Origin: an uncultured Chroococcidiopsis sp.
GTDB taxonomy: Bacteria; Cyanobacteriota; Cyanobacteriia; Cyanobacteriales; Chroococcidiopsidaceae
NCBI GenBank assembly: GCA_964248365.1
Contig: CAXTYC010000053.1
Coordinates: 1-25,720 of the forward strand
Reading direction: 5' to 3'
DNA length: 25,720 nucleotides
Shown here: positions 1 to 25,720 of the stretch, in pieces
Layout of the letters: every line of letters starts with the position of its first letter
How positions within the stretch are numbered: the first letter of the stretch is position 1
Notes under the pieces: model-generated
The model's database searches: none
Seen by the model: only the letters and a program-made list of their open reading frames with translations
What the model was told of the DNA's origin: nothing
Position numbers and translations under genes: made by a program

Positions 1-55
1 CCCCTAGCCCCTAGCCCCTAGCCCCTAGCCCCTAGCCCCTAGCCCCTAGCCCCTA
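1..55. repeat. STRR heptamer array (CCCCTAG)n, ~8 copies, truncated by the window start
   Basis: Perfect tandem CCCCTAG units; typical cyanobacterial STRR just 3' of a gene. Confidence 0.95.
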
Positions 56-64
56 ATAAAGGTG

Positions 65-433
65 CTAACTTTTCCAAATCACCAAAACCACTCCACAGAC
101 AATTAAACCCAACCCGACTACACGGCTCAAAGGTACTGGTTCTTTAAAGATAAAATAGCCCAGCATCAATGAGAAAACATATCCAAGCGCAACGGCTGGA
201 CCTGCAACGCTCAGTTTGACCCTCGTTAGCAGCAGAATGTAGGCGATCGCCCCCACGCCATAGCAAGCCAAACCGGATAGCAGTTCTGGAGTCGTAACAA
301 TCCCCAAAACATGACTGATTAAATTGCCAGCATTGACTTTTCCCAACTTCAACGCCCCTGCCTTCAACAACCACTGCCCAGTAACACTGGCTATGATCGA
401 AATGAGAAACAATCCAAATTCTGGTGGAGTCAC
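65..433 (-). CDS. Small DMT-superfamily (EamA/SMR-like) 4-TM membrane protein
   Basis: 122 aa, four hydrophobic segments, motifs 'GQWLLKAG', 'LSVAGP' and 'FKEPV...GLGLIVCGV' typical of ArnE/EamA-like proteins; GTG start. Confidence 0.8.
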   Translation of the reverse strand: MTPPEFGLFLISIIASVTGQWLLKAGALKLGKVNAGNLISHVLGIVTTPELLSGLACYGVGAIAYILLLTRVKLSVAGPAVALGYVFSLMLGYFIFKEPVPLSRVVGLGLIVCGVVLVIWKS

Positions 434-434
434 A

Positions 435-465
435 TCAGTTACCAGTTAACAGTTACCAGTTACCA
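435..465. repeat. STRR heptamer array (CAGTTAC)n, ~4 copies
   Basis: tcagttaccagttaacagttaccagttacca immediately upstream of the transporter start. Confidence 0.85.
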
Positions 466-467
466 AT

Positions 468-666
468 GCCCCATAGATTAATCTAGGGGCTTGTAAATAA
501 AGTATTTGTGTGTCGGCAGTATCTGTCCACACAATTTATTTTACCCTTCCGCGCTTCATGCGCGGGGCTTAAAACCTCTAAGCCGACAGCAACTGGTCTA
601 CTTTTTTGTGTTTTAGTCACACAAATATCGTTGCTGCAAGTAATTCGGTTTTCTAGCTTACGCTAG
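468..666. other. Hairpin-dense intergenic element; possible IS200/IS605-derived non-autonomous remnant or structured RNA
   Basis: Consecutive stems: GCCCCaTAGAT/ATCTAGGGGC, 493-544, CCGCGC/GCGCGG, GGCTTA/TAAGCC, CAGCAAC/GTTGCTG and CTAGC/GCTAG. The minus strand has GCTGTCGGC...TGTGGACAG..TGCCGAC, reminiscent of cyanobacterial tnpB 3' ends. Confidence 0.4.
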
Positions 667-736
667 TTGGACTCTCACAAGCGCTAAGATCGAACCGGAA
701 AATTTTTTCGTGTGCCGGAATTTTAGGTGTGATTCT

Positions 737-1414
737 ATGACAAGTGTGGTAAATGCCTATACAAAGGAACAAGTTGAGGTTTGGCTACGGGGGCTACTGA
801 GCGTAGCTTGGGCAGATGGCAACTTTGAGCAACATGAACAAGAATTAATTGCTAATCTGATTCAGGAAGACTTAGACACCAAACTTGATTTAACTTCCTT
901 AGAACCAATTACAGCAGAGGAATTAGCAGCAGTTCTAGGGCAAGACACGAAAATAGCAGAAAATTTTTTACGTACAGCCGTGATGGTAGCGATCGCTGAT
1001 GGTACTTATTCCGTTTCTGAAGACAACATATTACATCAATTTTGTCAAGTCCTTGGTCAGAAAGAGGAAATCTTAGCAGCCCTAAGTCACACCTTACATG
1101 ATCCGCAGGCACAAGAACAGAGAATCGCTGCGCCAGTGGTTTCAAGCGATGTGAGTATGGATGCGCTGCAACCAGTTCGCCACTGGCTCGATGAGCTAGA
1201 AATCCACGATCCCAAAGTAGCACGATTCTTGTGTAAAATGATTCCCTCTCAGTGTCCGTTTGAGCGGGATGTCACACTTTTTGGTCAGAAAATCGTCCAC
1301 ATACCAGCACTGTGTAAACTCAACCCGCTTTACGAACAGCTAGTAGGTTTGCGCTTCCGTGCCTTGTCTTACTTAGCGGATGAGTGCAAAGAAGATGTAT
1401 CAACATATATTTAG
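737..1414 (+). CDS. TerB-like N-terminal plus Mo-dependent nitrogenase C-terminal domain protein
   Basis: N-terminal 'VAWADG' and 'VAIADG' TerB-like helices; C-terminal 'LCKMIPSQCPFERDV...HIPALCKLNPLYEQLVGLRFRALSYLAD' signature. ATG at 737 preferred over GTG at 710. Confidence 0.85.
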   Translation: MTSVVNAYTKEQVEVWLRGLLSVAWADGNFEQHEQELIANLIQEDLDTKLDLTSLEPITAEELAAVLGQDTKIAENFLRTAVMVAIADGTYSVSEDNILHQFCQVLGQKEEILAALSHTLHDPQAQEQRIAAPVVSSDVSMDALQPVRHWLDELEIHDPKVARFLCKMIPSQCPFERDVTLFGQKIVHIPALCKLNPLYEQLVGLRFRALSYLADECKEDVSTYI

Positions 1415-1478
1415 CTTTTAGCGAGAGCGCGAGTAGAGACGCGCGCCCGATCGCGTTTCTACGGTTATAGCTTTTAGC
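1412..1478. repeat. TAGCTTT heptamers interrupted by a small dispersed repeat / GTAG-type REP hairpin
   Basis: GTAGAGACGCG...CGCGTTTCTAC stem at 1433-1461; 1421-1444 matches 8011-8034 at 20/24. Confidence 0.6.
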
Positions 1479-1515
1479 AATTAGTATGGAAAATAGGAAC
1501 AACTCTAAAGTCTTT

Positions 1516-1548
1516 CTAACAGCTAACAGCTAATAGCTAACAGCTAAT
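1516..1548. repeat. STRR heptamer array (CTAACAG)n
   Basis: ctaacagctaacagctaatagctaacagctaat directly before the obgE ATG. Confidence 0.85.
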
Positions 1549-2583
1549 ATGCAATTTATCGATCAAGCAGAAATTGAAGTTGAAGCTGGAAAAGGTGGCG
1601 ATGGCATTGTTGCCTTTCGGCGAGAAAAGTACGTGCCAGCTGGGGGACCTGCTGGAGGTAATGGGGGTAAGGGTGGATCGATAATTATGGTAGCGGTGGA
1701 AAATCTGCAAACATTGCTAGATTTCAGATATGCCCATCGCTTTAAGGCAGAAGACGGCGATCGCGGTGGACCAAATAACCGCACAGGAGCCGCTGGCAAA
1801 GATCTGGTGATGGAAGTTCCAGCAGGTACTATGGTTTACGATGCCGAAACTGGTGAAGTTCTGGGCGATTTAGTTAACCCAGGACAAACTTTTTGTGTGG
1901 CTTCTGGCGGTAAGGGTGGACTGGGAAACAAACATTTCTTGAGCAATAGCAACCGCGCCCCAGAATATGCTTTACCTGGTTTACCTGGAGAAAAAAGACT
2001 TCTGCGCTTGGAGTTGAAGCTATTGGCGGAAGTGGGCATTATTGGGCTACCTAATGCCGGAAAATCCACCTTGATAGCAGCGCTGTCAGCAGCACGACCG
2101 AAAGTTGCCGACTATCCCTTTACGACCCTAATACCGAATTTGGGTGTAGTACGTAAACCCAACGGAGATGGCACAGTTTTTGCTGACATTCCAGGTTTAA
2201 TAGAAGGCGCTCATACAGGTGCGGGATTAGGTCACGACTTTTTGCGTCATATCGAGCGCACCCGTTTATTATTGCACTTGGTTGACGTTACCTCACCCGA
2301 TCCAATTGCTGACTATCAAACGATTCAACAAGAGTTACAGGCTTATGGAAGAGGACTAGCAGAACGTTCGCAAATTTTAGCACTCAACAAAGTGGATGCC
2401 CTCGATGAGGAAACAGTAAAAGCGATCGCCCAGCAACTAGAACAACTAAGTCACACATCAGTCTTTCAAATTTCCGCTGTCACCCGCAAAGGACTAGATG
2501 AGCTATTGCAGCACATTTGGTCAACCCTAGATCAAATGACTGAAGAAAGGCAAAAAACTGAATTCGTAATTCGTAATTCGTAA
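1549..2583 (+). CDS. obgE: GTPase ObgE/CgtA
   Basis: '[31 protein letters not shown]' Obg fold, G1 'GLPNAGKST', 'DYPFTT', G3 'DIPG', G4 'NKVD'. Confidence 0.98.
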
Positions 2584-2592
2584 TTCGTAATT
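2561..2592. repeat. STRR heptamer array (AATTCGT)n spanning the obgE stop codon
   Basis: aattcgt x4.5; encodes the 'FVIRNS*' tail. Confidence 0.9.
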
Positions 2593-3974
2593 TATCTTTC
2601 TCCCCCAGCTCCCCCAGCTCCCCCAGCAACGCCTGCTTCCCCTGCTCTTTTCAGAGGAGTCGTGGTAATCAAAGGAGTTGCAGCGGATTGACTGAATTGT
2701 TGATAAGCTGCACGAGAGAAAGAGCGAATCAATTCTTTCGCCTGTTCATTGTTATAAGGACGTTTGACCATAGCAACCGCTATGTAGCGCTTACCGCTGG
2801 GCATATCGACTAAACCAACATCCCCCACCATCGAACCGATATCCCCAGTCTTATGAGCAATAGTAGCCCCTTTTCCTAGCCCTTTTGGGAGTAGAGTAGC
2901 TGTGACTGTCTGACGCATGATGTGCAGCAAGCGATCGCGTGACTTGGGTAAAATCAAATCACCCTGCTGTACCGCTGCCATCAATTGTGCTAAATCTCTT
3001 GGACTAGTGGTATTAGTACCTGACAAATCCGGTAACGGATTACGAATTTCTGTTACTGTCAATCCCCAGCTTTGAAAGCGCTGATTCAAAGCCGTTGCAC
3101 CTCCCAAGCGCGAAATCAGCATATTAGTTGCCGTATTGTCGCTGATTGTAATCATTTTGGTTGCCGTAGAGAGTGCTGTAAACTTAGTACCAACAGGTTG
3201 ATACTGCATATCTCCCGAACCACCGCCGATTAACTCTTTTTTCAAAGTTAGCGGTTCATCCAAGTGAATTTTTCCCTCATCTACATCTTGAAAAAAGGCA
3301 ACCAGAATCGGGAATTTAATCATACTGGCAGCAGAAAACGTTAATTCTCCATTTAAGTCTATGTAAGCGCCAGTATCGAGATCAACAAAAAACACCCCAG
3401 GTAGTAGCTTGGTATTTTTACCCGCTAGCTGCTGCACCAAAGTTTTCAAAGGCATAATTTCCTGGCTGAGCTTTAAAGCACCAGCAGTGGCTACTACCAC
3501 ACTTGCTTGTTTTTGTGGCGTTGCTTGCATATTGACAACTTGCACACCTTTGGAGGGGATGCGAATGGTGGGATTCAAAGATGACAAAACTGTGCCTGCG
3601 ATCGCGCTAATTCCCACACCCATAATCAGCAGCCGCAATGCATATAAAATGCAAAAAGACAAGAAATTTTTTTGGTTCTTTGGCAGCCTTCCACCTTGCC
3701 CTTTTACATAGGGGTGGGGTGAGCTAGACGATTTACCATAGTTAGCCACTTCTGATGCGGCTCTAGAGCGCTCGTTGGAATGATTATAAGCTCCTTGTCG
3801 CCGATGGGCATGAGAGTGTTCCTCACTTTGGTACAGATCTTGATCTGATGAGGACATCTTAGCTTGCCCTCGAAACAGTTGTTTTTGGTAGTTTTGTTGC
3901 TCACTGTTTAAGCTTGCTCTACGCTCTGTCTTTGGCTGCTTTCCTGATTGTGGCATTGCTACTTTTTCTGACAC
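2592..3974 (-). CDS. Membrane-anchored serine hydrolase, class A beta-lactamase-like family
   Basis: SxxK ('ASMIK'), SDN ('ISDNTATN') and KTG ('HKTGD') motifs; TM segment near aa 105-130; long disordered N-terminus. Confidence 0.9.
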   Translation of the reverse strand: MSEKVAMPQSGKQPKTERRASLNSEQQNYQKQLFRGQAKMSSSDQDLYQSEEHSHAHRRQGAYNHSNERSRAASEVANYGKSSSSPHPYVKGQGGRLPKNQKNFLSFCILYALRLLIMGVGISAIAGTVLSSLNPTIRIPSKGVQVVNMQATPQKQASVVVATAGALKLSQEIMPLKTLVQQLAGKNTKLLPGVFFVDLDTGAYIDLNGELTFSAASMIKFPILVAFFQDVDEGKIHLDEPLTLKKELIGGGSGDMQYQPVGTKFTALSTATKMITISDNTATNMLISRLGGATALNQRFQSWGLTVTEIRNPLPDLSGTNTTSPRDLAQLMAAVQQGDLILPKSRDRLLHIMRQTVTATLLPKGLGKGATIAHKTGDIGSMVGDVGLVDMPSGKRYIAVAMVKRPYNNEQAKELIRSFSRAAYQQFSQSAATPLITTTPLKRAGEAGVAGGAGGAGGER

Positions 3975-4118
3975 CCTTGACTATAAAGGAGACTGCGCAA
4001 GTCAGTAATCAAAATAACCAAACTACTGCAATTAACTTCAAAAAAAGCAAATAGCATTGGGACACTAGTCTAGCCCAATCGCTAGCCAATGGCGACAAAT
4101 TTAATATTGAAATAACTA

Positions 4119-4242
4119 GGGAAAAGGGTGAAGGGTGAAGGGTAAAGGGTGAAGGGTGAAGGGTAAAGGGGAAAGGGTAAAGGGGAAAGGGTAAAGGGTA
4201 ATTTCCCCCCCTGCTACCCCTGCTACCCCTGCTACCCCTGCT
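4119..4242. repeat. Composite STRR: (AAGGGTG/AAGGGTA)n followed by (CCCCTGCTA)n
   Basis: ~11 purine-rich heptamers, then 9-mers that supply the trmJ stop codon. Confidence 0.9.
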
Positions 4243-5020
4243 CTCTTCTCTCCCCCTCCTTCATACTTCCCTCAACTTTGTGGGAAAGCGCCCATTCTAC
4301 TTGAGTCAAAATTCCCCGCAACATAGCCACTTCGGAATTTTCCAGTTGGGCGCGATTAAATATATGTCGAAATTTTTCCATGCGGCTGGCTGCTGTGTGG
4401 GGATAGAGATAACCAATTTTGAGCAGCAAATCTTCTAGTTGCTGGTAAAATCCTTCTAAAACTCCCAATGAGGCATACTCAACGGCGATCGCCTTGAAGT
4501 CATCGCTTATTTGCCCTTGAGTAGATTTCGCCAGTTCATAACAGCAAATTGCTACGGCAGAGGCTAAATTGAGGGATGGATAGACAGAACTAGACGAAAT
4601 CCTGACAAAGCGTTGAGCATAATTTAATTCTTCATTACTTAAGCCTCGGTATTCGGGACCAAAAATTAGAGCCGTTGCTTGTCCTGGTACAGAAGTTAAC
4701 CAAGGTAGTGCCAGTTGTGGTTCTTCTAACACACTACCAGAGGTACGAAGACGAGCTGTAGTAGCGATCGCTCTGATACACCCATGCAAAGCCGCTGGTA
4801 ACGTCTCGACTATCTGGGCAGATTGTAAAATATCAAACGCATGAACAGCCATTTGTTGAGCTTCTAGCGACAACGGATCGCACTGGGGATTCACAAGCAC
4901 CATGCGCTGTAAACCCATATTTTTCATGATTCGGGCGATCGCACCTACATTCAAAGGACCTTGCGGTTCTACCAACACAATCCTTACCTCAGCTAAGGCA
5001 AGCTCCCACATAAGGAACAT
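4232..5020 (-). CDS. trmJ: SPOUT RNA methyltransferase, TrmJ/LasT family
   Basis: 'IVLVEPQGPLNVGAIARIMKNMG', 'ALIFGPEYRGLSNEEL', 'YPSLNLASAVAICCYE' and 'EVAMLRGI'; start may be 5011. Confidence 0.9.
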   Translation of the reverse strand: MFLMWELALAEVRIVLVEPQGPLNVGAIARIMKNMGLQRMVLVNPQCDPLSLEAQQMAVHAFDILQSAQIVETLPAALHGCIRAIATTARLRTSGSVLEEPQLALPWLTSVPGQATALIFGPEYRGLSNEELNYAQRFVRISSSSVYPSLNLASAVAICCYELAKSTQGQISDDFKAIAVEYASLGVLEGFYQQLEDLLLKIGYLYPHTAASRMEKFRHIFNRAQLENSEVAMLRGILTQVEWALSHKVEGSMKEGERREQG

Positions 5021-5068
5021 AATCGTGCATTACTTAAAATTAGATAAATAATGTATCAAAAAACGAAC

Positions 5069-5227
5069 ATGACACGTACTCGATCCAAATCTGACTTACC
5101 TACAAAAATTTGTCCAGTATGTCAACGTCCTTTTACTTGGCGTAAAAAATGGGAAGATTGCTGGCATGATGTGAAATATTGCTCGGAACGCTGTCGCCGT
5201 CGCCGCTCACAAGGGAGTAGGGAGTAG
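5069..5227 (+). CDS. DUF2256-family small Zn-ribbon protein (52 aa; absent from the ORF track)
   Basis: Manual translation [52 protein letters not shown]; CxxC...RPFTWRKKW...YCSERCR signature. Confidence 0.9.
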
Positions 5228-5372
5228 CGCGAAGACAAGCGCGGAGGTTTCCTCCGATCAGAACGAGGTAAGAGAGGGAGTAGGGGGGACAAGGGGACAA
5301 GGGGAGCCACTTGCGTGCGGGGGTTCCCCCGCAGGGGCAAAGTGGCGTGACAACCCGACAAGAGGACAAGGA
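5212..5372. repeat. Heptamer arrays (AGGGAGT; GACAAGG) carrying two inserted palindromic small dispersed repeats
   Basis: CGGAGGtttCCTCCG hairpin between AGGGAGT units; GCCACTT..TGCGGGGGttCCCCCGCA..AAGTGGC (5305-5348) between GACAAG units. Confidence 0.7.
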
Positions 5373-5485
5373 GGCAATTACCTTTACCCTTTTCCCAAAA
5401 CTGGGTTTCTGGTAACTGGGTTTCTGGTAACTGATTTCCCTTTCCCCTATGGTAATTTTAAGCTTTGGAAAAAATGGAGTAACAA

Positions 5486-6439
5486 GTGCAACCTAAATTA
5501 ATTATTCATGGTGGAGCAGGTAGTTCTTTGCATGGGAAAGGTGGAGTAGAAATCGTCAGGCGATCGCTCTATCAGGTAATCGAGGAAGTATATACGCTTT
5601 TACTAGCTGGCGCAAGTGCAACAGAAGCCACTGTGCGTGGTTGTCAGTTGCTGGAAAACGATCCACTGTTCAACGCCGGAACAGGTTCAGTGTTGCAATC
5701 TGATGGTCAAATTCGCATGAGTGCGGCATTAATGGATGGCTCTACCCAAAAATTCAGTGGCGTGATTAATGTTTCACGGGTACAGCATCCAATTGATTTG
5801 GCTCAAACTTTACAAAGTTCCCCAGACCGAGTTTTATCTGATCATGGCGCAGCCGAACTGTTGCGGGAACTCCAGATTCCTAGTTACGATCCCATGACAG
5901 ATCGCCGCTTGCAGGAGTGGTTGCTAGAGCGGCAAGAAAATTTTGTCAAAAAAATGGCTACCGTAGTTGCAGAAGATGCAGAGGATATACCTTTAGCCAC
6001 TGGAAGCAACGCCGGAAGAGGAACAATTGGCGTTGTAGCGCTCGATAGTCAAGGACAGCTAGCTGCTGGCACTTCAACAGGTGGTAAAGGTTTTGAGCGG
6101 ATTGGGCGCGTGAGTGATTGTGCCATGCCCGCGGGCAATTATGCAACGGACAAAGCAGCTGTCAGTTGTACTGGAATTGGCGAGGACATTATAGATGAGT
6201 GTCTAGCAGCCAAGATTGTAGTACGGGTAACTGATGGGCTGTCGCTTTTGTCAGCGGTAAAGCGCTCGTTTACCGAAGCTTCGCAGCACCAAAGAGATTT
6301 CGGAGCGATCGCCTTGGATGCTACAGGTGCGATCGCTTGGGGCAAAACTAGCGAAGTCCTACTTGCCGCTTTCCATAATGGTGAAAAAATCGGCGATACC
6401 TTAGAAGTTGCGGCGGGTACTCAAGTTGGCTGTATGTGA
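5486..6439 (+). CDS. iaaA: Isoaspartyl peptidase / plant-type L-asparaginase (Ntn hydrolase)
   Basis: 'IIHGGAG', 'LENDPLFNAGTGS', nucleophile motif 'GTIGVVALD', 'STGG...GRVSD' and 'SCTGIGE'. Confidence 0.93.
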   Translation: MQPKLIIHGGAGSSLHGKGGVEIVRRSLYQVIEEVYTLLLAGASATEATVRGCQLLENDPLFNAGTGSVLQSDGQIRMSAALMDGSTQKFSGVINVSRVQHPIDLAQTLQSSPDRVLSDHGAAELLRELQIPSYDPMTDRRLQEWLLERQENFVKKMATVVAEDAEDIPLATGSNAGRGTIGVVALDSQGQLAAGTSTGGKGFERIGRVSDCAMPAGNYATDKAAVSCTGIGEDIIDECLAAKIVVRVTDGLSLLSAVKRSFTEASQHQRDFGAIALDATGAIAWGKTSEVLLAAFHNGEKIGDTLEVAAGTQVGCM

Positions 6440-6519
6440 GTGGCTAGTGGAACCAGTGGCTGGTGGCTAGAAGGAAGCAAAAGGGAGCAAAAGGCAGCTG
6501 AGGGAGAAATAAAAACTCA

Positions 6520-6552
6520 CCCCTTTTCCCTTTTCCCTTTTTCCTTTTCCCT
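6520..6552. repeat. STRR heptamer array (CTTTTCC)n
   Basis: Tandem cttttcc units between the convergent iaaA and glmU genes. Confidence 0.8.
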
Positions 6553-6581
6553 GCCGCCGGCAACACTAGCCACTAGTTCCA

Positions 6582-7943
6582 CTAATCACTAGTCCTACTT
6601 TTCAGTCGCCATCCTGGTTTAACCACCATCCGCGCACGGGCAATTACCAAGCAATCATCTGGTACATCTTCGGTTAAAGTCGATCCAGCTGCTACGGTGA
6701 CATCTTGACCGAGTTTTATGGGCGCTACTAAAACTGTATTTGCACCAGTTTTGCTGCCTTCGCCAATTTGGGTAGGATGTTTTTTCACACCGTCGTAGTT
6801 GGCGGTAATTGTGCCGCAACCGATATTAACGCGATCGCCCACTGTTGCATCACCTAAATAAGACAAGTGAGCTGCTTTTGTCCCATCACCCAACTTGGTT
6901 TTTTTCAACTCGACAAAATTTCCGATCCGGCAGGATCTCCCCACCTCAACCAACCCACGCAAATGAGCATAAGGACCAATCTCAGTCCCTGCATGAACTA
7001 TACTGTTTCTCACCACCGAGTACAAAATAGTAACATTCTCACCAATCTGACTATTTTCAATTAAACTCCCAGGTCCAATGCGACTACCTGATTGAATTAC
7101 TGTATTACCCCGTAGATGGGTTTGCGGCTCAATCACCACGTCTGGATGCAACTGCACCGTGTCATCAATTGTGATGCTAGCTGGGTCAATCATCGTCACT
7201 CCCGCCGCCATCCACTCTGATTTCACCCGCCTTTGCAAGATTTCATAGGTCGTTGCTAGCTGTTCTCGATCATTCACTCCCAGGATTTCCTGCTCATCCT
7301 CAACATCAACTGCCATCGCTGGTTTTAGTAAATTGACCGCATCTGTGAGATAATATTCATGTTGATTGTTATTTGCCTGTAGTTTTGGCAGTACAGCGGC
7401 TAAATCCGACCAACGGAAGCAATAAACACCAGCATTAACGCGACGATTTTGTTTTTGGGCAGCACTACAATCTCGGTCTTCGACAATTTGTTGTACAATA
7501 TTTTGACCGTTACAGAAAACGCGCCCGTAACCTTGGGGATCGGATAGTTGAGCAGTCAGAATAGTAGCAGCGTTTTGATGCTCGGTGTGTGCCTGAATTA
7601 GATGTTTGAGGGTTTGGGTTCTCAACAGAGGTACATCTGAGTTTAACACCAGCAGATCCCCCTGGAAATCCTTTAAGTGAGGCAGCAATTGCCCCAGGGC
7701 ATGACCAGTTCCTAGTTGCTGTGTCTGTTCGACAAACTCCAAATCGGGAACTGACTGCAAGGCTTGTTTTACCATATCAGCCTGATACCCTACAATTACT
7801 AGATACCGCGTTGGCTCAAGTTCCGAGCAACTTTGAAGCACTCGTTCGACTAGCGATCGCCCACCCAATTGGTGTAAAACCTTGGGCAGATCTGATTTCA
7901 TCCGTGTGCCGCGTCCAGCCGCCAGAATTGCTACCGCTACCAT
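6582..7943 (-). CDS. glmU: Bifunctional UDP-GlcNAc pyrophosphorylase / glucosamine-1-phosphate N-acetyltransferase
   Basis: '[19 protein letters not shown]', 'QLGTGHA', 'EYYLTD', 'GNFVELK', 'HLSYLGDA', 'NYDG' and hexapeptide repeats. Confidence 0.98.
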
Positions 7944-7946
7944 TTT

Positions 7947-8035
7947 TCAGTTATCAGTTATCAGTTATCAGTGATCAATTATCCATTAGCTTTTAGCTTT
8001 TAGCTTGAGCGCGAGTGCGCGAGTAGTAACGCTCA
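7947..8035. repeat. STRR arrays (TCAGTTA)n and (TAGCTTT)n plus a small dispersed repeat
   Basis: Tandem heptamers; 8011-8034 resembles 1421-1444. Confidence 0.75.
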
Positions 8036-8121
8036 TTGACACGCTATCTGATCAAAGATCCCAAAAGCTAGAAACAAAAAGGAGCGCACTACCTTTCAAC
8101 TAACCGCTAATAGCGCGCCAG

Positions 8122-9213
8122 CTAACCGCTAATTGATAATTGCTCATTGTCTACATGGGAAGTAGAGCTAATAAATTTTAGGAATTGCTCGACGAGTTCA
8201 GGATTGCGCCAACCCCTTTGTGTTTCTGCCACAATGACTTTTAGCGCTTCTTCTTGATTGAGCGCTCGTTTATATGGACGCTCACTTGTGAGCGCATCGT
8301 AGATGTCAATCATTTGAAACACCTGAGCGAGATAGGGAATTTTATCTCCTGCTAAGCGATAGGGATAGCCAGAACCATCCCAGCGTTCGTGATGGTGAAC
8401 AATGATCGGAATCACACCCCGCATCGTTCTTAGTGGCTGACAGATTCTCTCGCCAATTAGAACGTGTTGTCGCATAATTTCCCACTCTTGGGGTGTTAAT
8501 TTGCCAGCTTTGAGCAGTACACAGTCAGGGATACCAACTTTGCCAATGTCGTGGAGATAACTACCCCACTGCAAATTCCGCCTTTGAGGACGGGAAAGAT
8601 TGAGATAAGATCCAAAAGCATCGCTTAGTGTCACCAAGCGTTCACAGTGATCGCCAGTATTAGGATCTCGACTTTCAACCGACCTAGCAATTGAAAATAA
8701 AACTTGTTCGGTATGGTCTAAATCTTCATTCAAGCGCTTTTGGCGTACAAGAGACTTAACCCGCGCCGCTAGTTCTAGGCGATCAAAGGGTTTGCTAAGA
8801 AAGTCATCTCCCCCAGCTTCAATTCCACGAATTCTTGCCGCGCGATCGCTCAAAGCTGTGATAAAAATAACTGGGATCAGCCGAGTTTGCTCGTCGGTCT
8901 TTAACTGGCGACAGACTTCAAACCCATCCATTCCTGGCATCATCACATCCAGCAGGATTAGATCCGGTTGACTTAGCGTTACACCCTCTAATGCCGCCGA
9001 ACCACTTTCTGCTTCCTGAACTTCGTAGCCCTCTACTGATAACATAGCAACTGCGGTCATGCGACTTGCCGGATGATCGTCAACCACCAAAATTTTAGGC
9101 GGCTTTAAATCAAAGCTGTTCACTTGTGACACTTTTGCTCTATATAATGTAGAGTCTGTCGAATTACATCTATAGTCAACACTATCCATCACAATAGAAT
9201 GACTGGCTCCCAA
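8122..9213 (-). CDS. Response regulator with REC and HD-GYP (c-di-GMP phosphodiesterase) domains
   Basis: REC: 'ILVVDD', 'LLDVMMPGMDG', 'SKPF'. HD-GYP: 'LHDIGK', 'HHERWDGSGYP', 'DIYDALTSERPYK'. Start codon uncertain (9213, 9189 or 9123). Confidence 0.93.
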   Translation of the reverse strand: MGASHSIVMDSVDYRCNSTDSTLYRAKVSQVNSFDLKPPKILVVDDHPASRMTAVAMLSVEGYEVQEAESGSAALEGVTLSQPDLILLDVMMPGMDGFEVCRQLKTDEQTRLIPVIFITALSDRAARIRGIEAGGDDFLSKPFDRLELAARVKSLVRQKRLNEDLDHTEQVLFSIARSVESRDPNTGDHCERLVTLSDAFGSYLNLSRPQRRNLQWGSYLHDIGKVGIPDCVLLKAGKLTPQEWEIMRQHVLIGERICQPLRTMRGVIPIIVHHHERWDGSGYPYRLAGDKIPYLAQVFQMIDIYDALTSERPYKRALNQEEALKVIVAETQRGWRNPELVEQFLKFISSTSHVDNEQLSISG

Positions 9214-9649
9214 TATTAATAGTTATCCCCAACACTAGCAAAAATTTGTCTGGGAATATTTGTCAAACTGCTGCTGTAAATTCTCTTTTTATACGGTTTT
9301 TTATCAGTATGCTCAATTATTCTGTATTATCAAAGGGGATTTTTACGGAGATTTATGAATGTAGCTGTATAAAAGTAGGGGCTAGGGGCTATAAAAAAGG
9401 GAAAGCGGAAAGTGGGGGTGAGGGGCGCGAAAAGTTGGGGGGTTTTTAGCAAGGGGTCTCCCCGCCTGCCCCCCATCCCCAGAGAAAACCCCATGCCCCC
9501 CCCAAGCGAGTCAAGACAGAGACTCTGTTTCCCCCTCTCCCCCAACTTTTCAAGAGAAGGGAAAAGGGTAAAGGGTAAAGGTTGAAGGATAAAGGTTGAA
9601 ATTTCATACTTCTACCTTCACACTTCCAACGAAATACTTTCCTCACTCC

Positions 9650-10678
9650 TTACTCCGGAGTTCGTCCCGCAACGCTTACACTCCTGACTCCTTTTAGCTG
9701 TCGCTTTCGCCATTGGTTCGTTGGTTCTAAACAACTGGTATTTTGTTCTGTTGTTCGTCGCTGGCGAATCAATTCGGCACAATCGGATAAATTTGGATCG
9801 CGGTAGGGAATAGCAGCGCGGGTGAGTAAATGCTCTTGTTCTTGTTGGGAAAGAGCAGGTAAGGCATCAGCGTTTTTGCTAGCTACTGTACCAGGCGATC
9901 GCCTCCCCACAGGTGGCGTGGAGCCAATTTTTAACCCAACTGCCATCAAAGCTGATCGCACAGCAGCAGAGGAGGAATAAGTAACTAGTCTACCATCAAA
10001 GTTTAAACACCGTGCAACTCGCTCTAAAAATTCCACAGTCCAAAGTTGAGGACAAACTGGCGGTGAAAATGGATCTAGAAAAATTGCATCAGCCTGGAAA
10101 CCCGATGCTTGTAGCACTTGAATCGTCTTTCTAGCATCACCAATTAACAGCTTTGCCTGGAGGTTATGTGTTTGTACAATGTGGGTAGTTGCTAACTGGC
10201 TCAGTATCTCAGGTATAGGTGAGTCCCAACTGTCAAGTAAGTGATGAGAGATCGCAGCTTGTGCGGAGGCAGGCTCTAACTCCAAACCAACTACTTCTAC
10301 GTGACATTTGGGGTTAGATTCCCAGATAGTTGCCAAAGCTGCCGCTGTATTATAACCCAGCCCGTAACATACATCTAACAGCCGCAGGGATTGATGTTGT
10401 TGAGCTTTCTGCTCAAGATTAGCAGGAACCGCAAACTTCAACTGGGCTTCAGTTCGCGCCCCATAATGGCTGTGAAACGCTTCGCCAAACTGAGGGGAAA
10501 AAAAGGTAAACGAACCATCTGCTGTGATTTGAGGGGCTAGAGGCTGGAGGCTAGGGGCTAGAGATGGATCGTGCAGGGGTGCAGGGACGCAGGGGTGCAG
10601 GGGAGAATTTTTATCTATATTCTCCTCTGCCCCTCTGCCCCTCTGCCCCTCTGCCCCTCTGCCCCTCTGCTTCCCCAT
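9650..10678 (-). CDS. MnmC/MnmD-like SAM-dependent tRNA methyltransferase with a repeat-derived N-terminal extension
   Basis: 'TADGSFTFFS..FGEAFHS', 'LDVCYGLGYN', 'IFLDPFSP..CPQLWT' and 'LVTYS'; ATG lies 3 nt after the gyrB stop. Confidence 0.88.
   Translation of the reverse strand: MGKQRGRGAEGQRGRGAEENIDKNSPLHPCVPAPLHDPSLAPSLQPLAPQITADGSFTFFSPQFGEAFHSHYGARTEAQLKFAVPANLEQKAQQHQSLRLLDVCYGLGYNTAAALATIWESNPKCHVEVVGLELEPASAQAAISHHLLDSWDSPIPEILSQLATTHIVQTHNLQAKLLIGDARKTIQVLQASGFQADAIFLDPFSPPVCPQLWTVEFLERVARCLNFDGRLVTYSSSAAVRSALMAVGLKIGSTPPVGRRSPGTVASKNADALPALSQQEQEHLLTRAAIPYRDPNLSDCAELIRQRRTTEQNTSCLEPTNQWRKRQLKGVRSVSVAGRTPE
10531..10670. repeat. Intragenic composite STRR: GGGGCTA-type, (GCAGGGGT)n and (CCTCTGCC)x6
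   Basis: Purine-rich and pyrimidine-rich arms around GAGAATttttatctatATTCTC. Confidence 0.9.
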
Positions 10679-10681
10679 ACC

Positions 10682-12649
<1,968 letters not shown>

Positions 12650-12754
12650 TTAATATCGCCTGGTAGTGTCTAAAATAAGAAATCACACCAAAATTATAAC
12701 ACAATAGGCTTAAAGACTGCTCTAGGGCATTCTGAAGAGCAATTTATTTTAGGG

Positions 12755-13861
12755 ATGTACCCAGCTACCTTTAGAAAGAGCTTAATTACCATTTGTGGTG
12801 CTACCGCAGTGGGTAAATCTGGTTTGGCTTTAGATATAGCACAACGACTAGAAAGTGTGATTTTTAGTGCCGATTCGCGTCAAGTTTACCGCGAGTTCAA
12901 TATTGGCACGGCTAAACCAACCTCCGCCCAGCAACAACTCGTACCTCATTATCTAATTGATATATGCGATCCGACAGAAACTCTAACAGTTGCCTCCTAC
13001 CAGCAGCAAGCCCAAGCCTTAATTGAGGGGCGAGGGGCGAGGGGCGAGCTTAGAGGGGCTGGAGAAGGAGCAGGGGAACTCCGAGTCCCCACCAAGTGGG
13101 GATTAGGGGCAAGGGGGGCTTCGGGGTCCCCACCAAGTGGGGTTGGGGGGAAGAGGGGGGCAGGGGGGAAATCTTTATCGATTCTCTCCTCTGCTCCTCT
13201 GCTCCCCTGCCCCCCTGCTCTGTTAGTAGGTGGAACTGGCTTATACATCCGTTCCATCGTTCAGGGGTTAAAGATTCCTCTGGTAGCACCTGTGGCAGAA
13301 TTGCGATCGCAACTTCTATCTCTCGGACAAACCCAACTATACGCCATGCTGCAACAAGTTGATCGAGTTGCTGCTCAAAAGATTCATGCTAATGATCCAG
13401 TCAGGACTGTTAGAGCATTAGAAGTATACTACGTCACTGGTCGCCCGATTACCGAACAGCAAGGGGAAAATCCCCCCGATTACCCAATTTTACAAATTGG
13501 TTTGGATTGTGATTCTACTGCTTTGCGCGATCGCATTACCCTGCGTACCGAACAAATGATCGCTGATGGCTTAGTCACTGAAGTGGAATATTTATGTCAA
13601 AAATATGGTTTTGACTTACCTTTGCTCAATACATTAGGTTATCAAGAAATCAAGCAATATTTAGCAGGAGATATATCATTAAATGAAGCTAAAAACTTAA
13701 CCGTTTTGCACACTCGTCAATTTGCTAAGCGGCAAAAAACTTGGTTTCGAGCCTCTCCTCAAATTGAGTGGTTTGATGCAAATAGCCCTGATTTAGTAGA
13801 ACAGGTTTGGCAGCGAGTGCAAGAATTTTGTGTTGAATGTTGTGGTAATATAGAAAAGTAG
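12755..13861 (+). CDS. miaA: tRNA dimethylallyltransferase with a ~60-aa in-frame repeat-derived insertion
   Basis: 'GATAVGKS', 'SADSRQVY..FNIGTAKP', 'VGGTGLY', 'RALEV' and 'TRQFAKRQKTWF'. Confidence 0.95.
   Translation: MYPATFRKSLITICGATAVGKSGLALDIAQRLESVIFSADSRQVYREFNIGTAKPTSAQQQLVPHYLIDICDPTETLTVASYQQQAQALIEGRGARGELRGAGEGAGELRVPTKWGLGARGASGSPPSGVGGKRGAGGKSLSILSSAPLLPCPPALLVGGTGLYIRSIVQGLKIPLVAPVAELRSQLLSLGQTQLYAMLQQVDRVAAQKIHANDPVRTVRALEVYYVTGRPITEQQGENPPDYPILQIGLDCDSTALRDRITLRTEQMIADGLVTEVEYLCQKYGFDLPLLNTLGYQEIKQYLAGDISLNEAKNLTVLHTRQFAKRQKTWFRASPQIEWFDANSPDLVEQVWQRVQEFCVECCGNIEK
13025..13220. repeat. In-frame STRR/palindrome insertion within miaA
   Basis: (GAGGGGC)x3, two copies of GTCCCCACCAAGTGGGG (13085-13101 and 13126-13142), and a pyrimidine-rich (CTCTGCTC)-type arm. 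Confidence 0.85.
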
Positions 13862-13951
13862 CAGTAAAGCTACAAAAACACAGCTAAGTATGTGCTTACA
13901 AACAAATTATTATTCTTTAAAAACAGTAATTTTAAACCGTTCATCAAAACA

Positions 13952-14686
13952 ATGAGCAATAAAATGGCAAGATTTTTTATTTTCACGCTGTTCAATATTT
14001 TGTTTTTGTTGCTTGTGATTGGATTTATTGCTAAAAGAGGTAGATTTTCCTATTTAAATCAAAAATTTGAAACTGTGAATTCTAAAAAACAAGCTATTCA
14101 AGCTGAACCTACCTACCTTCATCAAACTAGTCTGTTTCAAATCCTGCCGGAATCTAACTCTGAGATTGTGTTTTTGGGAGATAGTATAACTGAGCAATGC
14201 GAATGGGCAGAATTACTAGAAAATACAAATATCAAAAATCGTGGTATTTCTGGTGACACAACCAATGGAATCTTGAATCGACTAGATGATATATTAGAGT
14301 CAAAACCAAAGGAAATTTTTTTGATGATAGGGATAAATGATTTTTTCCATTATCATAAGTCAGCAGAGCAAATATTTGAAGAATACCAAAAAATTATTGC
14401 TAAAATTCGCAATTTTTCTCCAAGTACAAAATTATTTATTCAAAGCGTCTTGCCTGTAAATAAAACAAAATTTCGTGTAAATGTTAATAATAACGATATA
14501 ATTAAATTAAATTTATATTTAAGAGAAATAGCACAATCAGATTCTGTGCAATACATAGATTTGTTTTCTCGTTTGTCAGACTCCCAAAATCAATTAGATT
14601 CCCGTTACACTTTGGATGGATTGCATTTGAATCGTCAAGCGTACTCGGTTTGGAAAAAAACTATTGGAAAATATATAGCTAATTAG
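13952..14686 (+). CDS. SGNH/GDSL hydrolase with an N-terminal membrane anchor
   Basis: Blocks 'FLGDSIT', 'NRGISG', 'IGIND' and 'DGLHLN'; AT-rich. ATG at 13952 preferred over GTG at 13892. Confidence 0.9.
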   Translation: MSNKMARFFIFTLFNILFLLLVIGFIAKRGRFSYLNQKFETVNSKKQAIQAEPTYLHQTSLFQILPESNSEIVFLGDSITEQCEWAELLENTNIKNRGISGDTTNGILNRLDDILESKPKEIFLMIGINDFFHYHKSAEQIFEEYQKIIAKIRNFSPSTKLFIQSVLPVNKTKFRVNVNNNDIIKLNLYLREIAQSDSVQYIDLFSRLSDSQNQLDSRYTLDGLHLNRQAYSVWKKTIGKYIAN

Positions 14687-14872
14687 CGATATAATTTATT
14701 TTTGAATGAACCGAGGACTTGACAAACACAGGTCGAGAAAGTATAGAGCGCGATCGCCTCTTCCCAACTTAGCTTGCAGTTATCGCAACAAAATTTTTAC
14801 CTAATTGCAACTTACTTCCTACTTGGTTGTAGTTTCTGTAACAATATTGTGTAAGAGCAGTCATAGTACGCC

Positions 14873-15235
14873 ATGACAGACACAGCCATCAGCATCCCTC
14901 AAACTGACATTGAATTGCTTGAGCAGTTGTACACCTTCCGAGGACGAACCGAAGTCTTGCAGTTTCTGGCTAAGTATCCCTTTCTGGTTCCCGTCTTGCT
15001 GGAAGCACCAGAGAAGATTCGCCAGTACTTTCCTGATTCTGGGCTATTTCTGGAAGTTATACCAGATCCAGAAACTCCTGACTGGGTACATTTGGTACTA
15101 TCTATTCTGATGAAGCTTGATCCAGATGATGCAGTTGACGGGCTTAATCAGCTGGACTGGAATTGGGGGATACATAACTCATATGAGGTACAAAGTAAGT
15201 TTTTTACCACTTTAGAATACCCAGATGAGTTTTGA
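14873..15235 (+). CDS. Hypothetical protein; probable partner (antitoxin-like) of the downstream HEPN gene
   Basis: 120-aa acidic ORF overlapping the start of a HEPN-like gene by 11 nt; function inferred from context only. Confidence 0.6.
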   Translation: MTDTAISIPQTDIELLEQLYTFRGRTEVLQFLAKYPFLVPVLLEAPEKIRQYFPDSGLFLEVIPDPETPDWVHLVLSILMKLDPDDAVDGLNQLDWNWGIHNSYEVQSKFFTTLEYPDEF

Positions 15236-15601
15236 CGGGTCACAGTATCTCAATGTAGCCAGAGAACTGGCAGGTACTGCGACTACTCCTGCCAATCAAG
15301 AAGCTAAATTGCGTGCTGCTATCAGTCGGGGGTACTATGCAGCTTTTATTAACGCCCGAAACCATTTACGCGATAAAGAGGGAATATTAATTCCGAGGAC
15401 AAGTGCTGCTCATAAATATGTTAGCGATCAGTTTGAGTGTAGCTCTGATACTAATGTCAATCGTTAGGAAAAAAACTGCTAAGGTTGCGAGACTTTCGCA
15501 GGCAAGCAGATTATGTCGATATATTCCCTGGATTAACTGGTATTACACAAACAGCTTTAAGATTATCACAGGAAGTAATTTCAACTTTGAACAACCTGTA
15601 A
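15225..15601 (+). pseudogene. HEPN-domain (UPF0332-like) protein, frameshifted near 15456
   Basis: 'AISRGYYAAF..AR' in the first frame; continues in another frame as 'SLGKKLLRLRDFRRQADY...LNNL*'. Adding one base restores a 125-aa ORF. Confidence 0.8.
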
Positions 15602-15656
15602 ATTAAACCTTTTTATCTACATTTGAATACCCATTTTGACTTGTGAGGAATTACCA

Positions 15657-17126
15657 ATGCTGATGCAAGATAAAAAACAACGCAACTGGAAACCAATTAT
15701 CAAACAATTTGAAGCAGTATTAGGGAAAAATAGCGTAGTACAAAGCCGAGAGGAATTAATTACTTATGAGTGTGATGGCTTAACCAGCTATCGTCAACGT
15801 CCTGGTTTAGTTGTGTTGCCAAGAACCACAGAACAAGTGGCAGAAGTGGTGAAGATATGCGATCGCAACAACATCCCCTTCATTGCGCGTGGTGCTGGTA
15901 CTGGTTTATCTGGCGGCGCACTACCAACAGAAGAGTGTGTATTGATTGTAACCGCCATGATGCGGCAAATCCTTAACATAGATTTGGAAAATCAGCAAGT
16001 TGTCGTACAACCAGGAATAATTAACAACTGGGTAACACAAGCCGTCAGTGGTGCAGGATTCTATTATGCCCCTGATCCTTCCAGCCAAATCATTTGTTCG
16101 ATTGGTGGTAACGTGGCTGAAAACTCCGGCGGGGTACACTGCCTTAAATATGGCGTGACGACAAATCATGTCCTAGGATTAAAACTAGTGCTGCCTGATG
16201 GTTCAATCGTCGATGTAGGCGGAGAAATCCCCGAAATGCCAGGTTATGATCTTACAGGTGTATTTGTTGGTTCCGAAGGTACACTAGGTATCGCTACAGA
16301 AATTACGCTGCGAATTCTCAAAACAGCCGAATCTATCTGCGTTCTCTTAGCAGATTTTACCAGCATTGAAGCCGCTGGGGCGGCAGTTTCTGACATCATC
16401 AGTGCGGGGATTCTTCCTGCTGGGATGGAGATGATGGACAACTTCAGTATCAACGCGGTAGAAGATGTAGTAGCAACAGGTTGTTATCCCAGAGATGCCG
16501 CAGCCATTTTGTTAGTAGAAATAGACGGCTTAGCAATAGAAGTTGCTGAGAATAAACAGCGAATTGCCACCATTTGTAAACAGAATGGAGCCAGGAACAT
16601 TACCACTGCTAATGATCCAGAAACTCGTTTGAAGTTATGGAAAGGGCGTAAAGCAGCATTTGCCGCAGCTGGTAATCTAAGCCCCGATTATTATGTACAA
16701 GATGGAGTAATTCCCCGTACTCAGTTACCCTTTGTGTTACAAGAAATAGAGAATTTAAGCCAGCAATACGGTTATCGCATTGCCAATGTTTTCCATGCTG
16801 GAGATGGTAATTTGCACCCACTGATTCTTTATGATAATTCCGTCCCAGGAGCGCTAGAGCAAGTAGAAGAATTAGGGGGAGAAATTCTCAAACTTTGCGT
16901 AAAAGTAGGTGGTAGTATTTCTGGAGAACATGGTATCGGTGCAGATAAAAAATGTTATATGCCCGATATGTTCAGCCCATCAGATTTAGAAACAATGCAA
17001 TATCTCAGGCAAGCATTTAATCCCAAAGGTTTAGCTAATCCTGGTAAAATATTTCCTACCCCTCGCACTTGTGGCGAAGCAGCAAATGTGCCTCAAAAGC
17101 ACTTTGAGGGAGTCGAGCGTTTCTAA
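15657..17126 (+). CDS. glcD: Glycolate oxidase/dehydrogenase FAD-binding subunit GlcD
   Basis: 'RGAGTGLSGG', 'YAPDPSSQ..CSIGGNVAENSGG.HCLKYG', 'FHAGDGNLHP', 'GEHGIG' and 'NPGK'; GAGGA RBS before the ATG at 15657. Confidence 0.95.
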   Translation: MLMQDKKQRNWKPIIKQFEAVLGKNSVVQSREELITYECDGLTSYRQRPGLVVLPRTTEQVAEVVKICDRNNIPFIARGAGTGLSGGALPTEECVLIVTAMMRQILNIDLENQQVVVQPGIINNWVTQAVSGAGFYYAPDPSSQIICSIGGNVAENSGGVHCLKYGVTTNHVLGLKLVLPDGSIVDVGGEIPEMPGYDLTGVFVGSEGTLGIATEITLRILKTAESICVLLADFTSIEAAGAAVSDIISAGILPAGMEMMDNFSINAVEDVVATGCYPRDAAAILLVEIDGLAIEVAENKQRIATICKQNGARNITTANDPETRLKLWKGRKAAFAAAGNLSPDYYVQDGVIPRTQLPFVLQEIENLSQQYGYRIANVFHAGDGNLHPLILYDNSVPGALEQVEELGGEILKLCVKVGGSISGEHGIGADKKCYMPDMFSPSDLETMQYLRQAFNPKGLANPGKIFPTPRTCGEAANVPQKHFEGVERF

Positions 17127-17148
17127 TTAGACGAGGCTGAGCTATCTA

Positions 17149-17343
17149 CTAGTTCCACAGCTATCGCCCAATACTTCTCGGATAGGAGCCTAACCCTTAG
17201 AGATCCCCCTTAATCCCCCTTTATAAGGGGGATTAAGGGGCTATTTTCAGCAGGGGTTTTTAACCCCTGTTGGGGGGATCGAATCAAAACCTGCGAAGTA
17301 TTGAGCTATCGCCTAGGAACTAGCAATGCTGGCTCTGCCTGCT
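17149..17343. repeat. Degenerate REP-like unit downstream of the RAYT fragment, interrupted by a MITE
   Basis: With the MITE removed the minus strand reads CAGGCAGAGCCA...GTTCCTAGGCgatagCTGTGGAACTAG, resembling the GGCAGAGCC / GTTCC..GGAAC REP type; stem CTAGTTCC/GGAACTAG. Confidence 0.55.
17169..17303. mobile_element. 135-bp MITE (IS4-type, Nezha-like) with a 10-bp target-site duplication
   Basis: TIRs CAATACTTC.../...GAAGTATTG; direct repeat AGCTATCGCC at 17159-17168 and 17304-17313; internal perfect 16-bp hairpin at 17206-17240. Confidence 0.88.
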
Positions 17344-17349
17344 ATCGGC

Positions 17350-17568
17350 TCACAAATCAATCAATACCTGCAATAACCCTAGCTGCTCCATATAATTACG
17401 GTAACTCGAATACTGCCAGTGTGCCGGATCGTCTACATAGCCACTTTTAACTGGATTATTGTGAATATAGTCCAGCTTTTTTCGGAATATTTCCGCATTC
17501 AAAATAGCTTGCGGGTGAAATCTTTCTTGTCAAAGCTGTTATTCTTGGTCTGTTTTGTGTTTGAGTTT
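17350..17568 (-). pseudogene. REP-associated tyrosine transposase (RAYT, HUH/Y1), C-terminal fragment
   Basis: Manual translation KLKHKTDQE*QL*QERFHPQAI...KLDYIHNNPVKSGYVDDPAHWQYSSYRNY...; YIxxNPV and WxYSS motifs, two in-frame stops. Confidence 0.85.
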
Positions 17569-17698
17569 TTGACGTTCCCGCCGACCCTTCGGGGGATTCC
17601 TAATTCAACGAGTCCACTTGCTTAAAGCTCCTTGCGGTACTTTAAGTAGAGGTGGTTCTCTCCAAAGGCTTTAACTTTCCCTGCGCCCCAGGGTAGTT
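17569..17698 (-). ncRNA. IS200/IS605 right end with a TnpB omega-RNA (reRNA)-like scaffold; no tnpB present
   Basis: ACCCTG-GGGCG-CAGGG stem; GCCTTTGGAGAG..CCAC..CTTAAAG..CC-GCAA-GG..CTTTAAG..GTGGACTCGTTGAA..GGAATCCCC; terminal hairpin, then GTCAA. Confidence 0.75.
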
Positions 17699-17724
17699 GT
17701 ATTTCTACAAAGTTTGTTTGTTTT

Positions 17725-17754
17725 AGTACTAATCATACTAAGTACTGATGTCCA
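17725..17754 (-). promoter_or_regulatory. Candidate -10 element (TATGAT) flanked by AGTACT palindromes / LexA-like box
   Basis: TATGAT at 17737-17732 (minus); AGTACT-N10-AGTACT; AGTAC-TGAT-GTCC is one mismatch from the cyanobacterial LexA consensus RGTAC-N4-GTWC. Confidence 0.35.
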
Positions 17755-18232
17755 GTTCCTGTGAATCTTTTACCTACTTTCAAAATGTGCAACCTACAGT
17801 TACACGACTGAAACAACAAAGTAGAACCAGCTAGATTCAATTGTTAAGGTGCAGCGTTTAACCGTTTAGGTTACTAGGTTTTTTAAGAGGTTGATTACCT
17901 TTTTTCTGTGCCTAATTATACGTTAAGTAGCATGAGAAGTAAAGTCCCTGTTTGCGATTCATACCCCGAAAATTTGGGGGTCTTCTCGCGGTTGAAAGAT
18001 AAAATTTAAGCTGATTAAGATAATAGTTAAATTCGTTTTGTATAAATTGTACTAATTTTCTGTGTCAAAAAGATTCTGTGATTGCTACCTACGAGATTGT
18101 TAGGTACAGCCTTCTACATACGAGATCGACTTGCAACAGGTATTACTCGATATAATTTATCAGCACGATTGGGAAGACTAATATAGTAGAGCGATCGCGC
18201 TCATTGCCCGATTGGTTCTAAAGGATGCTGTA

Positions 18233-20373
18233 ATGTCTCGAAACGAAGCTAATACTAGAAAGGATTTAATTGATCGGGCGTTAGAAACAGCAGGATGGAA
18301 TTTAAAAGAGCCAGACCAAGTGGGGATTGAAATTCCAGTCGATGGGTATGATGCAGAACCTTGGAATGGAGTCACAGACTACTGCCTGTATCAACCTAAC
18401 GGTGAAGTAATTGCCGTTGTAGAGGCAAAGCGACAAAGCCGCGATCCCAGAGTGGCACAGCAGCAGGTGAGGCACTATGTAACTGAAATTGAAAAGCACC
18501 AGAGTTTTCGTCCCTTTGCTTTTATGAGCAATGGAGATCAGACGTTTTTCTGGGACATAGGTAACGAAAATAAGCGTCAAGTAGCTGGTTTTTTCTCCCT
18601 AAGAGACTTGCAGAATTTACTCTACATCCGCCAGAACAAAATTACCCTGCAACAGTTGAGCGTCAATCTGTCCATTGCTGGACGGACATATCAACAGGAA
18701 GCAATAGGGCGAGTTAGCGAACGATTTGACCTGGGACATCGACGGGCGTTGGTAGTCATGGCGACGGGAACGGGAAAGACTCGCACCATAATGGCATTAA
18801 TTGAATTGTTTCTCAGAGCCAACCAAGCGCGAACTGTGCTTTTTTAGCAGATCGGGATGCTCTTGTCAAGCAGGCGCTAGACGAAAATTTTAAGGTTTAT
18901 TTACCCAGCGAACCACGCGATCGCATTCGTACTTACAATATTGATTACAGCAAACGGCTGTATGTAGGGACGCTGCAAACCTTAGTCAAGTGCTGCAAAA
19001 AGTTTACCTGTGGCTTCTTTGACTTGGTGATTTTCGACGAGAGCCATCGCTCAATTTATAATCAGTTGGGCGAGGTAGTAGAATATTTCGATGCGCGGAT
19101 TATCGGACTAACAGCAACGCCAGCTGATTTTATCGAGCGCAATACCTTTCAAGTCTTTCACTGCTTTGATGGCGTTCCCACTTTTGCTTATCCTTACCGC
19201 CAAGCGGTTGAAGAAGGTTATCTGGTAGATTACAGCCTTTATCAAGCACGGACTCGCTTTCAACGGAGGGAATTCGGGGCGCAAACCTATCGGAAGAAGA
19301 CCGCAATACGTTGATCGAGCAAGGACTTGACCCCGACGAGATTGACTATGAAGGGACACAGTTAGAGCGCACGGTTAGCAATAAGGATACCCTGCGGCAA
19401 CAGTGGGCAGAAATTATGGAAGTTTGCCTCAAGGACGAATCGGGGCAGTATCCAGGTAAGACAATTGTATTTGCAGTCAGTCAAAATCAGGCACTGCGTC
19501 TAGCAAAGGTGTTTGAGGAAATGTATCCCCAGTATCTTGACATGGTGCAGGTGATTACGTCTGAAATGGAACGCACTAACGATCTGATCGATCGCTTCAA
19601 AAAAGAGAATATGCCCCGCATAGGGATCGATTGCAGTGGATGTTAGCCATTTGCCAGACTTTGTTTATCAAGACTCCCAGTGTCAAGACTCGATAAATCT
19701 TTGCCTTTCAGCTAGATTAGGCACGGCTACGCCAGAGGAATTAAATCGAGCGATCGCTAACTTAGCAAGTCAAATGAAGAATCGACGGGAACGCCCCAGT
19801 TCTTTTATTGAAATTGACTTGATGGATCGAATTGCCTCATGTGGTTACATCACTTTAGGGCAAGGGGGAGAGCGGATTTATGTGGAAGAATACCGTCAAC
19901 GGGTTGAGAGTAAAGTGTTAGAAATTGTGGAGACTCATCCTACTGTTACGGCAATTCGTAACGGGGAAGTCCCTACAGACGTGCAACTGGCGGCGTTAGA
20001 GCGTACCCTACGGCAGGAGTTGGGTGGGGGAAACGTGCAGTTATCAGAGTCAAATATTCGTAAGGCGTTTAATCTTAAGGTGAATAGTTTGCTGTCGTTT
20101 GTGCGGGAGTTGTTGGAGATTGAGGCCCTGCCGGATTATCAGGAGGTGGTGAAGCGAAATTTTGAGGAGTATATTGCCCAGCATCCATTCAACGCTAATC
20201 AGATTCGGTTTTTACGAGCTGTACAAAATGTGTTTTTACAGAAGCGGCGGTTAGAGGTAGCGGATTTGTATGAAGAACCCTTAGATCGGTTTGGGGAGGA
20301 TGCTGTAGAGCGGTGGTTTAGTGAGAAAGAGGTGGATGAGTTGATTGAATTTACAAAGCAGTTGGCAGCTTAG
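18233..20373 (+). pseudogene. hsdR: Type I restriction enzyme R subunit (EcoAI/EcoEI-like), fragmented
   Basis: 'NEANTRKDLID', nuclease 'VVEAKR', Walker A 'MATGTGKT', 'DESHRS', 'GLTATP', 'GKTIVFA' and an EcoEI-type C-terminus. Frameshifts at ~18843 and ~19269; internal deletion near 19625. Confidence 0.9.
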
Positions 20374-21405
20374 TATATTCTTGTTCTATCATCATTAATT
20401 TTGTAGTAAAAACTGAATGCATAAAAATATGTTACATCACCAGGCTTTGTTAAAAGAACAATTACAAAAATACTATGTTGAATTTGACATTGCTATGGGA
20501 AAAGGAACGGGGTATTTCAGGCAGGTCGAAAAGTTTAGGGGACAGAACCAAGAGAGTTTCAATTTTTTCAGAAAATTATATGAAAATAACAACTTTTTAA
20601 AGGTTGAACCTCAAGATAATCCCAAAATCCCCAAAATTATTCATCAGATATGGATTGGCAATCGTCAGATTCCTTCAAAATTGCAAGAATACCAAAAAAC
20701 TTGATGCGGACAAAATCTATATTGGGAGTATAGAGTTTGGACTAATAAAGAAGTAATAAACTATAAGTTTATTAATGAAAATCTTAAGTTTTTATTTGAC
20801 CAGGCTTTGACTTTAGGTGAACGAGTTGATGTACTTCGATATGATATTTTGTACCAATATGGAGGAATATATGCTGACTATGATTGTATTTGTTTAAAGC
20901 CGTTTGATGTTTTTGTTTATTGTTATGACTTTTTTGCTGGTATGTTTCCACCTATGTTCGCTAATATGGAAACAGCACTTTTTTTGCAAAACTGTCTGAT
21001 TGGAGCAAAGCCCAAACATCCGATTATCAAAGACTTAGCATCGCTATTGGTGGAAAATTGGGACAAGGTTGAATATAAAGATGATGAATTTTATACTACT
21101 ATCAAACAAACATTTTATGGACTAACGCTGGCGGCAATTCATGAGGCAGGAAAATATAATAATATAGATATTGCTATGCCTCCACCATATTTCTCTCCGA
21201 TTACCACCTATCCAGTATTCGATCTGATGATTAGGGGATTTAAGGATACAATACTAGGATTGTTTAACAAGAAATTGACACCATACTCTTCATTTAAAGA
21301 TTACAGCTTTGCTCACCATTATTCAACAAAAGAATGGGTAAAGGACATATATTCAACAATTACGTTTAAACATAAAGGATGGACGTTACTTAATTTAAAA
21401 GATTG

Positions 21406-22354
21406 GGTAGTGGTAAATATGTAGTGAAAGTTGGTTCAAGCCTGTAAGCAGGCATTGTAGTAGTGGATAAAATACCAAATAGCACCAAAATGATTTTCTA
21501 GTTTTTTTGAAAAAGATAAAGTGGTTTTAACTAGGCGAGAAATTCGTTGACGCATAGTACTGTTAAAGCGTTCAATATGATTAGTTTTACCACTCTCTTT
21601 TCTCACTGCTCGATGACGTTTTTTTGGGATAACGTTTTGATAGGATGCCCAAAAATCTGTGTAACAAATAGCGCATTGACGATAAACGGATGGCAAAGAG
21701 TTCCATAATTCTGAGGCTCCTTGTTTGCTACGATCACCAATGTAAACACCCACAATTTCTCTGGTGTTTCTGTCCATTGCCAGCCATATCCATTGCTGAT
21801 TTCCCTTGCAATCTACAAATGACCATGCCTCATCACATTCAACAGTTAATTTTCCCTTTGGCTTGTTTGAAACCTTTACTTGTCTATTAACATGAGCGTA
21901 TTTATCGTTGACATACTCTTGAAGCCATGTTTCTGAAACTTGAACAGCACGAGCGATGCCAGCTAAGGAAATCTTTTCAAGTAAAAGCCGATCTATTAGT
22001 TCTTTAGTTTCAGGGTCAACGACTTTCTTTGTCGAACTTTCTACAAACTGTCAAAGACAGTCTTGACACTGAAATTTAGGCTTTTTATTATGAATTCTGC
22101 CATTTTTGACAGTGTGATGAGAATGACAACGAGGACAAGTAGGTCTGGACTCTGACATCAGCGCTGCAATCGTTAAAATTTGACTTATTTTGAACTTATT
22201 AAAACTACCATTTTACCATGTTGGCTTAGTTAAAACGGTTTGAGCAACAAAAAATCTTGAGATGTTAAGTTTAATAAGCGCCATAATTAAGCTCAAGCAA
22301 CGGAAGTAATTTAAGTTAGTAAGCATAAATTTTCACTACATATTTACCACTACC
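21406..22354 (-). mobile_element. IS1-family insertion sequence, 949 bp
   Basis: Perfect 24-bp TIR GGTAGTGGTAAATATGTAGTGAAA; 9-bp TSD AAAAGATTG at 21397-21405 and 22355-22363. Confidence 0.96.
21436..22158 (-). pseudogene. IS1 transposase (InsA and InsB in one frame) with a nonsense codon
   Basis: MSESRPTCPRC...CQDCL*QFVE Zn ribbon, HTH, 'ECDEAWSFV', 'YTDFW' and 'TNHIERFN'; TGA at 22053-22051. Confidence 0.92.
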
Positions 22355-22503
22355 AAAAGATTGGTGGTTATTATTGACAGCAAAAGCCCAGAATAAATCT
22401 AATAAAAAGCACATTGCAAGACAAACTTTCGCCGAACTTATCTCTCGTTAAACGATCTGTATTTTGAGTATTTAAACAATACGTGCCTGTTGACTGGTAA
22501 TGC

Positions 22504-23381
22504 TTACTGACCCTGAACTGCTTTTTCGGCTGCGGCTACGGCTTTGTCAAACCCATCAGCATCTTGAAATAATGGGGCTAGCAGACCATGACTCCAGTAT
22601 TTTTTAGGGATATTCTTTACCGGATCATCTAAAGACAGTTGTTGAAGAGAATACTTTAGGGCTTCTTTTAGATCGTAATAAGGAATATCACCTACAGGCT
22701 GGTCAAGAAGCCCCTGAGCTTTGGCTTGATCATAGGTCATCTCTTGAGCATACTTTTTACCAGGTACTTTAACTAGATAAGGGTGTTTATAAAAACTTAG
22801 TACCTTCCACATATCTTCTGTCAGGGTAATACCAGGTAGCCCCTTACTGCTCGGTTTACCTGTCCATGTGGGGGGTAAACTAGCTGATCTATTATACTAA
22901 TGAACTCTACCCAGATGCGATACAGCCCTAGTGCTGTTTCAATGTGTCGCTGGGTTTGAGTACGATACTCTAGAGACTCTTGATAAGACCTAGCCTTACC
23001 CCATGCATGGCTGTGGATGTCCTCAAGTTTGTCAGCAGTGAATGAGGCTAGTAAGGATACAGCGCGATCTCGCTTGGCTTTAGCTATCCGGTCAGACTCT
23101 GCTACCATCTGCCATATTAGAGCTACACCAGGAGACTTCACTATAGTGACGGGTCTATTAGAGCCTTCTACGTGGACATCTTCACATAGAAAAGCTTTGC
23201 AGGCTAAGGCTTTAGGGTCATTTTTGTTGAGTAAACTTCCGATAGACTTAGAGGACATACCTACAGTCTCACCCACCGCAGTTAGGCTCATACCCTGATC
23301 ACCGTCTTCTAGCAGAAAGCTATCACCTGGGATATCATCAGTTAGTTGAATACTCTTCCGAGGTGCAATATACTTACTCAT
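22504..23381 (-). pseudogene. Phage-like (antirepressor/P63C-like?) protein split by a frameshift in a C6 run
   Basis: The frames of the 186-aa and 102-aa ORFs overlap at the G6 run 22870-22875 ('LVYP' to 'PTWTGKPSSKGLPGITLTEDMWKV'); family assignment is by resemblance only. Confidence 0.5.
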
Positions 23382-23397
23382 TTCAGCTTATGTCCTT

Positions 23398-23415
23398 TGA
23401 TACCATGTGGTATCA
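23398..23415. promoter_or_regulatory. Perfect 18-bp palindrome TGATACCA-TG-TGGTATCA; candidate operator
   Basis: 8-bp inverted repeat ending 17 bp upstream of the ATG at 23381. Confidence 0.55.
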
Positions 23416-23467
23416 TTAAATATATGTGTGTGTGGGTAAAACTCAAGTGGTGTAACCCTAATAGGTG

Positions 23468-23747
23468 CTGAACACCCGCAGGAGCTAAGCAACAGCATGA
23501 AAGTTAAGCACTTGATCCTATGTTTCAAGTACCTAGCTACAGAAAAGCTGTTATATCATTTGCAAAGCTTACGATGCCTATGTTGGCTGACTACGAGCCC
23601 AGCCTAAAATAAGGCTAGACGTTGCATCACTCAGTTATAAGGCTGTTCATTACCTCTTGACCCTATTTCCTGGCTTACTCATGCCTACTTTGCGGGTTTC
23701 TTCTGGTATTCCCCGAACAGTCCCTACATCTGAGTGATGTTATTCAG
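23468..23747 (-). ncRNA. Candidate ~280-nt multi-domain structured RNA, family unknown
   Basis: Closing stem CUGAAUA/UGUUCAG encloses three stems; many G-U pairs are possible only on the minus strand; no ORF of 60 aa or more in the track. Confidence 0.6.
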
Positions 23748-23823
23748 TTATGCCTTGGTTACAGTAGGACTGACATCAGTGCGATCGCGGAATACCCCAA
23801 GAAGTTATAGTGATCGCATTCAT

Positions 23824-23846
23824 GAGGGGCTAATAGATAACCCCTC
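23824..23846 (-). terminator. Stem-loop after the 94-aa ORF (terminator or stabiliser; no U-tract)
   Basis: GAGGGGUUA-UCUAU-UAGCCCCUC, a 9-bp stem 10 nt after the stop. Confidence 0.45.
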
Positions 23847-23856
23847 AAACCTCCCT

Positions 23857-24141
23857 CTAATGCGATCGGTTCCTTAGTAACTCTTGCAATAACCGTTCAA
23901 TACCGATCACAGCATCGTCAAGCCTGTCTAGCCGTGCTTCATTGCTATTTATCCGTGCTTCAGTCCTAATGTTAAACTCAACAATAGTTTGCACTAGTGC
24001 ATCTACAGAGGCTCTAGTACTGGCAATATCCGCTCTATTGGCTGCTACATCATTACTGATAGCCTCAATAGCCCTAGCGTTAGACTCTACTATTGCCGCA
24101 AGTCGGTCTAGTCGCTCATCATTCCAACGTTCAGTAGACAT
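23857..24141 (-). CDS. Small coiled-coil hypothetical protein
   Basis: AAGGAG RBS; heptad pattern 'ERLDRLAAIVESNARAIEA', common in cyanobacterial accessory DNA. Confidence 0.8.
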   Translation of the reverse strand: MSTERWNDERLDRLAAIVESNARAIEAISNDVAANRADIASTRASVDALVQTIVEFNIRTEARINSNEARLDRLDDAVIGIERLLQELLRNRSH

Positions 24142-24197
24142 TTTTACTCCTTAAATATCATGCATTTCTACTATGGGATGTAGTATGCTAGGTGTTG

Positions 24198-24377
24198 CTA
24201 CATTGCCATTGAAGTAAGTTGTAGCCAGTGCTTTAGGTTCAGTACCTTTTGATGCAGATGTGGGATATTACTAGTGTATTCGGGTCGTAGTGTTGTCTCG
24301 AATAAGATCAACTCTTTCTCTATCCGTGCTAAGTCCTGATGAATGCCTTGTACCGTCTTGTTGCGATCGCGCTTGGT
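24198..24377 (-). pseudogene. 59-codon ORF remnant with its 5' end at the IS boundary
   Basis: Open frame TKRDRNKTVQGIHQDLARIEKEL...SMAM* with no start codon, beginning at the putative IS end. Confidence 0.4.
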
Positions 24378-24379
24378 CA

Positions 24380-25720
24380 GGGCTGAAAGTGCGTCAACTA
24401 AGTGCTATCTGTAAATTTTCCATTGATTAGGTAGCCTGGGCAGGAAACCAAAGTTGCTGCCACTGCCCGTTAAGTTCAACTACGCGCAGCAGACTCAAGG
24501 CTCTACTACCCAAGGGTCTCCAACTCATGGCTTTCTTCTTCTGACGGCGTCCAACTGTTAAATCTACCCCCTTCTCCATCCGCCCACTGCCAATGGTTTT
24601 ACCAAGGCGGCGACGCCGATTGTAATTAATGATTTCTGAGTGATGCTTTTCAAGATAGCCAATTAATTCTGACCACTTCTGTTGATTTCTAACTGTCACC
24701 TGAGTTCTTAAGTAGTCCAGAGCATTATCAACTAACCCCAGCCAGAGTTGCGGAATTAAAAACTTCAGATGGGTAGTTTTTTCTGATTTGTTGACAGCAA
24801 TCATCGACATGAGTTGTCGGAGCTTTCTACAGAGGTGATACCAATCTAAAATCACAGTGACTGCCACCCCAAAGATGGCAAGCAGCCTGTTACGAATGAC
24901 TCTAGCTCCATCAGTAATGGCTACTATGTTTAAGGGGCGATTTTCGTTACTATACTCTTGAATAACTTTAGCTTGCACCACGGTAGCTAAAGAAAGTAAG
25001 TCTTTACCTTCTGCATTCGTGGGGGCAGTGATGTATTCAAATCCTCCAGTTGATTTTTGCAGCATGACAACATCTGTCATCACGACTGGAGTTTTTGCCT
25101 CAAGAGTGCTCTGGTCCTTCTTCTCCTTATTGGGCTTGGCTTTGGACTGCCGCTCAGCTTTTTGGCTTTTGACTTGTATGCCATCATCAAACAACAAAAT
25201 TTCCTTTTCTTCTACATCGTAAATGTCTACTTTGGAGTTTACTCTTAGCAACTCTAAAGTGGGTCGTGCCACAATCTTTGCTACTTCCTTTTGGATATCT
25301 TGGCTGATTACCAGGGCTTTATCACTAACAATCTGCCAAATCTTCTGGTCGCTCAATAAGTACCCACCAGTTATTCTTTCCACTAGCTTTTCAACTTCTT
25401 TATAGCTGAGCCGATTGCTATAGTAAGCACACAATTCCTGTAATCTAGGACTAATATATCCCTCTGTTAGTTGCTGACTCAGCTCGAAGTAGCTTTTCCC
25501 TTGACCTTGCACTTGATATTTCTGCAACTGAAACTGAAACTTCCCGTGCATAGTTTTAATGTAGACAGGAGTAGTGCCATTACAGCTCAGTTCACTGTTT
25601 TTTTACCTGTTGGGTGAACTGGTCTTGCGCCTGAGTCAATAAATCAGCTTCAATGCTTTACGTCTATGCTTTTTGATGGAGAGGAGATTGGCTTTTGAGT
25701 CACTAACCACTCGCCAATAC
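24380..25720 (-). mobile_element. ISKra4/ISLre2-like (Mutator-type DDE) insertion sequence, running off the window
   Basis: Transposase ORF; putative terminal sequence GGGCTGAAAGTGCGTC 47 bp beyond the stop; the other end is not visible. Confidence 0.7.
24427..25551 (-). CDS. ISKra4/ISLre2-like transposase, catalytic portion
   Basis: 'LLFDDGI', 'ITDGA', 'LDWYH' (DxxH) and 'IGSGRMEK..RRQKKKAMSW'; the frame stays open upstream to the A7 run at 25598-25604. Confidence 0.85.
   Translation of the reverse strand: MHGKFQFQLQKYQVQGQGKSYFELSQQLTEGYISPRLQELCAYYSNRLSYKEVEKLVERITGGYLLSDQKIWQIVSDKALVISQDIQKEVAKIVARPTLELLRVNSKVDIYDVEEKEILLFDDGIQVKSQKAERQSKAKPNKEKKDQSTLEAKTPVVMTDVVMLQKSTGGFEYITAPTNAEGKDLLSLATVVQAKVIQEYSNENRPLNIVAITDGARVIRNRLLAIFGVAVTVILDWYHLCRKLRQLMSMIAVNKSEKTTHLKFLIPQLWLGLVDNALDYLRTQVTVRNQQKWSELIGYLEKHHSEIINYNRRRRLGKTIGSGRMEKGVDLTVGRRQKKKAMSWRPLGSRALSLLRVVELNGQWQQLWFPAQAT

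Follow-up and report, generated by a model that had tools for sequence, protein, structure and literature searches.

The DNA considered here, referred to as the window, is a stretch of 25,720 nucleotides from an uncultured Chroococcidiopsis sp. and is the whole of contig C53 of this cyanobacterial genome. Along the minus strand, on which the features of this locus lie, the order is an ISKra4-like transposase (a match below the curated cut-off), a 94-aa ORF (23857-24141), a small hairpin without a U tract (23824-23846), a structured RNA element of ~280 nt (23468-23747), a gene that is divided between two ORFs (186 and 102 aa; 22504-23381) and an IS1 fragment. The 94-aa ORF is an optional cassette, absent from some metagenome variants and not found by alignment (A2) in G002, a second genome of the same genus; contigs of metagenome runs X1 and X2 join across 23828-24197 and so bypass it. 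Between the RNA and the split gene lies an 8-bp inverted repeat (23398-23415) that is largely kept in G002 and could be an operator or an mRNA hairpin. The region 22400-24400 is rich in TAG/CTA triplets, as is the corresponding island of G002.

The split gene has a predicted N-terminal domain of the Bro-N/KilA-N/P63 kind and a one-base frameshift near 22898. As its relatives are continuous (292 aa; 444-446 aa) and contigs of three runs carry one extra base at 22898, the window copy is either frameshifted or misassembled. Its counterpart in G002 is 81% identical at the DNA level. The protein has no match in Pfam, PHROGs, NCBIfam or PADLOC, and only eight representatives are found at E<=0.001. 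The Atlas places it nearest to clusters carrying BstA_C (0.97-0.98); for residues 165-292 its leads stay under 0.9 and none of the listed rows carries BstA_C, a model that the local Pfam may lack. With a structure model of pLDDT 72 as query, the PDB yields nothing at E<=0.001, and Foldseek matches among viral proteins are weak, at TM about 0.25-0.3 (Bro, E 5.8e-4; p63, E 1.2e-3; antirepressor, E 2.5e-3). From these matches to modelled folds we infer a probable Bro-N/KilA-N-like protein. Distant relatives occur in three other cyanobacterial genomes (loci L003, L004, L005 and L007), beside short ORFs that by eye resemble ribbon-helix-helix proteins; none of these loci matches the model of the RNA's cap described below. 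Two contigs of run X8 diverge from the gene at 22745-22747, and their loose ends are inverted relative to each other, which suggests an insertion sequence in that variant.

The RNA recurs in a diverged form of about 250 nt in a prophage of G002, where it lies between NikA-like and CopG-like genes, 290 nt upstream of the Bro-N-like gene. The surrounding island contains a tail/peptidase-M23 protein, several ribbon-helix-helix genes and, in an ORF other than the Bro-N-like gene, a weak BstA-family match; the second BstA-family-like ORF of the island is at L143:11097-11747 (phrog_6287, E 3.4e-6). Homologs of three of the island proteins (44-67% identity) are found on contig C51 of the window's own genome beside an integrase and a helicase fragment, and C51 and C53 may derive from a single decayed prophage. 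The C51 remnant (2374-6690, L257) comprises the integrase, the helicase fragment, which is of an origin-binding family, a Cro/C1 HTH gene, a DUF4258 gene and the homologs of the G002 island. Wherever a source covers both, the RNA and the Bro-N-like gene face the same way, and in X1, X2 and X8, runs chosen by similarity to the window, the RNA is linked to the gene start within single contigs. An earlier note on this DNA, made from the sequence alone, had placed the RNA upstream of a phage-like gene. This is true in both genomes, but the gene directly downstream differs between them, being Bro-N-like in the window and CopG-type in G002, and the element is thus not always an immediate leader of the former.

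The minimum free energy of the minus-strand fold is -98.4 kcal/mol (z -5.0), a value equalled by 0 of 200 shuffles. The plus strand reaches z -3.0, with 1 of 200 shuffles as good. In a scan with 10 shuffles per tile, the tile over the element ranks third among the 182 of the window. Searched with covariance models, the window holds no Rfam 15 match at the gathering threshold, a local search gives none at E<=5, and the best score of the G002 copy is 23 bits against a threshold of 70, on the opposite strand. ARAGORN finds no tRNA or tmRNA in the window, and no small ORF common to the two RNAs was found. No paper describing the RNA was found by a search of literature listings; six short motifs are absent from three of the six supplementary files of PMC10690425, a catalogue whose remainder may still hold it. 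The element is therefore new as far as Rfam and this literature search show, and the proposal of a novel structured RNA borne by a mobile element holds up, given the prophage setting in two genomes, the covariation described below and the lack of an Rfam match.

The family is narrow: among the genomes searched it is confined to the window's own and G002, with ~90%-identical copies in metagenome contigs. No second copy was found in its own genome. A blastn search with the RNA gave 0 of 100 relatives and missed G002; the G002 copy, with its compensating changes, was found through the downstream gene, as the sole strong match among 400 genomes of the order. A model of the cap (R1) gives one strong match, G002, in 60 relatives. 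A model of domain III (R2) gives none in 150 genomes of the order, a draw that did not include G002, and among five genomes of the genus it is strong in G002 only. Pattern searches of 400 genomes of the phylum, protein-seeded scans of sequence collections and BLAST against phage and plasmid collections gave no match, and further scans of collections returned either no loci or five without a model match, those of the metagenome and genome collections having been run with motifs earlier than the best one. Several candidates were rejected on inspection. Eight weak R1 matches (E 0.03-0.9) lack the motif, a weak R2 match in genome G005 is antisense within an ORF, and a pattern search allowing three mismatches in 300 genomes of the order gave two matches, one antisense in glyA and one without the motif. 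Likewise, 110 collection loci from the first pattern are chance (best nhmmer E 1.1), and 82 viral loci reach at best 25 bits with their pairs broken. The listed runs carry labels of air, urban, indoor, dust, aerosol or surface in 19 of 23 cases, contigs from six of them having been compared; no habitat is claimed.

Ten helices were aligned between the window and G002, the only two full sequences, with registers set by hand. On this alignment, 36 of 55 pairs are unchanged, 6 are changed on one side, 11 are changed on both sides and 2 are broken; five of the 11 double changes fall in one helix (P2b) and two in the closing stem P1, where the register is alignment-dependent. Identity over the core (0.73-0.75) does not exceed that at third codon positions of the gene (0.73), which counts against the leader reading given below, but it is above the 0.53 of the flank and the 0.50 of shuffled sequence. 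Some observations would fit a stretch between genes that is rich in palindromes and folds by chance, without selected structure: the G002 copy reaches only z -2.2, outer pairs of domain I are broken in X1, and another tile of the window folds better than the element (17081-17360, z -6.8). That tile, however, is two simple perfect hairpins, and the excess of double changes over broken pairs, together with the controls on the pseudoknot given below, makes chance folding very unlikely. The structure is very probably real and selected. The strongly folding stretch elsewhere in the window (17126-17400) follows an FAD-oxidase gene, and blastn finds no other copy of its two adjacent hairpins in the genome.

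Much of the secondary structure drawn in the earlier note is indeed present. P1 pairs 23741-23747 with 23474-23468, with a core of five pairs; two of its six aligned pairs are changed on both sides in G002, and X3 loses the outer two pairs on the 3' side, a point against the structure. The domain I rod (23625-23739) has 23 pairs, with 2 G-U, one A.A mismatch and one bulged A. Its inner helix (23720-15/23648-43) covaries, including two adjacent double changes in X1 (23717:23646 and 23716:23647), and its outer and middle parts are variable. Domain II (23597-23620) is a hairpin of nine pairs, two of them U-G, and all eight pairs aligned with G002 are kept, with one double and two one-sided changes. 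The purine-rich region of 66 nt that the rod caps in the earlier note is no open loop. This region (23649-23714) holds three invariant helices, UACC/GGUA, ACCC/GGGU and GGC/GCC, separated by purine-rich internal loops, as well as one strand of a pseudoknot. All 11 pairs of these helices are identical in G002, and 12 distinct variant events in X1, X3 and X6 leave the 22 paired positions of the cap untouched. The chance of this is ~0.01, with the proviso that independence of the events is incomplete and that the depth of the X3 contigs is near 3.

Domain III fared less well. The inner ACUUGA/UCAAGU pairing and the complementary words are present, but the fold drawn from them reaches -85.0 as against -98.4 kcal/mol and is absent from G002. 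The core that is shared (23492-23551) consists of three stacked helices, CAGC/GCUG, AG/CU and RYACUUGA/UCAAGUGY, of which 15 of 16 pairs are kept in G002. In both genomes, the word UCAAG occurs in the 3' loop of the cap as well as in the stem of domain III (G002: L119:975-1232), so that ACUUGA could also pair with the cap loop, a candidate alternative fold. A four-way junction with linkers of 0-4 nt can be formed in the window copy only and is not seen in G002. Folded by itself, the G002 copy takes up the nested arrangement of the window copy, at z only -2.2. Domain III as first drawn, the outer half of domain I and the -10-like box are not conserved. TACTGT is found at 23766-61 but reads TACAGC in G002, and a promoter scan lists no site at that position.

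The conserved hallmark of the element is a pseudoknot, rather than a four-way junction, that joins the apical internal loop of the domain I cap (23686-23693) to the linker before domain III (23562-23569). With the three helices of the cap, it is among the parts that are kept best, none of which had been drawn in the earlier note. It was spotted by scanning the G002 copy for complements between unpaired segments. The pairing is 8/8 in G002 and 7/8 in the window even though 5 of 8 partner letters differ. Two pairs show double changes and two show one-sided changes, and the eighth appears as A.A in the window, as U-A in X1 and as A-U in G002. Five random changes would keep 8/8 pairs with a probability of 3.6e-4, and none of 120 other registers of the partner exceeds 5/8 in either genome. 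The two duplexes contribute -8.3 and -6.3 kcal/mol. Both strands are unpaired in the G002 minimum free energy fold, and freeing them costs nothing there, as compared with 3.8 kcal/mol in the window. The 8-bp pairing may form within one molecule or between copies.

Variation among metagenome contigs adds to this picture. Contigs from six runs were compared, with 19 of 20 X1 substitutions listed and 40 of 395 differences shown. Of the 19, nine are unpaired, four form the two adjacent compensatory pairs of domain I, three open the middle of the rod, two break its outer end and one is ambiguous beside an insertion. Some changes count against the structure: a loose end of X1 alters 23506 and so disrupts a pair of the minimum free energy fold as well as of the domain III of the earlier note, and in X6, 90 unlike letters replace 23539-23639, including the region of the pseudoknot partner. 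Positions 23725-23761 are shared by further contigs in X1, X2, X3 and X11, each continuing into an alternative version of the helix of domain I, so that more variants of the RNA exist in these runs.

The element is assigned to the minus strand because all six one-sided pair changes are exchanges with G-U pairs. Selection on a minus-strand transcript had been proposed from the wobble pairs. The folding asymmetry between strands is not repeated in G002 (z -2.2 on the RNA strand vs -2.8 on the other). The one-strand bias of these exchanges also counts against a role as DNA, whether as a single-stranded or replication-linked element (an origin, primer or packaging signal, like the ARRPOF and GEBRO motifs) or as a self-immunity site such as aba. 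Such a role would fit the ribbon-helix-helix genes that flank the G002 copy and the origin-binding-family helicase fragment in the related remnant, and plasmid motifs of 223-349 nt may act as single-stranded DNA, according to the part of the source available (PMC5737381). Yet this fragment lies on another contig, and under DNA parameters the strands differ by <3 kcal/mol with the favoured strand flipping between window and G002. As consulted in part, PMC8585504 describes aba as a DNA of 63 bp that overlaps a start codon. A DNA element is, on balance, improbable.

How the element would act is a less certain matter. Our tentative preference is for an RNA leader at the head of a prophage operon, which would switch the translation of downstream phage DNA-binding regulators. 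It would be transcribed with the operon, as inferred from the lack of a U-tract terminator after the element: no hairpin followed by a U tract is found there in the window, nor in the 35 nt before CopG in G002. The invariant cap, the pseudoknot and domain III would form a compact sensor of a protein, a metabolite or a second copy of the RNA, with a phage or host protein as the first guess for the signal. The 3' end would then alternate between two states: with P1 closed, the start region would be free, and with the 3' end paired to the initiation region of the next gene, translation would be off. In this way, the switch would gate CopG-type and Bro-N/KilA-N-like regulators of the choice between lysis and lysogeny.

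Pairings compatible with such a switch are computed in both genomes, with modest significance. With flanks included, P1 has a probability of <=0.04 in both window and G002, which suggests that it is metastable in its natural setting. A candidate anti-Shine-Dalgarno segment (23480-23490) is predicted to pair with the ribosome-binding region of the downstream gene (23386-23396), with a probability of 0.53 that rises to 0.85 if the pseudoknot strands are held out, a shift that is no clean on/off change with the pseudoknot in the computed ensemble. In G002, the 3' end of the RNA, including the P1 strand, pairs 7/7 just before the first CopG start. Of 2763 genome start regions, 5.8% in the case of the window and 2.5% in that of G002 pair equally well with these segments, which were chosen after looking and are not homologous between the two genomes. 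Less favourably, the share is 21% for the second CopG start of G002 and 25% for its Bro-N-like start, and with the whole RNA as partner it is 31%. Among the differences shown for X1 and X8, a deletion at 23484 and a change at 23392 keep the start-region pairing by inspection. The downstream gene may also have its own promoter in the window, since the inverted repeat and a weak promoter-like site precede it. The RNA library X8 has a contig over 23300-23787 and none over 23812-24450, a region that DNA runs cover; this coverage comes from one study whose library may contain DNA, and it is not counted toward transcription or a start site.

The leader reading is slightly ahead of a trans-acting phage RNA, which follows close behind and has perhaps one chance in three in our judgement. 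Such an RNA would be cut from, or end within, the operon transcript and be closed by P1. It could bind a protein, for instance the Bro-N-like neighbour as a decoy or antitoxin, or self-associate via the 8-bp pairing as a small relative in kind of GOLLD and ROOL. In favour of it, P1 brings the two ends of the RNA together in both genomes and shows two double changes; against it, P1 is out-competed by flanking pairings in both. The variable identity of the next gene speaks for action in trans, as does the placement of the protein nearest to BstA_C clusters in the Atlas. Most leaders are smaller and simpler than this element, which was counted on the same side. The portion of PMC12286853 consulted adds that a covarying 'tertiary' pair of ROOL proved intermolecular. 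On the other side stand the absent terminator, the promoter that is not conserved and the lack of an antisense target conserved in the flanks.

Among known systems, the mode of action proposed for a leader would be most like those of IsrK and c4, without their defining features. Both control prophage antirepressor-type genes at the translation step, according to the sections consulted (PMC12197685, PMC4825925). IsrK of Gifsy-1 is a structured RNA of about 217 nt heading a transcript with a small ORF and the regulator gene anrP, and its alternative structures set translation, as the same excerpts describe (PMC4825925, PMC12197685). The order in G002 is similar, namely RNA, small ORF and larger regulator-like gene, and alternative folds of the IsrK type hiding the next start are predicted for the window and for G002; they rank within the top 2.5-6% of start regions and are not homologous. 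However, IsrK has a terminator and a short isoform, which activates in trans, while the present element lacks a terminator and an Rfam match. IsrK also comes from another host phylum, and a pseudoknot is not mentioned in the text of those sources consulted, whereas the element is pseudoknotted. The c4 RNA of phages P1/P7 likewise blocks the ribosome-binding region of an antirepressor-type gene, as excerpted from PMC12197685. It is 77 nt long and acts in trans via loop sequences, whereas the element is over three times longer and has its candidate pairing in the 3' linker, where sequence is not conserved; no loop complement of the c4 type to flanks common to both genomes was found.

Other comparisons concern form more than mechanism. 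GOLLD and ROOL are prophage-borne multi-stem RNAs of unknown function, and ROOL has pseudoknots, as given in the parts consulted of PMC12286853 and PMC5737381. By the same partial accounts they span 659 to over 800 nt and are often near tRNAs, in contrast to an element of 250-280 nt with no tRNA and no Rfam match. BstA is a prophage protein whose N-terminus is KilA-N-like and whose gene is preceded by a non-coding element, in the section of PMC8585504 seen, and the Atlas neighbours of the present protein carry BstA_C. From the same section, aba has terminal direct repeats and lies over the start codon, whereas 87 nt separate the end of the present element from the start, and no such repeats were seen in it by inspection. 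ARRPOF and GEBRO are possibly pseudoknotted. They share the size class and the mobile-element context of this RNA but belong to Fusobacterium and Streptococcus plasmids near origins, as far as the excerpt of PMC5737381 goes, and the element has neither an Rfam nor a plasmid match.

Catalytic RNA cores typically have invariant purine-rich internal loops and a long-range pseudoknot. Because the element has both, a new ribozyme or an intron-derived remnant that processes the operon transcript deserves mention. No Rfam ribozyme or intron matches even at E up to 5-10, however, and the element interrupts no ORF. By inspection against the intron consensus, the helix order departs from that of group I and a domain-V-like hairpin was not seen. 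Catalysis thus seems a distant prospect. Short words in the element also seem to us to resemble the cobalamin riboswitch, a candidate that was set aside with no Rfam match and with downstream genes for predicted DNA-binding proteins that are not B12-related. The non-coding RNA of a retron or DRT system was set aside as well, as no reverse transcriptase gene is found among 25 ORFs of the window, 16 of the G002 island and 8 of C51, both loci being near contig ends.

New riboswitches and ribozymes tend to turn up among rare complex RNA folds. Here, a pseudoknotted fold supported by covariation stands without an Rfam family, in a prophage lineage that is unmatched in the phage, plasmid and viral-contig collections searched. 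If the switch is real, it adds RNA-level control of prophage regulators in cyanobacteria. More ambitiously, and with little weight placed on it, the element could represent a new riboswitch-like class of phage RNA, in which the invariant cap and the pseudoknot respond to a metabolite or stress signal of the host, or pair between copies, setting lysis or lysogeny without a protein sensor in a temperate phage of desiccation-tolerant cyanobacteria. A length of 250-280 nt, two natural versions and a defined pseudoknot make the element directly testable by probing and compensatory mutants.

Two further features were seen in passing. At 18212-20373, the window contains a gene for an EcoAI-type type I restriction subunit R in four ORFs, and at about 30000-32800 of contig C47 of the same genome, at the contig end, the translations contain a repeated unit that looks like a CRISPR array.
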